Of a stretch of 64,000 nucleotides of DNA, positions 1 to 64,000 are shown in pieces (position 1 is the first letter of the stretch; every line of letters begins with the position of its first letter). Source of the stretch: a virus. The notes under the pieces were generated by a model. It did not search any database, was not told where the DNA came from, and was given only the letters and a program-made list of their open reading frames with translations. Location of the stretch: IMG/VR virus record IMGVR_UViG_3300020187_000010; one strand, written 5' to 3'. The position numbers and the translations under genes are program-made.

Positions 1-3000
1 AATTTCTTAGTTGCAATAATCTTACTTGAAGACGGAACGCCATTCACAGTAGGTCTCAACTCACAGAATACAGGAGCAGAAGAAGACTTACTTGCAAAGT
101 AAACATCAACAGATGTAATGAATACACCGGCAATTTGTTTAACCAAGAAGGTCTGCGCGATTGGATCGTTATATTCTAGTCTATTATTGGTATGTCTGTA
201 ATTGATACCACCTTTACCCTGTCGAGTAGTTCTTTCTACTGGAGTTAGGTCGGCATCAGTCACCGCACCGCCCGGAGGAACTGTAGTGTCTGTTACATGA
301 TCTACCGGAGTGATTTGGTTGAGATAATTTACCTCAGAAGTTTCACCAACATGTTCTGTAGATGATGTGGTATCACCGACCAGAGTAGAATATGTTTCGG
401 TAGATACTACATCTGTAGCAATTTCTGTCGAGATAACAGATTCAGTCCATACAGTTGAACTTGAAGCAATTGTTCTATCAACATCACTGGTACTGTTACC
501 TACGATTTTAAGTACGCGAGTTACTTCGACTTCATCTTCATACTCTTCGAGAACACCTTTAGAGTGGAACATTGCTCTACCATAAGACATTGCAGCACTG
601 AAGTCATTGACATTTACGTCAAGTAATGCAAACTCACGAGGCCCTGTGTAGAAACGCATTGCTTGGTTGTTAGGTACTTCGAACGAACCAATAATACTAC
701 CTTCTGCGTCAGATATAAGGTTGGTCTTACCAGAACTATGTTCTTGGGTAGTACGTTGAACACCTTCACCATCTTCAGTACTTTTAGATGCAAGGTAATT
801 GCGTTGAGCCCAAGTACTGAACGTAGTCTGTTCCCTACAGAAAGAAGATACGTTAGAACCATCAAAGAATGGGAAGTACTGTGTATTAGGACGCAGACCT
901 TCAGCTTTGAATTGAATATCAATCGAACGCATGAAAGGAATGACCGATACATCGATAACCTTTTTACCAACTACGTCACGAATAGTAGACTCACTCGCAA
1001 TACGGTTTACTGTATTGGAAGTTGTTGTTGTTGTTGTGGTATCCGTAGTAGACTCATACGCATTTTCAGTTTCGATTGTGCGTGTGGTTTCATAAGTAGA
1101 TGTGTTAACAGTCTTAACTTTATCTCTAGTTTCGGTAGTAACAACATCCCACATATCAGTGGTAATTTGTTCGGCAGTCCAAGGGTTGTAATAACCATAT
1201 GAATAAGAACCTGTTCCACCTAAGCCAAAGTAAGAACCAGACCAGTTACCAGTCCAACCACCCCAATAGTTATGGTTCCACCAAGAATCTATTACTGTAC
1301 GTGAGATTTCTTCTTCACGTTCACGTGATACTTCTACAGTTTCGGTATAAAGAGTTTCAACATCAGTCACATGACCGACTTCAACCCACTCACCGAGAGT
1401 TTCGGTTGTCTCGGTACCAATAAGAACAGGATCTGAACTATTGTGTGTTATCGAAGTTGCGGTACCACTTACAAATGAAGTTGCAGCATCACCAGCTTCT
1501 AGGTCAGAAGGATCTACACCAAACCATTCGTTCTCGGAGTTGTTCCAGTTCAATGCGTGTTTGAGGTCAAATTCACTTGAACGACCCACAACAGTTTCAC
1601 CAATCTTCTGAGTCTCTTTCCAAGAATCAGTTTCCGGAGAAAGTTCTACACTACCGACAATGGTAGGAACATAGAAAGGTGCGAGGTTTTCTGTACCAGA
1701 AGCGAGTTCTTGCGCTTCATATGCAATTTCGGTATGGTTCAACATAACGAAGTCACCGAATACACCGGTACGTAGTTGACCGACATGATCACTGTCATAG
1801 AAAAGATCTGCACAGTCTTCTACAAAAGTAGGACGTAACAGTTTACCTCTCTTGTCAATCGCAGCACGATATTCAGGAGACTTAGTTTGAGAATGAGAAT
1901 GTGACTTGAAGTTGTCTACAAAGAATCCAGACTTAGCACGATCATTACCCGCAGAATCCAAAACATTCATCATTTTAGTATTCAATTCGAGAAGTGACAA
2001 TGTAGTCATTTCTTCAAGACGATCAACTTTCTCTTCTAGTTTGTTGATGTCCTGCATCGTATAACCCTTACGTGGAATAAGAGTTGTTCTCAAATCCTGA
2101 GTGTGCATGGTATTAGCATTCAGTCTCAGTTTATAAAGATCAATACAATCCACAGGAACATCAGGGTATTTCGGACTTAACGAAGAAGAACCGGTGATAT
2201 AACGAAGTTCACCTTGTTTAGATATTACCAGACGGTCTGCACGAGGTAAGTAGTATTCGGCATCTGTAGTGATAGTATCAGTAGGTACCGGAAGAGGACA
2301 AATTGAACCAGCAGAAAATGAACCAGAACCATCAGTTGAAGGACGGAAGTCGATTGCATCACGTAGTGACAGAAGACCACCATCAGGCAATTTCTGGCCA
2401 GGAACTTTAAGATAATCCAATTGACCATCATAAGAGTTCACAGCATAGAACTGCCCACTTACCGAAGGTTCGAAATACTTATATCGTACAAATACGGATT
2501 GATCTGCACTATCAAAACCACCACCAGAATAGATTAATCTACTGTCATCTTGGTGAGTAGTACGGTTACCCGCATCGAATAAGAAACTGGTGAATACATC
2601 TTCACCATCAGAATCATTAAGAGATACACGTTGAATACTATAGACATCAGATTTACCGAGAGGAAGGAAATATACACCTGCGCCATCAGAGTCTAATGAA
2701 GCAGTTACCACGGTTTCTGTCAGTGTCTTTGTTTTAACACTTGCGTTAGTTTTTCTTATGAATACAATTGCTTCATATGCAACACCATTCGACAACCCAC
2801 TGAACAAAATGTCTGTGTTTCCGGATTGGATATTTGATGCAACACTTGAAGGTGCAAACTCAGTTGCAGAAGCAACAAGGATATCACTTTCATTAACAAA
2901 ACGTTCACCAGCATCGGTCAGTGTGATTGTGTGACTAGTACCAGAAGCCGTAAAGTTGTACTTCTTCATAAATGTCATAGTGACATCAGTGAAAGACTTG

Positions 3001-4484
3001 GGTCGTCTTAATGGAGTATCAAACAGTAAAGCATTTTTCTTAGGTTCATGTACAATACTTCCGCCATTACCTGTTACTTGAACAAGGTTTATGTAGTGAG
3101 TATTGGTCGAAGATTTAATAGATTTGACATCACGTAAACTATAATTATAGTTATCTCGTTGGATGTCGAATAAATGTGCCTTGTATAAAGGTGGTCTCAC
3201 ATAGGTGTATCCACCAGTACGAAGTCCGGTGGAACCTTCGGTCAATGCACGAATGTGTGCAGTACCGATTGCACTATCTGCACCATCAAAACCCGCATAT
3301 AATGTCACCTCTTCGCAAGTATCAATATCCAACATACCAACACCACTATCGAAATAGTAGTAGTTCCCGTAGTCGATACCAATCTGTTCTTCTTCTCTTG
3401 CAATAGTGTCTCTTGCTTTAGGAATCGGTATATTGCGAGTAGAAGTAGTTGCAGCTCTATATCCATCGATATATGCTGTGCCTGGATCTACCTTCAACAT
3501 CAATGTAGATGATGCGTTTGTACCATTAGGTTCTACGCGAAGTTTCCAATACTTCTGGATGAAGTCTCCATTAATCTCTCGGACACGTGTAGCAACGTGA
3601 TTCCGGACTCTATTGAAACCTTCATCATCAGATTGTTGATCGACTAATCTACCACCTTCGATACGACCGAAATACACGAAGGTATCTCCGGTCACCATCT
3701 GGTCTCGTCTAATCAGTTCTAATCGAATACGGTATCTGTCTGCGCCAGGCGAAGCACGGTTAGGAGTTACATTTTGATTGTCATACAGTGCATCAGTATC
3801 GGATACTGTTATAATGTCTTGAATAACTTTAAAACCAATATCTGCTGTCTGGAAATTCTTATACTTATCAAGGAATAGACTCTGTTTAGGACAGAATACA
3901 AAGTGTCCTTGAACATAAAATTCTGATTGTCCAACTTCAACCTGAGAACCATATCCGACTGCCGGATTGGTAGATGTGTTGATTGTTTGAACTGTTAAGT
4001 TAATGTTAGACCCGTTGGAGAGTACTTCGCCAGGCGTAACAAAGGTACTAGTAGTAAGTGGTAGACTAGGACTCTGTGTATTTGGATTGTCCAAGTACTG
4101 GACAAAAAGAGTATCAGGGTCACTGTTCACAGAAGCAACTGCTTCATAGATCTTGACTTTGATACTCGAATCCGCACCAGTTAACACGACACCCTTCAAT
4201 GCACTTACAGTATCAAAAGAGTTATTTTGATCGTTCTCTATTTTGATGAACGCATAATGGTTGTTAGGTGCAACACCACCAGCTTTAGTAGGAACACCAT
4301 CCTTTTGGAATATGTTATCAGCAAACCTTTTAATTTCTTTTTGGATGATGGTCTGCATCTGTGTAAGTTCACGTGCTTGCAATGCACGACCGGCATTGAA
4401 CAAGATACGTGAGTAATTATCACTATCCGCGTGATCATCCTTGTAGGTTGATCTGAATGTTTGTTCTGTAAATGTGTTTGGCAT
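1..4484 (-). CDS. Large virion structural protein, VrlC/DUF4815-like (3'-truncated by the window edge; absent from the ORF track)
   Basis: ATG at 4484 reads MPNTFTEQTFRSTYKDDHADSDNYSRILFNAGRALQARELTQMQTIIQ; later APGADRYRI, KSGFFVDNF, FKAEGLRPNT and DPIAQTF...GVFITSVDVYF motifs typical of this T4-like family; sampled segments are all in one frame. Confidence 0.85.
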   Translation of the reverse strand, partial: MPNTFTEQTFRSTYKDDHADSDNYSRILFNAGRALQARELTQMQTIIQKEIKRFADNIFQKDGVPTKAGGVAPNNHYAFIKIENDQNNSFDTVSALKGVVLTGADSSIKVKIYEAVASVNSDPDTLFVQYLDNPNTQSPSLPLTTSTFVTPGEVLSNGSNINLTVQTINTSTNPAVGYGSQVEVGQSEFYVQGHFVFCPKQSLFLDKYKNFQTADIGFKVIQDIITVSDTDALYDNQNVTPNRASPGADRYRIRLELIRRDQMVTGDTFVYFGRIEGGRLVDQQSDDEGFNRVRNHVATRVREINGDFIQKYWKLRVEPNGTNASSTLMLKVDPGTAYIDGYRAATTSTRNIPIPKARDTIAREEEQIGIDYGNYYYFDSGVGMLDIDTCEEVTLYAGFDGADSAIGTAHIRALTEGSTGLRTGGYTYVRPPLYKAHLFDIQRDNYNYSLRDVKSIKSSTNTHYINLVQVTGNGGSIVHEPKKNALLFDTPLRRPKSFTDVTMTFMKKYNFTASGTSHTITLTDAGERFVNESDILVASATEFAPSSVASNIQSGNTDILFSGLSNGVAYEAIVFIRKTNASVKTKTLTETVVTASLDSDGAGVYFLPLGKSDVYSIQRVSLNDSDGEDVFTSFLFDAGNRTTHQDDSRLIYSGGGFDSADQSVFVRYKYFEPSVSGQFYAVNSYDGQLDYLKVPGQKLPDGGLLSLRDAIDFRPSTDGSGSFSAGSICPLPVPTDTITTDAEYYLPRADRLVISKQGELRYITGSSSLSPKYPDVPVDCIDLYKLRLNANTMHTQDLRTTLIPRKGYTMQDINKLEEKVDRLEEMTTLSLLELNTKMMNVLDSAGNDRAKSGFFVDNFKSHSHSQTKSPEYRAAIDKRGKLLRPTFVEDCADLFYDSDHVGQLRTGVFGDFVMLNHTEIAYEAQELASGTENLAPFYVPTIVGSVELSPETDSWKETQKIGETVVGRSSEFDLKHALNWNNSENEWFGVDPSDLEAGDAATSFVSGTATSITHNSSDPVLIGTETTETLGEWVEVGHVTDVETLYTETVEVSREREEEISRTVIDSWWNHNYWGGWTGNWSGSYFGLGGTGSYSYGYYNPWTAEQITTDMWDVVTTETRDKVKTVNTSTYETTRTIETENAYESTTDTTTTTTTSNTVNRIASESTIRDVVGKKVIDVSVIPFMRSIDIQFKAEGLRPNTQYFPFFDGSNVSSFCREQTTFSTWAQRNYLASKSTEDGEGVQRTTQEHSSGKTNLISDAEGSIIGSFEVPNNQAMRFYTGPREFALLDVNVNDFSAAMSYGRAMFHSKGVLEEYEDEVEVTRVLKIVGNSTSDVDRTIASSSTVWTESVISTEIATDVVSTETYSTLVGDTTSSTEHVGETSEVNYLNQITPVDHVTDTTVPPGGAVTDADLTPVERTTRQGKGGINYRHTNNRLEYNDPIAQTFLVKQIAGVFITSVDVYFASKSSSAPVFCELRPTVNGVPSSSKIIATKK

Positions 4485-4493
4485 TTCTTAATC

Positions 4494-5864
4494 CTAGATA
4501 GTAATTACGATTTTCAGGTCTTCGGTTTGATCGGTGGATCGCGTTACAGCTGAACGGTTATCAATATATAGTAGATCCCCAGTGTACGGATTAAACTCAC
4601 CGTCTACTTTACTGGTTATCGAACCGTTAATATTTGTGTTACCTACCACCTGAATTTCTTCTGCAACTTGGAAGGAAGTGAATCCAGTTGTTTCGTTTTG
4701 ATGATACCAGATTGTATCCGAATCATTAGTGTTGTCGATGATTGCAACTGCGCCAGAAGTAACACCTTGAATCTGAGATTTTTGCACAATAGACTTGACA
4801 AATCCTGATCCATCGTGTATAATACTATTAAGTGCCAGAGCGGAAGTAGATGTAAGTAAAACACCTTCTGCACTATCAACTCTTGGATTGCGTACCAATA
4901 ACACTTGACGGAATATCTCGTCACCAGTAATAAAGTCACCGTTTTCAATACCATCTGGTTTGGAGTTAAACATAACACCATTTGCCTTCAGGTCAATAAC
5001 AGGATTAGATCCAACACCAGATGCTTGTCCCAATACAGGACGAACAATACAAGAGTCACCACCACCACCAGAAATTAATACGTTTGCATAGTCGTAACCA
5101 CTACCAAAGTAAGAGTTGCCCGAGTTACCCGCAGAGTCGGCCTTGACCTTGATGTCTACGATAGTCTCACCCGCACGTACCGCATAAGCAATCGCACCAG
5201 TACCATTACCTACGATACTTACCGAAGGTGCAGATGTATAACCAGATCCACCATTAGTTACTTTATAACCAACGATTTGTCCTTTTACCGCAGCGTTCTG
5301 GACTAGTTGTTGTTGTAGATCTTCGGCAGGAGAATCCGAGTCGGTTGAACCAACAAATCTTACAGGCATATATGCAGATGACAAAAACTTATCTGCACGT
5401 AATGCACCGATAGAGTAAAGGAACTTCCACGTGTAACCATCCGCAGTACGGAATGGTGTACCGGTAGTGTTACCAGTAGGTTGGTTGGTAGATAACTGCG
5501 AAGAACCATCCTGTTTCTTACCCTGTTCCAAACAGATGTAAATCTCGTTATTCGAGTTGATTACATAGAAAGGATTCTCGGGGAAACCTACATCGTTATC
5601 ATCATATGCAGAGTAGATAAGGTTAGCAACCCATATTCTACGTGGAATTACATATGAGGCATCTTCGATGAGTTTTGCAGATTGCAAAGAATTTCTTGCC
5701 TGTCTGACAGAACGTGAATCATTAGTAGGAACAGTCGCAAGATCAGAAGCATTCCAATCTTCGGATCTACCAATGGCCGCATAGTATCTTACAGAAGAAG
5801 AGTCCAAGTCCGTAAGAAGATCATCTAAGACCTGTTTTTTAAATTGATCGGTAATTACTGGCAT
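4494..5864 (-). CDS. gp8: Baseplate wedge subunit gp8-like
   Basis: YYAAIGR, FYVINSNNEIYICL, ADGYTWKFLYSI and C-terminal LLYIDNR..TR...QTEDLKIVI motifs; synteny. Confidence 0.85.
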   Translation of the reverse strand: MPVITDQFKKQVLDDLLTDLDSSSVRYYAAIGRSEDWNASDLATVPTNDSRSVRQARNSLQSAKLIEDASYVIPRRIWVANLIYSAYDDNDVGFPENPFYVINSNNEIYICLEQGKKQDGSSQLSTNQPTGNTTGTPFRTADGYTWKFLYSIGALRADKFLSSAYMPVRFVGSTDSDSPAEDLQQQLVQNAAVKGQIVGYKVTNGGSGYTSAPSVSIVGNGTGAIAYAVRAGETIVDIKVKADSAGNSGNSYFGSGYDYANVLISGGGGDSCIVRPVLGQASGVGSNPVIDLKANGVMFNSKPDGIENGDFITGDEIFRQVLLVRNPRVDSAEGVLLTSTSALALNSIIHDGSGFVKSIVQKSQIQGVTSGAVAIIDNTNDSDTIWYHQNETTGFTSFQVAEEIQVVGNTNINGSITSKVDGEFNPYTGDLLYIDNRSAVTRSTDQTEDLKIVITI

Positions 5865-5877
5865 TTTTTATATATTC

Positions 5878-6879
5878 CTACGAAGTTGTTACGTTATCAG
5901 TTTTATTTATCACAATCCACTGAGTCCCAAACCACATCAAAGTAACAGATTCGTTCTGTGGTAGTATAAGACTTGCATACGCAGCAAGATTACTTGAAGT
6001 TTCGTTAATAGTTTGTGTACCCGCACCTTTATTAACAAGATATTTAACTTCACCATTTAGTCCAGATGTACCACTCGCTAAACTGTGTGCACCGGTAGTA
6101 CTATTGGTGAATAATGTTATTGGTGAATTTGCACTTACAGTACCACCACCTGTCGAAATACCCTGTGTTTTTAATACAAGTTTAGAGTCAACTTTAACTC
6201 CACCATTACCCGAACCCTTGAGTGATAGTGCGGAGTTTGGTTCACCCGCAGCTTGCACTATTGCAGGTACGCTAGTGGGGGAGTTACCAATTCGAATAAA
6301 GTTTGTTGCAGAACCGGAGTCTTGGAATTGTATTAATTCGTTACCCGCACTATCAAGAATCTCTTTACCGATAACCGGAGAGTTAAGAGTAGGATTCTGA
6401 AGTGTCTTGTTCTTTAATATTGCGGTGTGGTCATTAAATACAAAAGTATCTGCCGCACCCAACAGTGGTAATGTAATTGTTCTATTCGCAGCCAACTCAT
6501 TCACTGCAACCACATATCTGTGATTCGATGAAGTGTCATTAATCTGTGGGGTAGTCAAAATAGGACTTAGTAAAGTCTTGTTAGACAATGTTTGTGTTGC
6601 AGAGTCCATAACCAATGCACCAGAATAGTTCGGTATTGTAACCGTGTTATCTGCTGTTGGGTTAGCGACTTGCAAACGAGTCTCAAAATTGTTCTCGACA
6701 GATCCTTCGAATATAATACCCGAAGAGTCAAAGTCGATCAACGCCATCAGAGATGCACCATCTCCAAGTTTGCTGTAGATCTCTTGGAAGTTTTGTTCAA
6801 TCTTCAACGATGCAGTACGAAGTGTATCACCCGTACCATCGTTCGCGATTGTGCCTCTGTTTAATACTTGTCTAGTCAT
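5878..6879 (-). CDS. gp9: Baseplate wedge/tail-fibre connector with gp9/gp10-like N-terminus
   Basis: N-terminal ANDGTGDTLRTASLKIEQNFQEIY motif; TLSNKTL-type fibre repeats. Confidence 0.7.
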   Translation of the reverse strand: MTRQVLNRGTIANDGTGDTLRTASLKIEQNFQEIYSKLGDGASLMALIDFDSSGIIFEGSVENNFETRLQVANPTADNTVTIPNYSGALVMDSATQTLSNKTLLSPILTTPQINDTSSNHRYVVAVNELAANRTITLPLLGAADTFVFNDHTAILKNKTLQNPTLNSPVIGKEILDSAGNELIQFQDSGSATNFIRIGNSPTSVPAIVQAAGEPNSALSLKGSGNGGVKVDSKLVLKTQGISTGGGTVSANSPITLFTNSTTGAHSLASGTSGLNGEVKYLVNKGAGTQTINETSSNLAAYASLILPQNESVTLMWFGTQWIVINKTDNVTTS

Positions 6880-6907
6880 TCTCTTTTTACCTAAAGATTA
6901 TATGTTC

Positions 6908-6915
6908 TATTTATA
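6908..6915 (-). promoter_or_regulatory. T4-type late promoter TATAAATA
   Basis: Exact TATAAATA on the - strand just upstream of the gp9-like start. Confidence 0.75.
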
Positions 6916-8025
6916 CTAATAATTGTTATCTATTACTTCACGGAGAGAAATTTCTCCATCAGAATCTCCGACCGGAGTCTGGAATAGATTATTATCAGAA
7001 TCTATACGAGAAACCTGTGGGTTCCACGTGAAGGTTTCTTGATCTATACTTTCTGTAGATGATAAATCGAATCCAGAGTAAGTAGTTGAACCGTCACTAT
7101 CATCATCCAACGTTGGGGAATCAGGCGTGAGGTATTCACCAAGACTTGAATACAGTCTATCGAGGTTATCGATTGTAAGATCTTGCACGTCATTCAGGTC
7201 ATTACCCATAGGTATACCCAGATACAATTCACTTGAGTCTCTGGCCAGGCCTGCACTACTACCCATATTTGTTCGGAACTTCAAAGTTCCTCCTTCATCG
7301 GTCGCACCAAAGTCGAATAGTGCGGTATGTTGTTGGAAACCAAGTGGTGATAATCCACCAATACCTTCCAATACAATCGGTGGTTTGATTGCTTCGCCCG
7401 GATCATACTGTAACTGATCTATTGATGCAGTACCTACGATTTGAGTGAGACCACCAAGGTACATACCGGCAGGATGCACCATGAGTTTATATGCATCACG
7501 CCATTGCGCAAGAGAAAGTTCTGATCTAATCTGTATTGCGTAGGTTTGATATAGTTTATTGTCAGTAAGGTACCTTGCACTCTCTGCACCAACCTTAGAC
7601 TCATTCAACTTGAATATGTATTGTTTTGTGTAAACAACATCTGGTTCAATGTCAAAGAAAGTTTTAAAGAATTGTCGAATACTGTATCTAGTACCTTTGG
7701 CACGATACAGATAACTTGAGTATTTTACTGCGGTTCTTTTATCAACAAACCCTTGAAAGTAATTCTGACCTAACAGATACTCATCTTCAAAATAAGTAAG
7801 AAGATCCAAATCTGTTTGTGACACATCTCGCGTCTCGAACATGTTGTTCAAAAAACGAGTCAACGAATCTTCTTGATTCTCAAAGTCAAAGTAGGCCTTG
7901 ATGAAACTTACAAACTTAGGATACTCTGCAAGGATATGCGAAGGTAAGACGGACTCGATCTGATCCGCTCTCAGATTGATGTCACGTCTTGTAGTATCTT
8001 TATGTGTTTTATCGAATATTGACAT
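6916..8025 (-). CDS. Baseplate wedge protein, short gp7-like
   Basis: LP..I..EYPKFVSFIKAYF, YRAKGT..SI..FF and YQTYAIQIRS...WRDAYKLMVHPAG motifs; follows gp6. Confidence 0.65.
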   Translation of the reverse strand: MSIFDKTHKDTTRRDINLRADQIESVLPSHILAEYPKFVSFIKAYFDFENQEDSLTRFLNNMFETRDVSQTDLDLLTYFEDEYLLGQNYFQGFVDKRTAVKYSSYLYRAKGTRYSIRQFFKTFFDIEPDVVYTKQYIFKLNESKVGAESARYLTDNKLYQTYAIQIRSELSLAQWRDAYKLMVHPAGMYLGGLTQIVGTASIDQLQYDPGEAIKPPIVLEGIGGLSPLGFQQHTALFDFGATDEGGTLKFRTNMGSSAGLARDSSELYLGIPMGNDLNDVQDLTIDNLDRLYSSLGEYLTPDSPTLDDDSDGSTTYSGFDLSSTESIDQETFTWNPQVSRIDSDNNLFQTPVGDSDGEISLREVIDNNY

Positions 8026-9872
8026 TAGTTACTCGCTGTGGTACGTAAACCTTTCGCACTTAATCTCGTATTATCATAATCTAGAATGTATTCTCTCTGT
8101 GGTACTATAGCACTTGCGTTAGCAGGAGTACATGAAAGTTTGATCAACTTCGATTCGTCCGACTTAAATCCTACAAGATTGATGATACCAGAACCGGATT
8201 CGTAGAAACCGATGTTGTCGGACTTCACGTCACCTGTACCAACATCAATGATCTGGAGTTTGTTTGTGGTCAGAAGATTTCTAATCTTACAGTTTAATGA
8301 TTGTCCACCAAAGGTACGTTTGAACGTAGAAGATTCTATAATGAAGTTCACATCATCCGGATTGGCGATAGGAGAAGGAAAACTAAATTTGAAATCCTGT
8401 TCTACACCAGCCGAAGGCGTGAAACGTTGTTGCATCTTCACATCTGCGCGAGATGATAGAATAGCAGGACTCACGTCATCCACCAAAGTCAATAAGTTAG
8501 ACCTACGGAATGCCTGTCCAAACTTACCGGTATTGGTCGAGAAGTAATCTAGCATTACACCTTTAACTTGTTCTTGAAGTGCATTGATCGACAAGTTAGT
8601 ATAGTCCGGATTGTATTGGAAGAAGACATTGGTTTCGACAAAAGTCTCTACCGGATCAGTAAATTGTAATCCAAACGAAGCAATAGAAAGTTGATCGACC
8701 AACACTCTGATATCGTCTTTAGTGATATCTTCTAGGGATTGTGTAACATCCCCTTTGAATTTTATTGACAGGAAAGTCTGACCATATTCTGGTTGAAGAT
8801 TGTCTTCTCCACCCCATGCGATAATGTCTTCGATCAATGCACCATATGAACGTAACACCAAGTTAGCATAGTCAACGTGTGTTACCATTCTATTCTGTGT
8901 TGCATATCGGAATGGCGCATTTCGTCTAATAGAATCCAATGTTTCTTTATTAGTACCACCAACAGATCTATTGACTGTTGATACTACAGGTAATCTTTGT
9001 AGACCACTACCACTAGTCGGTTCGGTCACTTCTACCGTATTAAGGGGTTCGAATAATCGTCCACCATTTGCATTCGCACCATCTACCGAGAGATACTCAA
9101 CTGTGATCTTTGCACCAGCTTTAGGTACCGCACCAAGTGTGGAACCATTACCAAAGGTTAACTCATAGTAACCATTTGGTGCTTCCTTTAGAATGTATGC
9201 AGGAGTGGTTGCAGTTATATTAGTTGCGGTTTCTAGATTGACATAAGTGGTAAAGTCATCCGAAGTCGAACTCTCGTATATCTTAACTACCGCAGTCGCA
9301 CGGTCAAGGTTAAGATCGGGAATGATGTACATAGTTTCTTCTGCATCTTCCCCTGCAAAGAAAGTTTTAGTCTTTGCAACACCTTCGTAAATAGGGATAC
9401 TGGTAGAACCCGACAGTGTTGTGAACTGGAAGAAGTTGTTACCATCATTAGTAGCCTGAATCAATTCCTGAGTCTGGAATGTATAAGACGCATCATCAAT
9501 AGCTGCGGTAAACTTATATCCAGATGCAATCTGTAGAGTTTCGGGTACATCTGATTGATCGATACCAATGTTGAAAGACATGTTGATATTTGCTTGTGCC
9601 GCAGTTTTTGACTGTGGTACATAACCCAGTGTCTCTGCGTGTGATACGACCGAAGATCTCAACTGTGCAGTATTCAAGAATGATTCATTCAATGCCATAT
9701 TTGCAGTGAGACCATTCAAATGCGTATTGTAAGCCAATACATCCAATAGATTAGATATACCAGACGCTTCGAAGTCATAGTCCGAAAACTCCGACTGTTG
9801 TTTTAAATATGTCTTTAGATTGTTTTTGATTGCATCAAAATCTAAAGATGAGGAGTTAATAGTCGTTGCCAT
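8025..9872 (-). CDS. gp6: Baseplate wedge subunit gp6
   Basis: LDFDAIKNNLKTYL..FSDYDFEASG..LLDVLAYNTH..ESFL..A.LRSSVVS.A..LGY.P; TQNRMVT..DY. Confidence 0.93.
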   Translation of the reverse strand: MATTINSSSLDFDAIKNNLKTYLKQQSEFSDYDFEASGISNLLDVLAYNTHLNGLTANMALNESFLNTAQLRSSVVSHAETLGYVPQSKTAAQANINMSFNIGIDQSDVPETLQIASGYKFTAAIDDASYTFQTQELIQATNDGNNFFQFTTLSGSTSIPIYEGVAKTKTFFAGEDAEETMYIIPDLNLDRATAVVKIYESSTSDDFTTYVNLETATNITATTPAYILKEAPNGYYELTFGNGSTLGAVPKAGAKITVEYLSVDGANANGGRLFEPLNTVEVTEPTSGSGLQRLPVVSTVNRSVGGTNKETLDSIRRNAPFRYATQNRMVTHVDYANLVLRSYGALIEDIIAWGGEDNLQPEYGQTFLSIKFKGDVTQSLEDITKDDIRVLVDQLSIASFGLQFTDPVETFVETNVFFQYNPDYTNLSINALQEQVKGVMLDYFSTNTGKFGQAFRRSNLLTLVDDVSPAILSSRADVKMQQRFTPSAGVEQDFKFSFPSPIANPDDVNFIIESSTFKRTFGGQSLNCKIRNLLTTNKLQIIDVGTGDVKSDNIGFYESGSGIINLVGFKSDESKLIKLSCTPANASAIVPQREYILDYDNTRLSAKGLRTTASN

Positions 9873-10321
9873 TATCGTAACCTATTCAGTCTGGTTGTAA
9901 ATTCTACGGATTGACTAGAATTTACGATGTTAAAAATTATCGTAAGTGTAACACTGTTTCCGTTCTCATCTACTTCGGGAATTACTTGTAGAGTTTCGGA
10001 ATTTATTCTTGGTTCGAAAACACGAATATTCTGTATAATCGCATTCTGCATTTGATTGATTGTGCCTTGATCCATCAACTCAAAAAGATAACTATTGAGG
10101 TTCGCACCAAAGTATGGAGAAAAAGGTTTCTCGGTGCGGTTGGTCATCAATAAGTTTTTCAAAGATTGTGTGACAGATGATACCGCAGTTTTCTTATACA
10201 CGTCACCGGCACCCTTCGCTGCAAACGAAAGGTCAATGTCGATATACTCATTGTTCGATGTCGATTTGACAGTTGAAAAGTTTCCTAATCCCCCGTCTTC
10301 TATAGAAAATGCTCTAGCCAT
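9872..10321 (-). CDS. gp25: Baseplate wedge subunit gp25
   Basis: YIDIDLSF, SLKNLLMT...EKPF.PYFG..L..YLFE, FEPRI. Confidence 0.9.
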   Translation of the reverse strand: MARAFSIEDGGLGNFSTVKSTSNNEYIDIDLSFAAKGAGDVYKKTAVSSVTQSLKNLLMTNRTEKPFSPYFGANLNSYLFELMDQGTINQMQNAIIQNIRVFEPRINSETLQVIPEVDENGNSVTLTIIFNIVNSSQSVEFTTRLNRLR

Positions 10322-10347
10322 TTGTCTTTCCTAAAATATTATAGTTC

Positions 10348-10355
10348 TATTTATA
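10348..10355 (-). promoter_or_regulatory. T4-type late promoter TATAAATA
   Basis: Exact motif upstream of gp25; same GTATAAATAGAAC context as the 6908 copy. Confidence 0.75.
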
Positions 10356-10968
10356 CATCTTCGAGAACTTCTACCAACTCATTCTTTGCAAAAAGTATTC
10401 CGTTGTATCTTGTTTCCAATTCATTTTTATAGTATAACTTCCAAGTAATTCCATCTACCTTTGGCATTACGACTGTTACTTGTGCATTGAGTTTTCCTGT
10501 TGGATCCCACTTATCATATTCTAGAATAAGTTTATCGTATCCAACATAGTCCTTGATATACTCAGCAAGATCGAATGTTCTTTCATAATCGATCTCACCC
10601 TTCTCATCAACTACTTTGTAACTTACCATTTGACCGTCTTGTTTTAGAAGATTTTCTCCTGCAACTGTTTCTAGAGGGCCACCACGATAAACCCCTTCCG
10701 ATACAATAAGACGCACATCTTTGAACATGTCAATGTTTCCATTGATTCTACGGAACAACTCTGCGTGTAGATAGAGATTGTATGCAAGTTGTTGTCTATC
10801 ATTAGGACTGTTTTGATATTTGTCTATGGTCGATAAACTACATGGGTTTCCTTTACTGCCAAGAAACTTAGAGACTGATACTCCAGGCGCAAGTTTAGTG
10901 AACGAAGTAATATCCTTCGCATCAACTAAAGCTGGATTGTATTTCTGATCTGGTACAATTGTTATCAT
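10351..10968 (-). CDS. gp5-locus protein, degenerate peptidase M15 (LAS) fold
   Basis: TKLAPGVSVSKFL / IVSEGVYR / GQMVSY / YDKLILEY resemble M15A KLS.NFTL.EL / ITSGYR / H..GQAAD / FDQLILEF, but the Zn ligands appear replaced. Confidence 0.5.
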   Translation of the reverse strand: MITIVPDQKYNPALVDAKDITSFTKLAPGVSVSKFLGSKGNPCSLSTIDKYQNSPNDRQQLAYNLYLHAELFRRINGNIDMFKDVRLIVSEGVYRGGPLETVAGENLLKQDGQMVSYKVVDEKGEIDYERTFDLAEYIKDYVGYDKLILEYDKWDPTGKLNAQVTVVMPKVDGITWKLYYKNELETRYNGILFAKNELVEVLEDV

Positions 10969-12401
10969 TTGAATCTTTTACCTCTATTCTTCACGGAGTT
11001 ACCAAGTGGAGTATAACCAAATCTTGGAGATGTTTCTTTCTTGGCAATACGTCCTACCTTCGGAGGTAAAGGATTTTCCCAGTCGGATGCAATCATACCA
11101 TTCTTTATCAGTGCATCGGGGAATGAGATACCTTTCTCGTTCACGATTGTTCTGTTCGCTTCGTCTCGCATGGTAGATCGAATTTCATTTATAGTGGGTT
11201 CTTTTTCAAACAGTCCCGCATAGTCATCACGTAACAGTATATGATTGCGTATTGCATCTTTACTATCAATTGATATTGCACGTATAGACAAATGTCCATC
11301 TGACAGAAGACCTGCAACTGCATCTGTCTTAGGTATTGGTTTCAGTGGAGATAAAGATTCCATATTCTTAGGCACATCAGGCGCCCCTCCGGAGGGTTGT
11401 CCACCTTTCTCCTTGGATGCAAGTTGCGCAGTCTTCGCATTCTCTGCTTTATGCGCATACTTGGATTTGATTGCTTCGAGTGCCTGTCCATGGAAAGAAC
11501 CATAGAATGATGCACCCGAAGTAAATGGTACCGCACCTTGTGGCCCCATGTAAACAGGGCCAGTGAACTCGACTTGTTCCCCTCCAATCGCACCTTTCAT
11601 ACCAAGTACTGATATTTCAGTTGCAGAGATATTACCCTGCAATGCAGTCATCACAAATTCTTCTTCGGCAGATACATGGAAACGATTACCGGTGAACATT
11701 TCAATCTCAGCACCTACGTTATTTTTCCAATGACCTTTGATGGTACCATAACAGTTACCCAAAACAATATCTGATTTGTGTTCGACTGTCTTGTTTACCG
11801 CAGTACCTTTAGTTGTATAATTGGTGTTCAGTCCTACCGTTGTGGTGTTGTTCTTACGTATCTCGGTGTTGGTATTGCCATCAACGTTGACATTGTAATC
11901 ACCCCCAACATTGACATTATAGTCACCTGTCACTTCAAGGTTGAGGTTTCCATTATACACCAACTTACCGTTACCTTCAACAATGACAGTTTGGTCACCA
12001 CCAGTAACCTCGACCTTGTTATTGACCGCAGAGATGACCACAGACCCGTCTGCGCGGACTTCTACACCCGCACCCTTACGGTGTTTGATAAGAATACGTT
12101 CACCGCCAGGCGTGTCATCATACGAGATGATATGACCCGATGCGGTTTCTTTTACTTGGTTGAACGGGAAACGAGAAGGTTCTTGGTCTTCGAGATCCAA
12201 GTCTGTTCCTTCGGTACCACCACCAAGATAAAGATTCTCTACTTTGAGACCACGTGCAGATCTATTTAATGAAGACCCATAATGATATTCCCTTTTGGGA
12301 AATTCTCCAGTAGGATCTTGGAAACCATCAATTGGAACACCTTCGGTATTTTCAATTGCAGGATTGTCACCTATCGTTTTTTTATTTGTTGTAGTTGTCA
12401 T
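10965..12401 (-). CDS. Baseplate hub/spike, gp5 C-terminal portion (beta-helix)
   Basis: GFQDPTGEFP, FPFNQVKETASGHIISYDDTPGGERILIKHRKG, and V.G(D/N) beta-helix repeats (VTGDYNVNVGGDYNVNVDGN). Confidence 0.8.
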   Translation of the reverse strand: MTTTTNKKTIGDNPAIENTEGVPIDGFQDPTGEFPKREYHYGSSLNRSARGLKVENLYLGGGTEGTDLDLEDQEPSRFPFNQVKETASGHIISYDDTPGGERILIKHRKGAGVEVRADGSVVISAVNNKVEVTGGDQTVIVEGNGKLVYNGNLNLEVTGDYNVNVGGDYNVNVDGNTNTEIRKNNTTTVGLNTNYTTKGTAVNKTVEHKSDIVLGNCYGTIKGHWKNNVGAEIEMFTGNRFHVSAEEEFVMTALQGNISATEISVLGMKGAIGGEQVEFTGPVYMGPQGAVPFTSGASFYGSFHGQALEAIKSKYAHKAENAKTAQLASKEKGGQPSGGAPDVPKNMESLSPLKPIPKTDAVAGLLSDGHLSIRAISIDSKDAIRNHILLRDDYAGLFEKEPTINEIRSTMRDEANRTIVNEKGISFPDALIKNGMIASDWENPLPPKVGRIAKKETSPRFGYTPLGNSVKNRGKRFK

Positions 12402-14359
12402 ACGGCCTTCTTCAGTTTCAGACCATTTCGGTCTAATGATGTTTCTGTCAATGGATCTGCGTAAACAGTCTTCTTACCAAACTTGTTCTCAACAAAAGAT
12501 ATAACATCAAAGTACGGATCTTGAGATGAGATGTCAATGTCATTGTGACCGAGAACTTGACCGCCCGGAACTATCTGGTAGAATATTTCTAGAATATTTT
12601 CTAGTGTCTTCATCTGAGATATAGTGAATGAACTCGCGGACAAATTCAATAAAGGATTGTCAGCTTCGGTCGCGACATTCACACCACCTACCAAACACAC
12701 ATCAATACAGTTAAACTTGTGGCGGTTGATGTCACTTGCATCCGCAACATTATCTAAGGGTAGTCCACGTTGAAGTGTTCCGTCACGTCTAATGACCAGA
12801 TGGTATTGGATACCAACATGTCCTGCTTCGTTGTGTCTTAGTTGAATCTCTTCTGCACCAATGTTTGCATTCGTGTAGGTTTCACTTGCATGAATTACAA
12901 CCTCGGATATCTGTCGAGTCATTTTAACAAACTCTAATCCAAGTTCTTCTTTAGAGTCTATGTAAGAAAATTCTCTAATATACCCTGCGGAATATCTTTT
13001 AGAGAGTTCCAATAGATCCAAATCTTCGGTGAAGAATTCACCCGCTTCGGAGACAACACTTCCTGCTATTGTAGTATCTACTTGACTAAGTGCATTCTCA
13101 ATCTTAACAGACTGATTTTTAAAGTTTTGTAATTCGGTCTCGGATATTCCGGCAGCTCTTGCTTTACTCTGAACCTTGAGATTAAATTCTTCAACATTAT
13201 TAGCATCTGTGCCTCTAATTATTGTTTTTAATTCTGGAGATAATGTTTTATCTTTCAGTGTCAGTGCTTTGGTTGCTTTGGTGAGATTGATATCCCCGCC
13301 AGTCATGACATCGTTCATGATACCAGAGAGGAAATCTTTATCGAGTTCTTCACCTGCACCGAACAGTCCCGTAAGAATACCGCCGACCGAACCAGTCAAA
13401 TCTTCGAATAGATCTTGTGCAGTACCAAATCCTAAGTTTATATCAGAAGAAACATTGTTAACAAGATCTGTTACCGCACTTCCGATACTACTTGTAATAG
13501 CACTGAACCCATCCGAGATTATACCTTTTGCTTCATTGAGTCCAGTCTCTAATGCGGAAGTCAGTGATCCTGTCGCTGTCGCAGATGCGTTGGCAATAGT
13601 ATTACCGACACCTTCGACTGCGGATACCGCACTTGCAACTTCATCTAGTAAACCACCACTCTTTGACTTATTGGCAACTTCATCCAATTTACTCTGTACG
13701 TTCCCTATACCTTCGGTTATAGAAGCACCCAATTCATCACCACCGGCTTTGGCTTCGGATGCTGTTGTCTTGATCGAACTCAATAACGTACCTTTTCTTT
13801 CGGACGCATCTTCGATTGCACCGGCAAGTTCATCAAGTGCAGAACCACCCAATGAAACGATAGTGATACTTTCTACAGGCGGAATGATTCCTGTCAATGA
13901 TTTTGTAATCTCGGGAACAGTACTCGGTGAGTTTTCTCCGGTCTGTACTACGGTAGGTACTAATTCACCATCAACCAATTGTGTTATTGGATTACCTGCG
14001 GAATCTTCGGTAGGGAGTCCGCTCCCATCTAAGACGAATTCTTCTACCTGAGTGGCTACATTTGTCACCGTGACAATAGGAACGCCCACATCAGTTATCA
14101 TATCAGATGGATCTGTATTAGGGTATACTCCCGCAGTAGGAAGTACTTGGGACAATGAACCTGTGGTATCAGTTTTTGAATTGTTGTCTAAACTTTTGAA
14201 TCCGTTCACATCAACTTCTACATTCTTACCGAGTATAGTTGATGAATTCAGTATATTCGCATCCTGAGACTTTACGACCTGTTGATTAAGGACATTTAAG
14301 TTTGCGGTTGATGTGACCTTTGCTTTGAGACCGTCATTAAGTGTTTGGAGACTAGACAT
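12398..14359 (-). CDS. Virion-associated protein with C-terminal N-acetylmuramoyl-L-alanine amidase (Amidase_2, T7 lysozyme/AmpD-like)
   Basis: VVIHASET, IQYHLVIRRDG..QRG, VCLVGG, Q...L..L, VLGHND....QDP; long S/G/A/L-rich N-terminal region. Confidence 0.75.
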   Translation of the reverse strand: MSSLQTLNDGLKAKVTSTANLNVLNQQVVKSQDANILNSSTILGKNVEVDVNGFKSLDNNSKTDTTGSLSQVLPTAGVYPNTDPSDMITDVGVPIVTVTNVATQVEEFVLDGSGLPTEDSAGNPITQLVDGELVPTVVQTGENSPSTVPEITKSLTGIIPPVESITIVSLGGSALDELAGAIEDASERKGTLLSSIKTTASEAKAGGDELGASITEGIGNVQSKLDEVANKSKSGGLLDEVASAVSAVEGVGNTIANASATATGSLTSALETGLNEAKGIISDGFSAITSSIGSAVTDLVNNVSSDINLGFGTAQDLFEDLTGSVGGILTGLFGAGEELDKDFLSGIMNDVMTGGDINLTKATKALTLKDKTLSPELKTIIRGTDANNVEEFNLKVQSKARAAGISETELQNFKNQSVKIENALSQVDTTIAGSVVSEAGEFFTEDLDLLELSKRYSAGYIREFSYIDSKEELGLEFVKMTRQISEVVIHASETYTNANIGAEEIQLRHNEAGHVGIQYHLVIRRDGTLQRGLPLDNVADASDINRHKFNCIDVCLVGGVNVATEADNPLLNLSASSFTISQMKTLENILEIFYQIVPGGQVLGHNDIDISSQDPYFDVISFVENKFGKKTVYADPLTETSLDRNGLKLKKAV

Positions 14360-14361
14360 TT

Positions 14362-15231
14362 CTATACCTTCTTATTCGCATATATTTCATATACTCTTTT
14401 TACTTCGCTGTTGTAATCATCTTGAATAGGAGCATAATGACGACCTATAATATTACCCAAAGATCTTGGTTTGGATTTATCAATAACATCAGAATTCAAA
14501 ATGCGAATGTTTGCATCTACGTGAGTAGTATTTAGTTCATATGATATGAATGCCAATTGTGTACTGAAATGCCACCATTCATTACTGAATGCCTTCAGGC
14601 GAGTGAATCTAACACCACTCCAACCCATCAGTCCGGTACCGCCGATATTTGTATATGTGGTATCAAAAGAACTGTTAATACGTGAGATCGCACCCACAAT
14701 CGCACAAGCTTGTTTGATACTGTATCCGGTAGAAAGAAAGAATTTGACAGCAATGTCTCTACGCAACTTCGAAGTAAACTCATCAGGAGTTTCATCTCTA
14801 AGTTCATTCTTCAATGCTTCCGAAGACTCATCAATAGAACCTGTTGATTGATTATAGAACTCTTGGTCTGGACTTATTCTCTCAATCAAACTGTCGTATG
14901 CAACTTGTTTTTGAATCGAGGTAGGATATTCTGTACGGGGTAGTGAACCGATCACGATAGGAACTTGTGACTCGGTACCATCCATAAACATACCAAAGAC
15001 AAAAGAACCCGCCTCAAGTCTTGGAGTAGAACCCAATCCAGACACACCACCCTCAGTGGTAGGTAATACTACCTGCGCCCATGGGAGATCATTCTGTCTC
15101 ACTTCACGGGTAGATGGGTTGTGAATACCATGGATACGTACACGCACACGACCCTCCAACCCATAAGGTGGAGTGGTATCGATCACGTCAGCAACAAACC
15201 AACGAACCTTATCACCGTAGTAATTAATCAA
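14362..15231 (-). CDS. gp5 N-terminal OB-fold fused to a degenerate phage tail lysozyme (Phage_lysozyme2-like)
   Basis: GRVRVRIHGIH...LPWAQV..P...GGVSG.G..P....GS.VFG.F.DG...Q.P.V.GS; then GYSIKQACAIVG..GLMGWSG.R...QLAFISYEL. Confidence 0.8.
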   Translation of the reverse strand: MINYYGDKVRWFVADVIDTTPPYGLEGRVRVRIHGIHNPSTREVRQNDLPWAQVVLPTTEGGVSGLGSTPRLEAGSFVFGMFMDGTESQVPIVIGSLPRTEYPTSIQKQVAYDSLIERISPDQEFYNQSTGSIDESSEALKNELRDETPDEFTSKLRRDIAVKFFLSTGYSIKQACAIVGAISRINSSFDTTYTNIGGTGLMGWSGVRFTRLKAFSNEWWHFSTQLAFISYELNTTHVDANIRILNSDVIDKSKPRSLGNIIGRHYAPIQDDYNSEVKRVYEIYANKKV

Positions 15232-16582
15232 TGTTCGGCCCCTTCTCTAGTTTGAATACCGTCATTGCAACATCATGTCGAGTATCTCTAAAGGTATGTC
15301 TTGTATTGTAAATAAGAAAGTCACCACTCTTCAATTGATCGAGTTGATCAGGACTCTCTGGATTATTGTCATCGTTCAAAACATTGATACGAATCTTATC
15401 ACCTACCGAACCACCCGATGCAATGAATCCTGGCCCAGGCACCGTAACATCCATCATATTTTTGAATATAACGTTTCGGAATGCGAGGTTCTCAATCTTC
15501 TTGAGAAACATACTAGGACTCACTTCGTCATGGATACTTTTCTTATCGTTATAAACACCCCGAGATACTACACTATGGAATATCTTTGCATTGGTATTAT
15601 GTAGGTGATCTCCTTCGATGTTCACATCTGCAATATCAGGTGTTTTGTATGATGCGTCATAGACATTCTGTTTCGCATAATTTATAAGTCCTTTCTCACT
15701 AGATTTCAATAATAGAGATTCTAGACTAAAGTGTTGCGCAGTTGTTCGACCATTGCTAATATCTGTCACGGTATACAATGAACCTATACCACCCGACATA
15801 AGTTGATTGAGTGTGTTTTGTAACTTACTGGTTTTCATCGTCTGTACTTGGAAGTATTGCATAGTAGTATCACCACCTTCTTCTTGTGCCTGTGTGTTAG
15901 CAGGAGAGAAGATGAAAGGAATCTTTTTATTCCATGCGGGTTGTTGCAACATAACATCCAGACTTGCAAGTCTTAGGTTTTGATCGTGGATAGACGCATA
16001 TAAAAAGAATGGCATACCCAAATCTGTAGTTGCTTTATTAGTCAACCAAGTTGCAGCCTCAAGGGGGTGCATGTATGGGATGATGCCTTTAAAGTTACTC
16101 TGGACAGTTTCTCCCGAATAAGAAAGATCGACACTCTTACCACATTCGTTCTGACACAGTTTTACTATTTCAGTACCCAAGTTATCTCGTATTGCACGTG
16201 AAATGTTTTTGGTCTTACTCACGAATGCATGTTCATCCATAAAACTGAACACGTATAACGAGGAGTTGCCTGAGTTAGAAGACTTGATAATGTTGTCGAT
16301 ACCGGTCAATAAGAAAGAACGATCCATAACAACTTCTTCGGATTCGGTCTTACTCATTTCACTCAACATTTTGATATGGAGTCTGTCTGTTCCACTAAAA
16401 CCCAAACTATCAAATACCCCTTGGTCATCAGATATTACGACTTGACCACTGATATATGGTTTGTCTAGATTCTCAAAGAACACCAACTCCACGATCAGAG
16501 AACGAACATCGACAATGAAATCCGATAACCTGTCCGAAGTTATCTCGGCAACTTGATATTTAAATTGGGATTGTCTTTGCAT
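15224..16582 (-). CDS. Probable baseplate hub protein (gp27-like)
   Basis: Position between gp53 and gp5; FENL.KP.ISG.V.I.D, IIPY.HP..A..WL and C-terminal SG.FLI...RH motifs. Confidence 0.5.
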   Translation of the reverse strand: MQRQSQFKYQVAEITSDRLSDFIVDVRSLIVELVFFENLDKPYISGQVVISDDQGVFDSLGFSGTDRLHIKMLSEMSKTESEEVVMDRSFLLTGIDNIIKSSNSGNSSLYVFSFMDEHAFVSKTKNISRAIRDNLGTEIVKLCQNECGKSVDLSYSGETVQSNFKGIIPYMHPLEAATWLTNKATTDLGMPFFLYASIHDQNLRLASLDVMLQQPAWNKKIPFIFSPANTQAQEEGGDTTMQYFQVQTMKTSKLQNTLNQLMSGGIGSLYTVTDISNGRTTAQHFSLESLLLKSSEKGLINYAKQNVYDASYKTPDIADVNIEGDHLHNTNAKIFHSVVSRGVYNDKKSIHDEVSPSMFLKKIENLAFRNVIFKNMMDVTVPGPGFIASGGSVGDKIRINVLNDDNNPESPDQLDQLKSGDFLIYNTRHTFRDTRHDVAMTVFKLEKGPNID

Positions 16583-17646
16583 TATTGACCCATGAGTTCA
16601 GAAAACTCATTAACAATACCCTTTATAGAATCGGGTTTGATGAGTTTGATTTGACGGAGACTTTCATTAACATTCGTTAGATAGTCTTTCATGGTAACTT
16701 CGACAGCACCCACCGGTTTGGATTGTGTGAGGGGATCGATATCAATCCAGTTACCATCAACATCTTCGTAGTGATGCGTCCCCAAATACTGAGGTTGTTC
16801 ACCATATACCAACATTGATGTCGAAGTGCCCGCAGGATTGGTATATGACAACTCTTCTCCGGTTTGAAAAGATCCATCAGTCAAGTTCTTGGTATTAATA
16901 TAATACGTCAACTTATATTCTGAAGTAGGATCGAATGCGACATTGGTGATGGTTGCTTTTCTCTCGAAAGGATCTAATGTTATTTCATACGAAGATAATT
17001 GTAAACCATCTTTCAATAACACCCATGTAAGGGGTTGAGTAAAGGTTTCTGCCCCTAATGCATCTGTCCTCTCTAGGTTTATAATACCATTAGAGTCCGG
17101 AGTCACAACCTCTTCACGTACTTCCGAAGTCAATACAACATTGATAGTATCGATAATAAACGTTCCGAGTGATAGATCTCGTTTGATGATCTGTCCTCTG
17201 GTACCGGATACGTTACCCGTTACGATAGCACCAACTTCAAATTGATCCGGTGCGGTACCTATAATTTTAGTACGATAGATTGGTTGGTTGTCATCATCAT
17301 AGTAATCAATAACATCTTCTTGTTGCAACTGTACCGTCACCATTCGGTGTGGGTATCTTTTCTGTGCAGCACTATGGACTTCAGATAATGTCAATGGCCA
17401 ACCGCCTTCTCGGATATGATCATTCACGAGAAAGAATGTCCAGTAATAATCCGTAGTGCCATATAAACGAAAGGATGTTTGATCTGGTCTTTCGTTGACA
17501 GGTATGGTATAATCAGAAAGAAATAGATCGCGTGACTTTATCTGATCAATCATATCAACATATTGTGTTAGATTGGTCGCGACAGAAAGAGAAGTCTCGT
17601 CACCAAACCGATAAAGTGTTGGTCTGAAGTTATAGAAATATGACAT
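16582..17646 (-). CDS. gp53: Baseplate wedge subunit gp53
   Basis: YF..F, ERPDQ.S..LYG...YYWTFFLVND....WPL, HHYED, NE..RQIKLIKP. Confidence 0.85.
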   Translation of the reverse strand: MSYFYNFRPTLYRFGDETSLSVATNLTQYVDMIDQIKSRDLFLSDYTIPVNERPDQTSFRLYGTTDYYWTFFLVNDHIREGGWPLTLSEVHSAAQKRYPHRMVTVQLQQEDVIDYYDDDNQPIYRTKIIGTAPDQFEVGAIVTGNVSGTRGQIIKRDLSLGTFIIDTINVVLTSEVREEVVTPDSNGIINLERTDALGAETFTQPLTWVLLKDGLQLSSYEITLDPFERKATITNVAFDPTSEYKLTYYINTKNLTDGSFQTGEELSYTNPAGTSTSMLVYGEQPQYLGTHHYEDVDGNWIDIDPLTQSKPVGAVEVTMKDYLTNVNESLRQIKLIKPDSIKGIVNEFSELMGQ

Positions 17647-18788
17647 TAGAAACCTCCTTCAGATACGTCTTTGCGTACTAGTGCTTTCGTCTCTTGGAAA
17701 CTCAAGGTCATGTCAACTTCCATGAAGTTACCATCCTCGTGCATTGCCATTTGAGATGAGTTGAACGTTGTAGATACATCACGGAGATAACAGGGTTTGA
17801 TCTTAGCAAGGCCTGGAATCTTTCTTCCGTCATATTCGAATTCTATATTAAACTTGTTGGGGAATTTATAACCCAGTGATATTGGATTAGGTGCGCCAAT
17901 ATCAGCGGTGATCTCATCAGGATATAATTCAGTTCGCAACAGTCTTATAATTTCATTGATCTCTCTTGCTTCACTTGCGGATCTTGCGATCATCTTAAAC
18001 GCAAATGCAAACTCACGAATGTTTGGTTGTTTGAACAAAACCCGTGAATTGGGGTTGAGTGTAACACCACCTGCGAGTTTTGAAACTGCTTGTGCCTCTG
18101 CACCAAAAGAACCAAACTTAGATGCGAGTTGTACACCTGCAAGTTTCGCAAGATCTGTATTGTCGCCCGAAGTGAGATTACTTACAAATGAACCCAAACC
18201 TTTAACCATAGATGATGCGAACCCAAGACCCGCTTCCATAGTTGCGCCAGTAGCACCAAGATCGAAGTTCTCGTATGTTACATTGTCACGGAACGATAGT
18301 CCCATGGGGAGATATAAACTAATAGAACTAGTAGTTATGGGAATACTCTCTTTGGTAGAATTGGATTGTTTCTCAAGTCCTTCATATGATCTTATCTGTT
18401 CTATCAGTTCTTTTTCTTTCTGTAGAAGTTGTTGCTTTTCTAACTCTTCAGAACCAGTAAAGAAACTACCTTCAATTTCTTCATTCAATTCTTTAACTCT
18501 ACCTTTAAGAGCTTCAAGATCACCTTTCAACTTCTTTGTCTGTGCAGAAAATACATTGACATTACTTGTGCCGGTGGATTTGTCTTCATTCACACTGAAA
18601 ATGACCCGTGCCTTGTAATCGGTATCGTCTATTGGGTACCTGAGTTGTCTAACACTCCCTTCACCGCCCACAGTTTCTCCGACTGGTACTGCCGGTGGTT
18701 GTTGTTTTGCACCACCACCAGCGGCAAGTCTAATCTGTTCCGGAGTGAGTTTGTCTCCGACCTTTACGTCATATATATTATCAGGCAT
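17646..18788 (-). CDS. gp48: Baseplate tail tube cap gp48-like
   Basis: LRYP, ISLYLP, NPN..VLF..P..R.F.F.FKM.ARS..EA..I..II, P..F.I, PC.L..VS. Confidence 0.8.
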   Translation of the reverse strand: MPDNIYDVKVGDKLTPEQIRLAAGGGAKQQPPAVPVGETVGGEGSVRQLRYPIDDTDYKARVIFSVNEDKSTGTSNVNVFSAQTKKLKGDLEALKGRVKELNEEIEGSFFTGSEELEKQQLLQKEKELIEQIRSYEGLEKQSNSTKESIPITTSSISLYLPMGLSFRDNVTYENFDLGATGATMEAGLGFASSMVKGLGSFVSNLTSGDNTDLAKLAGVQLASKFGSFGAEAQAVSKLAGGVTLNPNSRVLFKQPNIREFAFAFKMIARSASEAREINEIIRLLRTELYPDEITADIGAPNPISLGYKFPNKFNIEFEYDGRKIPGLAKIKPCYLRDVSTTFNSSQMAMHEDGNFMEVDMTLSFQETKALVRKDVSEGGF

Positions 18789-18798
18789 TTATCCGATC

Positions 18799-18840
18799 CA
18801 TAAATAGGTTAAAATCTTTAAAACTTTAAAACTATTTATA
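18799..18840. promoter_or_regulatory. Pair of late promoters serving the divergent gp48 and gp4 genes
   Basis: TATAAATA on - at 18833-18840 (gp48 operon); CATAAATA on + at 18799-18806 (gp4). Confidence 0.65.
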
Positions 18841-19346
18841 TGAAAACTTACAAAGGAAAATACAAAATCCGGAATGAATCCAAGTATCTTGGTGATCCCA
18901 AGAATGTGGTGTATCGTTCGGGATGGGAAAAGGCTGTCATGATATGGTGTGACGACAATCCCAATGTGGTTGGTTGGGTAAGTGAAGAAGTTATTATACC
19001 ATATATTTGCGAGACTGACAAGCGTCCCCATCGTTATTTCATGGACTTTATGGTCAAGTACAAGGATGGACGCACTGTACTGATCGAAGTCAAACCGCAT
19101 AAAGAGACAATCAAACCCAAGACCGGACAAGGAAGACCTCGAAGACAAGTACTTAGTGAAACATTGACATATATTAAAAACATAAGTAAGTGGACAGCGA
19201 CCGAGAAGTATGTTGCGGATAGAGGTTGGCACTTTGAAATATGGGACGAACATAAACTAAGGGCCATGGGAATTTTACCCAAACCATTAGGAAAGAAACC
19301 AATTAAACCATTGAAGAAAATGAAACCGTATAAGAGAAAGAAGTGA
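18840..19346 (+). CDS. gp4: Head completion nuclease gp4 (TnsA-like)
   Basis: YKGKY...N..KY.GDP..VVYRS.WE...M.WCD..P.V..W.SEE..IPY....D...HRYF.DF, IEVKP. Confidence 0.92.
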   Translation: MKTYKGKYKIRNESKYLGDPKNVVYRSGWEKAVMIWCDDNPNVVGWVSEEVIIPYICETDKRPHRYFMDFMVKYKDGRTVLIEVKPHKETIKPKTGQGRPRRQVLSETLTYIKNISKWTATEKYVADRGWHFEIWDEHKLRAMGILPKPLGKKPIKPLKKMKPYKRKK

Positions 19347-19945
19347 TTAACAAGAAAGTATATTTTATAGGAATGAACAAGATTGCAACCACGTCATTCC
19401 ACGAGTTATTTAAAGCATCAGGATACCGGTCATGGCATTATTCCTGCATGGACGAATTTACTGGGGAACCGTTGGTACTCGCACAACAGATGGGACAGAA
19501 TGTTGATGAAAATAAATATGTGATGAAAAGTATTGATCATGCACAGGTCTATAGTGATTTGTTTTTCCATCGTGATTATGCGTGGGTAGATGGCGTCAAG
19601 TGGTTCGACAAACTCTACAATAATAATCCAAATGCTTATTTTATATTGCAGACTCGTGATATGGAAGACTGGTTGGACAGTAAACGTAGACACAAGGACG
19701 GTGATTATATGAGACGTTGTTGTGAATATCATGACCTAGAGCCAGATGAGATGTTAGAATGGTTCCGCAATGATCGAGAAGAACATGAAGATAATGTTCG
19801 TTCTTTTTTTACAAACAAGAAGTATGCAAATTTCCTTGAATGGAACCTCAATACCGACCACATATCGAAGTTGATCAATTTCGTCAAACCAGACTTTATA
19901 CTCAAAGAAAAAGATTGGGGGCGTCATGGCAAACTATATAAATAA
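19343..19945 (+). CDS. Sulfotransferase-family (P-loop-like) protein
   Basis: KVYFIGMNKIATTSF (PAPS 5'-loop-like) and FILQTRD...WL.S (3'-phosphate-binding-like). Confidence 0.7.
   Translation: MINKKVYFIGMNKIATTSFHELFKASGYRSWHYSCMDEFTGEPLVLAQQMGQNVDENKYVMKSIDHAQVYSDLFFHRDYAWVDGVKWFDKLYNNNPNAYFILQTRDMEDWLDSKRRHKDGDYMRRCCEYHDLEPDEMLEWFRNDREEHEDNVRSFFTNKKYANFLEWNLNTDHISKLINFVKPDFILKEKDWGRHGKLYK
19937..19944 (+). promoter_or_regulatory. T4-type late promoter TATAAATA
   Basis: Exact motif 27 nt upstream of gp2. Confidence 0.75.
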
Positions 19946-19971
19946 AGACATGGATTTTAACAGGAAGACAC

Positions 19972-20556
19972 ATGTCTGACATATTCAATAGATTAGAACG
20001 ACAGGCATTCCGTGCGGGTATTACACCTCGGACGAAGGAAAGTCGTGCGTGGTTTCTGAAGAAAGCACAGAATATGCGGGGTATCAATCGAGAGTCTTTG
20101 ATGAAGGAAGAACCCATCAAGGCAAGATCTAAACAGATCATTGGTGGTATGTTCATGTTTACCTATGATCCTAAACATAAAGACAAACTACCATACTATG
20201 ATGCATTTCCATTGGTGATTGTTCTTGGGCCTGCGAAGGGTGGATTCTTAGGATTGAATCTACACTATCTACCACCCAAGTTGAGGATGCAGTTCTTTGC
20301 GAACATCATGGATATCCAAGGTAGTAAGTTGAGTGAAGATGATAAGTTTTCTTTGACATATAGAATGTTAAAGAAATCTTCGAATCTGAGATACTTCAAA
20401 CCATGTGTTAAACATTATTTGAATTCTCAGGTCACCAGTCGTTTTGCGGAAGTACCTGCACCAGAATGGGAGATTGCAATCTTTCTGCCAACCGCACAGT
20501 TCCGCAAACGAAACAGTTATAAGGTTCATTACGATAGTAGGCAGATGATACGATGA
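19972..20556 (+). CDS. gp2: DNA end protector gp2
   Basis: YDPKHKDKLPYYD.FPLVI, GFLGLNLHYLPP..R, PCVKHYL, W..A.FLP. Confidence 0.92.
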   Translation: MSDIFNRLERQAFRAGITPRTKESRAWFLKKAQNMRGINRESLMKEEPIKARSKQIIGGMFMFTYDPKHKDKLPYYDAFPLVIVLGPAKGGFLGLNLHYLPPKLRMQFFANIMDIQGSKLSEDDKFSLTYRMLKKSSNLRYFKPCVKHYLNSQVTSRFAEVPAPEWEIAIFLPTAQFRKRNSYKVHYDSRQMIR

Positions 20557-21281
20557 GTGCAGGATTTTCAATCGAAGACCTAAAGGGTCAAATAGGTGGT
20601 TCAGGTGGACTTGCGAAAGCAAACCAGTTCATGGTTCAACTACCCCAACTAGAGAATTTCAGAGTAGATGCGAGAGAGTTGAATTTATTCTGTACGGTCG
20701 CTGCATTACCTGGCCGACAGATCATGAGTTTAGATCATGCGATTGGTACAACCAACCGAAAGATTGCGAATGGATATGCAACAACAGATCTGACATTGAC
20801 TTTTCTGGTTGCGAACAATCACATCATTCGTCAGTACTTCGAAGCGTGGCAGAATGAAGCACACGATCAGGTAAATCGAACTGTGGGTTATTTCGAAGAC
20901 TACACTAAAACAGTTCAGATTTCTACTATGGAAAGAGGTCTTAGATTAAGTATTGTTAAGAAACAATTAGGATTTGTAGATAAGGTACCGAGTTTCTTAA
21001 AGAATCGATTACCAAAGATAGGCCCTTTTGATCTTTCTCAAGGAGAACTTGATCTTGGTGGTTCCTTTTCTATGAAGACTACATATACATGTAACCTGTT
21101 GGAATGTTATCCAACATCATTGACTGATCAAACATTGGGTAATGGTGAAGAAGGTGTTATGGAATTGAGTGTACAATTGTCGTATACTGATTGGGAAAGT
21201 GTGGTCGGTGACTACACTAAAGAAGGTGAAGATATTGCACGTGGTGCGGTAAGCGGAGTCTTTGCAAAATTATTTGGTTAA
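20553..21281 (+). CDS. Tail tube/baseplate tube initiator (gp19/gp54 family)
   Basis: GGLAKANQF.V, LFC..A.LPG, YFE.WQ, CYPTS......L......L.V...Y. Confidence 0.7.
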   Translation: MSAGFSIEDLKGQIGGSGGLAKANQFMVQLPQLENFRVDARELNLFCTVAALPGRQIMSLDHAIGTTNRKIANGYATTDLTLTFLVANNHIIRQYFEAWQNEAHDQVNRTVGYFEDYTKTVQISTMERGLRLSIVKKQLGFVDKVPSFLKNRLPKIGPFDLSQGELDLGGSFSMKTTYTCNLLECYPTSLTDQTLGNGEEGVMELSVQLSYTDWESVVGDYTKEGEDIARGAVSGVFAKLFG

Positions 21282-21296
21282 TTATTGGAGAATATA

Positions 21297-22004
21297 ATGG
21301 CATTACCTAAGTTAAACTCGACACCACAATATAGTTGTGTTATCCCTTCAACCAAAGAGACGATTAAATATCGTCCCTATTTGGTGAAAGAAGAAAAGAT
21401 TCTAATGATCGCATTCGAGACCGGAGATCAGAAGGCTGCATTAAATGCAATCATCAATACTCTCCAAGCCTGTATCGAAGGTGAAGTTGGAGTAGCAGAC
21501 TTAACAACATTTGATGTTGAGTATTTGTTCACCCAAGTCAGATCAAGATCTGTTGGTGAGAATGCGAAGATTTTAGTCCCATGTGGTTCGTGTGGACATA
21601 AGAATGAAATTGATATTGAGTTATCAAACATCGAGATCGTGTATCCCGAGAACTTTAATTCCCGAATCGAGATCACAGATCAGGTTGCGGTAGAGATGAA
21701 GTATCCTTCATATTCAGATGTACTGTCTATGAATTTCGAGAGTGATCAGACCGAGATGGGTATGCAGATTCTTGCTCAATCCATCGATGCGATCTTGACC
21801 GAAGACGAAAGAATTTCCACGAAGGATGTGGGTAACAAAGAAGTGATGGACTTCATTGAGTCTATGACATCTGACCAATTTAAAAAGATGTCTGATTTCT
21901 TAGAGTCGATACCTTCATTGAAGAAAGAGATTAAACAACCTTGTTTGGATTGTGGAGAAACAATCGAACGAACATTGCAAGGGATTAGCGATTTTTTATC
22001 ATAA
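21297..22004 (+). CDS. gp26: Baseplate hub assembly protein gp26
   Basis: MALPKL..PQY...IPST...IKYRPYLVKEEKIL, FDVEYLF...R..SVGE, CxxC...CxxC, L.G..DF end. Confidence 0.88.
   Translation: MALPKLNSTPQYSCVIPSTKETIKYRPYLVKEEKILMIAFETGDQKAALNAIINTLQACIEGEVGVADLTTFDVEYLFTQVRSRSVGENAKILVPCGSCGHKNEIDIELSNIEIVYPENFNSRIEITDQVAVEMKYPSYSDVLSMNFESDQTEMGMQILAQSIDAILTEDERISTKDVGNKEVMDFIESMTSDQFKKMSDFLESIPSLKKEIKQPCLDCGETIERTLQGISDFLS
21992..21998 (+). other. Candidate -1 ribosomal frameshift slippery heptamer T TTT TTA
   Basis: X-XXY-YYZ heptamer in the gp26 reading frame, one codon before its stop; the -1 frame is open into the gp51-like ORF. Confidence 0.65.
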
Positions 22005-22021
22005 ACCTTTCTCACGATAAT

Positions 22022-22192
22022 TTGGTCAATCATTATAAGACCAACTTTTCGTTGATGCAACATCATCATTATAGTCTAGGTGAGTTAGATATGATGATGC
22101 CGTGGGAAAGGGAGATTTACGTTAGTATGTTAATTGATTATGTGAAGGAAGAAAACGACCGTATAAAACAAGAACAACAAAGAAATGGATAA
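22022..22192 (+). CDS. gp51: Baseplate hub assembly catalyst gp51-like (not in ORF track; probably the frameshift extension of gp26)
   Basis: LVNHYKTNFSLMQHHHYSLGELDMMMPWEREIYVSMLIDYVKEEN; no ATG before the conserved region; TTG at 22022 without a clear SD. Confidence 0.75.
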   Translation: MVNHYKTNFSLMQHHHYSLGELDMMMPWEREIYVSMLIDYVKEENDRIKQEQQRNG

Positions 22193-22198
22193 ACCAAA

Positions 22199-24376
22199 AT
22201 GGCAGAACAGAACTTAGGTAACGCGATAGAACTCCTTAGAACGGAGAACGCAAAGCAATCCGCAGACCAAGTACAGTCTACAGATCAGATCAATAAGAAC
22301 ATTGAAAAGTTCCTAAAGGGTCTGGCTGCCATGGCGGGTGACAAAGAAGAAGAGAGACGCGACAAGAAGAAAGATAAACCAGAAGGCGCTGTAGGGTTTA
22401 AGAAATCTGATATCACCGGTGGTTTCGGATTGGCTGGAATGGTCGGTGGTATTCTTGCAGCAGTTACAGGATTTGCGGTAGGTGTAGTAGATGCCTTCAA
22501 ACGACTCCTGAGTAACTTGATTCCTAAGTCTATCAAGAATGCATTTAAGAATTTGAGTAATGCATTTAAGGCAGGAACGAATGGTGTTAAGGGTCTGTCT
22601 AAAGCTGCGAATGGCGCTTTCCGATCACTCAACACTATAGAAAAGGGTATTCGTGCATTAGGTGTTGGATTCCAGTTTGCAGTCGATAAGTTAAAATCTG
22701 CGGGTAAATTAATCCAAGGCGGTTTCCTCAAAACAGTTAATGGGATTAAGAGTGCTATACTTTTCCTCGCCAAACCTTTCATTGCAATCAACAAGGCATT
22801 TAGTGGGGCACAAGGTGGTATTGGTTTCCTTTCAAAAGCAAGTGCAACCATAGGAGAATTCTTTAAGGGTATTGGAACCAAGATTAAAGGTTTCACTGAC
22901 CTGTTCGGTAAGTCAGGATTCCTCGGTAAAATCTTTAATGTGTTCCGAGCACTAGGAACCAAGATTCCTGTTATCGGTCAGATCATCGCTGGTGTGATGG
23001 CAATCTTCGATGGTTTCGGTGACGCGGCCAAAGAGGTTGGTGGTTTCGGTAGTAAAATAATCAGATTCCTTACTTCTGGAATAGGTACATTCTTTGGTGT
23101 AGTGATTGGTGGTATCGGAGATCTTGTCAAGTGGGCTGTGAGTAAACTTGCGGGTTTATTTGGTCTTGATAAAGTAAGTGCATTTCTAGACTCGTTTTCA
23201 TTCGAAGAAATAATCATTGATATGTTCGATAGTCTTGGTACTATGTTGATTGATGCTAAAGACTTTGTAGTTGGTGCCTTTACCGGTGGGTTCGACAATT
23301 TCATGTCTAAATTACCAACTATGATTAAAACTGTTCTTGACTATACAATATTTGCGATACCCACTCTTTTGTCCAAAGCTGCACAATTTATTGGTGATGC
23401 GCTTGGTTTTGATATGAGTATGTTAGATGGTTTCAGTCCAACACAATATTTAATAGATATGATGGCATCTGTCACAAAAGTTGTTTCAGATTCATTTAAC
23501 TGGATCGTTGATAAAGTTACCAACTTTGATTTTGGTGCAGCACTAGGTGCAGCACTTGATTGGGGTCATGAGATGATGATGAAATTAAAAGGCATCATCG
23601 CAGGTATTTTACCAGACGCAGATTCATGGGCAGGTAAACTGATTCCAGATGCGGTCTATGATTATGTGAATGAAGCTCCACCTAAACCAGTAGAGAAAGC
23701 AAAGGAAGAACCAGTCGCACAAATGGATTTGGGTGAAGATGCGCCTGGCGCATTGACTCAAAAAGACGTTATCGGTATTAGTGCAGAAGAACAAGCATCC
23801 AACGTTGTATCACTCGAAGCTGCACGTGCCGGAGATACTTCAGTTGGTGATGACCTAGACTCGATATCTGTCACTCCCAAGGAGATGAATGAGGTAACTA
23901 AACAGTTCATCAAAGATATGGAAGATCCCCAATGGATGGCTGAGGCAGCGGAAAAACGCAAGAAGCGTGAAGAAGACTTCGCAAAAATGGAAGAGGGATC
24001 TAAGAAGGCACGACTATCCAGAGAAGAAAAACTTGCTGTCATGAAAGAAAAACGTGATGCAAGGATGTTGGAAAGAGAAAACAAATACCGCGCAATGAAA
24101 GAGTCCGGTATGAAGGACGGCGAGAAACTTTCAGCCGACCAATTAGGACAGGTTGATCGTAGTCTCGAAAGAATTGAAGCAATCAAAAAGTATCGTGGTG
24201 TGGATGTTGATAATATGTCTAGAGAGAATGCACGTTCTAGTGGTGGAAACGCAGTCACAGTAGTTGCACCATCTTCACAGAACGTGACAAACAATACCAA
24301 TCAAAGTACTGCTGCGATTATGTCACAGAATCAACCGACAGTTGATCAGAACGATAGGACTTATGCTGTAGCATAA
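22199..24376 (+). CDS. Probable tail tape measure / gp29-like baseplate hub protein
   Basis: 725 aa, G/A/F/K-rich amphipathic helical repeats, hydrophobic segments, follows gp26/gp51, C-terminal NAVTVVAPSSQNVTNN. Confidence 0.65.
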   Translation: MAEQNLGNAIELLRTENAKQSADQVQSTDQINKNIEKFLKGLAAMAGDKEEERRDKKKDKPEGAVGFKKSDITGGFGLAGMVGGILAAVTGFAVGVVDAFKRLLSNLIPKSIKNAFKNLSNAFKAGTNGVKGLSKAANGAFRSLNTIEKGIRALGVGFQFAVDKLKSAGKLIQGGFLKTVNGIKSAILFLAKPFIAINKAFSGAQGGIGFLSKASATIGEFFKGIGTKIKGFTDLFGKSGFLGKIFNVFRALGTKIPVIGQIIAGVMAIFDGFGDAAKEVGGFGSKIIRFLTSGIGTFFGVVIGGIGDLVKWAVSKLAGLFGLDKVSAFLDSFSFEEIIIDMFDSLGTMLIDAKDFVVGAFTGGFDNFMSKLPTMIKTVLDYTIFAIPTLLSKAAQFIGDALGFDMSMLDGFSPTQYLIDMMASVTKVVSDSFNWIVDKVTNFDFGAALGAALDWGHEMMMKLKGIIAGILPDADSWAGKLIPDAVYDYVNEAPPKPVEKAKEEPVAQMDLGEDAPGALTQKDVIGISAEEQASNVVSLEAARAGDTSVGDDLDSISVTPKEMNEVTKQFIKDMEDPQWMAEAAEKRKKREEDFAKMEEGSKKARLSREEKLAVMKEKRDARMLERENKYRAMKESGMKDGEKLSADQLGQVDRSLERIEAIKKYRGVDVDNMSRENARSSGGNAVTVVAPSSQNVTNNTNQSTAAIMSQNQPTVDQNDRTYAVA

Positions 24377-24399
24377 AAAAAGGGGGACTTGCGTCCCCC
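24375..24399 (-). terminator. Rho-independent terminator after gp32
   Basis: GGGGGAC-N4-GTCCCCC hairpin followed by T7 on the - strand, between convergent genes. Confidence 0.85.
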
Positions 24400-24406
24400 C
24401 GTGTTA

Positions 24407-25327
24407 CTAGTCTTCTTGTGCCATCTGCGCAAAGTAAGATAGTGTGTCATCTTCCTCCGCGACAGCACCTACCGTTGGTGCAGGAGCAGAAACAATCTCA
24501 GGTTGTGGTGCAGAACGTCCAACGTTCGCTTCCGCAGTCTGAGTTAATGCTTCATTACGGATGGTGGTGTTAGCACCTACCGCAGTACCCAATACCAATT
24601 CCAGACGTGACTCTAATTCCTGATAGGTTTTAAAGTTAGCAGGATCTACGAACTCACCCAAGTCATACTGTTGATTATAAGTGGCTTCGAGTTTAGTCTC
24701 GTCCGACTCATACAATGCAGAAGTGGACTTGAACTCCGACTTATCATAGTTACGGTAACCCGCAACATTACGAATCTTCAGTTCGAAGTCAGCACCATTC
24801 CAAAAATCAAATGGGTTGATAGGAGTTTCGCCAGGGAATTGTGGTTGCATCAGATCCATGATTTTGTCAAAGATCTTCTTACCAAACTCATAGTAAAATA
24901 CTTTACCATTGTTCGATGGGTTTGCAGGATCGTTTACCACAAGTATATTAGACACGTAGTGAAGACGGCGCTTCTGTTTACGTGCAGTTTCTTTGTCATC
25001 TTCGATACCCGAGTTCCACAGACGTGAATTCAGTTCGGATACAGGATCCTTCTGACCGATGGTAGTCAACGATTTCTCGATGTACCATTGACCTTGAGGG
25101 CCTTTGAATCCGTGATCCCAATATCGTACCCAAGGCATATCTTGACCTTCCATTGCAGGAAGGAAACGGACTACTGCGTAACCATTGCCGTTATCATCAA
25201 CGGTTGGTTTCCACTTACGTTCGTCATCGTACTTATTGGTTTTGGTGTTAGTACCAGATGCTTCTTGAGCGGCAGATACTAATTTAGAAATGTCGGTAGA
25301 ACGACTTTTTAGGTTTGCAAAAGACAT
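24407..25327 (-). CDS. gp32: Single-stranded DNA-binding protein gp32
   Basis: DERKWKP..D..GNGYAV.RFLP, HGFKGP.GQWYIE.SLTT.G..DPV, FGKKIFDKI, FDFW.GADF.LK, NYDKSEF, acidic tail. Confidence 0.95.
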   Translation of the reverse strand: MSFANLKSRSTDISKLVSAAQEASGTNTKTNKYDDERKWKPTVDDNGNGYAVVRFLPAMEGQDMPWVRYWDHGFKGPQGQWYIEKSLTTIGQKDPVSELNSRLWNSGIEDDKETARKQKRRLHYVSNILVVNDPANPSNNGKVFYYEFGKKIFDKIMDLMQPQFPGETPINPFDFWNGADFELKIRNVAGYRNYDKSEFKSTSALYESDETKLEATYNQQYDLGEFVDPANFKTYQELESRLELVLGTAVGANTTIRNEALTQTAEANVGRSAPQPEIVSAPAPTVGAVAEEDDTLSYFAQMAQED

Positions 25328-25416
25328 ATGTTTTCTCCAGTATGTTCAGCGTTTTCAGTTTATTTACAGTTTTTTTACACAGCGTATTTTCAAATGTTTC
25401 TTGATTGTACCATAGT

Positions 25417-25445
25417 ATTCTAACCTATTTATACACATAAGTCAA
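25417..25445 (-). promoter_or_regulatory. Nested sigma70 and late promoter for gp32
   Basis: TTGACT-N17-TAGAAT with TATAAATA (25426-25433) inside the spacer. Confidence 0.75.
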
Positions 25446-25453
25446 GTGTTATT

Positions 25454-25726
25454 TTAAACATCCAGAGAATTAGTTTTCTCTAGGAAGTTCAAATTCATCG
25501 CCTCGGTTTCAAGACAATCTATAATTGAAGGCGTCAAGTACTTCTTAACATCTTCAACTTCCATGTTATTCTTCTCGCACATATGAACAATAGAGTCCAT
25601 ATAGTTAAGTCCGGAACTACGTACCGTCCTCTCCACCATCTTCGAGAACCTCTTCTTGTTCATGAAGTTTTCGCTTGTGTTCGTCTCTTCGGTACTCAGA
25701 TTCGGTACCGTAAATTCTATCGTCAT
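25454..25726 (-). CDS. gp33: Late promoter transcription co-activator gp33
   Basis: FSKMVE..V....NYMD.IV..CE.N..E.E.V.K.L...I...LE.EA..LNFL; start may be internal (MNKKRF). Confidence 0.85.
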   Translation of the reverse strand: MTIEFTVPNLSTEETNTSENFMNKKRFSKMVERTVRSSGLNYMDSIVHMCEKNNMEVEDVKKYLTPSIIDCLETEAMNLNFLEKTNSLDV

Positions 25727-26180
25727 TCTCTTTCATCTCCTCGGTGTATTCACCGATATCTTTATAAAACCATCCCACAACTCTCTTGGGACGACCACTA
25801 GGAAAGTATGCAATAGCATGAACGACAGTACCCATCTTACCTTCTCGATGTCTTCCATAACGTGCATCTAACCAGATACTAGAGTCGAGATACCTTTTCA
25901 GGTTTCCGAGATATACCTCTAGTGTCTGATACTCATGTCTTTCCTTAGAATCCTTCGATAGTCGTTGTGCCTTCTTGGATCGAAGTTCCACACCTATCTC
26001 TTTGACCCACTCGCGAACCTTTCTCCAATGTATCGGACTATCATCATCCATATCCAATAACAAAGGATGTACAGATTTTGAACCATCATGACCACGAGCC
26101 TCTCGTGCTTTTGCGAGTCTTTCACTCGCAGCGGCACGTTGGGCATCAGACATTGGTTTACGTTTGCGTTTTACTACCAT
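25617..26180 (-). CDS. Hypothetical protein (basic N-terminus)
   Basis: 187-aa ORF with operon-like overlaps. Confidence 0.7.
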   Translation of the reverse strand: MVVKRKRKPMSDAQRAAASERLAKAREARGHDGSKSVHPLLLDMDDDSPIHWRKVREWVKEIGVELRSKKAQRLSKDSKERHEYQTLEVYLGNLKRYLDSSIWLDARYGRHREGKMGTVVHAIAYFPSGRPKRVVGWFYKDIGEYTEEMKENDDRIYGTESEYRRDEHKRKLHEQEEVLEDGGEDGT

Positions 26181-26512
26181 GCTTCACACCGATATTCTAC
26201 AAGGTTTTCAGTACGGAAAGATCTCCAGTCATTCACTTCGGTATCGAATAGAACAACTAGTTCTTCATTACTCTTGCGTTCCTTACCTTCTTCGGGTACC
26301 TTGTCTAACGGAATATGTTCGGAACTCAAAGTACCAATCATATTACGAAGATCACCATTCACCTTCTTGAACTGTAGGTGCACGATACCCTCTTTCAAAG
26401 CATCAACTATTCCTTGCTTCTTCAATTCGAGCGACTGCTTCTTCATCATCTCCGGTGTTAGTTCGTTCACTGCTTGTTCCATTATCATCTCCTGACCCTG
26501 AGGCCTCTTCAT
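26174..26512 (-). CDS. Sm-like/SH3 beta-barrel protein (WYL_2/DUF2693-like)
   Basis: V.L.F.KVNGD.R.M.GTL...V.FD.E..DWRSFR.E; real start probably ~26482-26488. Confidence 0.7.
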   Translation of the reverse strand: MKRPQGQEMIMEQAVNELTPEMMKKQSLELKKQGIVDALKEGIVHLQFKKVNGDLRNMIGTLSSEHIPLDKVPEEGKERKSNEELVVLFDTEVNDWRSFRTENLVEYRCEAW

Positions 26513-26723
26513 GTAGTTGTTTTACCCAATCATCACCTTCATCAAAGTAAACGATTAATCGTTCGTTTGCAATGATAAGATCTTCGATGTTTTTTAACTC
26601 ACTTTCATCAGCACCATCTTTAATACGTTCTTGGACGTAAATGATGTTATTGACATAAGTGTCTTTCAGAATACGTTTAGTTACTTCTACGTCTTCTTTG
26701 AACTGCTTTTCCGTGTAGGACAT
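26403..26723 (-). CDS. Hypothetical acidic protein
   Basis: ORF with GGAG SD upstream. Confidence 0.6.
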   Translation of the reverse strand: MSYTEKQFKEDVEVTKRILKDTYVNNIIYVQERIKDGADESELKNIEDLIIANERLIVYFDEGDDWVKQLHEEASGSGDDNGTSSERTNTGDDEEAVARIEEARNS

Positions 26724-26849
26724 AACGGGTCTTCTCCTTCAATTTTATTAATTTCTTGTTCATGCAGAACTTGCATTCTTCGTGATCTTCTTTGACTCTG
26801 TAATCTTTGTTGCGCAGATCTGAGTTTAAGATATCTCATTTGTTTAGAC

Positions 26850-26878
26850 ATTATATATCATTTCCTTACCACTGTCAA
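26850..26878 (-). promoter_or_regulatory. Consensus sigma70 promoter
   Basis: TTGACA-N17-TATAAT, exact consensus. Confidence 0.8.
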
Positions 26879-26989
26879 GTTAAATTTACCACTTTTTTAC
26901 ATTCATTCAGTCTACGAATACTCGACATCACTCCATATAGGTCATCCTCATTGTCTACACTAAACGCCAACCAAAATATTAACATCACT

Positions 26990-27535
26990 CTAAGGAGATA
27001 CAAACCAAGTTGGTGTCTCGCGTTTTGTCCATTTGGCAAAGTACTTTTTCTCCTGTACATAGTAGGTACGGTATCCGTCAACTACACTATCTCTTTTACA
27101 TTCGTCAGGCATACACTGTGGCATAACTGACTCATAGGCGGTCTGTTTGATGTTCTTAGGCGCAAACCATAACATACCGGATAGTTTGTCGTAGGTCGCA
27201 TGAACACGTCCATACCGGTGTTCATACTCCTTTGCAGTGGCCTTGAAGTGTTTGTATAACCAACGATAGTTCTTATCGTTCTCGCGACACCAGATGTTAG
27301 ATGGGTGGTTGACATGAGATGCCTTGTACAACAACTCCTCACGTGCAGATTCTGTAACCCTCCACCGTTTGATTTTACTACCGTTCTTGGTCTTGTCCAA
27401 ATACAACTCACCATCCAGTACACGATGTGCGGTAGACAGTAGTTGACCATATTCGATAACCATCTTGACTACATGTTTGTCACACATCAACTGTGCAGCT
27501 TTCACAGGATCATCATCTAATCGAAATACATTCAT
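26990..27535 (-). CDS. Pyrimidine dimer DNA glycosylase / endonuclease V family
   Basis: MN.F.LD.DP..AA...CDKHVVKM..E..QLLSTAH, YK..H.NHPS..W, EY..RYG..H, YR.YY...K...A.W..R..P.W. Confidence 0.85.
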   Translation of the reverse strand: MNVFRLDDDPVKAAQLMCDKHVVKMVIEYGQLLSTAHRVLDGELYLDKTKNGSKIKRWRVTESAREELLYKASHVNHPSNIWCRENDKNYRWLYKHFKATAKEYEHRYGRVHATYDKLSGMLWFAPKNIKQTAYESVMPQCMPDECKRDSVVDGYRTYYVQEKKYFAKWTKRETPTWFVSP

Positions 27536-27831
27536 TAATCAAAGTCCTCACAATCCCAAACACAAGAAACGATATTCTCTACATTAATAATGGGCAATTT
27601 TAATTCCGTGGCGATTTGAATGGTGGTATATCCATCTTCGTACATACCAATAACATTTGATACAACCGTACTTGCACTATCATAAAAATCATCATCAAGG
27701 TTCCAACGTCCACCGGTACGTCTCTCTTCTTTCTTACGGTCAACCATAACCGCAGACTTGTTGAAACGTTTAGCGAACTTAGCGACAGGATTGGAGGTCT
27801 TACCCAATCCATGTTTCTTTTTATTCGTCAT
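27535..27831 (-). CDS. Hypothetical protein, possible C-terminal HTH
   Basis: NPVAK basic N-terminus; G.T..QIATELKL. Confidence 0.6.
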   Translation of the reverse strand: MTNKKKHGLGKTSNPVAKFAKRFNKSAVMVDRKKEERRTGGRWNLDDDFYDSASTVVSNVIGMYEDGYTTIQIATELKLPIINVENIVSCVWDCEDFD

Positions 27832-27917
27832 TTCCTTTCCCCTTTACCTCCCACCATACTACCATAAGTAAACAGAATATGGCAAGAGAAATAATATCAG
27901 AAAAAAGAAACTCACCA

Positions 27918-28277
27918 CTAATCATTGTTATACAACCCATAGTAAGTCTTACCAAAGATGCGGTATGCTTCTTTGTCTTTCACAACGTAGACTTCACGGA
28001 GACGACCAACATAACCAACACGAACAACCGTGTCGTAATCGATAGTTCCGTCACGCATCATCATGCGGAGGATCAAGTCATACTTCAAACCAATTGCGGA
28101 ATTCAAAAGTTCACCAACTTTATATTTTTCACGACCGAGTTGGATCTCTTTGTCAACGACAGGGCGTTCACCAAGTGCGTGAGAGACTTTCATATCACAA
28201 GTCAAGTCCATTCCCATGAACATAGAACGTTCACCAGTAGAACCGTACACAACATTACAAGTATATTGATTAAACAT
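27918..28277 (-). CDS. Hypothetical early protein
   Basis: ORF coupled by TAATG overlap. Confidence 0.6.
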   Translation of the reverse strand: MFNQYTCNVVYGSTGERSMFMGMDLTCDMKVSHALGERPVVDKEIQLGREKYKVGELLNSAIGLKYDLILRMMMRDGTIDYDTVVRVGYVGRLREVYVVKDKEAYRIFGKTYYGLYNND

Positions 28278-28444
28278 TATTTATCTTCCTCTTCAATTTT
28301 ATTACCATAGTAGTCGTTTTTACCTTCACGCATACCTTTTCGAATTTCGTCTCTTTCATACATCGCAGCGAGAGAACCACTGACCAAAAACACCGCAAAA
28401 ATAACTACCAACAACCAAGTTAGTATATTAGTTAACAATTCCAT
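28277..28444 (-). CDS. Small membrane protein
   Basis: MELLTNILTWLLVVIFAVFLVSG hydrophobic N-terminus; GGAGG SD; ATG overlaps the upstream TAA. Confidence 0.6.
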   Translation of the reverse strand: MELLTNILTWLLVVIFAVFLVSGSLAAMYERDEIRKGMREGKNDYYGNKIEEEDK

Positions 28445-28587
28445 TACTTCACCTCCACCTGATCGACCCAAGCAACATCACGTTCAAGATAAGTATGTCT
28501 GTAGTTAAGGGCATCGACCATAGTGTCGAACATCTTACAGTTTATTAACTGGTCATTAACAACGTTTCTCAATACATATTTAATCAT
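28444..28587 (-). CDS. Small hypothetical early protein (47 aa, not in ORF track)
   Basis: MIKYVLRNVVNDQLINCKMFDTMVDALNYRHTYLERDVAWVDQVEVK directly after an early promoter cassette and GAGAG SD. Confidence 0.6.
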   Translation of the reverse strand: MIKYVLRNVVNDQLINCKMFDTMVDALNYRHTYLERDVAWVDQVEVK

Positions 28588-28591
28588 AACT

Positions 28592-28691
28592 TTCTCTCTC
28601 ATCTCAATAGGGTACTATTATCTCATTATTAGAACAAGAATGCAACACTTATTTCACTTATTTTTAGAACATTTTGTTATAAGCATATAAC
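28592..28691 (-). promoter_or_regulatory. Early promoter cassette, copy 1
   Basis: AAATAAGTG-TTGCAT-N17-GATAAT with TG extended -10, GAGAGAG leader, and upstream GTTATA operator-like array. Confidence 0.75.
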
Positions 28692-28909
28692 TCATCGTTT
28701 GGTATCGTTTGGTAGAGGAAAGAGAAAATGTTGTCAGTCTCTTGTGAAGTATTGGCTGCATCGACAACTACCATGTCAACGTTATCATTGTCATACCAAT
28801 CCATCTTGTTGGTGAAGCGGTCTGCAACACGATTGAAGTAGAACACGTGAGTATCATCAGTCTTGGCGTAATTGAATATTCTGTCTTTCATAATCATCTT
28901 CTCTCTCAT
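28664..28909 (-). CDS. Hypothetical early protein
   Basis: ORF between two promoter cassettes; start probably ~28897. Confidence 0.6.
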   Translation of the reverse strand: MREKMIMKDRIFNYAKTDDTHVFYFNRVADRFTNKMDWYDNDNVDMVVVDAANTSQETDNIFSFLYQTIPNDELYAYNKMF

Positions 28910-28988
28910 CTCAATAGGGTACTATTATACCACCACTCTATGTATCACACAACCCCTTTTTTAGAACATTTTGTTATATGCATATAAC
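28899..28988 (-). promoter_or_regulatory. Early promoter cassette, copy 2
   Basis: TTGTGT-N17-TATAAT; perfect 16-bp palindrome GTTATATGCATATAAC at 28973-28988. Confidence 0.7.
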
Positions 28989-29049
28989 TTTTTCGAATAT
29001 GGAACGAGAGTGGGATACTATATTGGGTAGGTGAACCCACCCCTTGGTA

Positions 29050-29253
29050 CTATAATCCAATGAGACCCCACCCATGATTCGCTATAGCATTGAGGATGAT
29101 AAAGATACAAGTCGCCATATGAGTACACCACCACACAGTCCTAATGCCAGCAACAGTATTAGCTTGGGTATCAGTTTCTCCGACCTTTTCACCTAGACTC
29201 TTCGCCCATATTCTCCACCACTTATGTATCATACAAACCCAAATATTGGTCAA
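29050..29253 (-). CDS. Small membrane protein
   Basis: WRIWAKSLG.K...D..AN.VA.IRT plus hydrophobic C-terminus. Confidence 0.6.
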   Translation of the reverse strand: MTNIWVCMIHKWWRIWAKSLGEKVGETDTQANTVAGIRTVWWCTHMATCIFIILNAIANHGWGLIGL

Positions 29254-29509
29254 CTCTACTTATTACTTCTAAGTTAAACTCCGCTACATCACGTTCACTA
29301 AGCAACTTTTCTTTCTGTGCTTGGATGCCAATACCTATTTTATTATAATCATTAATGACGCATTCATACTTACCACCACGCCACATCTCTTCAACAACAC
29401 ATGCTTCACACGCATCATGTAGGTTATCATAAACACCGACTACGTAGGAGTGATTTTCTCTATCACCCCAACGTAATGCTTCAACTACATAATATTCGGT
29501 CATCTTCAT
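29222..29509 (-). CDS. Hypothetical protein
   Basis: Contiguous ORF in early operon. Confidence 0.6.
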   Translation of the reverse strand: MKMTEYYVVEALRWGDRENHSYVVGVYDNLHDACEACVVEEMWRGGKYECVINDYNKIGIGIQAQKEKLLSERDVAEFNLEVISRVDQYLGLYDT

Positions 29510-29698
29510 TTAACCTTCTCTCAAGAATTGCCTAACAACAATCTGGTTCTGCACTACTTCTTTCATGTAGCTGTAGTTGGGATGATTCTTATAGAGGGTC
29601 TCGAACTGTTCCATGATAGTTTCGTTTGTTGCACCCATGTAGACCAACGGGTCTACGAACTCTTGAACTTCTAATACTAACGTACTCATTGCAGACAT
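29510..29698 (-). CDS. Hypothetical protein
   Basis: GAGG SD; first gene after a sigma70 promoter. Confidence 0.6.
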   Translation of the reverse strand: MSAMSTLVLEVQEFVDPLVYMGATNETIMEQFETLYKNHPNYSYMKEVVQNQIVVRQFLREG

Positions 29699-29724
29699 AA
29701 TACTTTCCTCAGTTATCTTAGATA

Positions 29725-29763
29725 ATTATATAGTATTTCTGTAGGTAAGGCAACATATAAATA
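29725..29763. promoter_or_regulatory. Back-to-back sigma70 (-) and late (+) promoters
   Basis: TTGCCT-N17-TATAAT on - (29725-29753); TATAAATA on + (29756-29763). Confidence 0.7.
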
Positions 29764-29791
29764 AAAGAAAATGAAAAATAAAGGTATAAAT

Positions 29792-30055
29792 ATGAGTGAC
29801 GACATTTTTGATTTCGGTTTCACTATAGTTGACGAGGATGAACTGGATGCGGTTCAAGAGGCGCAGACAGCTGCCAATGAAAATTCTACGACTGTTAGCG
29901 AACTCGAAAAACGTTTAGACAATCTGTTCAATGCGGTACAACCTCTACTAAACAACTTGAAACAGAATCCCCAGAAAGATTATATTCTGTGGCCTAATCG
30001 TCTTGAGAAAATAGAACAATTCGAAGACCATATACAAAACATTTATAAAGGGTAA
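29792..30055 (+). CDS. Hypothetical late protein (coiled coil)
   Basis: MSDDIFDFGFT.VDEDEL...PLL.NLK.NP.KDYI.WPNR..KI. Confidence 0.7.
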   Translation: MSDDIFDFGFTIVDEDELDAVQEAQTAANENSTTVSELEKRLDNLFNAVQPLLNNLKQNPQKDYILWPNRLEKIEQFEDHIQNIYKG

Positions 30056-30058
30056 CCC

Positions 30059-30934
30059 ATGTATTATAGGACAGCAAACGAGCTCGTTATCAATTCACCT
30101 AGAGTGAACAGTACATCTATGAGTAGATATATTCACCGTGACATGAAAAAGGATGTGTGGGGTAGACTCAACTTTCTGATAGGGGGCGAAGTTAGAAAAA
30201 ACGATCTGAACCTGAGATGGCATGACGCGGATGCAAATACTGTCAATGACGTGTTTAACTATGTCCCTATGATATTAAACTATATCGCACTAAAGGGTTA
30301 CCGTAAGATACTGTTTGTCGGTCATTACAATTCGGCACAGACTAGTTGGACATTCCAACGTGGTAGTGATCGCCAGATACATAAGACTCCTTCAGTGAAG
30401 TCTCTCGAAGATACTATGGTAGATCCTAATGTATGGACACAGTTTATTCCCATTGTTAAGATGGAATACAAATATAACATAGAAATGCATACTGTAGTAC
30501 CAACCGAACTCAGACATAGAAAATTGATGCACTCTTTATATAAAAGATATGAAATCGATTTGATACCGGCAGATAAACAATACAAAGGTGGCCAAGAAAC
30601 CCTTGGACTAACACCACCACCAGATACATCATATGATTGTGTTATACTTGCAGGTGTTCCTAAAGAGACCGAAGATACTGCTTTCACTTATCATCATGTG
30701 AAATCAGTATTCGCACCGTACTGTGATGAATCTTTTGATATAATAGATATCAATTATCAAGACCCAGACAAAGCAAAGTATATTGAAGGCGCGATAGAAG
30801 AGAATAGTGAATGGTTGAATCAGGTGTTTGTGAACCGTTCTATTTGGGACAGTAAGTTCAGAGAAATGTCAGAAGAGGATCGTGCCATTGAATATTCGAT
30901 ACTCAATGACATGATCCGGTGTCACAAAGGTTAG
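30059..30934 (+). CDS. Hypothetical protein
   Basis: 291-aa ORF; no confident motif. Confidence 0.65.
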   Translation: MYYRTANELVINSPRVNSTSMSRYIHRDMKKDVWGRLNFLIGGEVRKNDLNLRWHDADANTVNDVFNYVPMILNYIALKGYRKILFVGHYNSAQTSWTFQRGSDRQIHKTPSVKSLEDTMVDPNVWTQFIPIVKMEYKYNIEMHTVVPTELRHRKLMHSLYKRYEIDLIPADKQYKGGQETLGLTPPPDTSYDCVILAGVPKETEDTAFTYHHVKSVFAPYCDESFDIIDINYQDPDKAKYIEGAIEENSEWLNQVFVNRSIWDSKFREMSEEDRAIEYSILNDMIRCHKG

Positions 30935-31803
30935 TTCCAGTCTACGTTCTTAGGTACATAACCTGCGATCTTAGAACGAATCTCTTTATCTAATTTGTCA
31001 ACGGGAGTAGGTGGTTTACCTGCTCTCTTGACATAGAAGTAGTTTGCGTCTTTGACGTATGAACCACCCTTACCAGACTTCGCCAGATTCGCATCTACAC
31101 CAACTTTGTTGAATGCGAATACGATATCCCCATCCATATACTTCTTGAGTTTGTTACCCATGTTGATGATATCACCCATAGTGTTAGCTGCACCACGGTG
31201 AGTGTTAACAAGAATCTCGGTAGGTACAACACGTGCACGTTTCGCATTCTGTGCCTTCGCAACTTCGATATCATTCACAACCCATACGATATGGATGTTC
31301 TTTTTATCGTAACCTAACTTAGACGCATCGTTCGCAACCTTCTCCAACTTAGACAATTCCTTGAAGGTCATGTCGAAGATGATGTTTGGTTTACGATCAG
31401 CAGGCGCGGTCAATACTGAACGATAGAATAACTTCTCTTTGTTCTTATCAGTCTTTAGATAGATACCAATGATTTCGTGTAGTTTCTCTACATTCTTAGG
31501 ATCTTTCAGGTTCTGTGACAATTTAAAAATATCCACACCGAGTTCATCCATGACTCGTTTCTGGATCGCAGGTGTCTTAGCTGCAAGTTTCTTCAACTCA
31601 TCCACATCGAAAGTCTTTCCTTCGATACCTACCAGATTACTCAGAATGAATCCTTTACCAGAACCCGCACCACCGGCCATGATAACAATGTTACCAAACT
31701 TAGGGTATGCTTTACCACCAAAGGTAATGAGTTTTTCAAGTAACGCTTCCGATTCTTCTGAAAGGAAGGTCTCTTCTTTTAAGAATGTGTTAAAAGATTG
31801 CAT
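30931..31803 (-). CDS. P-loop kinase (PNK/zeta-toxin/AAA_33-like) with capsid-targeting-like leader
   Basis: GGAGSGKG Walker A, DVD, IIFDMT, A..QNAKRARVVP lid; N-terminus MQSFNTFLKEE. Confidence 0.75.
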   Translation of the reverse strand: MQSFNTFLKEETFLSEESEALLEKLITFGGKAYPKFGNIVIMAGGAGSGKGFILSNLVGIEGKTFDVDELKKLAAKTPAIQKRVMDELGVDIFKLSQNLKDPKNVEKLHEIIGIYLKTDKNKEKLFYRSVLTAPADRKPNIIFDMTFKELSKLEKVANDASKLGYDKKNIHIVWVVNDIEVAKAQNAKRARVVPTEILVNTHRGAANTMGDIINMGNKLKKYMDGDIVFAFNKVGVDANLAKSGKGGSYVKDANYFYVKRAGKPPTPVDKLDKEIRSKIAGYVPKNVDWN

Positions 31804-31837
31804 TTAAATTATGTTCCCGAATGTTATTTTATAAGTG

Positions 31838-31845
31838 TATTTATA
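31838..31845 (-). promoter_or_regulatory. T4-type late promoter TATAAATA
   Basis: Exact motif upstream of the P-loop kinase. Confidence 0.75.
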
Positions 31846-31990
31846 CAAAACAGGCAATCAAGAATGCAACACCACACCAAATAAGTACGTTGGGTCGGAA
31901 CTCCCAAACAGTTTTAAAATCAACACAAGTGTACTTTATAAACTCACCGAACTTTTTACTGATTTCTATCACATCATCTATACTAGGCAT
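31841..31990 (-). CDS. Small protein with hydrophobic C-terminus (49 aa, not in ORF track)
   Basis: MPSIDDVIEISKKFGEFIKYTCVDFKTVWEFRPNVLIWCGVAFLIACFV; TAATG coupling to the upstream gene. Confidence 0.55.
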   Translation of the reverse strand: MPSIDDVIEISKKFGEFIKYTCVDFKTVWEFRPNVLIWCGVAFLIACFV

Positions 31991-32619
31991 TATTTTTTCT
32001 CCACAACTATTTTGACATTATCCCCTACAGGGAATTTCAGTTTACTATGACTATGATACAGGAAAAACGTGGTCTTGTCAAACTCTTCGAACATCTTTGT
32101 CCAAATAGGTCTCCAGTTATTTGCGAGACGATGTGTGTTCTGTGAACTTCGATCTGATTCTAATAACAAGTCAGTATAACTACGGAGACTTGTATCGAAC
32201 ATGGAATCGAATCCGTAGATGTGGACTTCAGTCGCCTTCTGTACACGACATGCGTAGTCTACTGCCATATGACCACACGAGTAATTTGTCGCAGCCTGTG
32301 CTTCGTTCTGTCCTTGTAGTTTCGCATAAGACGGGATATGTGTGTGCATTGCCTTGATCTTCTGCGCATACTTCAGATAGAATGCGGGTTGCATTTCCAT
32401 CCAGTGACGTGGACGGGTACCCAATATCCAATCATACATATCCAATTTGATATGACCATTGGCGAGTGCTAACATCATCTTATAGTCAACCATACAAGTA
32501 GCGAACACTTCATTGTTCGGAATCTCGAATGGGGGCATATTGCAGATCAGGAGTTTACCTTCGGTACCTCTTTCGAACCGAAAGGCATTATCACCATTGC
32601 CTAAGATATTCCATCTCAT
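31990..32619 (-). CDS. Putative glycosyltransferase-like protein (Maf/GT29/GT42-type Rossmann fold)
   Basis: ILGNG...ICN...D; SCGHMAV..A...EVHIYGFD pattern. Confidence 0.5.
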   Translation of the reverse strand: MRWNILGNGDNAFRFERGTEGKLLICNMPPFEIPNNEVFATCMVDYKMMLALANGHIKLDMYDWILGTRPRHWMEMQPAFYLKYAQKIKAMHTHIPSYAKLQGQNEAQAATNYSCGHMAVDYACRVQKATEVHIYGFDSMFDTSLRSYTDLLLESDRSSQNTHRLANNWRPIWTKMFEEFDKTTFFLYHSHSKLKFPVGDNVKIVVEKK

Positions 32620-33044
32620 GCTTCGAATCCATGTTCTTCAATTAATATTTTACGATTACGCAAATGTTCATCTTCGATATCATCCTTGGATTGTCCGTGG
32701 TACGCAACCGCAAGATGGTCTCGAATCATAATCTCATTAACGGTCATTTGTCGGTCGGTTTTTGCGTCATAGACGAGGAACTCTCCGAGGATTCGGCCGT
32801 ACTTTCCTTTACTGTCGAGTCTTGTACGGAGGACAGATGTTTCTCCCAGTGACTCCGCAAGGAATCTGGAGGCGAGTTTACCAAACTTTTTCTCGATAGG
32901 GTCACGAGTACGAGACTCGGGAGTATCAATACCGTATAGGCGAATACGCTGATTAGCATAAATGATACCGAAACCAAGATCAATATCGACATCCACAGTA
33001 TCACCATCAACAACTCTAACAATTTTGCAAGAATATTCATACAT
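32616..33044 (-). CDS. Staphylococcal nuclease (SNase)-like protein
   Basis: RVVDGDT.D, IRLYGIDTPE, GKYGRILG. Confidence 0.9.
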   Translation of the reverse strand: MYEYSCKIVRVVDGDTVDVDIDLGFGIIYANQRIRLYGIDTPESRTRDPIEKKFGKLASRFLAESLGETSVLRTRLDSKGKYGRILGEFLVYDAKTDRQMTVNEIMIRDHLAVAYHGQSKDDIEDEHLRNRKILIEEHGFEA

Positions 33045-33241
33045 TAAAAGTACCTCTCCAAAATCTCTAACTGTTCATGGTAGTCCGCAATGATCTTCAA
33101 CTCGTGTTCTATCGCTTCCATCACATCAGGATGTTCACCAATACCGGTAGGATTGGCCAAGTAAACTTCCACGTTCATTTTATGTTTGTTAATCTTACCC
33201 ACCGCATGGGATGTCAACGACTCAATTATCTGTTTTCTCAT
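33044..33241 (-). CDS. Small hypothetical protein
   Basis: H..N.EVYL.NP.GIGEHPD..EAI..EL. Confidence 0.7.
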   Translation of the reverse strand: MRKQIIESLTSHAVGKINKHKMNVEVYLANPTGIGEHPDVMEAIEHELKIIADYHEQLEILERYF

Positions 33242-33638
33242 TCTCTACAACCTCTGGTTCATCTGTATTCATAGTGCGATAGTATATCACAACTTCCTTC
33301 AGTTGATTTATATATCGTTTTATTTCCTGCATGTTATATGCCATCAACTCATAATCACCTACCGACATTGCAACAAAGACTAATTGTCCTTCGTGTCGTT
33401 TCGCAATATCTTCTAGAAAAGTGTCAATGTTCTTGTCACTGACCACATACCACCGAGGATCTTTGAGGTCAATCTGTCTAGGCATTGGGGGATGGATAAT
33501 AGGAACCTTTATCTCTACCGTCTTAATCTCTACTGGTATAGGTTCTGGTACTTTACCCCAGTTACCTAGTGTTGTACAACCACTACTTATCAGTGTTATC
33601 AATAACAGCAGTGTCGTTTTCGATACTGTCGAATACAT
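33222..33638 (-). CDS. Outer-membrane lipoprotein spanin (Rz1-like)
   Basis: Hydrophobic signal with lipobox ISSG-C, Pro-rich segment; overlaps the upstream i-spanin. Confidence 0.7.
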   Translation of the reverse strand: MYSTVSKTTLLLLITLISSGCTTLGNWGKVPEPIPVEIKTVEIKVPIIHPPMPRQIDLKDPRWYVVSDKNIDTFLEDIAKRHEGQLVFVAMSVGDYELMAYNMQEIKRYINQLKEVVIYYRTMNTDEPEVVENEKTDN

Positions 33639-33978
33639 CTTTAGTTCCTCGGTTGATTCTTGTTTCTATCAGAGTCGGTTTTGCAGCTGCAAGTCGTGAT
33701 AGGTTATGTCGTGCAAAGATTGCAAGGTATCGTTTAGACTCTGCCTCAATCTCTGCATTACGAGAGGACATCGCATTCAATGCTTCGGAAGTCTTCTGTA
33801 GGTTATTCTGTAACGCTTCTATCGTCTTTACTTGTTCTTGTTCACGTAACTCTTGTGCCGCAAGAAGTACCTGTTGTTGTACAACTTGACCCAACAAAGG
33901 TTTGTGTATGAACTGATAGAATCCTGCAAACGTGATACCCATACAAAGTATCACTCCTAATAATATTTTACTGAACAT
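33583..33978 (-). CDS. Inner-membrane spanin (Rz-like)
   Basis: N-terminal TM followed by a long coiled coil. Confidence 0.7.
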   Translation of the reverse strand: MFSKILLGVILCMGITFAGFYQFIHKPLLGQVVQQQVLLAAQELREQEQVKTIEALQNNLQKTSEALNAMSSRNAEIEAESKRYLAIFARHNLSRLAAAKPTLIETRINRGTKDVFDSIENDTAVIDNTDK

Positions 33979-34684
33979 CGTGCCACGCCTTCTTTATATA
34001 CGGTAAGTATTCCAATTCGTGTGGTTTTGGTTTACCACCACAATCCACAATCTTACAACCACTTGGAATATATTTAGGGAATATCCAATTACCCAAAACC
34101 TTACTACCAAGATGAAACTTCAGGTTGAGTTTGAGGTTTTGATTGAACTCTTCGTCCATATAGTAGATCTCAGAGTAACCGCCTGGTTTCCATTCTTCGA
34201 GTAGACGACCTGTCCATACTTGGTCACCCCCATCATAGTCAAACAGTCTCCAACTATCCAAGTTGAACAACTCCCAAACTTCCTGCATCTTACCACTTTT
34301 CAGAACCATCATCGAAGAACTGAACTTGTTATTTTTCCAACCAATAGCATCGGATACACATGCGACCTTAACAACTTCACTCTCTAGGGCAAGGATTGCC
34401 TCTCGTATCTCGTCATCAAAGTTCTTTATCAATACAGTGTCAATATCAAGATAGACAGCATATCCATCATAGAATGAATCATATGCTTTCATCTTATTCC
34501 ACCAACCTTTACCTGCACCAAAAGGTGGTTCGATGGTATTTGCGATATCCGAAATCTCATCTGGTCGGTCGGTGATGCACCACGCCTCCACTTTGTAACC
34601 ACTCAACTCTTTGAATCGAGTGATCAACTTACGTGCGTATACCATTGGGTATTGATCTGTACATACAGTAATTAAGTTAATCAT
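33968..34684 (-). CDS. GT-A glycosyltransferase (GT8-like)
   Basis: CITD, GWWNK, YLDID (DxD), SSSMM, GDQ.W, G.PKPH; start at MINLITV (34684). Confidence 0.75.
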   Translation of the reverse strand: MINLITVCTDQYPMVYARKLITRFKELSGYKVEAWCITDRPDEISDIANTIEPPFGAGKGWWNKMKAYDSFYDGYAVYLDIDTVLIKNFDDEIREAILALESEVVKVACVSDAIGWKNNKFSSSMMVLKSGKMQEVWELFNLDSWRLFDYDGGDQVWTGRLLEEWKPGGYSEIYYMDEEFNQNLKLNLKFHLGSKVLGNWIFPKYIPSGCKIVDCGGKPKPHELEYLPYIKKAWHDVQ

Positions 34685-35334
34685 GCGTCTACCAAGTGTA
34701 TCCCTTTTCCATAGTTGTGTTTTGCTAAACAACCCTGTTGATTCTGAATAGTACTGAAAGAATCATCGACCACTACAGGCCATGGGTAATACTCTTCTAA
34801 CCAAGGGAAGTTCATTATATTAAGATAGATGTCTGTGGGTCGAGAATAGTCAGAGACCTTTTCTAGAAACTCTTCTGCACCAGAAGGTCTGACAATATAA
34901 GAGTGTGCACCCTTAAAGTAATCTGCCTGTACTAACGGAGACGTACCTAGTGTCATCGGTGTCTTAAACTTACCGTAACTAGGTTGTCCAATTGTCACAC
35001 ACTTATGGAATCCAAACAATACCGGAACACGACCAGTGAATATTGCATCGTGTTCTAATATCATCACATCTTGTTTGGTCTCGACTGAATACTTCCATAG
35101 TGACATATGTGAAAGGAAACACGCAAGTGCATTCTCGGTCTTGGAATAACCGCCCTGAAACATATGAACCTGAAGACCCGCATCCTTGACCATAGACTCG
35201 AAGTCTGGATGTCTAGGTGTTACTGCATACCACTTCTCAACTTTGATACCGTATCGTTTGGCACTTGCAATACACCTATCCGCAGCTTGTTGGGATAGGT
35301 GATTGTCTTCAATCGTAATAACGAAAGACTTCAC
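34681..35334 (-). CDS. Glycosyltransferase family 25-like
   Basis: ACFLSH..LW.......ILEHDA, GAHSY...P.GA. Confidence 0.8.
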   Translation of the reverse strand: MKSFVITIEDNHLSQQAADRCIASAKRYGIKVEKWYAVTPRHPDFESMVKDAGLQVHMFQGGYSKTENALACFLSHMSLWKYSVETKQDVMILEHDAIFTGRVPVLFGFHKCVTIGQPSYGKFKTPMTLGTSPLVQADYFKGAHSYIVRPSGAEEFLEKVSDYSRPTDIYLNIMNFPWLEEYYPWPVVVDDSFSTIQNQQGCLAKHNYGKGIHLVDA

Positions 35335-35604
35335 TTATCCGTCCACTTTCAACCGGATAAATTCGTACTTAATAATCGCCATCTTCTTACCATCAATCTC
35401 TACTGGCATTGCTTCTGACCAATTACAATATACCTTATCACCTGCTGCAATCTCTTTCTTATTTGCAACTTCTAGTCCCATCGCAACAACACGAGCAGGT
35501 TTATTACCTGTCGTAATATCTGCGGAAAGAATCAGTCCACCGGCAGTAGTTGTTTCTTTTGCATCATCTTCTGTCAATAAAACATTATCGTGTAAAACTT
35601 TCAT
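35335..35604 (-). CDS. groES: Co-chaperonin GroES/Cpn10-like
   Basis: LHDNVLL, mobile loop ETTTAGGLIL, VVAMG, GDKV. Confidence 0.8.
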   Translation of the reverse strand: MKVLHDNVLLTEDDAKETTTAGGLILSADITTGNKPARVVAMGLEVANKKEIAAGDKVYCNWSEAMPVEIDGKKMAIIKYEFIRLKVDG

Positions 35605-35609
35605 TCAAA

Positions 35610-36323
35610 TCACCTTGTTGTTGTAGATACAGTTCCCTGCACCTTAGTATAATATGGATACACCACTCGTATCCAAGGAAATAATTCACGACACATATAC
35701 GCATCGTTGGGCCACATTCCATATTCCTTGACCTTCTCAAGTAACATAGATGCGCCATCTGGTTCTATATAGTATGCACTGTTACCTGCAATACCTTGGG
35801 GAGACATCTCGCCCGGATCGTTAATACGTGGTGCGGGTTGGACATCTGGTGTAGAAGCAACGATCTGGTGAAACAATCCTGCTCGTCTTGTCGCACCTCT
35901 AGGATCATTCAACCCAACCAGTTTATATCCTTCCACGTCACTGACATCAAACTTTCGAGTCATGAGGGCATCCGATTCAAATATAATTATAGGTTCGTTG
36001 ATAGTCAGACATAGATCCCATAGACGCATATGACTGATCGAACATGCCTCTTTTTTCTCTTGATTCGATGCGAGATACGCAGTCTTCATTATACCAGTCC
36101 GCAAATCCATGTGGTTTTCCGAAGGATCTTTGGGCCAGTTCCATCTATAGTTAGAAGTATTGAAAGACGTGAACTCTCGTTCTAGGTGAGACTGTATCGT
36201 CTTCGGTACAGTTCCCTCGAAGATGTTCAGATCGATATCACTTTCGGTCTTGACGATACTCTCAGACAACCTCTCAACTGACTTCTCTTGTCCATCAATT
36301 CTTATCACATATGCTTTAATCAT
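35610..36323 (-). CDS. Glycosyltransferase family 25-like
   Basis: ACSISH..LW..C....PI.IFESDA, AYYI.P.GA..L. Confidence 0.8.
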   Translation of the reverse strand: MIKAYVIRIDGQEKSVERLSESIVKTESDIDLNIFEGTVPKTIQSHLEREFTSFNTSNYRWNWPKDPSENHMDLRTGIMKTAYLASNQEKKEACSISHMRLWDLCLTINEPIIIFESDALMTRKFDVSDVEGYKLVGLNDPRGATRRAGLFHQIVASTPDVQPAPRINDPGEMSPQGIAGNSAYYIEPDGASMLLEKVKEYGMWPNDAYMCRELFPWIRVVYPYYTKVQGTVSTTTR

Positions 36324-36889
36324 TTTCTTTTACACACCACTACTCTACTTGAACCATGTTTAGCTGTCACGGTGAAGGCGACAACCTCTTCGAATCCTAA
36401 GTCATCTATAATCCCCAGAAACTCACCTTTACTTATCTGTAGGGGATCCATGCGAGATGAAACATTGTTGTCCCCAACCATCAACTCCACACAAAGAATA
36501 CCTTCCTCGGTCAGTTGATCTGTCCATGTCTTCAAACACTTTTCTGGATAGTAAGAATGATCGAATGAGTTAGAGTACAATATATCAAACTTACCAACCC
36601 ACTCTTCCTTTCTTTCATGAAAATCCCACTCAAACATATTAGAAAATTCATTCGCTGTCGGAGATATGTCGGTTCCTGTCACAGTCGCATCAGGGAAATA
36701 CTTAATAAACCATTCAACTTCTCTACCATTACGTGCACCGTGACACAATATATTCTTACTGTTGGGGTACATCTCGCACACCTTTTCAACAGTACTTTCA
36801 CTACACCAGACAGCGTGTAACTTTTGTTTGTTCGCTGCTATCTGTAGTTTTCGATACTCTTCGTAATTTTCATAATCATACAACTTCAT
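36320..36889 (-). CDS. Class I SAM-dependent methyltransferase-like protein
   Basis: ILCHGARNG, GTDIS, DFH, FDILYSNSFDH...P. Confidence 0.7.
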   Translation of the reverse strand: MKLYDYENYEEYRKLQIAANKQKLHAVWCSESTVEKVCEMYPNSKNILCHGARNGREVEWFIKYFPDATVTGTDISPTANEFSNMFEWDFHERKEEWVGKFDILYSNSFDHSYYPEKCLKTWTDQLTEEGILCVELMVGDNNVSSRMDPLQISKGEFLGIIDDLGFEEVVAFTVTAKHGSSRVVVCKRK

Positions 36890-37680
36890 ATCTTCTTCAT
36901 CAACTCTTCTACGTTCTCACCTTGATTTGGTAACAAGTCTTTTAGAAAGAAGTGTACAAAGTGACAATCTTCAATCTTAGTGTTTGCACCATATAAACCA
37001 TTCCACACATGACTCATCTTCTTGGTGGGTACATCATACTTCTTAATAAAGTAGTTGAGTAAAGTCTGGTCAGTTGACCACTTCCATGGCCCCAATCCAT
37101 CAACAAAGTCCTTGAACTCCATACGAGTAATAAACTGTTTTGCGGTCTGACCATTCAAGTATGGTTTGAAGTTCTTACAGTTTAACACAATCATACCCAT
37201 GTTGGCAAACTCATATCCAAGTGAGTTGGGAAAGAAATTTGCTACGTTGTAGTTTTGCAATTGTTCGTACTGCATACGAGAGTAGTTTTGAATCTTCTGT
37301 TTGTACTTGTCGGTGATAGGCATCTCACGTTCAATCACTGCACCGAATGCATCCTCTGTACCAAAGTCTTCGAAGATGTTTGGTGCGTCTGGTCGAATGT
37401 AGATGTCTGCATCAATGATTGCAATCTGGTCATACTCATCAAGTAAGTCAAATGCATTCTCTTTCTCATAGATAGGTAGAAACCCACCATGTTTCTGCCA
37501 ACTCTCGGTACTACGGTTACTTGTGAAAGGGTCTGGTTTGACCTTGAGGATAGGTGTACGTTGAATACGATGTTCGACACCATGACGGGTTGCGTACTCT
37601 GCAACACTTTCGATACATTTCGCATACAACTTAGAATCTATCTGTTTTCCCAGACAAACCTGATATATCAGTCTTTTCAC
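36886..37680 (-). CDS. GT-A glycosyltransferase (GT8/GT34-like)
   Basis: IIDADIY (DxD), NMGM, DQTLLN, WN, FVHF. Confidence 0.75.
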   Translation of the reverse strand: MKRLIYQVCLGKQIDSKLYAKCIESVAEYATRHGVEHRIQRTPILKVKPDPFTSNRSTESWQKHGGFLPIYEKENAFDLLDEYDQIAIIDADIYIRPDAPNIFEDFGTEDAFGAVIEREMPITDKYKQKIQNYSRMQYEQLQNYNVANFFPNSLGYEFANMGMIVLNCKNFKPYLNGQTAKQFITRMEFKDFVDGLGPWKWSTDQTLLNYFIKKYDVPTKKMSHVWNGLYGANTKIEDCHFVHFFLKDLLPNQGENVEELMKKI

Positions 37681-37865
37681 AACTCATCCTCATATGCCAA
37701 CATGGACACAATGGATGACCTTATAATGGCTTCGATTCGTTCATTGAGAGTATCATAGAATATGAACATCTCAGAATCTTTGCGTTTATTATAGTCGTCC
37801 ATTGGGTACCCAGTCAAGGTGAGTTCTGCGCCAGTACGATAGTGTTTGAATGTTATGTTATACAT
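37677..37865 (-). CDS. Hypothetical protein
   Basis: Small ORF contiguous in the operon. Confidence 0.55.
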   Translation of the reverse strand: MYNITFKHYRTGAELTLTGYPMDDYNKRKDSEMFIFYDTLNERIEAIIRSSIVSMLAYEDEL

Positions 37866-37868
37866 TGT

Positions 37869-38507
37869 CTAACTCTTGTTATGTTTGGTCGTAAATCCGA
37901 CAGAATAATCTTTTATATGTGAACACTTGTCATAATGAAAGTATCCATGCGCCTTACACACTTCCCAGATCCAACCATCAGAGTTGACTCTAATACGATC
38001 CTCGCTTATTCTTATTAACACCTTTGCAACATCTGGTGTTATATAATATGCACCACCCGCAAGAGATGTACGTCTCTCCTTGTGTATGTCTGGAGGATCA
38101 TGAGCCAAACACGCCATAGGTTTAGTGTATATTGAAGGTTGAATATTCATAACCAATTCAATATCATGTTCACACACTATCATAGGAGTGTCAGTATCAA
38201 TACATTTTTTCCAAAGATAGTAATGACCGTACCACACACACTTTTCAGAGACAGTGAACATTACACCATCCGGAGTGCTTTTACTATGTTTGTTCCCAAA
38301 GAGCAAATCAAAATGATCTTTGTAAGTCTCGGGTGTAACACCTTCGAAAAAATTAACATCGAACCCAGCTTTCAACCAAGAAGGTAATGCAAGTTTTCTA
38401 TAGTAATCGGAGATGGGATTCCCACTCATCACGATCATCCATACCGGTGGTTTAGAGTCATTCAAACTAAACGTTCCTATAATCATTAAGATCGAAAGAA
38501 GTTCCAA
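37869..38507 (-). CDS. Glycosyltransferase family 25-like
   Basis: EKCVWYGHY.LW.KC.....P..VCEHD, AYYITP..A..L; real start probably downstream (~38465). Confidence 0.7.
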   Translation of the reverse strand: MELLSILMIIGTFSLNDSKPPVWMIVMSGNPISDYYRKLALPSWLKAGFDVNFFEGVTPETYKDHFDLLFGNKHSKSTPDGVMFTVSEKCVWYGHYYLWKKCIDTDTPMIVCEHDIELVMNIQPSIYTKPMACLAHDPPDIHKERRTSLAGGAYYITPDVAKVLIRISEDRIRVNSDGWIWEVCKAHGYFHYDKCSHIKDYSVGFTTKHNKS

Positions 38508-39474
38508 TCATTTTCATTTCTGATCTTGAGTTATTAGTATACACCAATGTCTCCGGAGTGTCAAGTAGAAAATCACAATCTCTACAATAATCCGTGTATT
38601 CTCCAGTTCTATGAGACTCGCGTAGTGCAGAGTACTCTTCACCTCGAATAATTTCTTCTATCGTATTGACGGATGTATGTCCGAGAACTGCTTCTTCATC
38701 CCGACCAAGTACTTGACAGCACGGATGAACTGCACCCCGATGACCATCCACCCCACCAGCACGGATAACAACGTCAGGAGAAAAAGGACGACCACAAGTT
38801 TTGACATTACCAGTTCTAGCATTTGTTTCACCTATATCATATGCACCAGACCAGTTGTGCATTTTCCAGATCTCGGTCTTACAACCAAGTTCTTCTACTA
38901 AGGCCTTGTACTGTTCTAGTTCTTGTTCAATATTATTATTGTCTGTAATCAGGTGGTATGTCTCCACAACACAATCCGACCCAGACTCCTTTACATAATC
39001 CATCATTTCTTTTACATGTTTCTTGATCAACTCATAATTACTACCCCGAGTGTTATTCATCCACTCTTGATACTTCTCTGGTGTAGAACCAACAAAAGAG
39101 AATCGGAAGAAGTCCAATCCTGCGTCCACACAGTCCTTCATGAATTGACCATGCATACGAAAACCATTAGAGAAGATGACTGCTTTTGCATCATACCTCT
39201 TAACGATTTTTATATATTCTGGTAGGTTACGATTCATGGTTGCTTCACCCGAACCATCTAGGTTGACAACATTCAGTCCATGTCGTGCACAGTCTTGAAC
39301 ATTATCTTCGAACTCGATCAGTGACATCTTGGTTAAGAAACCTTTGTGTCTACCTCCGGTACGTTTATCTTGAGGACACATTGTGCAATCAAAATTACAG
39401 CCGCCCTGTACTTCAATTACCGCTCTGTCTATGTTTATTTCTTTCACTGAAAAATCCTCTCGCTTTAGTTTCAT
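38467..39474 (-). CDS. Radical SAM enzyme with SPASM/twitch domain
   Basis: CNFDCTMC (CxxxCxxC), GSGEA, SNG; C-terminal C..P...G.V.PCC...LG...C..C. Confidence 0.9.
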   Translation of the reverse strand: MKLKREDFSVKEINIDRAVIEVQGGCNFDCTMCPQDKRTGGRHKGFLTKMSLIEFEDNVQDCARHGLNVVNLDGSGEATMNRNLPEYIKIVKRYDAKAVIFSNGFRMHGQFMKDCVDAGLDFFRFSFVGSTPEKYQEWMNNTRGSNYELIKKHVKEMMDYVKESGSDCVVETYHLITDNNNIEQELEQYKALVEELGCKTEIWKMHNWSGAYDIGETNARTGNVKTCGRPFSPDVVIRAGGVDGHRGAVHPCCQVLGRDEEAVLGHTSVNTIEEIIRGEEYSALRESHRTGEYTDYCRDCDFLLDTPETLVYTNNSRSEMKMIGTSFDLNDYRNV

Positions 39475-40303
39475 GTTCTATTGCTTTTCTCTTGGTGTTA
39501 CCTAACATCTCAGGGATATTATTCACCCACCAAAATATATTCATTTCTTCATTTTCATCGTGTGTAGTTCGTACACAATGAGGCGTATGATAACGTGTTA
39601 TACCCTCATTACTTATAACTATCGTAGGTCTATATAAGTTACGAGCAATGTAATGCCACATACCATCATAACATATGACTTGACGACACGTAGAGATATG
39701 ATAGAGTGCTTCCGAAACAGGAGTTCTATAGGTCAATTCTGTTATATGTAATCCCGCCGCAACCAACTGATTTATTATAACATCCCATTTGTCATTTGTC
39801 AACTGTCTTTTCCATGTTTTTGGAGTTTCTGCATTAAACAGCGGTCTCCATATAACAATCTTATTATTGTCAACTTTTCGGAATGCATCCTTCCGGAATA
39901 TCCAATCACTGTTGGGAATATCTCCTCCTACCTCATCCGAATACTTTCCACTCTGAAACCAAAACCTATTCTTCTTGGGTCGGTTTATGGCCATGACTCT
40001 GAGACTACCATCGTCCTCTCTGGTAACATCATCGTTATATCTCCAATCACTGTAACGTGTCCGTTCATTATACACGTGTATGACCGTCACATCATCCTTT
40101 CTATGATAGAAGTTATGGATGTACTCTAGTCTCTCTATGATTGTTTCTGGATCTTCGAAGTGGTGTAGATGGTCTTCTTCATGTTCCCAATGAAACTCTA
40201 AAGTAACTTTCTTGTTTTCTTTGTAAGAAAAGTTATGGGCACAATTAAGTGCCCACATGAAATCACCAACTCCTGGCGTACCTCGCCAAGTAATAAGTTC
40301 CAT
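39413..40303 (-). CDS. Putative GT-B glycosyltransferase (GT9-like)
   Basis: G.GD N-terminal motif; W..II..L; C..VI.YDG..H.IA.....PT.V. Confidence 0.55.
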   Translation of the reverse strand: MELITWRGTPGVGDFMWALNCAHNFSYKENKKVTLEFHWEHEEDHLHHFEDPETIIERLEYIHNFYHRKDDVTVIHVYNERTRYSDWRYNDDVTREDDGSLRVMAINRPKKNRFWFQSGKYSDEVGGDIPNSDWIFRKDAFRKVDNNKIVIWRPLFNAETPKTWKRQLTNDKWDVIINQLVAAGLHITELTYRTPVSEALYHISTCRQVICYDGMWHYIARNLYRPTIVISNEGITRYHTPHCVRTTHDENEEMNIFWWVNNIPEMLGNTKRKAIEHETKARGFFSERNKHRQSGN

Positions 40304-40656
40304 TACTTATTCTTGTTACCGACTGCTTCCTTCGCATAGAACGCTGCAACAATCGCGGCAACAGATACAAAGTAAGTAGGTGCCATAGAACCTAACGTAT
40401 TTGCTGCTTGGTCTAATCCTATCAAGGATGCCAGTACTACAGCGAAGGGATAAAGTAACATTCCGCCAAGTGCAAACCATGCCATGTTACGTTGTGCATC
40501 ACGCATTGCATCTGCGTCTTCAAGTTCCTTTCGTTTGAACTCTAAGTGCATCTGTAGTTCTTGTTCGGTAATGTGACCATCACCGTCCGCATCAGCTCCC
40601 GCTAAAAACCCATCACTGTCTGCGGTAAGTTGTACCTTCTTTTTTTCTTCTGACAT
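40303..40656 (-). CDS. EF-hand-containing two-TM membrane protein (holin candidate)
   Basis: Canonical EF loop DADGDGHITEQE, then two hydrophobic helices and a basic C-terminus. Confidence 0.6.
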   Translation of the reverse strand: MSEEKKKVQLTADSDGFLAGADADGDGHITEQELQMHLEFKRKELEDADAMRDAQRNMAWFALGGMLLYPFAVVLASLIGLDQAANTLGSMAPTYFVSVAAIVAAFYAKEAVGNKNK

Positions 40657-40670
40657 TTTATTCTCCTAGT

Positions 40671-41171
40671 TTAATGTTCGTGTAATTCACTACCATGTAT
40701 GTCCCAATTAAAACCGATAACAAGTTTCTTACTATCGGTTATCATAGGACTTCTGTGGGGTAACATCGAAGGGAATACTACAAGATCCCCTTCTTCCAAA
40801 TCTATTGGTGTTCCTAATAATTGTGTTCCGTTTTCCGGATCTTCTAATACTACTTGAAGGACACCGGACATGTTCGCACCTTCATGGGTGTGCCAGTTGA
40901 AGTCTGCACCATGTTCACTATATTCTGCAAACCACATATTACCTATGCGTATGTCGGTACACTTCCAACTAGACATGTAGTCCTCTAGACTTGACCGCAC
41001 AGCATTCTCGAATACTTCCCAATACAAAGGTTTTGCATCAACCTTGTAATCAGAATGAGACATGTTAGCATATTCACATACGTTGTTATCTTTTATCATT
41101 TCGATAGCAAGTAATATCTTGTCCTGAACACTTTCCCAATCATCAATTTTATATTTGCGTATATACTGCAT
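40671..41171 (-). CDS. 2OG-Fe(II) oxygenase-like protein
   Basis: WF..Y......WHTH, SGV, EGDLVVFPS.LPH.S, K.VI.FN. Confidence 0.75.
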   Translation of the reverse strand: MQYIRKYKIDDWESVQDKILLAIEMIKDNNVCEYANMSHSDYKVDAKPLYWEVFENAVRSSLEDYMSSWKCTDIRIGNMWFAEYSEHGADFNWHTHEGANMSGVLQVVLEDPENGTQLLGTPIDLEEGDLVVFPSMLPHRSPMITDSKKLVIGFNWDIHGSELHEH

Positions 41172-42667
41172 TAGAATACTTTCACTCCGTACTTCTGTTC
41201 CCACAATTCTGCGTCATGTTCATCGTTGACCATAGGTCTTCCGCGAATGTTCAATGAGGTATTTAGTAACATCGGAACTCCGGTTCTTCGGTGATACTCT
41301 TCGATGATCTTACGGAATATAGACGGACAATCTTTCTTGACTATTTGTACACGTGCGGTACCGTCTACATGAGTGACTGACGTATAAGGATGTTTTGCTA
41401 TAGAGGTGTATTGCATGTACTCATTCATTGGGCCCGAGAAGTATTCTTCTGCATACTCTTCTAGTATTGCGGGTGCGAATGGACGATACTTCTGTCTACG
41501 TTTGATTGTGTTGACCGTATCCTTTACGTCAAACCTCACATCCGCGATCAAAGACCTGTTACCCAGTGCACGTGGGCCAAACTCCGCTTTACCGTTCGCC
41601 AGACCACACACATGATGTTCTAAGAGGTGATCGACCACTTCCTGTACATTGACCTCCCTATCTATGTTGTAACCAGAATATGGAGACCAAATCAGTTGAT
41701 CCTTCCCAGTTTCCTTTGCCCATGTCATTGCAGCAGTACCGAGACTCGAACCAGAGTCAGTTGGTGCAACTGCGATATGTACTTGACCCTCAAACAGTTC
41801 GTGTATCATTGAATTGGTAACAACATTCTGTGCACAACCACCAGAGTACACTAACTTGTTTCCGTGTTGTTTTGCAATATGCATGATCTGCATAATACCA
41901 TACTCTGCAAACTTTTGAATACCGGCTGCGAAATCTTTATCTCCGTACTGTCCCAAGAAGTCGATTAGTTTATTTCGCATCTTACCAAATCCTACGAAAC
42001 TCTTACTCTTAGGATTATCCATTAGTTCGGATGTACCAATCTCTGGTGCAAGGTCTGGTGTCTCTTCCCACCAATCGATTAACCATTGTACCATGTCTGG
42101 AGGTGCAGTACCGTATGAAGACAGTCCCATGACGACATACTCGTCCTCAAGTGGACGTAAACCCAACGTTTTTGTTGCACTCGTGTAGACTAGTCCAATA
42201 GACTTGGGGTAATGCCATTCTTTGATTAGGTTGAAGTTGTGGTCGTAGATGACCGCAGTTTGATATTCGCCTGCACCATCGATAGACACCATAACAGTAT
42301 CTTCTTTGTCTTTCCAAGGGCGGGTGTAGAATGCGGTTGCGCAATGTGATATGTGATGTTCGTGGAAGTTGTCATAGACAAGACTTTCACCGATTGGTAT
42401 TTCTTCGTGTGTAGAAATATCTCTTTGGAGTGTTCTGCCCTTTAAACCTCGATAAGTATCTCGGTATTTTTCTCGAAGTGCATAGTCTTCATAGAATGAT
42501 ACATGATCGTTGTCGTTAACATATTCCCAGAGACTTTCGGGAATGATAGGGTCGTTCTTCCTCTTAGAAAAACGTTCGGCCTGTGAAGCGAACTCCACAG
42601 TACCGTCCTTGTTTATAATTGATAGTGCTGCATCGTGATAATACTCACTGAAACCAACGTAACGCAT
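41171..42667 (-). CDS. Carbamoyltransferase (NodU/CmcH/TobZ family)
   Basis: HDAA, ERFS..K.D, HH.SH, DG.GE, EY.VMGL, SGGCA.N, D.G.SLG, EFGPRALGNRS, K.RQ..RPFAP, HVDGTAR.Q, LNTSLN. Confidence 0.93.
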   Translation of the reverse strand: MRYVGFSEYYHDAALSIINKDGTVEFASQAERFSKRKNDPIIPESLWEYVNDNDHVSFYEDYALREKYRDTYRGLKGRTLQRDISTHEEIPIGESLVYDNFHEHHISHCATAFYTRPWKDKEDTVMVSIDGAGEYQTAVIYDHNFNLIKEWHYPKSIGLVYTSATKTLGLRPLEDEYVVMGLSSYGTAPPDMVQWLIDWWEETPDLAPEIGTSELMDNPKSKSFVGFGKMRNKLIDFLGQYGDKDFAAGIQKFAEYGIMQIMHIAKQHGNKLVYSGGCAQNVVTNSMIHELFEGQVHIAVAPTDSGSSLGTAAMTWAKETGKDQLIWSPYSGYNIDREVNVQEVVDHLLEHHVCGLANGKAEFGPRALGNRSLIADVRFDVKDTVNTIKRRQKYRPFAPAILEEYAEEYFSGPMNEYMQYTSIAKHPYTSVTHVDGTARVQIVKKDCPSIFRKIIEEYHRRTGVPMLLNTSLNIRGRPMVNDEHDAELWEQKYGVKVF

Positions 42668-42708
42668 AAATATACCTCATAGATTGTATGAGGATATTTA
42701 GTCACATT

Positions 42709-43290
42709 TTAACCAACCAGTTTTTCGTAGATCTCTTTCCAGTTCTTCACGCAAGGGATAGTTGGGTGGTTCATGTTGAAACCATGTTCCATCAACACAC
42801 TCTCTAGACCAAGTTCAACACCCAGTTCGGCATTCTCAGTCTTATCTTCTACCCACAGACATTCGGTGTCACGGTAAGGTTCTAAGGCTTCGTCTTTGTC
42901 ATCACCACAACCAAGGATAACGAACTTCTCGAACAAAGTCTCACCGAACAACTTCTGAAGATTTAGGATACGCAACTTCTGCGCATTAGGATTGTCACTC
43001 AGACTAGTAATCGCATGGAACACATAACCATGTTCTTCGTGCAACTTCTTCATGTAATGCATTGCATCACGTAGTGGGGGAAGGAACCCGACATGGGCAC
43101 TCTCGTTAAACATACGGACTAACATCTTACCTGTCGCCTTGTCAATACCATAGGCTTCACTGACATCATAGACTAGGTTTGTTGGGTCAGCTAACTTGTG
43201 ACCGTGTTCGTTCATCCAGATATCGAATGCGTAGAACCAGTTAAGAACTACACCATCGATGTCTGTCAATATTACATTTTCTTTATTCAC
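42709..43290 (-). CDS. HAD-superfamily 5'(3')-deoxyribonucleotidase (T4 gp30.2-like)
   Basis: ILTDIDGV, ITS, WVEDK..NA..G...GL, N. Confidence 0.8.
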   Translation of the reverse strand: MNKENVILTDIDGVVLNWFYAFDIWMNEHGHKLADPTNLVYDVSEAYGIDKATGKMLVRMFNESAHVGFLPPLRDAMHYMKKLHEEHGYVFHAITSLSDNPNAQKLRILNLQKLFGETLFEKFVILGCGDDKDEALEPYRDTECLWVEDKTENAELGVELGLESVLMEHGFNMNHPTIPCVKNWKEIYEKLVG

Positions 43291-43484
43291 TTTACTTCCT
43301 TACTTTCTAAATAATCAATAGTTTCGATAAATTCTTCAAGAACTTCGGGATATCTCACACCTAGAGTTCTCATCATAGATTCTAGGTAACCGATTGTATA
43401 ATTTGGATTATCGTTATCCTTACGAATCAGTTCAATCATCTTTACAACAATGGCACCAGTTTCTACATAATTCATAATAAACAC
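43287..43484 (-). CDS. Hypothetical early protein
   Basis: Directly after a promoter cassette with GAGAGGTG SD; start probably MNYVET. Confidence 0.6.
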   Translation of the reverse strand: MFIMNYVETGAIVVKMIELIRKDNDNPNYTIGYLESMMRTLGVRYPEVLEEFIETIDYLESKEVK

Positions 43485-43550
43485 CTCTCTCTCTCAATTA
43501 GGTACCCATTATCTCATAGTTAAAACAAGATGTCAACACTTATTTACATT
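43484..43550 (-). promoter_or_regulatory. Early promoter cassette, copy 3
   Basis: AAATAAGTG-TTGACA-TCTTGTTTTAACTATGA-GATAAT (17-bp spacer). Confidence 0.8.
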
Positions 43551-44368
43551 TGTTTTGGTGATAGTCGGAATTTGTTTGAGTGATAGTGGTCTAGCATGAG
43601 GATCTTCCATCCTCCGCCAGTATAGTGACAGAACTTCGCCTTCTCGAAGAACTCTTCTTCTGTGGCGTAGTGGGGGGAATCATTCCATGTCTGGTCTATG
43701 GTGACCAGATCGAAGTCGTGTTGCATCAACTGACCAGAGATGTATGGTTGATCATTCATTACAGACATATGGAATTCGGGTTTAGCGTAGAACCATTCTT
43801 TCCAAGGCATAAACAACTCACGTGCACGTAGACGTGCCTCGCGTGTCCATACAACCACACCGGTATTCAGTATGGTAATTTTGGATGGTCGGCTAGGTGG
43901 CATAGAAGGCACGACCGGAATGCCGTGCATCTGGAACTTGTTTACAAAGTCGAGATAGGTACTTTGTTTATAATCCCAAGAGTTATATCCACCACCATCA
44001 GCGGTGACGATATCACTCTCAAGTACACCGAAAACATCTCCGTCTTCACATATGTCGAAGATGTTTTCATCGGTGTTTACTACTATGTCGGTATCGGCAA
44101 AGAGTACCTTGTCGTACTTGTCGAACATCGGGTCGTAGATTACACGCAAACATTCAAATAGTATTGCAGTAGAATGGTCGTCTTTACAATACACCGCTTC
44201 ATCGGAATAGTGATAATCCGCATCTACGTGATCTGCGTACTGTAAGAATGAATTGCGAGATATATCCGCACACTCTCGATACACTTGACTTCTCTTTCTA
44301 CCTTCGATATCACCACGTTCATCAACCTTGTCGTTGACGATCATGTATTGAAAAATCGCGTTTCTCAT
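43544..44368 (-). CDS. GT-A glycosyltransferase (GT8/GT34-like)
   Basis: YDKVLFADTDI, NTGVV, NDQPYI, WN, F.HY. Confidence 0.75.
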   Translation of the reverse strand: MRNAIFQYMIVNDKVDERGDIEGRKRSQVYRECADISRNSFLQYADHVDADYHYSDEAVYCKDDHSTAILFECLRVIYDPMFDKYDKVLFADTDIVVNTDENIFDICEDGDVFGVLESDIVTADGGGYNSWDYKQSTYLDFVNKFQMHGIPVVPSMPPSRPSKITILNTGVVVWTREARLRARELFMPWKEWFYAKPEFHMSVMNDQPYISGQLMQHDFDLVTIDQTWNDSPHYATEEEFFEKAKFCHYTGGGWKILMLDHYHSNKFRLSPKQM

Positions 44369-44468
44369 TATCTCTCACTTTTCGTGTATCAGAGTTCCCA
44401 TTCAAGGTCATCTGTTTATGTTTATTACGTTTCTTGTTTCTACTATCGTGACGACTGTACTTGGCCAT
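44322..44468 (-). CDS. Small basic protein (48 aa, not in ORF track)
   Basis: MAKYSRHDSRNKKRNKHKQ...; fills the gap between lysozyme and GT genes. Confidence 0.55.
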   Translation of the reverse strand: MAKYSRHDSRNKKRNKHKQMTLNGNSDTRKVRDNEKRDFSIHDRQRQG

Positions 44469-44477
44469 ACTAATTAC

Positions 44478-44924
44478 TTATACGTTCTCTAAGGTTACCA
44501 TTAGTCTTTCTGCACGGTTTGTAACCTGTCGATGCCAGAGACTATCACGTCCCTCTACACCTGCACGTTTCCAATCACCTTCTGCAATTGCACCATTGAA
44601 GTTCTTGAACTTACTCAAACGAGTACGTCCCATATTGAACATCATATTAACAAGTACACCTTGTACTTCGTCTGGTAAGTCGTCAAAAGACCCTTGTCCG
44701 TATAAAGCGTGACACTCTGATATTGCTGTATTGAGGTCGTTGTCAAAACACTCTGCGACTCTTTCTTCGCTGATTGAGGTTCCGACTGGTTGTCCATGTT
44801 CTGGATCGGTTTCGAGTACGAGATGGCCGACACCAAAGGTTGGATAGCCAAGGTGGTCGTTATAGATTTCATACTTGACTCCTTCGTCCACTTTTAATGT
44901 TTCGAATACTTCTTGTCTGTTCAT
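44478..44924 (-). CDS. Endolysin, T4-type lysozyme (GH24)
   Basis: DEG...IY.D.LG.PT.GVGHL (E-D-T catalytic triad), NM.FN.G, DS.W..Q...RA.RL. Confidence 0.9.
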   Translation of the reverse strand: MNRQEVFETLKVDEGVKYEIYNDHLGYPTFGVGHLVLETDPEHGQPVGTSISEERVAECFDNDLNTAISECHALYGQGSFDDLPDEVQGVLVNMMFNMGRTRLSKFKNFNGAIAEGDWKRAGVEGRDSLWHRQVTNRAERLMVTLENV

Positions 44925-45604
44925 TTCTTTTCCTCTATTAGTTCTTTAGTCATTATATAGTCTCGCACGAAGTCCGAACGTACTATATCTGCCCATGTAA
45001 ATTCTACTACAGTGAAGTTCTTCATCAACTCAAGTATCTCGATAAACTTCACGATACCTTTCCTATCACCTTCTTTTACGAAGTCTGATTGATAATAATC
45101 ACCACAGAATATGATCCGACAATTCTGACCAACTCTAGTAATGATACTATCTAATTCATGGAATGTCAAGTTCTGCATCTCATCCACTATGATAACTGCA
45201 TCGTTGATTGTAGTTCCACGAATATGTGACGTTGATATAAAATCGACCGTCTTGTTCTCCGAAAGTTTTCGGTATGCTTCCGGATCATCGAATAGTTCCG
45301 CGCATATTGATTTGTAGGGTGCGGTATATGCATCCATCTTCTCTTCTAGAGTTCCTGGCAAGAATCCAATCTCTCGGGTAGGTACAATAGACCTACAGAT
45401 AACTACAGATGAAAACTGGTTACCTTTATCAAGTACAGTCTCTAGTCCAAGATACAGTGCACTAAAAGTTTTACCCGTCCCCGCAGATCCATTCAGTACC
45501 AAGTGCGAACCAGACTTGTAGGCAGAGAACACTTGTTCTTGGCCAGTAGTCATTGGATCGACTGTCAAAAGATGATCGATCTTTAACGTTTGTGGTTTTT
45601 GCAT
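44921..45604 (-). CDS. phoH: PhoH-like ATPase
   Basis: GSAGTGKT, RS.V....IGFLPG...EK, RG.T, IVDE.QN, TRVG, GD..QSD, DIVRS. Confidence 0.92.
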   Translation of the reverse strand: MQKPQTLKIDHLLTVDPMTTGQEQVFSAYKSGSHLVLNGSAGTGKTFSALYLGLETVLDKGNQFSSVVICRSIVPTREIGFLPGTLEEKMDAYTAPYKSICAELFDDPEAYRKLSENKTVDFISTSHIRGTTINDAVIIVDEMQNLTFHELDSIITRVGQNCRIIFCGDYYQSDFVKEGDRKGIVKFIEILELMKNFTVVEFTWADIVRSDFVRDYIMTKELIEEKK

Positions 45605-45612
45605 TAAGTTCT

Positions 45613-45849
45613 CTATGTTTTGATGTTGTTATCTTTACCCGCACCTTTCTTAATGTTGCCTAGGTGTTCTTGCCAATCGCTACCAGCCATTGTCAATGCG
45701 GATTTGACTCCCGATGTTAAACCGGGCGCTTTAGTGAAACATCTATTTAGATGGGGGTTATCTTTTCGGTAGTCATCGTACTCTGATATTTTCATCATGA
45801 CTTCGATTACTTCACCGGTCTCATTATCTTTAAATTCATATATTGGCAT
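45613..45849 (-). CDS. Small FmdB-like protein
   Basis: MP.YEF.D..TGE..E..M.ISE. Confidence 0.65.
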   Translation of the reverse strand: MPIYEFKDNETGEVIEVMMKISEYDDYRKDNPHLNRCFTKAPGLTSGVKSALTMAGSDWQEHLGNIKKGAGKDNNIKT

Positions 45850-45873
45850 AATTTATTATTGTTTTCCATACGA

Positions 45874-45917
45874 CACCCCCCGAGTGGGGGGTGAAGAGAT
45901 ACGGATCACCTTCCTTA
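45874..45917 (-). other. Extended anti-16S (SD-like) element at a stop codon plus GC hairpin
   Basis: TAAGGAAGGTGATCC on - (45917-45903), then an 8-bp hairpin CACCCCCC-N4-GGGGGGTG (45874-45893) without a U-tract. Confidence 0.55.
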
Positions 45918-46076
45918 TTGAGTCGTTAGTTGTTCAACAATAGTTTGATTGAGATACTCTTGTTTCTTTGCTAGTTTATAAACCAAGTTATCTCTTCCTT
46001 TCTTCTTCATTCGTTGGATATAATAATCCAATTCCTGACGGTCTCGCTTCAAGCGTTCCAATTGTTTTTCTGACAT
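45915..46076 (-). CDS. Small basic coiled-coil protein (53 aa, not in ORF track)
   Basis: MSEKQLERLKRDRQELDYYIQRMKKKGRDNLVYKLAKKQEYLNQTIVEQLTTQ with GAGGTG SD. Confidence 0.65.
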   Translation of the reverse strand: MSEKQLERLKRDRQELDYYIQRMKKKGRDNLVYKLAKKQEYLNQTIVEQLTTQ

Positions 46077-46106
46077 CAACACCTCGTTTGTTAGTTAAAG
46101 GGATGG

Positions 46107-46541
46107 TTATTTCTGGATCAGTTTTGGAAAGGTCTCCTGTACTAGTTTTTTGGTTAAGTATTTCACTGGTGACTTTTTTGCCACCATCGACAAAACTATC
46201 TCTGCATCTTTTGGATGTATTGATTCCAAGAGTCGCATGAATTTGAGTTCGCGTCTAAACGCCTGCATATCTTTGCCTGGCCCACCTTTAACATAATAAC
46301 CGAATTCTTTATGTAATCGTAGGAGACTAGAAGGGGTTGACTCAGGTCTATTTGGGGTATACGGAGGAGTGCCTTCGGGCAAGATGAACTGAAGAGTATC
46401 ATCAAAAGTGCCTCGGAGGACATCTGTTAAAGCAGCAACATTCTGATATTTCAACAGAACATCCTTTCTTTTGGTTTTAGTTGTTTGTTTCCCAAACTCT
46501 TCGAAGATTTCGAAAATGTCGGGGGTTCTATTGTTGGCCAT
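46107..46541 (-). CDS. Conserved T4-like hypothetical protein
   Basis: FD....F.LPEG.PPY, RRE..F..LLE.IHP.DA. Confidence 0.75.
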   Translation of the reverse strand: MANNRTPDIFEIFEEFGKQTTKTKRKDVLLKYQNVAALTDVLRGTFDDTLQFILPEGTPPYTPNRPESTPSSLLRLHKEFGYYVKGGPGKDMQAFRRELKFMRLLESIHPKDAEIVLSMVAKKSPVKYLTKKLVQETFPKLIQK

Positions 46542-46603
46542 TATATTTCACCTTTACTATAACTATATAGGGTTTTTTGTGTTTTCACTTAGTATCTATA
46601 TGT

Positions 46604-46629
46604 AAAAAAACCCCCGATTTCTCGGGGGT
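46604..46629 (-). terminator. Rho-independent terminator
   Basis: CCCCCGA-N4-TCGGGGG hairpin followed by T7 on the - strand. Confidence 0.85.
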
Positions 46630-46684
46630 AAAACGGTGGGGGGAACTAAACTATTCATAGGAATCATTACCAATTTACGCTAGT

Positions 46685-46825
46685 TTAGTCGCAGTCCCAC
46701 TCGATAATCTTGTAGTTCTTCATTGCATTTTCTTCTGCAAAATCTATTGCTTGTTCTTCAGTCTCAAAGATCATTTCAGGAAGAAACTCTCCGTCTTCTT
46801 CCAAGTAGTAAACATAGTCGCTCAT
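46685..46825 (-). CDS. Small acidic protein (46 aa, not in ORF track)
   Basis: MSDYVYYLEEDGEFLPEMIFETEEQAIDFAEENAMKNYKIIEWDCD with AAGGAG SD. Confidence 0.65.
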   Translation of the reverse strand: MSDYVYYLEEDGEFLPEMIFETEEQAIDFAEENAMKNYKIIEWDCD

Positions 46826-46834
46826 AATATCTCC

Positions 46835-47392
46835 TTAGTAGTACCAGCTGTTGTAGTGAGTGTCTTCCGCAGTAGTAGGACGAGCACAAGAATGAGAAGA
46901 AGTCTTGAAGCCACCGTAGTTGTCGATTCGTTTCTTCATCTCTTCACCAACGAAAGAGTTGGGAACCGCACGAACATTTTGACAGTCGTAACCTTGACTA
47001 CCTTCAACAACTGCGGTGGCAATCTCACGGACAATGACAGTTTTCGCTGTAGGTTTCGCAACGACTTGGTAACAATCAACTTGAGTCTGTTCGTAACCCC
47101 AAGAGTCAACGAACAAGTCACCAACCTTAACGTTGTTGGCAAGTTCTACTGCCTTTACTTTGCGTTCTTCTTTCGCTTTGGCGCGGTATTCGATAGTGGC
47201 AAGACGGTCATCAATGAACTCTTGTTGCGCTTCGTACATACGTTCAATAGTACGGTAACGAACGTGGTACTCATTCTTGAAACCAAGACGAGCACGAGGA
47301 GCAACACGGTCACACTTGGCAATCAAACGTTCTTCGTCAATTGTAAGAACAAGGTCGTGTTTCGCAAACAATTCAATCATTTCATTTTTCAT
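46835..47392 (-). CDS. Hypothetical early protein
   Basis: VGDLFV.SWGYEQT..D.YQVV; highly expressed-type codon usage; follows an early promoter. Confidence 0.75.
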   Translation of the reverse strand: MKNEMIELFAKHDLVLTIDEERLIAKCDRVAPRARLGFKNEYHVRYRTIERMYEAQQEFIDDRLATIEYRAKAKEERKVKAVELANNVKVGDLFVDSWGYEQTQVDCYQVVAKPTAKTVIVREIATAVVEGSQGYDCQNVRAVPNSFVGEEMKKRIDNYGGFKTSSHSCARPTTAEDTHYNSWYY

Positions 47393-47446
47393 AATATAGT
47401 CTCTTCAAAGTAAAAACAACGGGGACACTCCCCAACCAACAAAGAC

Positions 47447-47511
47447 ATTATCTCATAACTAAAACAATAATGCAACACTTTTTTTAACTTTTTTTAGAAC
47501 ATTTTGTTATT
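47447..47511 (-). promoter_or_regulatory. Early promoter cassette, copy 4
   Basis: AAAAAAGTG-TTGCAT-N17-GATAAT; upstream TAGAAC-N5-GTTAT; GGGGA/TCCCC hairpin in the leader. Confidence 0.75.
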
Positions 47512-47728
47512 GAACCCACACGTGGTTATAACGTTTTGGCATATCGTCACAGGAGTATAGGTCACCCTCTGCATAGTTCAGAACTTTGACGCACTCGCCA
47601 GTAGAATTACTGAAGTGCACATCTGGTTGATCCAGAACACTATCCACGTAATTAACTGCGACACCCAGAACTATCGCTCCAACCAATCCAGCCACTACCG
47701 CTTCTACTTTATCTTTAATAGTCAACAT
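47507..47728 (-). CDS. Small membrane-anchored protein
   Basis: N-terminal TM, two Cys. Confidence 0.6.
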   Translation of the reverse strand: MLTIKDKVEAVVAGLVGAIVLGVAVNYVDSVLDQPDVHFSNSTGECVKVLNYAEGDLYSCDDMPKRYNHVWVQ

Positions 47729-48021
47729 TATACAATCACCTCAACTCGATTATCAAACTCGGTTATACTCATCTCGAATGGAACCATCATCTCTGTCCCC
47801 ATTCTGTCTATATCGTAACTCTCAGAACCACTACGAGAGTCTTTAACGAAGACCTTATAACCCTCACACAAGTATACCTGACGACCATCCATATCTGCAT
47901 ACATTGGGCCTTTCTCGATTACACGACCGATTAGGTATGAATCATCACGACCTTCCATTGGTTGGAAATCAAACGCTTTAATCACGTCACCAACATTTGC
48001 TACATTCTCAAATTTCAACAT
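47728..48021 (-). CDS. Hypothetical early protein
   Basis: TAATG-coupled ORF with GAGGTG SD. Confidence 0.65.
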   Translation of the reverse strand: MLKFENVANVGDVIKAFDFQPMEGRDDSYLIGRVIEKGPMYADMDGRQVYLCEGYKVFVKDSRSGSESYDIDRMGTEMMVPFEMSITEFDNRVEVIV

Positions 48022-48203
48022 TATATTGCACCTCTGATTTCATTTATACGGTTAACCATTCTCTTGTACTCTGAATTGTAGTACGTCTCGTTGTAACACT
48101 CCTCAGCATCAATCAACATAGCGAGGTCATTCCAAAGGATGGCGAGTTCGGTATTCAACATTTCATTACTCATAATATTTACCTTATAGATATTGGAGGG
48201 CAA
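48021..48203 (-). CDS. Hypothetical early protein
   Basis: Start probably MSNEML (~48173). Confidence 0.55.
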   Translation of the reverse strand: MPSNIYKVNIMSNEMLNTELAILWNDLAMLIDAEECYNETYYNSEYKRMVNRINEIRGAI

Positions 48204-48269
48204 GGATACTCACTACCACTATAATTGTCAACTGAAATAAAAATCTACCTACTTGTCTCAACATGATTG

Positions 48270-48345
48270 ACTCTCTCAACTCAATTTGTACAAGTATTAT
48301 CTCATAATCATAACAAGAAGTCAACACTTATTTACATTTATTTCA
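48270..48345 (-). promoter_or_regulatory. Early promoter cassette, copy 5
   Basis: AAATAAGTG-TTGACT-TCTTGTTATGATTATGA-GATAAT, then GAGAGAG leader. Confidence 0.8.
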
Positions 48346-48361
48346 TGAATAGTGGGTATAA

Positions 48362-48820
48362 CTATGGTCGATTGTGCCAAGGTTCTATTTGATGTCCGGA
48401 TTGGACTAGTGTCTTGGGGAGGTGTTTTGCGTGGATCTTACATCCAATAAACGCATTGTAGTAGTCATCCCGTAACAGAACGTCACGGTCGAATTGTTCT
48501 TTGGCTTCAAGGTAGGAACACTCACCTTTGGTTTTGCATAGGTGTAGTATCTCTCGGTAGTATGCTTCACCACCTTTCTTTTCTACCAGTAATTTGAGTT
48601 CTTCGGATGACCCATAGTAGTCCATCCAATCAGATTGTTTGGTAACCTTGCGTTTCCGTTTCTGACCTTTTAATGGTGGTAGTCTGCGAGTAGACCAGAA
48701 GAACTTCTTACCGACATATTTCTTTCCGGTATCACGTTCTGTAATAAGATAGACGAACCCAACATATTCGCTGAGTTCGTCTTCGGTAGGATTATATTCT
48801 GTATTCTTGATGTGCCACAT
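48362..48820 (-). CDS. GIY-YIG-family endonuclease
   Basis: GFVYLIT....GKKYVGKK, W..YYGS, REIL, E, YYN. Confidence 0.8.
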   Translation of the reverse strand: MWHIKNTEYNPTEDELSEYVGFVYLITERDTGKKYVGKKFFWSTRRLPPLKGQKRKRKVTKQSDWMDYYGSSEELKLLVEKKGGEAYYREILHLCKTKGECSYLEAKEQFDRDVLLRDDYYNAFIGCKIHAKHLPKTLVQSGHQIEPWHNRP

Positions 48821-48870
48821 TGTCTTATATAACTGCCATTAAGGGGTCTAATGACTTATATATAAGACAC

Positions 48871-49209
48871 TTAACTTATGATGGTATTGTCTACATTCAG
48901 ATATATCTGATTGGGGGTATACGAAACATCAACAGATATATATGTACAAAGAACTACACGATCACCCACCATTGCATTACGCGCTCCTGGCCCATTCACC
49001 GAAATAACACCCGAACCCTTGGGTGCAAGTATTATGTAAGTAGTCCAACGTTTTCCGTTAGATGCGTTATAGATATCGATTTGTTCATACTCCTGCATCC
49101 CTGCGGCAACAACCAAATCTTCATCAATAGCAACGGAACCGTCATACCATAACTCACAGTCAGTGACGGTTCCCATATGCAATTTGGATTTTAGAAAGGT
49201 AGAAATCAA
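48871..49209 (-). CDS. panD: Aspartate 1-decarboxylase (pyruvoyl-dependent)
   Basis: K9, H11, Y22, the G24-S25 autocleavage site, R54, T57, Y58 and NG..AR...GD.V fall at E. coli PanD positions. Confidence 0.92.
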   Translation of the reverse strand: MISTFLKSKLHMGTVTDCELWYDGSVAIDEDLVVAAGMQEYEQIDIYNASNGKRWTTYIILAPKGSGVISVNGPGARNAMVGDRVVLCTYISVDVSYTPNQIYLNVDNTIIS

Positions 49210-49352
49210 TCTTCTTCAACCCCTTCGATCTGTTCCAATTCCGCATCTTCACCACACATAGGACAGTGTTGTGGTCTATCGTCAACGTAGTGTACTATGA
49301 TAGTACTTTCTATGTCACATATAGGACAGATGTTTTCATATCTCAATTTCAT
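49206..49352 (-). CDS. Small Zn-ribbon protein
   Basis: CPIC...CPMCG; ATG at 49352 overlaps the nrdB stop. Confidence 0.65.
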   Translation of the reverse strand: MKLRYENICPICDIESTIIVHYVDDRPQHCPMCGEDAELEQIEGVEED

Positions 49353-50344
49353 GCAGCGCACCCCTCGCCGTCTAGACCACAGACCTGTGGTTCTTCTTCC
49401 CAATCCCAATCACCATCCATACCATTCACAGAGTATTCGGTAACACGTTTCTCAAAGAAGTTGTCATGTGATGCACCGTTCAGTACCCAGTCTAACCAAG
49501 GGAGTGGATTATCCTTGACCTTGAAGTTAGGCTTCATACCAAGTTGCAACAAACGTCTGTCTGCGATATGACGGATATATGCTTTAACATCCGCTTCAGT
49601 CAATCCTTCGATGGTACCGGACTTATATGCAAGTTTGATGAATCTATCTTCCAACTTAACAGCATTCTTTGCCATCTCGTATACTTTAGACTTCAGTTCA
49701 TCGTTTACTACACGTGGATGTTCCTCACAGAACTCACGGAACAACTTCGCATTACCTTGTACGTGCATAGTCTCATCACGGATAGACCATTCAACGATGG
49801 TGCCCATACCTTTCATCTTACCGAAACGTTGGAAGTTCAACAACATTACGAAGGATGCGAATAGACTCATACCTTCATTGAATACAGACTGTGCAAGTAC
49901 AAGTGCAAGACCTGTGTGAGAGTTGATGTTACCCTCTTTCATGAAGTCAATCTTATCTGCCATCTCTTTGTATTCCATAAAGGCAGAGTGTTCTTCGTCT
50001 GGCAGACCCAGAGTATCATTCAACAATGCATACGCACGTTGGTGTACACCTTCGCGGTTTGCAAAGGATGACAACATGTTACGGATCTCATTGTTCTTAA
50101 ACTTAGGGATCAACAGTTCGTGATAGTTCTCGCCTACCTGCACATCCGACTGAGTGAACAATCGTAGTACCTGAGTGATGAACTCTTTCTCTTGTTCGGT
50201 GAGTTTGGTTCTCCAGTCTTGGATATCTTCGGAAAGTTCTGCCTCGTCCTCAACCCAGTGAATCTCTTCGTGTTTCTTTGTCAGTTCTACAGCCCATGGG
50301 TATTGGAAGGGTTTGTACGTTTTGGAAAAATCTAGTAGTGCCAT
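49349..50344 (-). CDS. nrdB: Ribonucleotide reductase class I beta subunit
   Basis: W...E, FTQSD, E..H..AY (radical Tyr), EG..LF.SF, RDE..H, NFFE.RVTEY. Confidence 0.95.
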   Translation of the reverse strand: MALLDFSKTYKPFQYPWAVELTKKHEEIHWVEDEAELSEDIQDWRTKLTEQEKEFITQVLRLFTQSDVQVGENYHELLIPKFKNNEIRNMLSSFANREGVHQRAYALLNDTLGLPDEEHSAFMEYKEMADKIDFMKEGNINSHTGLALVLAQSVFNEGMSLFASFVMLLNFQRFGKMKGMGTIVEWSIRDETMHVQGNAKLFREFCEEHPRVVNDELKSKVYEMAKNAVKLEDRFIKLAYKSGTIEGLTEADVKAYIRHIADRRLLQLGMKPNFKVKDNPLPWLDWVLNGASHDNFFEKRVTEYSVNGMDGDWDWEEEPQVCGLDGEGCAA

Positions 50345-50346
50345 TT

Positions 50347-51135
50347 TTATTCCTGTAATATTGGTAGTATATATGGTGTTAATGTTTTTGCTATAAGTTC
50401 ATTACCCAAGTCAGACGGGTGAACACAAATTGATATATCAGGATATTCACTAGGGTCTGATCTAACTATATGTTTTACTCTGTGTATCCTTTGAGGTAAC
50501 CACATTGGTTTGTCATCTATTTCTTCTAACCACTCACCTATAATTATATCAAGTAAAGTATTAGAAGGGTGTTCTGGTTCTATCCAACAGTCTTTTATTT
50601 TACCGTGAATATAATTAATGTCTCGGGGTCTCTTCTGAAAAGTTCTTTTCCTTTCGAAAAGAGTATTGTCGAAACTATTGGTCATTATAACAGGCACATC
50701 ATAGTCTTGGCAAATCATTCTCACCGAATGGTATGATATTTCTGACTGCAATCGTAGTGTAGATATATTTCGATACTCTTCAAGTTCAAGTCTTTCTTTC
50801 TCGAATTTTCTTGTTCCGCCAACTATATAGTCTGGATAATCAAAGTCCATGTACTTGTCATTATTTTTTATATACTCATGATTCAATTCCATAGACCTAT
50901 CGATCCCTGACCAAACCACCAAGATCGATGTGTTGGTCATATCATTCGACTGTATATATCTGAATATTTTGTTTGCGATAGATGTGTTACCAGCCCCTCT
51001 CCTTCCGCAGTTGACAACTTCTATACCAAGTTCCCTTTCTAAAAAGTGACACATATTGAAACGTGTCACTTCTGCTTCTGGATAGGCTCTATAACCTTCT
51101 ACGAAACTATCTCCAAATACTACTAACCTTCGCAA
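50347..51135 (-). CDS. SGNH/GDSL hydrolase-like protein
   Basis: FGDSF, N.G..GAGN, V.WS...R, HP...G...IA. Confidence 0.7.
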   Translation of the reverse strand: MRRLVVFGDSFVEGYRAYPEAEVTRFNMCHFLERELGIEVVNCGRRGAGNTSIANKIFRYIQSNDMTNTSILVVWSGIDRSMELNHEYIKNNDKYMDFDYPDYIVGGTRKFEKERLELEEYRNISTLRLQSEISYHSVRMICQDYDVPVIMTNSFDNTLFERKRTFQKRPRDINYIHGKIKDCWIEPEHPSNTLLDIIIGEWLEEIDDKPMWLPQRIHRVKHIVRSDPSEYPDISICVHPSDLGNELIAKTLTPYILPILQE

Positions 51136-53105
51136 GCTCTACACTCACTATCTTCTTGTGCTGGTGCGTCCGCATTACCCAAGAACAACATTAGTTCTTC
51201 GTAACCACCGACATAGTTGCCTTGGATATAGATCTGTGGAACAGTCTTAACACTACGACCAGTCACTTCAGCCGCAGACTTACCAATTTCTTTCAAATCG
51301 ATATAGTCATAATTAATACCGCGTAAGGTCAATTCTTCCTTTGCAAGTTCACAGAACGGACAGTTGGGAATACCATATACTATACTACGACTATCTTCTT
51401 GTAATGCAACACGTTCTACCTTCTCCGATACATTCTCTGCACGAGACTTTGCCTCGGTGCGTAGATAGTATAGACCTTTAAGACCTTCCTTCCACGCCTT
51501 GAGATGTACCTTATTCACGTATGATTTAGGTGCACCGGCAGGGAAGAATACGTTCACCGACTGACCTTGACAGATATACTTCTGTCTATCAGCTGCGTGT
51601 TGTACTACCCAGTTCTGATCTAACTCTTGTGCGGTCTTAAATATAGACTTCTCACCTTCGGTCAAAAACGGAAGATGTTGTACCGAACCTTTATTGGTGA
51701 TAATAGAAGTCCAGTTCGATTCATTGTTCTGACCCTTCTCGGTAAGTAGTCGATCAAGGTATTTGTTCTTAACCAAGAAACTACCCGCACGAGTACGATG
51801 TGTATATGCACATGCCTTCAATGGTTCGATAGAAGGACTTGTACTCAAAATAACACCAGATGATGCATTAGGTGCAATCGCAATCAAGTGACTGTTACGT
51901 CTACCCGAACCAATACCATCAGGATACTCGCCACGTTCTAGGGCCAGTTTCTGTGTTTCTGCGACTGCCTGTATATTAATGTGTGAGAATACAACATCAT
52001 TCATTTCACGTGCTTTATCAGACTCCCATGCAACTCCATGTTTCTGGAGAAGTGAATGGAAACCCATCGCACCCAAACCAATAGATCGTTCACGTTGTGC
52101 ACTGTATCTCGCACGACTGATCGAGTCTGGTGCATTCTCTACAAAGTATTCTAGGACGTTATCGAGCATTCGCACGATATCACCCACAATGTTAGTATCT
52201 TTCCAGTCATCAAAGTATTCAAGATTCAAAGACGACAAACAACATACCGCAGTACGATCTGCGTTTGTAGGAAGGTGAATCTCATTACACAAGTTCGAAC
52301 CATTGATCTTGAGACCCAAGTCTTTCAGTGGTTGCGGTAGATCACGGTTTGCAGTATCGATAAAGTTCAAGTACGGTTCACCTGTACGGAATCGAGTCTC
52401 TAGGATACGTTCCCATAACTTACGTGCATTGATCGATTCTTTAACCCCATTATCTTTTGGATCACGTAGATCGAACTGACTGTTCGACTTAACTGCTTCC
52501 ATGAACTCATCGGTGATATTAATTGCATTATGAAGGTTCAATGCTTTACGCTGTACATCACCTGTAGGGATACGCATGTTCAGGAACTCGATGATATCAG
52601 GGTGCGAAACATCCATATATGCAGCATAAGATCCTTTGCGTGTTTTACCTTGACGGTACGCAATCATGTCAGCATCTACGGTATGTATGAATGGCATAGG
52701 GCCAGGCGCAACGTCAGACACGGTACGGACATCCGACCAATGACCCCCTACACCACCCCCCATGACCGACAACCAACGCAGTTCTGCGGTGTGTTCGATC
52801 AATCCTTCTAGGGTATCTGGTACATAGGTAAGGAAACAAGAGATAGGCATTGCCTTTGATTTCTTACCAACAACAGGTGCGTTAGATAAAACGGGAGACG
52901 CATACATAAACCACTTGTTACTAACATAACCATAAAGTCTTTCTGCAAGGTCTTCGTCCATTTCTTCTTTGTATATTGACCAAGCCTTCGCTGCACGTAA
53001 AAAACCTTCTTGTGGACTCTTCTCACCATCTTGTAAGTAAAAGTCCTTCAACATACCAATCGCATAATCTTCTAATAAAGCGTCTTTCTTCTTATCTATT
53101 CTCAT
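51123..53105 (-). CDS. nrdA: Ribonucleotide reductase class I alpha subunit with fused glutaredoxin domain
   Basis: SP.L.NA, PISCF, GGG.G, SNLCNEI, APNASS, QS.N, KGLYYLR; then CPFC..TVPQI..YVGGY and terminal C.ACEG; no ATP cone. Confidence 0.95.
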   Translation of the reverse strand: MRIDKKKDALLEDYAIGMLKDFYLQDGEKSPQEGFLRAAKAWSIYKEEMDEDLAERLYGYVSNKWFMYASPVLSNAPVVGKKSKAMPISCFLTYVPDTLEGLIEHTAELRWLSVMGGGVGGHWSDVRTVSDVAPGPMPFIHTVDADMIAYRQGKTRKGSYAAYMDVSHPDIIEFLNMRIPTGDVQRKALNLHNAINITDEFMEAVKSNSQFDLRDPKDNGVKESINARKLWERILETRFRTGEPYLNFIDTANRDLPQPLKDLGLKINGSNLCNEIHLPTNADRTAVCCLSSLNLEYFDDWKDTNIVGDIVRMLDNVLEYFVENAPDSISRARYSAQRERSIGLGAMGFHSLLQKHGVAWESDKAREMNDVVFSHINIQAVAETQKLALERGEYPDGIGSGRRNSHLIAIAPNASSGVILSTSPSIEPLKACAYTHRTRAGSFLVKNKYLDRLLTEKGQNNESNWTSIITNKGSVQHLPFLTEGEKSIFKTAQELDQNWVVQHAADRQKYICQGQSVNVFFPAGAPKSYVNKVHLKAWKEGLKGLYYLRTEAKSRAENVSEKVERVALQEDSRSIVYGIPNCPFCELAKEELTLRGINYDYIDLKEIGKSAAEVTGRSVKTVPQIYIQGNYVGGYEELMLFLGNADAPAQEDSECRACEG

Positions 53106-53471
53106 TTATTCTCTGCCACCGCTGTAATCGTAAAATGGTTCATCTTCAACAAACTCGTAATCCTCAATGATATATTGTTTACCTGTATCTATAAAGGTAT
53201 CTATCATCTGATATAATCGTTCATCCTGTTCTTTCTGCGTCAGTAAACCCTCCCACATGAAGTGGTTTATTAAAGACGCGGTGTAATTTTTGACTATAAA
53301 TCTGTCGGGGTGAAGGTATTTATCATCGGTACCTTCTAAAGATACGTAGATTATCTTATTTTTTTCGAGACCAGCCAGTCCCAAATTGTCTTGTAGGATA
53401 TGTAGGTCAGACAGATCTTCGTCTCCCTGAAAGACAGAGACACTGACCCCTTTACGTTCAAACGTTTTCAT
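53106..53471 (-). CDS. Hypothetical protein
   Basis: First gene after a consensus promoter; AAGG SD. Confidence 0.65.
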   Translation of the reverse strand: MKTFERKGVSVSVFQGDEDLSDLHILQDNLGLAGLEKNKIIYVSLEGTDDKYLHPDRFIVKNYTASLINHFMWEGLLTQKEQDERLYQMIDTFIDTGKQYIIEDYEFVEDEPFYDYSGGRE

Positions 53472-53497
53472 GATATATTCCTTAATGTATAGGGGTA

Positions 53498-53526
53498 ATT
53501 ATAACAGAGTGGGGGTGGGGTGTCAA
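53498..53526 (-). promoter_or_regulatory. Consensus sigma70 promoter for the nrd operon
   Basis: TTGACA-N17-TATAAT exact. Confidence 0.8.
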
Positions 53527-53693
53527 GAAGTTTTGTTGATCTTTCCCATCAATCGCTTGAGGATAGCAATTTGATCTTTACGTTTACGTTTCTTGTCGTA
53601 CTTCTTACGGACGATGACAGTATCGGAATCGTCTCCGGTACCAACTACAGAAGATGTGGTTGTGTCTTCGCTAAATTTATTGAACGTTTTCAT
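53523..53693 (-). CDS. Small internal-protein-like ORF (56 aa, not in ORF track)
   Basis: MKTFNKFSEDTTTSSVVGTGDDSDTVIVRKKYDKKRKRKDQIAILKRLMGKINKTS; T4 IP-like leader. Confidence 0.65.
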   Translation of the reverse strand: MKTFNKFSEDTTTSSVVGTGDDSDTVIVRKKYDKKRKRKDQIAILKRLMGKINKTS

Positions 53694-54306
53694 CGGTAGT
53701 TCCTGTTCTTTGTAGTAACATAGCTGTTGTCATCCTATCATTTATTTCCGCTTGGGGATTCTTGATCAGTTGGTTATTATCAAATTGTAATGTTGCCGCT
53801 ATCCGATACGGATGATGGGAACTTGTATGGACATGATTTACTAATGCTCGAATGTGTCGAAAGAGGTTAACATCATCTATTAAGATCCACTCAATCTCGG
53901 CCTTATTACATAAGTCATAGTCGTTCATTATACCTTCTATACTATGATCCCCATCAATATATACCATATCATAATTTTCACCTATGATATTATCCGGAGT
54001 TAGATGGTGTGAATCTTTTATACCAAACTTAAACCTTTCTCCGAATATGGATTTTAATTTCTGAGCGCATGGTCGAGTATAGTTGTGTCTACCCAAGTCA
54101 AGAGAATGTACTACTGTTTCGGGGAGTACTTCCAGAAAACAAAATGCGGAATGTCCCGCATTAAATCCTATCTCTAGTATTTTTTTGGGTGCAATAGTAT
54201 CAAAGATAGAGGTGAACGCTTCTACGGTAATATCCGTCAATAACATATGACCTTCCCTCACCTTCAAGTTGGGGAAGTGTTCATCGAACTTATCTTGTAT
54301 ACTCAT
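53677..54306 (-). CDS. Class I SAM methyltransferase (Methyltransf_24-like)
   Basis: ILEIGFNAGHSA, S.D, DS, YD..YIDGDH, ILIDD. Confidence 0.8.
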   Translation of the reverse strand: MSIQDKFDEHFPNLKVREGHMLLTDITVEAFTSIFDTIAPKKILEIGFNAGHSAFCFLEVLPETVVHSLDLGRHNYTRPCAQKLKSIFGERFKFGIKDSHHLTPDNIIGENYDMVYIDGDHSIEGIMNDYDLCNKAEIEWILIDDVNLFRHIRALVNHVHTSSHHPYRIAATLQFDNNQLIKNPQAEINDRMTTAMLLQRTGTTDENVQ

Positions 54307-54896
54307 TTAGTAATTTCCGCAGTAGTAATATAGACCTTCTGACTAGATTTCAAGTGCACGGCTTCGTAAACTTGTAACCCCAATAGTTCATCAAAAGGAT
54401 GAGTTTCTACGATTCTGATTTGATCACCCTTCTTCACAATCTCTTCACACTTAGTGGTGATTGATTCATTCTTCATTTTGTATATGCCAGGCGATAGTTC
54501 ATTGCCTTCTAACATAAACCACTTAGTTTCTTCGGCGAGACAGTCCAGAACATCAATACCAGTCTCAGCATGAATCTTGTTTAAGTTCTTGTCAGAGAGT
54601 TCACCATGTTCTTTGATGAGTGCGAGTGCCGCACCATAACGTGCAACCACGGACTGACCGCCCGGTGCTTTTGCCATGATTCGTTTTAGATTGAAAACAA
54701 GTCTATGGAATGGTGTATAGTGCGAACGATAGGCATCCCGATCATCCGTAGAGTTCAGGTTGAAGTCTTTGTTCTTGTTACCATCTGCATCAATGATACC
54801 CGCCTTGAATGCTTCTGTCTTGTCAAACGGTGTGACTAACAGTTTCAAGAAACGTATCGTGTATACGAGGTCTGCTGCTGATTTTAATATTCCCAT
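54303..54896 (-). CDS. Conserved T4-like hypothetical late protein
   Basis: D..YT.RFLKLLVTPF....AF..GIID..G, YT.FHRLV.NLKR. Confidence 0.75.
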   Translation of the reverse strand: MGILKSAADLVYTIRFLKLLVTPFDKTEAFKAGIIDADGNKNKDFNLNSTDDRDAYRSHYTPFHRLVFNLKRIMAKAPGGQSVVARYGAALALIKEHGELSDKNLNKIHAETGIDVLDCLAEETKWFMLEGNELSPGIYKMKNESITTKCEEIVKKGDQIRIVETHPFDELLGLQVYEAVHLKSSQKVYITTAEITK

Positions 54897-54901
54897 GAGT
54901 C

Positions 54902-54909
54902 TATTTATA
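54902..54909 (-). promoter_or_regulatory. T4-type late promoter, 5 nt from ATG
   Basis: TATAAATA-GACTC-ATG. Confidence 0.65.
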
Positions 54910-55642
54910 CCTTAAATTTCTTTGTCATTGTTACATCTTCAAAATAATTTTGAGGGTGTGTCTCTCTCAATTTCACTAACATCTCCTGCGAATACTTGGT
55001 TGCTACACTGAAGTTAAACGCAATAATTGTCTTGTTATCATCATGGGTCTTTGGGGGTGAACGATGTAGATAACCAGAAGGGAAAATCAACAAATCACCT
55101 TCTTCTACTTTCGCATTAAAGACTTCACCTTCAAAATTCATGAGTTCGGTTTCTTCACCTTCTGGAAGGTCTATGTAGTATATACCAATCCATTGACACC
55201 CAAAATGATTATGCCAATTATCATAGTCACCCTTAGTCATTTGATGGAACCACATAACATCAACGAAAATCTGATAGTTTAACCCAGTGTCGGATCTGAC
55301 TGCAACGTCCCTAGAAAATTTGTGTAGTAGAGGGGCTGCACCCTCCCAAAAAATAGTTTTATATTTTTGATTATAATCTGGATCTATGGGTGGAACTTTC
55401 CAATCAACATATCCAGTCTTATTATTTTTGTCAAACCAACTGGCATAACTCCTACGCATTTGAAATTCAGGATAGTTTATATTGAGAGATTTTGGATGAT
55501 TGTATCCATCATAATGAGAAGATGCTTGTTTCTGAGATTGATCTCCCTTCGGAAAATTTTCAATCAATATACGCAATTTCTCATTCAGTCTTTCATAGTT
55601 CTCAGGTTTATATGTCCAGTAATGTATCATCTTCGTATCCAA
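54905..55642 (-). CDS. 2OG-Fe(II) oxygenase-like protein
   Basis: WF......D...WHNH, IYY..LP, EGDLLIFPS..LH.S, KTII.FN. Confidence 0.75.
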   Translation of the reverse strand: MDTKMIHYWTYKPENYERLNEKLRILIENFPKGDQSQKQASSHYDGYNHPKSLNINYPEFQMRRSYASWFDKNNKTGYVDWKVPPIDPDYNQKYKTIFWEGAAPLLHKFSRDVAVRSDTGLNYQIFVDVMWFHQMTKGDYDNWHNHFGCQWIGIYYIDLPEGEETELMNFEGEVFNAKVEEGDLLIFPSGYLHRSPPKTHDDNKTIIAFNFSVATKYSQEMLVKLRETHPQNYFEDVTMTKKFKV

Positions 55643-56076
55643 AGTTCACCCTGTTTAGTAGTCAATAGAACAGGAATTTTTTTCCCTATACTTACGAAAA
55701 TCTCCTCTGCGAGATTATCGAGTAACTGTTTCTTTTTATCATGTTGAATTTCTGGTGGTAGAGTTTTATCCAAAGAATGTAAAATCAAAATACCATCTCG
55801 TATCCTTGGAAGAATTTGACTTTGATTTGGTCTATAATCATCTGTAAGGTTTTCTGTAATATAGGAACAAAAGAAATCATCACATATTTTAGGTTTGTTA
55901 TTCCAGATAGAACATCCAGTGTCACATAGTTTATTACAAGTCTGCCACGCACCAAAGTTTATATCATATTTATCGGCTTCATTATGTGTGTCATATTCTT
56001 TCCACTCACCTGTAAATCCAAGAACTTCACAGCAAGCATGACAATCACCACACTTAGATTCTGCGGGGGATATCAT
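55627..56076 (-). CDS. CxxCxxCC (YkgJ-like) cysteine-cluster protein
   Basis: CGDCHACC ... C..L...GCSI...KP..C..F.C. Confidence 0.7.
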   Translation of the reverse strand: MISPAESKCGDCHACCEVLGFTGEWKEYDTHNEADKYDINFGAWQTCNKLCDTGCSIWNNKPKICDDFFCSYITENLTDDYRPNQSQILPRIRDGILILHSLDKTLPPEIQHDKKKQLLDNLAEEIFVSIGKKIPVLLTTKQGELWIRR

Positions 56077-56432
56077 ATCTTTCTCAGTTTTTCAACCACC
56101 ACTGGATCAAGACCTATACCAGTGAGGTCAGTATTGATGTCTATGGCCTTCAGGAATATTAGAAATGGTTTGAGTGCATTCCAGTGTGGGGGATCAATCT
56201 TGAGTGCAAGCATCTCAATACCAGACTCAAATCCCCAACAGTTAAAGATGACTATCAAATGATTCAGTACTAGTCTCTCGGATAACTCACCCGAAACTTC
56301 GTACTTGTTTAACAATCGTTTAACATACTTGAATCTTTTAATATCATTAAAGAACTCTTCACTATCGATACAAGTCGGATTGTAATAGTTCTTCGCTGCG
56401 TATATTGTAAATGTTTTATGTGTAAGTATCAT
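56073..56432 (-). CDS. Conserved T4-like hypothetical protein
   Basis: F..YA.K.Y.NP.C...EEF..D..RFKY.KRL...Y...GEL.ERL.LNH.I. Confidence 0.75.
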   Translation of the reverse strand: MILTHKTFTIYAAKNYYNPTCIDSEEFFNDIKRFKYVKRLLNKYEVSGELSERLVLNHLIVIFNCWGFESGIEMLALKIDPPHWNALKPFLIFLKAIDINTDLTGIGLDPVVVEKLRKI

Positions 56433-57351
56433 CTATAAACTCTGGTAAAGACATATAAGGTTGGGGTGATTCATTTCTTTCTTCGAGAATATTTATCTTA
56501 TCGATAAGTGGTCTCATCCATTCCCAACAATTTTTTCTGATCTTTGTTACCGATTGGTCATTTTCAGTTGTCATATATGTGGGGTAACGATTTTCTTTTC
56601 TACGAACCACATTATATTTTCCGTCAAGAGCCATTTTCTTCACCTTCAAAAACTGTAGAGTGTCTTCTCCAATTGTCAGTTCTTTATCGAAATGAATTTC
56701 TTTAGCGATATTTCTAGAATAGAAAACCATTCTAGTCATATATTCTTTAACCTCAGAAAATTTGTTCATGACATGGTTGAACTCAACTCTATCAACAGAC
56801 CATTTGTGTGATGTCGGCGCATCCATATGTCCCCTTGTCATAAAATGCCATAGGAGAGTTTCATAAACTTGGGTTGCATATTGAGGATTCGATTTGTCAC
56901 AGGGATATGTCAACTCGGTCAGTTTAATATCTTCTTTGGTTAACTTAGTTAAATCTTCACACAATTTTAGAATGTAGTCCGTATCTAATCCAGTAGTTAT
57001 TCTTGGTTGTCGATAGTGAACTATCATATCGGGAGGAGTTGGGTGTTGTGATACTGACTTATATAATCTATATCCAAGAGGAGTAATAAAATCATCACCG
57101 TCTATCTGAACCATATAATCATTGTCACTTTCCAGAAATAACTTGATCACAGAATTCTTGCCGGTGGCAGGAGTGCCATCAGAAGGGGTTATATAATATT
57201 CGAGATCGTTTTCTATACAGTGTTCTTCTGCGTAGTCACGGTAGTTGTCATCGCGAGTATTGATGACAACTACCAGATCTTCAGAATGTATAATTTCACT
57301 ATTGCGTATGAGACTCTCTAAAGAATTAGAGGTTAGCAAATAGAATTTCAT
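56416..57351 (-). CDS. Putative GT-A glycosyltransferase
   Basis: VVINT, SDGTPA.GKN, QIDGDD (DxD), F...L.IGED. Confidence 0.6.
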   Translation of the reverse strand: MKFYLLTSNSLESLIRNSEIIHSEDLVVVINTRDDNYRDYAEEHCIENDLEYYITPSDGTPATGKNSVIKLFLESDNDYMVQIDGDDFITPLGYRLYKSVSQHPTPPDMIVHYRQPRITTGLDTDYILKLCEDLTKLTKEDIKLTELTYPCDKSNPQYATQVYETLLWHFMTRGHMDAPTSHKWSVDRVEFNHVMNKFSEVKEYMTRMVFYSRNIAKEIHFDKELTIGEDTLQFLKVKKMALDGKYNVVRRKENRYPTYMTTENDQSVTKIRKNCWEWMRPLIDKINILEERNESPQPYMSLPEFIDDTYT

Positions 57352-57366
57352 GATATACCTTATATA

Positions 57367-57675
57367 TTATTTAAGCATCAATCGTTCTAGTAAGGTCTTC
57401 TTAGTAGCTCGTTTACTTACTTCGACACCGGATTGTTCTGCGATTGCTTGCAGTTCAGTCTTAGTCATGTCTTCGAGAGACTTGTTGTTCGCGGGCGCTT
57501 CCTGAAGTAATTGTGGTTCTTCAACAACAACTTCTTCAGTTACCAACGAAACACTATTGTATTCGTCAATCTGATCTTGGGTGAAACGTTTTGATACAAA
57601 CAACTCACCGGTCTTGGGGTCAGCCCAACCACGAAGGGTTGGGACTGCGTTCTTACACCATTTAGGACATTGCAT
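57367..57675 (-). CDS. Hypothetical protein with C-terminal HeH/Rho_N-like motif
   Basis: LEDMTKTELQAIA...GV.......K..L. Confidence 0.6.
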   Translation of the reverse strand: MQCPKWCKNAVPTLRGWADPKTGELFVSKRFTQDQIDEYNSVSLVTEEVVVEEPQLLQEAPANNKSLEDMTKTELQAIAEQSGVEVSKRATKKTLLERLMLK

Positions 57676-57687
57676 AATTACTCTCCG

Positions 57688-58413
57688 TTATTCCGGTGCT
57701 TTACCAGAAAGGATTTGACGGATGACTTCGTACTCTTTCATCTCTTTTTTCACAGTACGTTCTTTAGGTTCTTCGATCTTCTCTAACTCATCGTGGGGAA
57801 TCTTATCCACTTTGTGTTTTGCCTTGAACTCTTTACCCTTGGGTGATTCTTTTGAATCAATCTCTTCGGGTGGAGTTGCACCTTTCTTCTGATTGACAGC
57901 TTCTTCAACCTTAGACCACATTTCAATGAATGCTTCACGGGTGTTTACTCGGTTGACAGATTCGATCTTAGAGATCTCTGCGGTAGCATCAGAAGTCTTA
58001 GGGTTGGTATCAGTCGCCTTCTTCTTCTTAATTGGTGTCTTTGCGTCACCTTCACCGTCCGATTCTACTTCTTCGGCATCATCATCTTCTTTTTCGGCTT
58101 CGGTTTCACCTTCGTCTGCATCACCATCTTTCTTGGGTGGCATTTTCTTCTTAGGTTCTTCCTCTTCGTCCTTCTCTTCCTTCACGCCCTTGGCAGGTTT
58201 CTTACCACCGTCAATCGCGTCATCAGTTGCAGCACGTTTCTTGTGAAGATACTCGTCAGAAGAATCAACATCTCCATCGTTATCGATGTCCTTATCCTTA
58301 CGATCTTTGAACTCTTTATCGTTCGCTTTATCGTCTACTGGATCAAGTTTCTTTTTTGCTTCGGAGACCATTGACAAATATGCCTCCATTGTACCCTTTA
58401 GTTCATTTGACAT
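57688..58413 (-). CDS. Highly charged probable head/core protein with DxDxDG loop
   Basis: K/E/D-rich; DIDNDGDVDSSD; GGAG SD before MSNELK. Confidence 0.65.
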   Translation of the reverse strand: MSNELKGTMEAYLSMVSEAKKKLDPVDDKANDKEFKDRKDKDIDNDGDVDSSDEYLHKKRAATDDAIDGGKKPAKGVKEEKDEEEEPKKKMPPKKDGDADEGETEAEKEDDDAEEVESDGEGDAKTPIKKKKATDTNPKTSDATAEISKIESVNRVNTREAFIEMWSKVEEAVNQKKGATPPEEIDSKESPKGKEFKAKHKVDKIPHDELEKIEEPKERTVKKEMKEYEVIRQILSGKAPE

Positions 58414-58427
58414 TTTTAGTCTCCGTT

Positions 58428-58724
58428 TTAGAACCACATCATTTTAACGATGGCGCCAATTATTGCAGCGACACCGACAAATGATAGTCTGTTGATGATA
58501 CTCACGGTGTGAGCATTTTCGTTTACTTTAGTTTCAATAGAATCCAATTTCTGAGAAAATCGATTCATACGTTCAAAGTGATTTTGATTTTCTCTTTCCA
58601 TAGAAAGGATCTTTTCCTCGGTACGTGCGAGACTAATCATAGCTTCGGCAAGTTTATCGATTTTAAGTTCAATTCTGTCTAATCGATGATTAGATGTATC
58701 GTTATTGGGCATCATGGATTCCAT
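58428..58724 (-). CDS. Coiled-coil protein with C-terminal TM (XhlA/holin-like)
   Basis: RLDRIE.KIDKL...LAR.EE; hydrophobic C-terminus; start placed after the late promoter at 58739-58746. Confidence 0.6.
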   Translation of the reverse strand: MESMMPNNDTSNHRLDRIELKIDKLAEAMISLARTEEKILSMERENQNHFERMNRFSQKLDSIETKVNENAHTVSIINRLSFVGVAAIIGAIVKMMWF

Positions 58725-58738
58725 TTGATCTATTGGTG

Positions 58739-58746
58739 TATTTATA
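58739..58746 (-). promoter_or_regulatory. T4-type late promoter TATAAATA
   Basis: Exact motif. Confidence 0.7.
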
Positions 58747-59097
58747 CTAATTGTCAACTTTAGATCCCCCGCGCCACTGATAACAAGACCAATATCTTGC
58801 TTTCCATTTTGGGCCAGGGTTTGCACAGTTGTGTCTTGCTCTAAATGACTTTCTTCGGTTGGGGTCATCCCGTTTGATTGACATATTGGGATCACCGAAC
58901 CTAACTACAACAACCTTACCTGCTTCGTTCTTAACGTATACCTTGAACTTCTTGTTAGGGTTCTCGGATGTACGAATAGGGTCATTAAGTTTGACCTTCT
59001 TACCTTGGTACTCGGACTCAGTTATTACCAAGTCCTCGAACAAATCGGTACACTCGCAATGTTCATCTATCTCATTGTAGTGGTTAAACTTTTTCAT
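58747..59097 (-). CDS. Basic hypothetical protein with capsid-targeting-like leader
   Basis: MKKFNHYNE; KKFKVYV....G.V..V.FGD, RRKSFRARH.C, YWSC..W. Confidence 0.7.
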   Translation of the reverse strand: MKKFNHYNEIDEHCECTDLFEDLVITESEYQGKKVKLNDPIRTSENPNKKFKVYVKNEAGKVVVVRFGDPNMSIKRDDPNRRKSFRARHNCANPGPKWKARYWSCYQWRGGSKVDN

Positions 59098-59098
59098 A

Positions 59099-60007
59099 TT
59101 AACTCACGTAGAAGTTTAGTTCGTAGGGTTTCTTTGCACTATCACGATTGTAGACTTGAATAGACAAACCTTGACGTACAGGTTTATCATTCTTGGTCAA
59201 CTTCAAAGTATGACGTGTAGTCTTACCACGGCCAGGTTTACCCTTACCGGTAGTTACTTGATTGAACCAATCGTCTTCAACTACTTCAAATCCTTTCTTC
59301 TCTGCTTGTGCTTTTGCGTGTTGAACTGCGGCAGAGTATGTGTCGAAGTAAGTGTCCTTTGCAGAATCTTTACGTGCTTCACGCAAAGCGAAGAATGTCA
59401 TCTGAACAGATTCCTTCATTGCGGGATAAGTGCCTTTTTTGAGACGGGCAACGACTACGCCACGATCCGATACAATGAAGTCCCCATTAGACGCAAAAGA
59501 AGAGGTCAAATCGGGATCCATTTTTCTTCCCACTTTTTTAAGAGCAGTCTTCATCAAGTCGTTGTAATATTTTTTGGATTTCGATTCATCTAGTTTACCT
59601 TCTTCGAGGTCTACTGATTCCTTCATATCTTTCATCAGTTTCTTTACGGTCTTGAGGTCAAGTCCAAGTTCCTTAGCAATCTTCTCAGCAGGTACCTTCT
59701 CTTGAACCATCAGGTGGAAGTCAGACATCGCACCTTCATCAAGTCCTTCGGTCGCAATCAACTTCCAACCTTGTCGTTTCATCTTGTCAGCAGTCGCACC
59801 ATCAACCTTACGGGTCATGTTACCTTTCTTGACGGTGTACTTCTCAGCACCTTCCGCAACTTTCTTTGCTTGCGCAGTTGCGATTGCCATCTTCTTGTCC
59901 ATAGGCATATCGGGTTCGTCTTTCTCAATTGCCTTTGCAATCTCTTCCCGTTTCTTTTTCTCTGCGGGTGTGAGAGTCTTCTCTCTCAATTCTTTAAACG
60001 ACTTCAC
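59099..60007 (-). CDS. Probable internal head polyprotein
   Basis: MKSFKELRE leader; modules separated by V/L-x-E and KES sites. Confidence 0.7.
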   Translation of the reverse strand: MKSFKELREKTLTPAEKKKREEIAKAIEKDEPDMPMDKKMAIATAQAKKVAEGAEKYTVKKGNMTRKVDGATADKMKRQGWKLIATEGLDEGAMSDFHLMVQEKVPAEKIAKELGLDLKTVKKLMKDMKESVDLEEGKLDESKSKKYYNDLMKTALKKVGRKMDPDLTSSFASNGDFIVSDRGVVVARLKKGTYPAMKESVQMTFFALREARKDSAKDTYFDTYSAAVQHAKAQAEKKGFEVVEDDWFNQVTTGKGKPGRGKTTRHTLKLTKNDKPVRQGLSIQVYNRDSAKKPYELNFYVS

Positions 60008-60321
60008 TTAGTGTACCTCACCACAAATATAGTGTCCTTGACAGTCTTACCTTTCGGTACACCACGGACAGCATTCTTATCCATATCGAAGTTAATATTG
60101 GCAACAGTTTGTTTTGCGAACTTACCATTCTTCAACCAGTGTGCTTTGAAGTCACCATAGTTATCTGACTTAACAGTATACTCGATGTTGGGATTCTTCT
60201 TAGACAGGGCAACCATTTTCTTGATACCCTCATCTCCCATATAATATTCGCCTGCTGTTTTAGATGTTCCACCAAGAGTGACTAGTTCGCGTTTCTCTCT
60301 GATTTGTTGAAATGTTTTCAT
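60004..60321 (-). CDS. Probable internal head protein
   Basis: MKTFQQIRE leader. Confidence 0.7.
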   Translation of the reverse strand: MKTFQQIREKRELVTLGGTSKTAGEYYMGDEGIKKMVALSKKNPNIEYTVKSDNYGDFKAHWLKNGKFAKQTVANINFDMDKNAVRGVPKGKTVKDTIFVVRYTK

Positions 60322-60322
60322 G

Positions 60323-60595
60323 TTATGCTAGATCCTTATCGTGATTTAGGTTGCCTTTCTTCTTCTTGACGATGAACGCATTGACTCTTGCGTGTCCCCA
60401 CTGTTGTGGGGTAGTGCCTGGACGGTGACCCGTCTTCCATGCAGCAACACCACGGTTATATACTTTCTTCAGTGTATCTACCGAGATACCAGACTTCTTT
60501 GACTTAGCTGCAATGCCATCCGATCCTTCTTTAACGTCAAGTGTATCATACACTGAATACCGCCCTTCGGCAAGGTATTTTTTAAAATTAATCAT
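60323..60595 (-). CDS. Probable internal head protein
   Basis: MINFKKYLAE leader; K..KSG....TLK.VY.RG.AAW..GHRPG....QW..ARVN.F. Confidence 0.7.
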   Translation of the reverse strand: MINFKKYLAEGRYSVYDTLDVKEGSDGIAAKSKKSGISVDTLKKVYNRGVAAWKTGHRPGTTPQQWGHARVNAFIVKKKKGNLNHDKDLA

Positions 60596-62358
60596 TTAGT
60601 TTGCCTATTCTTTTGTCTTGCGCGAGCGAGTCTTGCACGGTCTAGAATACGGTCGTGTTTCTTCTTATCAGTCTCTTTCTCACGTTCAATCTTCTGAGAG
60701 GCAGCATCTACAGGATCAGTCGCTTCTTTAACACTCTTCTCATATGCTTTAGCGAGATTCCTAGCATCAACACCGTCATACTGTTTTGCAACCTGTCCAG
60801 CATAATAAACAACACCGTGTCTAAGGTTACCACCGGTTTCTTTCTTCTTACGGTCAATGATCTTACTAAGAACATCCAGTGCATGTTGGTATTTTTTAGG
60901 ACTGAGTTTAGACCCGATCATATCCTTCATCCAACGAGGAGTCATATCTTCCTCGACAGATTCGTACTTAATCATAGGATCAGGTGACTTGAAGTTCTTC
61001 TTACGCATTATTGTTTTGTTAACAACTTCGAACTCACCGTTCTTCCAGTTGACCACAACAGGTAGGTTAAGATCTGACTGCATGTCCTTCAGGATTGCCT
61101 CAGAGTTACCGTGTTTTTTGATTCTCTTACCCTTGTTGTCAGCCATCTTCTTGAAGAGTGCTTTGATCTCGTCAACAGTGATTGCAGGTTTGTTGCGTTT
61201 GTCATTTAGACGATCTGCGAAGTGACGGGTAAATTCGATATCAACATCAAACTTATTAAGTAGACGGTCACCAAACTTCTCTAGGTCATTGATCTCTTTC
61301 TGTGATACATCTTCATACATGTCCTTGAACTGCTTGGTGTACTTGGATGGTTTCGTCTTTGCGGTTGCATCGCCTGGAGCGGGTTTGTATGCAGAGTCAT
61401 CATCGTCTGCTTTCTTACCGTGTTTCTTGAAGTGTGCATCACGTGCAACTTTGGTGGACTTCTTCAGTCCCGAGTGATAACGTGCAGGTTGTGTACCTTT
61501 ACGATCTTTGATATCTGAGTCTTGTTTCTCTAGTAGTTCTACAGCATCTAACCATTTGCGCAACTTACCGTTATCTGTTTCCACGATAACATAGTTAGCA
61601 CCCAATACAGATACAGTTCCTATTTCATCGCTTTCTTTGATAACAACAGTGTCACCTACTTTAAACAATTCACCTTGAACATACTGTTCTCTTGTTTCAG
61701 AAACAGTTTCCAGTTCAATGTGATTCTTGAATTCAAACTCTTCCTTGAGACCCATTCCCTTCCGAACATCATTGAACAACTTCCGTGTATCTTTATCGGA
61801 CATTCCTTTCGGTACACCTTGTGCAAATGTAACGAAGTCATTCTTTGCTGCATTCTCACGTTGTTTAGACGCAGACATGCCTTCAACACCAGTCGCATCA
61901 GGATCACGTTCACCCGCAGAGACAATGTTGATTTTCTTGAAATTGTAGAAACCATGACGTGCCTTTGTACCGTTGTACTTATTCAACAATACATCGAACT
62001 CACGTATACGGTCTGCACCAACAACCATGTTGATCTTAGTATAACCTTGATCGTATAGTTTTACTGCAATATCAAATACGGACTTGACATCCTTATCTAA
62101 CATTACTTGACGTGCATGTTTAGGAAACATCTTACGTACATGTTTCACTTTATCTGTGTAGGATAGGGGATCTTTCTTGGGATTCTGTGATTGTGAGACA
62201 TATACTTTATAGTCTGATTTACCAGACTTCTTTGCAAGTACATCCATCACTTTACCGTGACCAATAGTAGGAGGATTCATTCTACCAAAGGTAAAATAAA
62301 CTTCACGATCTTCTTCGATCAGGTATTGGGTAAAATTCTTAATCGGCACTTTTACCAC
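60592..62358 (-). CDS. Cytidylyltransferase-like (HxGH) nucleotidyltransferase polyprotein
   Basis: FGRMNPPTIGH, KDPL....K, VVGADR, SAGERDPD...GMSASK; additional C-terminal modules; IKNFTQYLIEE leader. Confidence 0.85.
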   Translation of the reverse strand: MVKVPIKNFTQYLIEEDREVYFTFGRMNPPTIGHGKVMDVLAKKSGKSDYKVYVSQSQNPKKDPLSYTDKVKHVRKMFPKHARQVMLDKDVKSVFDIAVKLYDQGYTKINMVVGADRIREFDVLLNKYNGTKARHGFYNFKKINIVSAGERDPDATGVEGMSASKQRENAAKNDFVTFAQGVPKGMSDKDTRKLFNDVRKGMGLKEEFEFKNHIELETVSETREQYVQGELFKVGDTVVIKESDEIGTVSVLGANYVIVETDNGKLRKWLDAVELLEKQDSDIKDRKGTQPARYHSGLKKSTKVARDAHFKKHGKKADDDDSAYKPAPGDATAKTKPSKYTKQFKDMYEDVSQKEINDLEKFGDRLLNKFDVDIEFTRHFADRLNDKRNKPAITVDEIKALFKKMADNKGKRIKKHGNSEAILKDMQSDLNLPVVVNWKNGEFEVVNKTIMRKKNFKSPDPMIKYESVEEDMTPRWMKDMIGSKLSPKKYQHALDVLSKIIDRKKKETGGNLRHGVVYYAGQVAKQYDGVDARNLAKAYEKSVKEATDPVDAASQKIEREKETDKKKHDRILDRARLARARQKNRQTK

Positions 62359-62806
62359 CCTTCTTACGTTCCATTTCTTTTTTACGTACTTGGGGTAGTA
62401 GTTTACGAGATAACTTATCGATAACGTTTTTCTTCTTTTCGAGTCTCTTCTCTATGTCCTGTCTACGTGACAATGAGAGTTCGCCTTTAGGAGTATCTTT
62501 GGTAAGTTTCTTGAGTAGGACATTACGTGCAGCCTTTCGTGCACGTTTCTTCAGAGTGTCCATAGAGGCAATCTTACGTTGAGCACGTTTGCGACCCATT
62601 GCAATCTTGGCCTTGTTCTTTTTAAACATGCGACCACGTGCAAGACGTTGGGTCATATCCAATGCTTCGTTCTCTACTTCCTCACCAGTGTTTCCGGTAG
62701 GAATATCTTTCTTGCGTTTCTTAGCATTGTACGCAAGTTGATCATCACCCGTTTGAGTGTAATCTACAGATGTAAAATCTTTGAATCTAAGCGGTTTCTT
62801 TGCCAC
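62339..62806 (-). CDS. Basic hypothetical protein
   Basis: LRFKDF leader-like; Arg/Lys-rich body. Confidence 0.7.
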   Translation of the reverse strand: MAKKPLRFKDFTSVDYTQTGDDQLAYNAKKRKKDIPTGNTGEEVENEALDMTQRLARGRMFKKNKAKIAMGRKRAQRKIASMDTLKKRARKAARNVLLKKLTKDTPKGELSLSRRQDIEKRLEKKKNVIDKLSRKLLPQVRKKEMERKKGGKSAD

Positions 62807-62830
62807 TTTGTTTTCCTCTGGTTTATCCCA

Positions 62831-64000
62831 TTAATTACGACTAGGTTTGTCCCAGCCTTTTAATATATCGGGTGAAAAGTTGTTGTATGAAAACTCCATA
62901 CGGTCAACAAGTTTCACTGCGTCACCACCAAGTTTGTCTATTGCCACATAACCTTCTTCACCAGTCACTTTGTAACCAGTTTTGGTTTGAACGAATGTGT
63001 CAATTTTCTTTAAACTGTTAAGTTTATTTATAAGTTTTAGTTTCGCAAGTACAATCATTTTCTGCAAATCGAACATCTTTTCTAAAGAATCTAGATTCTT
63101 CGGAGAGAAAAACTTTAAGATTTCGTCTCGCTTTTCGACTTGGGCGTTCTTGCCTTTCTCGGTTTTGCGTTTGTCGATTTCTTTTTGGTACTTGTCTTTG
63201 ATGTACTTGACGAGGGCTTTGGCGTGCTTTTTCGAGTCGCCGGGCGTTTGACCTTTTCGGACGTAGGTGTTGTTGAAGGTTTCGATTGTTTGGGCGAGGG
63301 CGGGGTTTCCTTCAAGGGTTCTGAGGGTTGTTCCACTGATCTGGTTAAAAAGTTTACCAGCTTTTGAAAGATATTCATTTACTTGCTCCGTTTCTTTTTC
63401 GGTCATTGTTGCATCTACAGATCGCAACATTGCATCTTGTGACCATACGTTTTTAGATTTTTTTAGTTTAGAAACATCTACACCGAAGGATGCTGTCATC
63501 GATTCAAATGTTTTACCCTTATATGTAGTGTGCCACACTATACCGATTTTTGCATCGCGTACTTCCTTCGACTGTTCAAATGGTATTGCATATACGATTG
63601 TGTTGGGGTGGAAGGTAGTGTACTGTACACCATCAATTTTCTTCGTACCCAGATCACCTCGACCAAATAGGAAGTCTCCTTGGATAACTCCCTTGATACC
63701 AAGTTCAGGTAAATACTTCAACGCATCCTTGAGTTTCTCTGCGAGATCACCAGACGTATCTGCTTCAACGTCTTCGGGTGTCTTGTATACCTTGGGGTTC
63801 TTATTGAAGATACCTTTCTTTGCAACAAAGAATTTACCATCCGAGGGATCTTGTCCGCAAAAGATAGCAGGTGCACCATCCCACTTGGTGGATAGTCCCG
63901 CAGTACCTTTACCGGCAAGCATGTCACGCAATTCACGTAATGCAAATATTGCTTGACGTGTACCATTCACACCCCCGTAGATGACCTTATCTTCGATATG
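62831..64000 (-). CDS. Conserved T4-like protein with covalent nucleotidyltransferase/ligase-like motifs (5'-truncated)
   Basis: Frame open to the window edge (HIEDKVIYGG...); TKWDGAP, IQGD, EGYV, VKLV motifs. Confidence 0.7.
   Translation of the reverse strand, partial: HIEDKVIYGGVNGTRQAIFALRELRDMLAGKGTAGLSTKWDGAPAIFCGQDPSDGKFFVAKKGIFNKNPKVYKTPEDVEADTSGDLAEKLKDALKYLPELGIKGVIQGDFLFGRGDLGTKKIDGVQYTTFHPNTIVYAIPFEQSKEVRDAKIGIVWHTTYKGKTFESMTASFGVDVSKLKKSKNVWSQDAMLRSVDATMTEKETEQVNEYLSKAGKLFNQISGTTLRTLEGNPALAQTIETFNNTYVRKGQTPGDSKKHAKALVKYIKDKYQKEIDKRKTEKGKNAQVEKRDEILKFFSPKNLDSLEKMFDLQKMIVLAKLKLINKLNSLKKIDTFVQTKTGYKVTGEEGYVAIDKLGGDAVKLVDRMEFSYNNFSPDILKGWDKPSRN
63119..63334 (-). other. Synonymous T-depleted (C3-rich) codon patch
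   Basis: Manual count: 72 codons, 2 ending in T and 38 ending in C; flanks return to T-ending codons. Confidence 0.85.

Follow-up and report, generated by a model that had tools for sequence, protein, structure and literature searches.

In phage lambda, a conserved −1 frameshift in the tail assembly chaperone genes yields gpG and gpGT, as summarized in a review drawing on earlier work (Levin 1993; Xu 2004, 2013, 2014; via PMC5009743). That review treats G-T frameshifting as a conserved feature of long-tailed phages "except T4" (Atkins et al., 2016, PMC5009743). The T4 proteins gp26 (208 aa) and gp51 (249 aa) are chaperones of baseplate hub assembly, and gp51 is needed for assembly and absent from the particle (Leiman et al., 2010, PMC3004832).

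The window analyzed here is a 64,000-nucleotide stretch of DNA (IMG/VR record IMGVR_UViG_3300020187_000010) from an uncultured marine/estuarine T4-like phage. The nearest deposited genome is that of C48C1 (Kyanoviridae), with 42% identity in gp26. The gene order is a tube-like gene, gp26, gp51 and a long ORF, and the locus contains the following features.

20553..21281, + strand: tail-tube-like gene 5′ of gp26 (phrog_45 'tail tube', E 1.4e-30)
21297..22004, + strand: gp26 ORF encoding the short product (ATG 21297, TAA 22002-22004, 235 aa, 0 frame)
21979..21983, + strand: purine-rich AAGGG (Lys/Gln-Gly codons), 8 nt 5′ of the heptamer, a possible Shine-Dalgarno-like stimulator
21986..21988, + strand: TAG closing the −1 frame just 5′ of the heptamer
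21992..21998, + strand: slippery heptamer T_TTT_TTA, in the gp26 frame and in X_XXY_YYZ phase
21998..22192, + strand: −1 extension, the 'gp51' segment (64 aa plus stop)
22002..22004, + strand: gp26 stop codon, one codon past the heptamer
22014..22052, + strand: local RNA hairpin (dG −13.5 kcal/mol, z −3.5), beginning 15 nt past the heptamer
22199..24376, + strand: 725-aa ORF, candidate tape measure at the gp29 position, by position and size

The gp26 gene is preceded by a GGAG 6 nt 5′ of its ATG at 21297 and ends in GGG ATT AGC GAT TTT TTA TCA TAA. The −1 frame is open from 21989 and terminates at TAA 22190-22192. Its first TTG is found at 22022 and its first ATG at 22055, and its conserved block begins at 22007. 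The initial annotation had described this gp26 end, the in-frame heptamer and the preceding −1 stop, all of which were borne out base for base. It had further placed the conserved block ahead of any ATG, which holds, and the start of the tape measure at 22199, which is the start of the 725-aa ORF, a candidate tape measure.

We propose that a programmed −1 ribosomal frameshift at U_UUU_UUA very likely produces both gp26 (235 aa) and a 298-aa gp26-gp51 fusion from this locus. Most ribosomes would terminate at the gp26 stop and release the 235-aa protein, while on a fraction of them the P-site tRNA-Phe and the A-site tRNA-Leu would re-pair one base back. Slipped ribosomes would read ATC 21998 next, the first −1 codon after the slip, and add 64 more residues (IINLSHDNLVNHYK...). 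The predicted fusion consequently comprises 234 + 64 = 298 aa, with the junction ...GISDFL|IINLSHDN... and a predicted junction-spanning tryptic peptide TLQGISDFL-IINLSHDNLVNHYK.

This layout resembles lambda G/GT in that the first ORF carries a slippery heptamer a few codons short of its stop, a start-less second ORF follows in the −1 frame, and a short and an extended product are made (predicted in the window). Similarly, both gene pairs are flanked by a tube-like gene on one side and a long ORF on the other, and the chaperone fold resides in the N-terminal domain. In contrast to lambda, the heptamer of the window family is U_UUU_UUN instead of G_GGA_AAG and the T4 counterparts of the window proteins are assigned to baseplate hub assembly. 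The window gp26 and gp51 have no detectable sequence similarity to the lambda proteins, and gp26, at 235 aa, is the larger protein and also contains a second domain and two CxxC pairs. No lambda-type chaperone is known to possess this second domain or the CxxC pairs.

Conservation of the slippery site

To follow the junction through T4-like relatives, as suggested in the initial annotation, we surveyed 84 related loci, consisting of 80 IMG/VR loci (gp26 identity 36-100%) and four cyanophage genomes. The heptamer, the −1 phase and protein conservation 5′ of start codons were all kept. In 84 of 84 loci, a T_TTT_TTN heptamer precedes the gp26 stop at a distance of two to three codons and gp51 occupies the −1 phase. 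The loci represent 59 distinct junctions and, at 55% identity, 23 lineages, and the run of six T's (T6) is invariant in 59/59 junctions and 23/23 lineages. Chance is not the explanation, because across the 59 distinct junctions six nucleotides in a row are invariant only at T6. The same layout is found in Aeromonas phage Aeh1, the KVP40-like phage phi-pp2, Sinorhizobium phage phiM9 and the Stenotrophomonas Menderaviruses, as well as in freshwater phage BUCT-ZZ01, C48C1 and the long-tailed S-CREM2. Overall, the two-frame layout spans several phage families and both isolates and metagenomes of many studies.

Codon usage around the T-run is constrained in the phase of the heptamer. The preceding codon is AAT in 20, AGT in 17, GAT in 14, TCT in seven and GCT in one of the 59 junctions. 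Its wobble base is thus always T while the encoded residue varies; elsewhere in gp26, T-ending codons make up 31-75% for these residues. The first Phe codon is TTT in 59/59 junctions compared with a background of 71%. The last heptamer position (Z) is T in 34, C in 20, A in three and G in two junctions, and this freedom to vary is expected if only the re-pairing of two tandem tRNAs matters. The one conserved neighbor of the heptamer is the near-adjacent stop codon of gp26, located one codon past the heptamer in 47/59 junctions and directly after it in 12/59.

In-frame fused singletons are rare (P0001 and P0003). When the fused singleton P0003 was searched against 1.84 billion representatives, the match stopped at the FF junction for nearly all of the top 150 hits, and a single fragment among them crossed it. 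That nearly all of these matches end at the junction argues that the gp26 stop is under selection. Judged from these sequences, a gp26 stop is the norm and permanently fused genes are rare.

Elements that might stimulate slippage are less uniform than the heptamer itself. AAGGG or GAGGG is located 8-9 nt 5′ of the heptamer in most lineages and is missing from some, and the Gly codon before the heptamer is GGR in 36/56 junctions compared with 37% elsewhere in gp26. A role of the upstream AAGGG as an internal Shine-Dalgarno-like stimulator is suggestive only, because the element is not present throughout and the Gly residue is itself conserved. The hairpin at 22014-22052 is found in close relatives and not kept across the family, making a stimulatory role doubtful, and RNAalifold predicted no conserved downstream pairs on 25 diverse junctions. 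In E. coli dnaX (tau/gamma), a −1 frameshift on a homopolymeric heptamer with a downstream hairpin truncates the protein. The window family shares with dnaX the −1 shift on a homopolymeric heptamer and possibly a Shine-Dalgarno-like element ca. 8-10 nt upstream (AAGGG in the window). It differs in that no conserved structure is present, the Shine-Dalgarno-like element is missing from some lineages and the protein is lengthened by the shift.

Coding constraint on the extension and its T4 counterparts

The extension is conserved as protein upstream of its possible start codons. In the window, the −1 ORF matches phrog_634 ('baseplate hub assembly catalyst', gp51) with E 6.4e-28 from residue 3 onward, well 5′ of TTG 22022 and ATG 22055, and also matches the C-terminal end of phrog_150 (profile positions 231-276). 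In nearly all 84 loci, the similarity to gp51 sets in at residue 1-2 of the −1 ORF (residue 5 in L029), and a conserved motif, LSHDxLxNHYKTNF, is found 5′ of the first ATG. Across the 59 junctions, extension residues L4, H6, L9 and F17 are 98-100% conserved and S5, D7, N11, Y13 and N16 are 83-97% conserved, with each conserved residue within positions 4-17 encoded by two to six synonymous codons. The first ATG falls at extension residue 19 or beyond in 57/59 junctions and the first ATG, GTG or TTG of any kind does so in 39/59. Residues 1-3 are highly variable and contain one of these codons in 5/59 junctions. Conservation through synonymous codons indicates that residues 4-17 are translated, and because in nearly all junctions no standard start precedes them, they must be reached by a shift from the gp26 frame. 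The heptamer, its −1 phase and this constraint 5′ of start codons together support the frameshift originally suggested for the locus.

Database records give little sign of this arrangement. Consistent with the initial statement that gp26 and gp51 are usually annotated separately, gp51 is recorded as a truncated stub (34-39 aa), given an internal or stop-overlapping ATG start, or left unannotated. The C48C1 record gives a 34-aa stub, and gp51 is unannotated in S-CAM4-type cyanophages and Aeh1.

L094:2283-2387; L002:2474-2651; L086:2739-2904: under-annotated gp51 loci (C48C1, S-CAM4-type, Aeh1)

T4-type phages (Mosigvirus; Acinetobacter AbTZA1) transcribe genes 26 and 51 divergently. T4-type gp51 (250 aa) consists of a PF12322 domain (residues 1-201, E 4.6e-59) and a phrog_634 segment (residues 147-248), and covers the whole phrog_150 profile. 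In alignments, T4-type gp26 and window gp26 end at the same ...FF/FL position while the tail of T4-type gp51 pairs with the window −1 extension. By sequence alignment, T4-type gp51 is therefore colinear with the predicted gp26-gp51 fusion. T4-type gene 26, which has gene 51 as a separate gene, ends in GAA TTC TTT GAG or GAA TTT GTC GAG, and neither the heptamer nor a T6 run is present at this 3′ end. The two systems thus share the family PF12322 and the ...FF end of gp26. They differ in that the two forms are encoded by two divergent paralogous genes lacking a heptamer in T4-type phages and by one gene with predicted recoding in the window. The best explanation, in which we place considerable confidence, is that the short form is the counterpart of T4 gp26 and lambda gpG and the long form that of T4 gp51 and lambda gpGT.

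Alternative explanations and exceptional lineages

Two groups of records depart from the common layout. A gp51-like −1 ORF without a T6 heptamer is found in ViI-like phages (Ackermannviridae) and Vibrio phage D504, where the junction reads GAR ATT TTC ATT TAA or similar. LIMEstone1 and D504 possess a TAATG stop-start overlap, with ATT at that place in the others. In this group, gp51 is followed by a terminator and then gp5, with no long ORF. As judged from its junctions, the ViI-like lineage may use the gp51 peptide unfused, made alone or by another route.

L088:2780-2960; L091:1490-1660; L092:1430-1600; L096:1400-1640: ViI-like/D504 loci

The record of Stenotrophomonas phage IME-SM1 (L090:2690-2700) contains T5 and has gp51 in the +1 frame, whereas Mendera, Moby and 13 other records contain T6 at this position. 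We considered IME-SM1 as a true phase exception and rejected it, the record being one base short of all 15 relatives. The T5 is probably a homopolymer error in the record, and the missing T accounts for the annotation of a 280-aa 'gp26'.

The same fusion could in principle arise by transcriptional slippage, in which RNA polymerase adds one U at the T-run in some mRNAs. The site is a homopolymer, T-runs of seven to eight are present in 34/59 junctions and one inserted base would yield the same product. However, the window and 24 other junctions contain only T6, the base after the sixth T being A, G or C in these 25/59 junctions, while known bacterial transcriptional slippage sites are typically A/T runs of about nine or more. 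RNA-library contigs from two studies also bridge the site with the genomic T6 and no indel, an observation that excludes majority editing only, because contigs drop rare variants. We infer that slippage is ribosomal, the favored reading, and regard a transcriptional origin as unlikely. A sequencing or assembly error at the homopolymer, or a recent frameshift mutation splitting one gene, could likewise mimic a two-frame gene. Homopolymer errors do happen, as in the IME-SM1 record, and rare in-frame fused singletons exist, but the recurrence of the layout in 23 lineages, several phage families, isolates and metagenomes makes artefact or decay an almost negligible prospect. The window stretch is moreover recovered at 95-100% of words in 14 DNA runs, with no indel in the one examined.

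A further explanation dispenses with fusion altogether: gp51 could be translated alone from TTG 22022, ATG 22055 or the near-cognate ATC/ATA at 21998-22003, or by reinitiation, with the T-run conserved for some other reason. Annotators do call separate small ORFs, an ATG overlaps or adjoins the gp26 stop in Mendera, phiM9, LIMEstone1 and Vibrio phage D504, and the ViI-like phages lack the heptamer. Yet L4, H6 and L9, conserved at ca. 100% with synonymous variation, are located 5′ of both TTG 22022 and ATG 22055. A standard start is found in extension codons 1-3 in 5/59 junctions, and 57/59 have no ATG before residue 19. Separate translation would also leave the wobble-T constraint and the loss of the T-run in T4-type gene 26 unexplained, and we consider it very improbable. 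Programmed ribosomal frameshifting accordingly remains our preferred reading.

Chaperone fold, neighboring genes and the T4 superfamily

The window gp26 belongs to the T4_baseplate family PF12322 (E 8.7e-56, 189.5 bits against a gathering cut-off of 24.5, residues 10-234) and matches phrog_150 with E 1.4e-58. The structures of gp26 and the extension were modeled as separate parts. The AF2 model of gp26 has a pLDDT of 88 and a pTM of 0.81. When it was compared with 48,161 PDB representatives, the best matches were 3fgx, 3klu and 2ob9 with Z-scores of 7.7, 7.4 and 7.2 over 85-86 aligned residues, followed by the next match at 4.9; these Z-scores are moderate and cover gp26 residues 1-~95 only. 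Foldseek paired gp26 with 2ob9, the HK97 tail assembly chaperone (gp13), at a probability of 0.72. All three structures are treated as tail assembly chaperones (PMC9603447). The comparisons support an N-terminal domain that, in the model, folds like the HK97 tail assembly chaperone. The extension is modeled as three helices with a pLDDT of 79, and a Foldseek search with it returned no meaningful match.

The rest of gp26 consists of a second domain and two CxxC pairs. The four Cys are invariant and located at C96/C99 (21582-21593) and C216/C219 (21942-21953), the second pair being missing in a cyanophage subgroup (P-TIM40, P-SSM2, P0003). The two pairs suggest a zinc ribbon joining distant parts of gp26. 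Weak structural matches of the gp26 model to zinc-ribbon proteins were also observed.

The syntenic gene upstream of gp26 is annotated as gp54, the baseplate tail tube initiator, in Aeh1, phi-pp2 and phiM9. A scan of 20400-24600 gave a promoter-like count no higher than that of shuffles and no terminator-like site between gp26 and gp51. Further upstream on the + strand, a 200-aa ORF at 19343-19945, flanked by the genes for gp4 (head closure) and gp2 (DNA end protector), matched no PHROG.

For the 725-aa ORF downstream of gp51, no match was found in Pfam (to E 10), NCBIfam, PHROGs or by tblastn against phages, and no similarity to T4 gp29 is detectable. PF25671 detects true T4-type gp29 and does not detect the 725-aa ORF or its Aeh1 and KVP40-like counterparts. 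The ESM Atlas links the ORF to a T4_Tape_measure cluster with a score of 0.94, which serves as a lead only. The ORF is a candidate tape measure. In S-CREM2, which has a tail of ca. 418 nm, the two ORFs after gp51 encode 1565 and 1456 aa (L101:11937-21008). Both proteins are abundant in the virion and annotated 'endolysin', and the S-CREM2 paper names no tape measure. Tape measures span ca. 0.15 nm per residue, and the ca. 3000 aa of the two S-CREM2 ORFs would roughly match the tail length at this value. Their sizes fit a length-determining role for ORFs after gp51. Elsewhere in the window, a 652-aa ORF (12398-14359, − strand) adjoins gp5-N-like, gp27-like(?), wedge and gp48 genes. It gave weak tape-measure PHROG matches (phrog_305, E 1.9e-9, residues 97-347) and ends in an Amidase_2 domain. 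It is a second candidate for a tape measure, or for a tail-lysin protein.

The proposal in the initial annotation that gp26 and gp51 are the G and T halves of a tail assembly chaperone gains support from the chaperone fold, the gene order and T4-type gp51 as a colinear long form. This support is less direct than that for the frameshift, and any binding functions are presumed. Both forms would most likely act outside the virion, as chaperones that help to assemble the baseplate hub, tape measure and tail tube. The published table of S-CREM2 virion proteins lists neither gp26 nor gp51, which is weak evidence for a non-virion role.

A full-text search of the literature found no report of a gp26/gp51 frameshift site. 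What is new is a conserved tail-chaperone frameshift, as predicted here, in a gene family that earlier work had not connected with it. On balance we lean towards seeing in the gp26/gp51 junction the G/GT-type chaperone frameshift that the T4 superfamily seemed to lack, replaced in T4 and its close relatives by two paralogous genes. On that reading, one gene with a −1 slip would be widespread, extending over Kyanoviridae, KVP40- and Aeh1-type Straboviridae, Pootjesviridae and Menderavirus. The two separate T4 genes may be the reason why T4 is listed as a frameshift exception. If this is true, hundreds of deposited T4-like genomes need re-annotation of gp51, now a 34-65 aa stub or uncalled, and T4 gp51 acquires a testable function. 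The T4 superfamily would then be no exception, most members frameshifting and T4 proper using duplicated genes, and would offer a natural comparison of recoding and two genes as ways of fixing the ratio of short to long chaperone.
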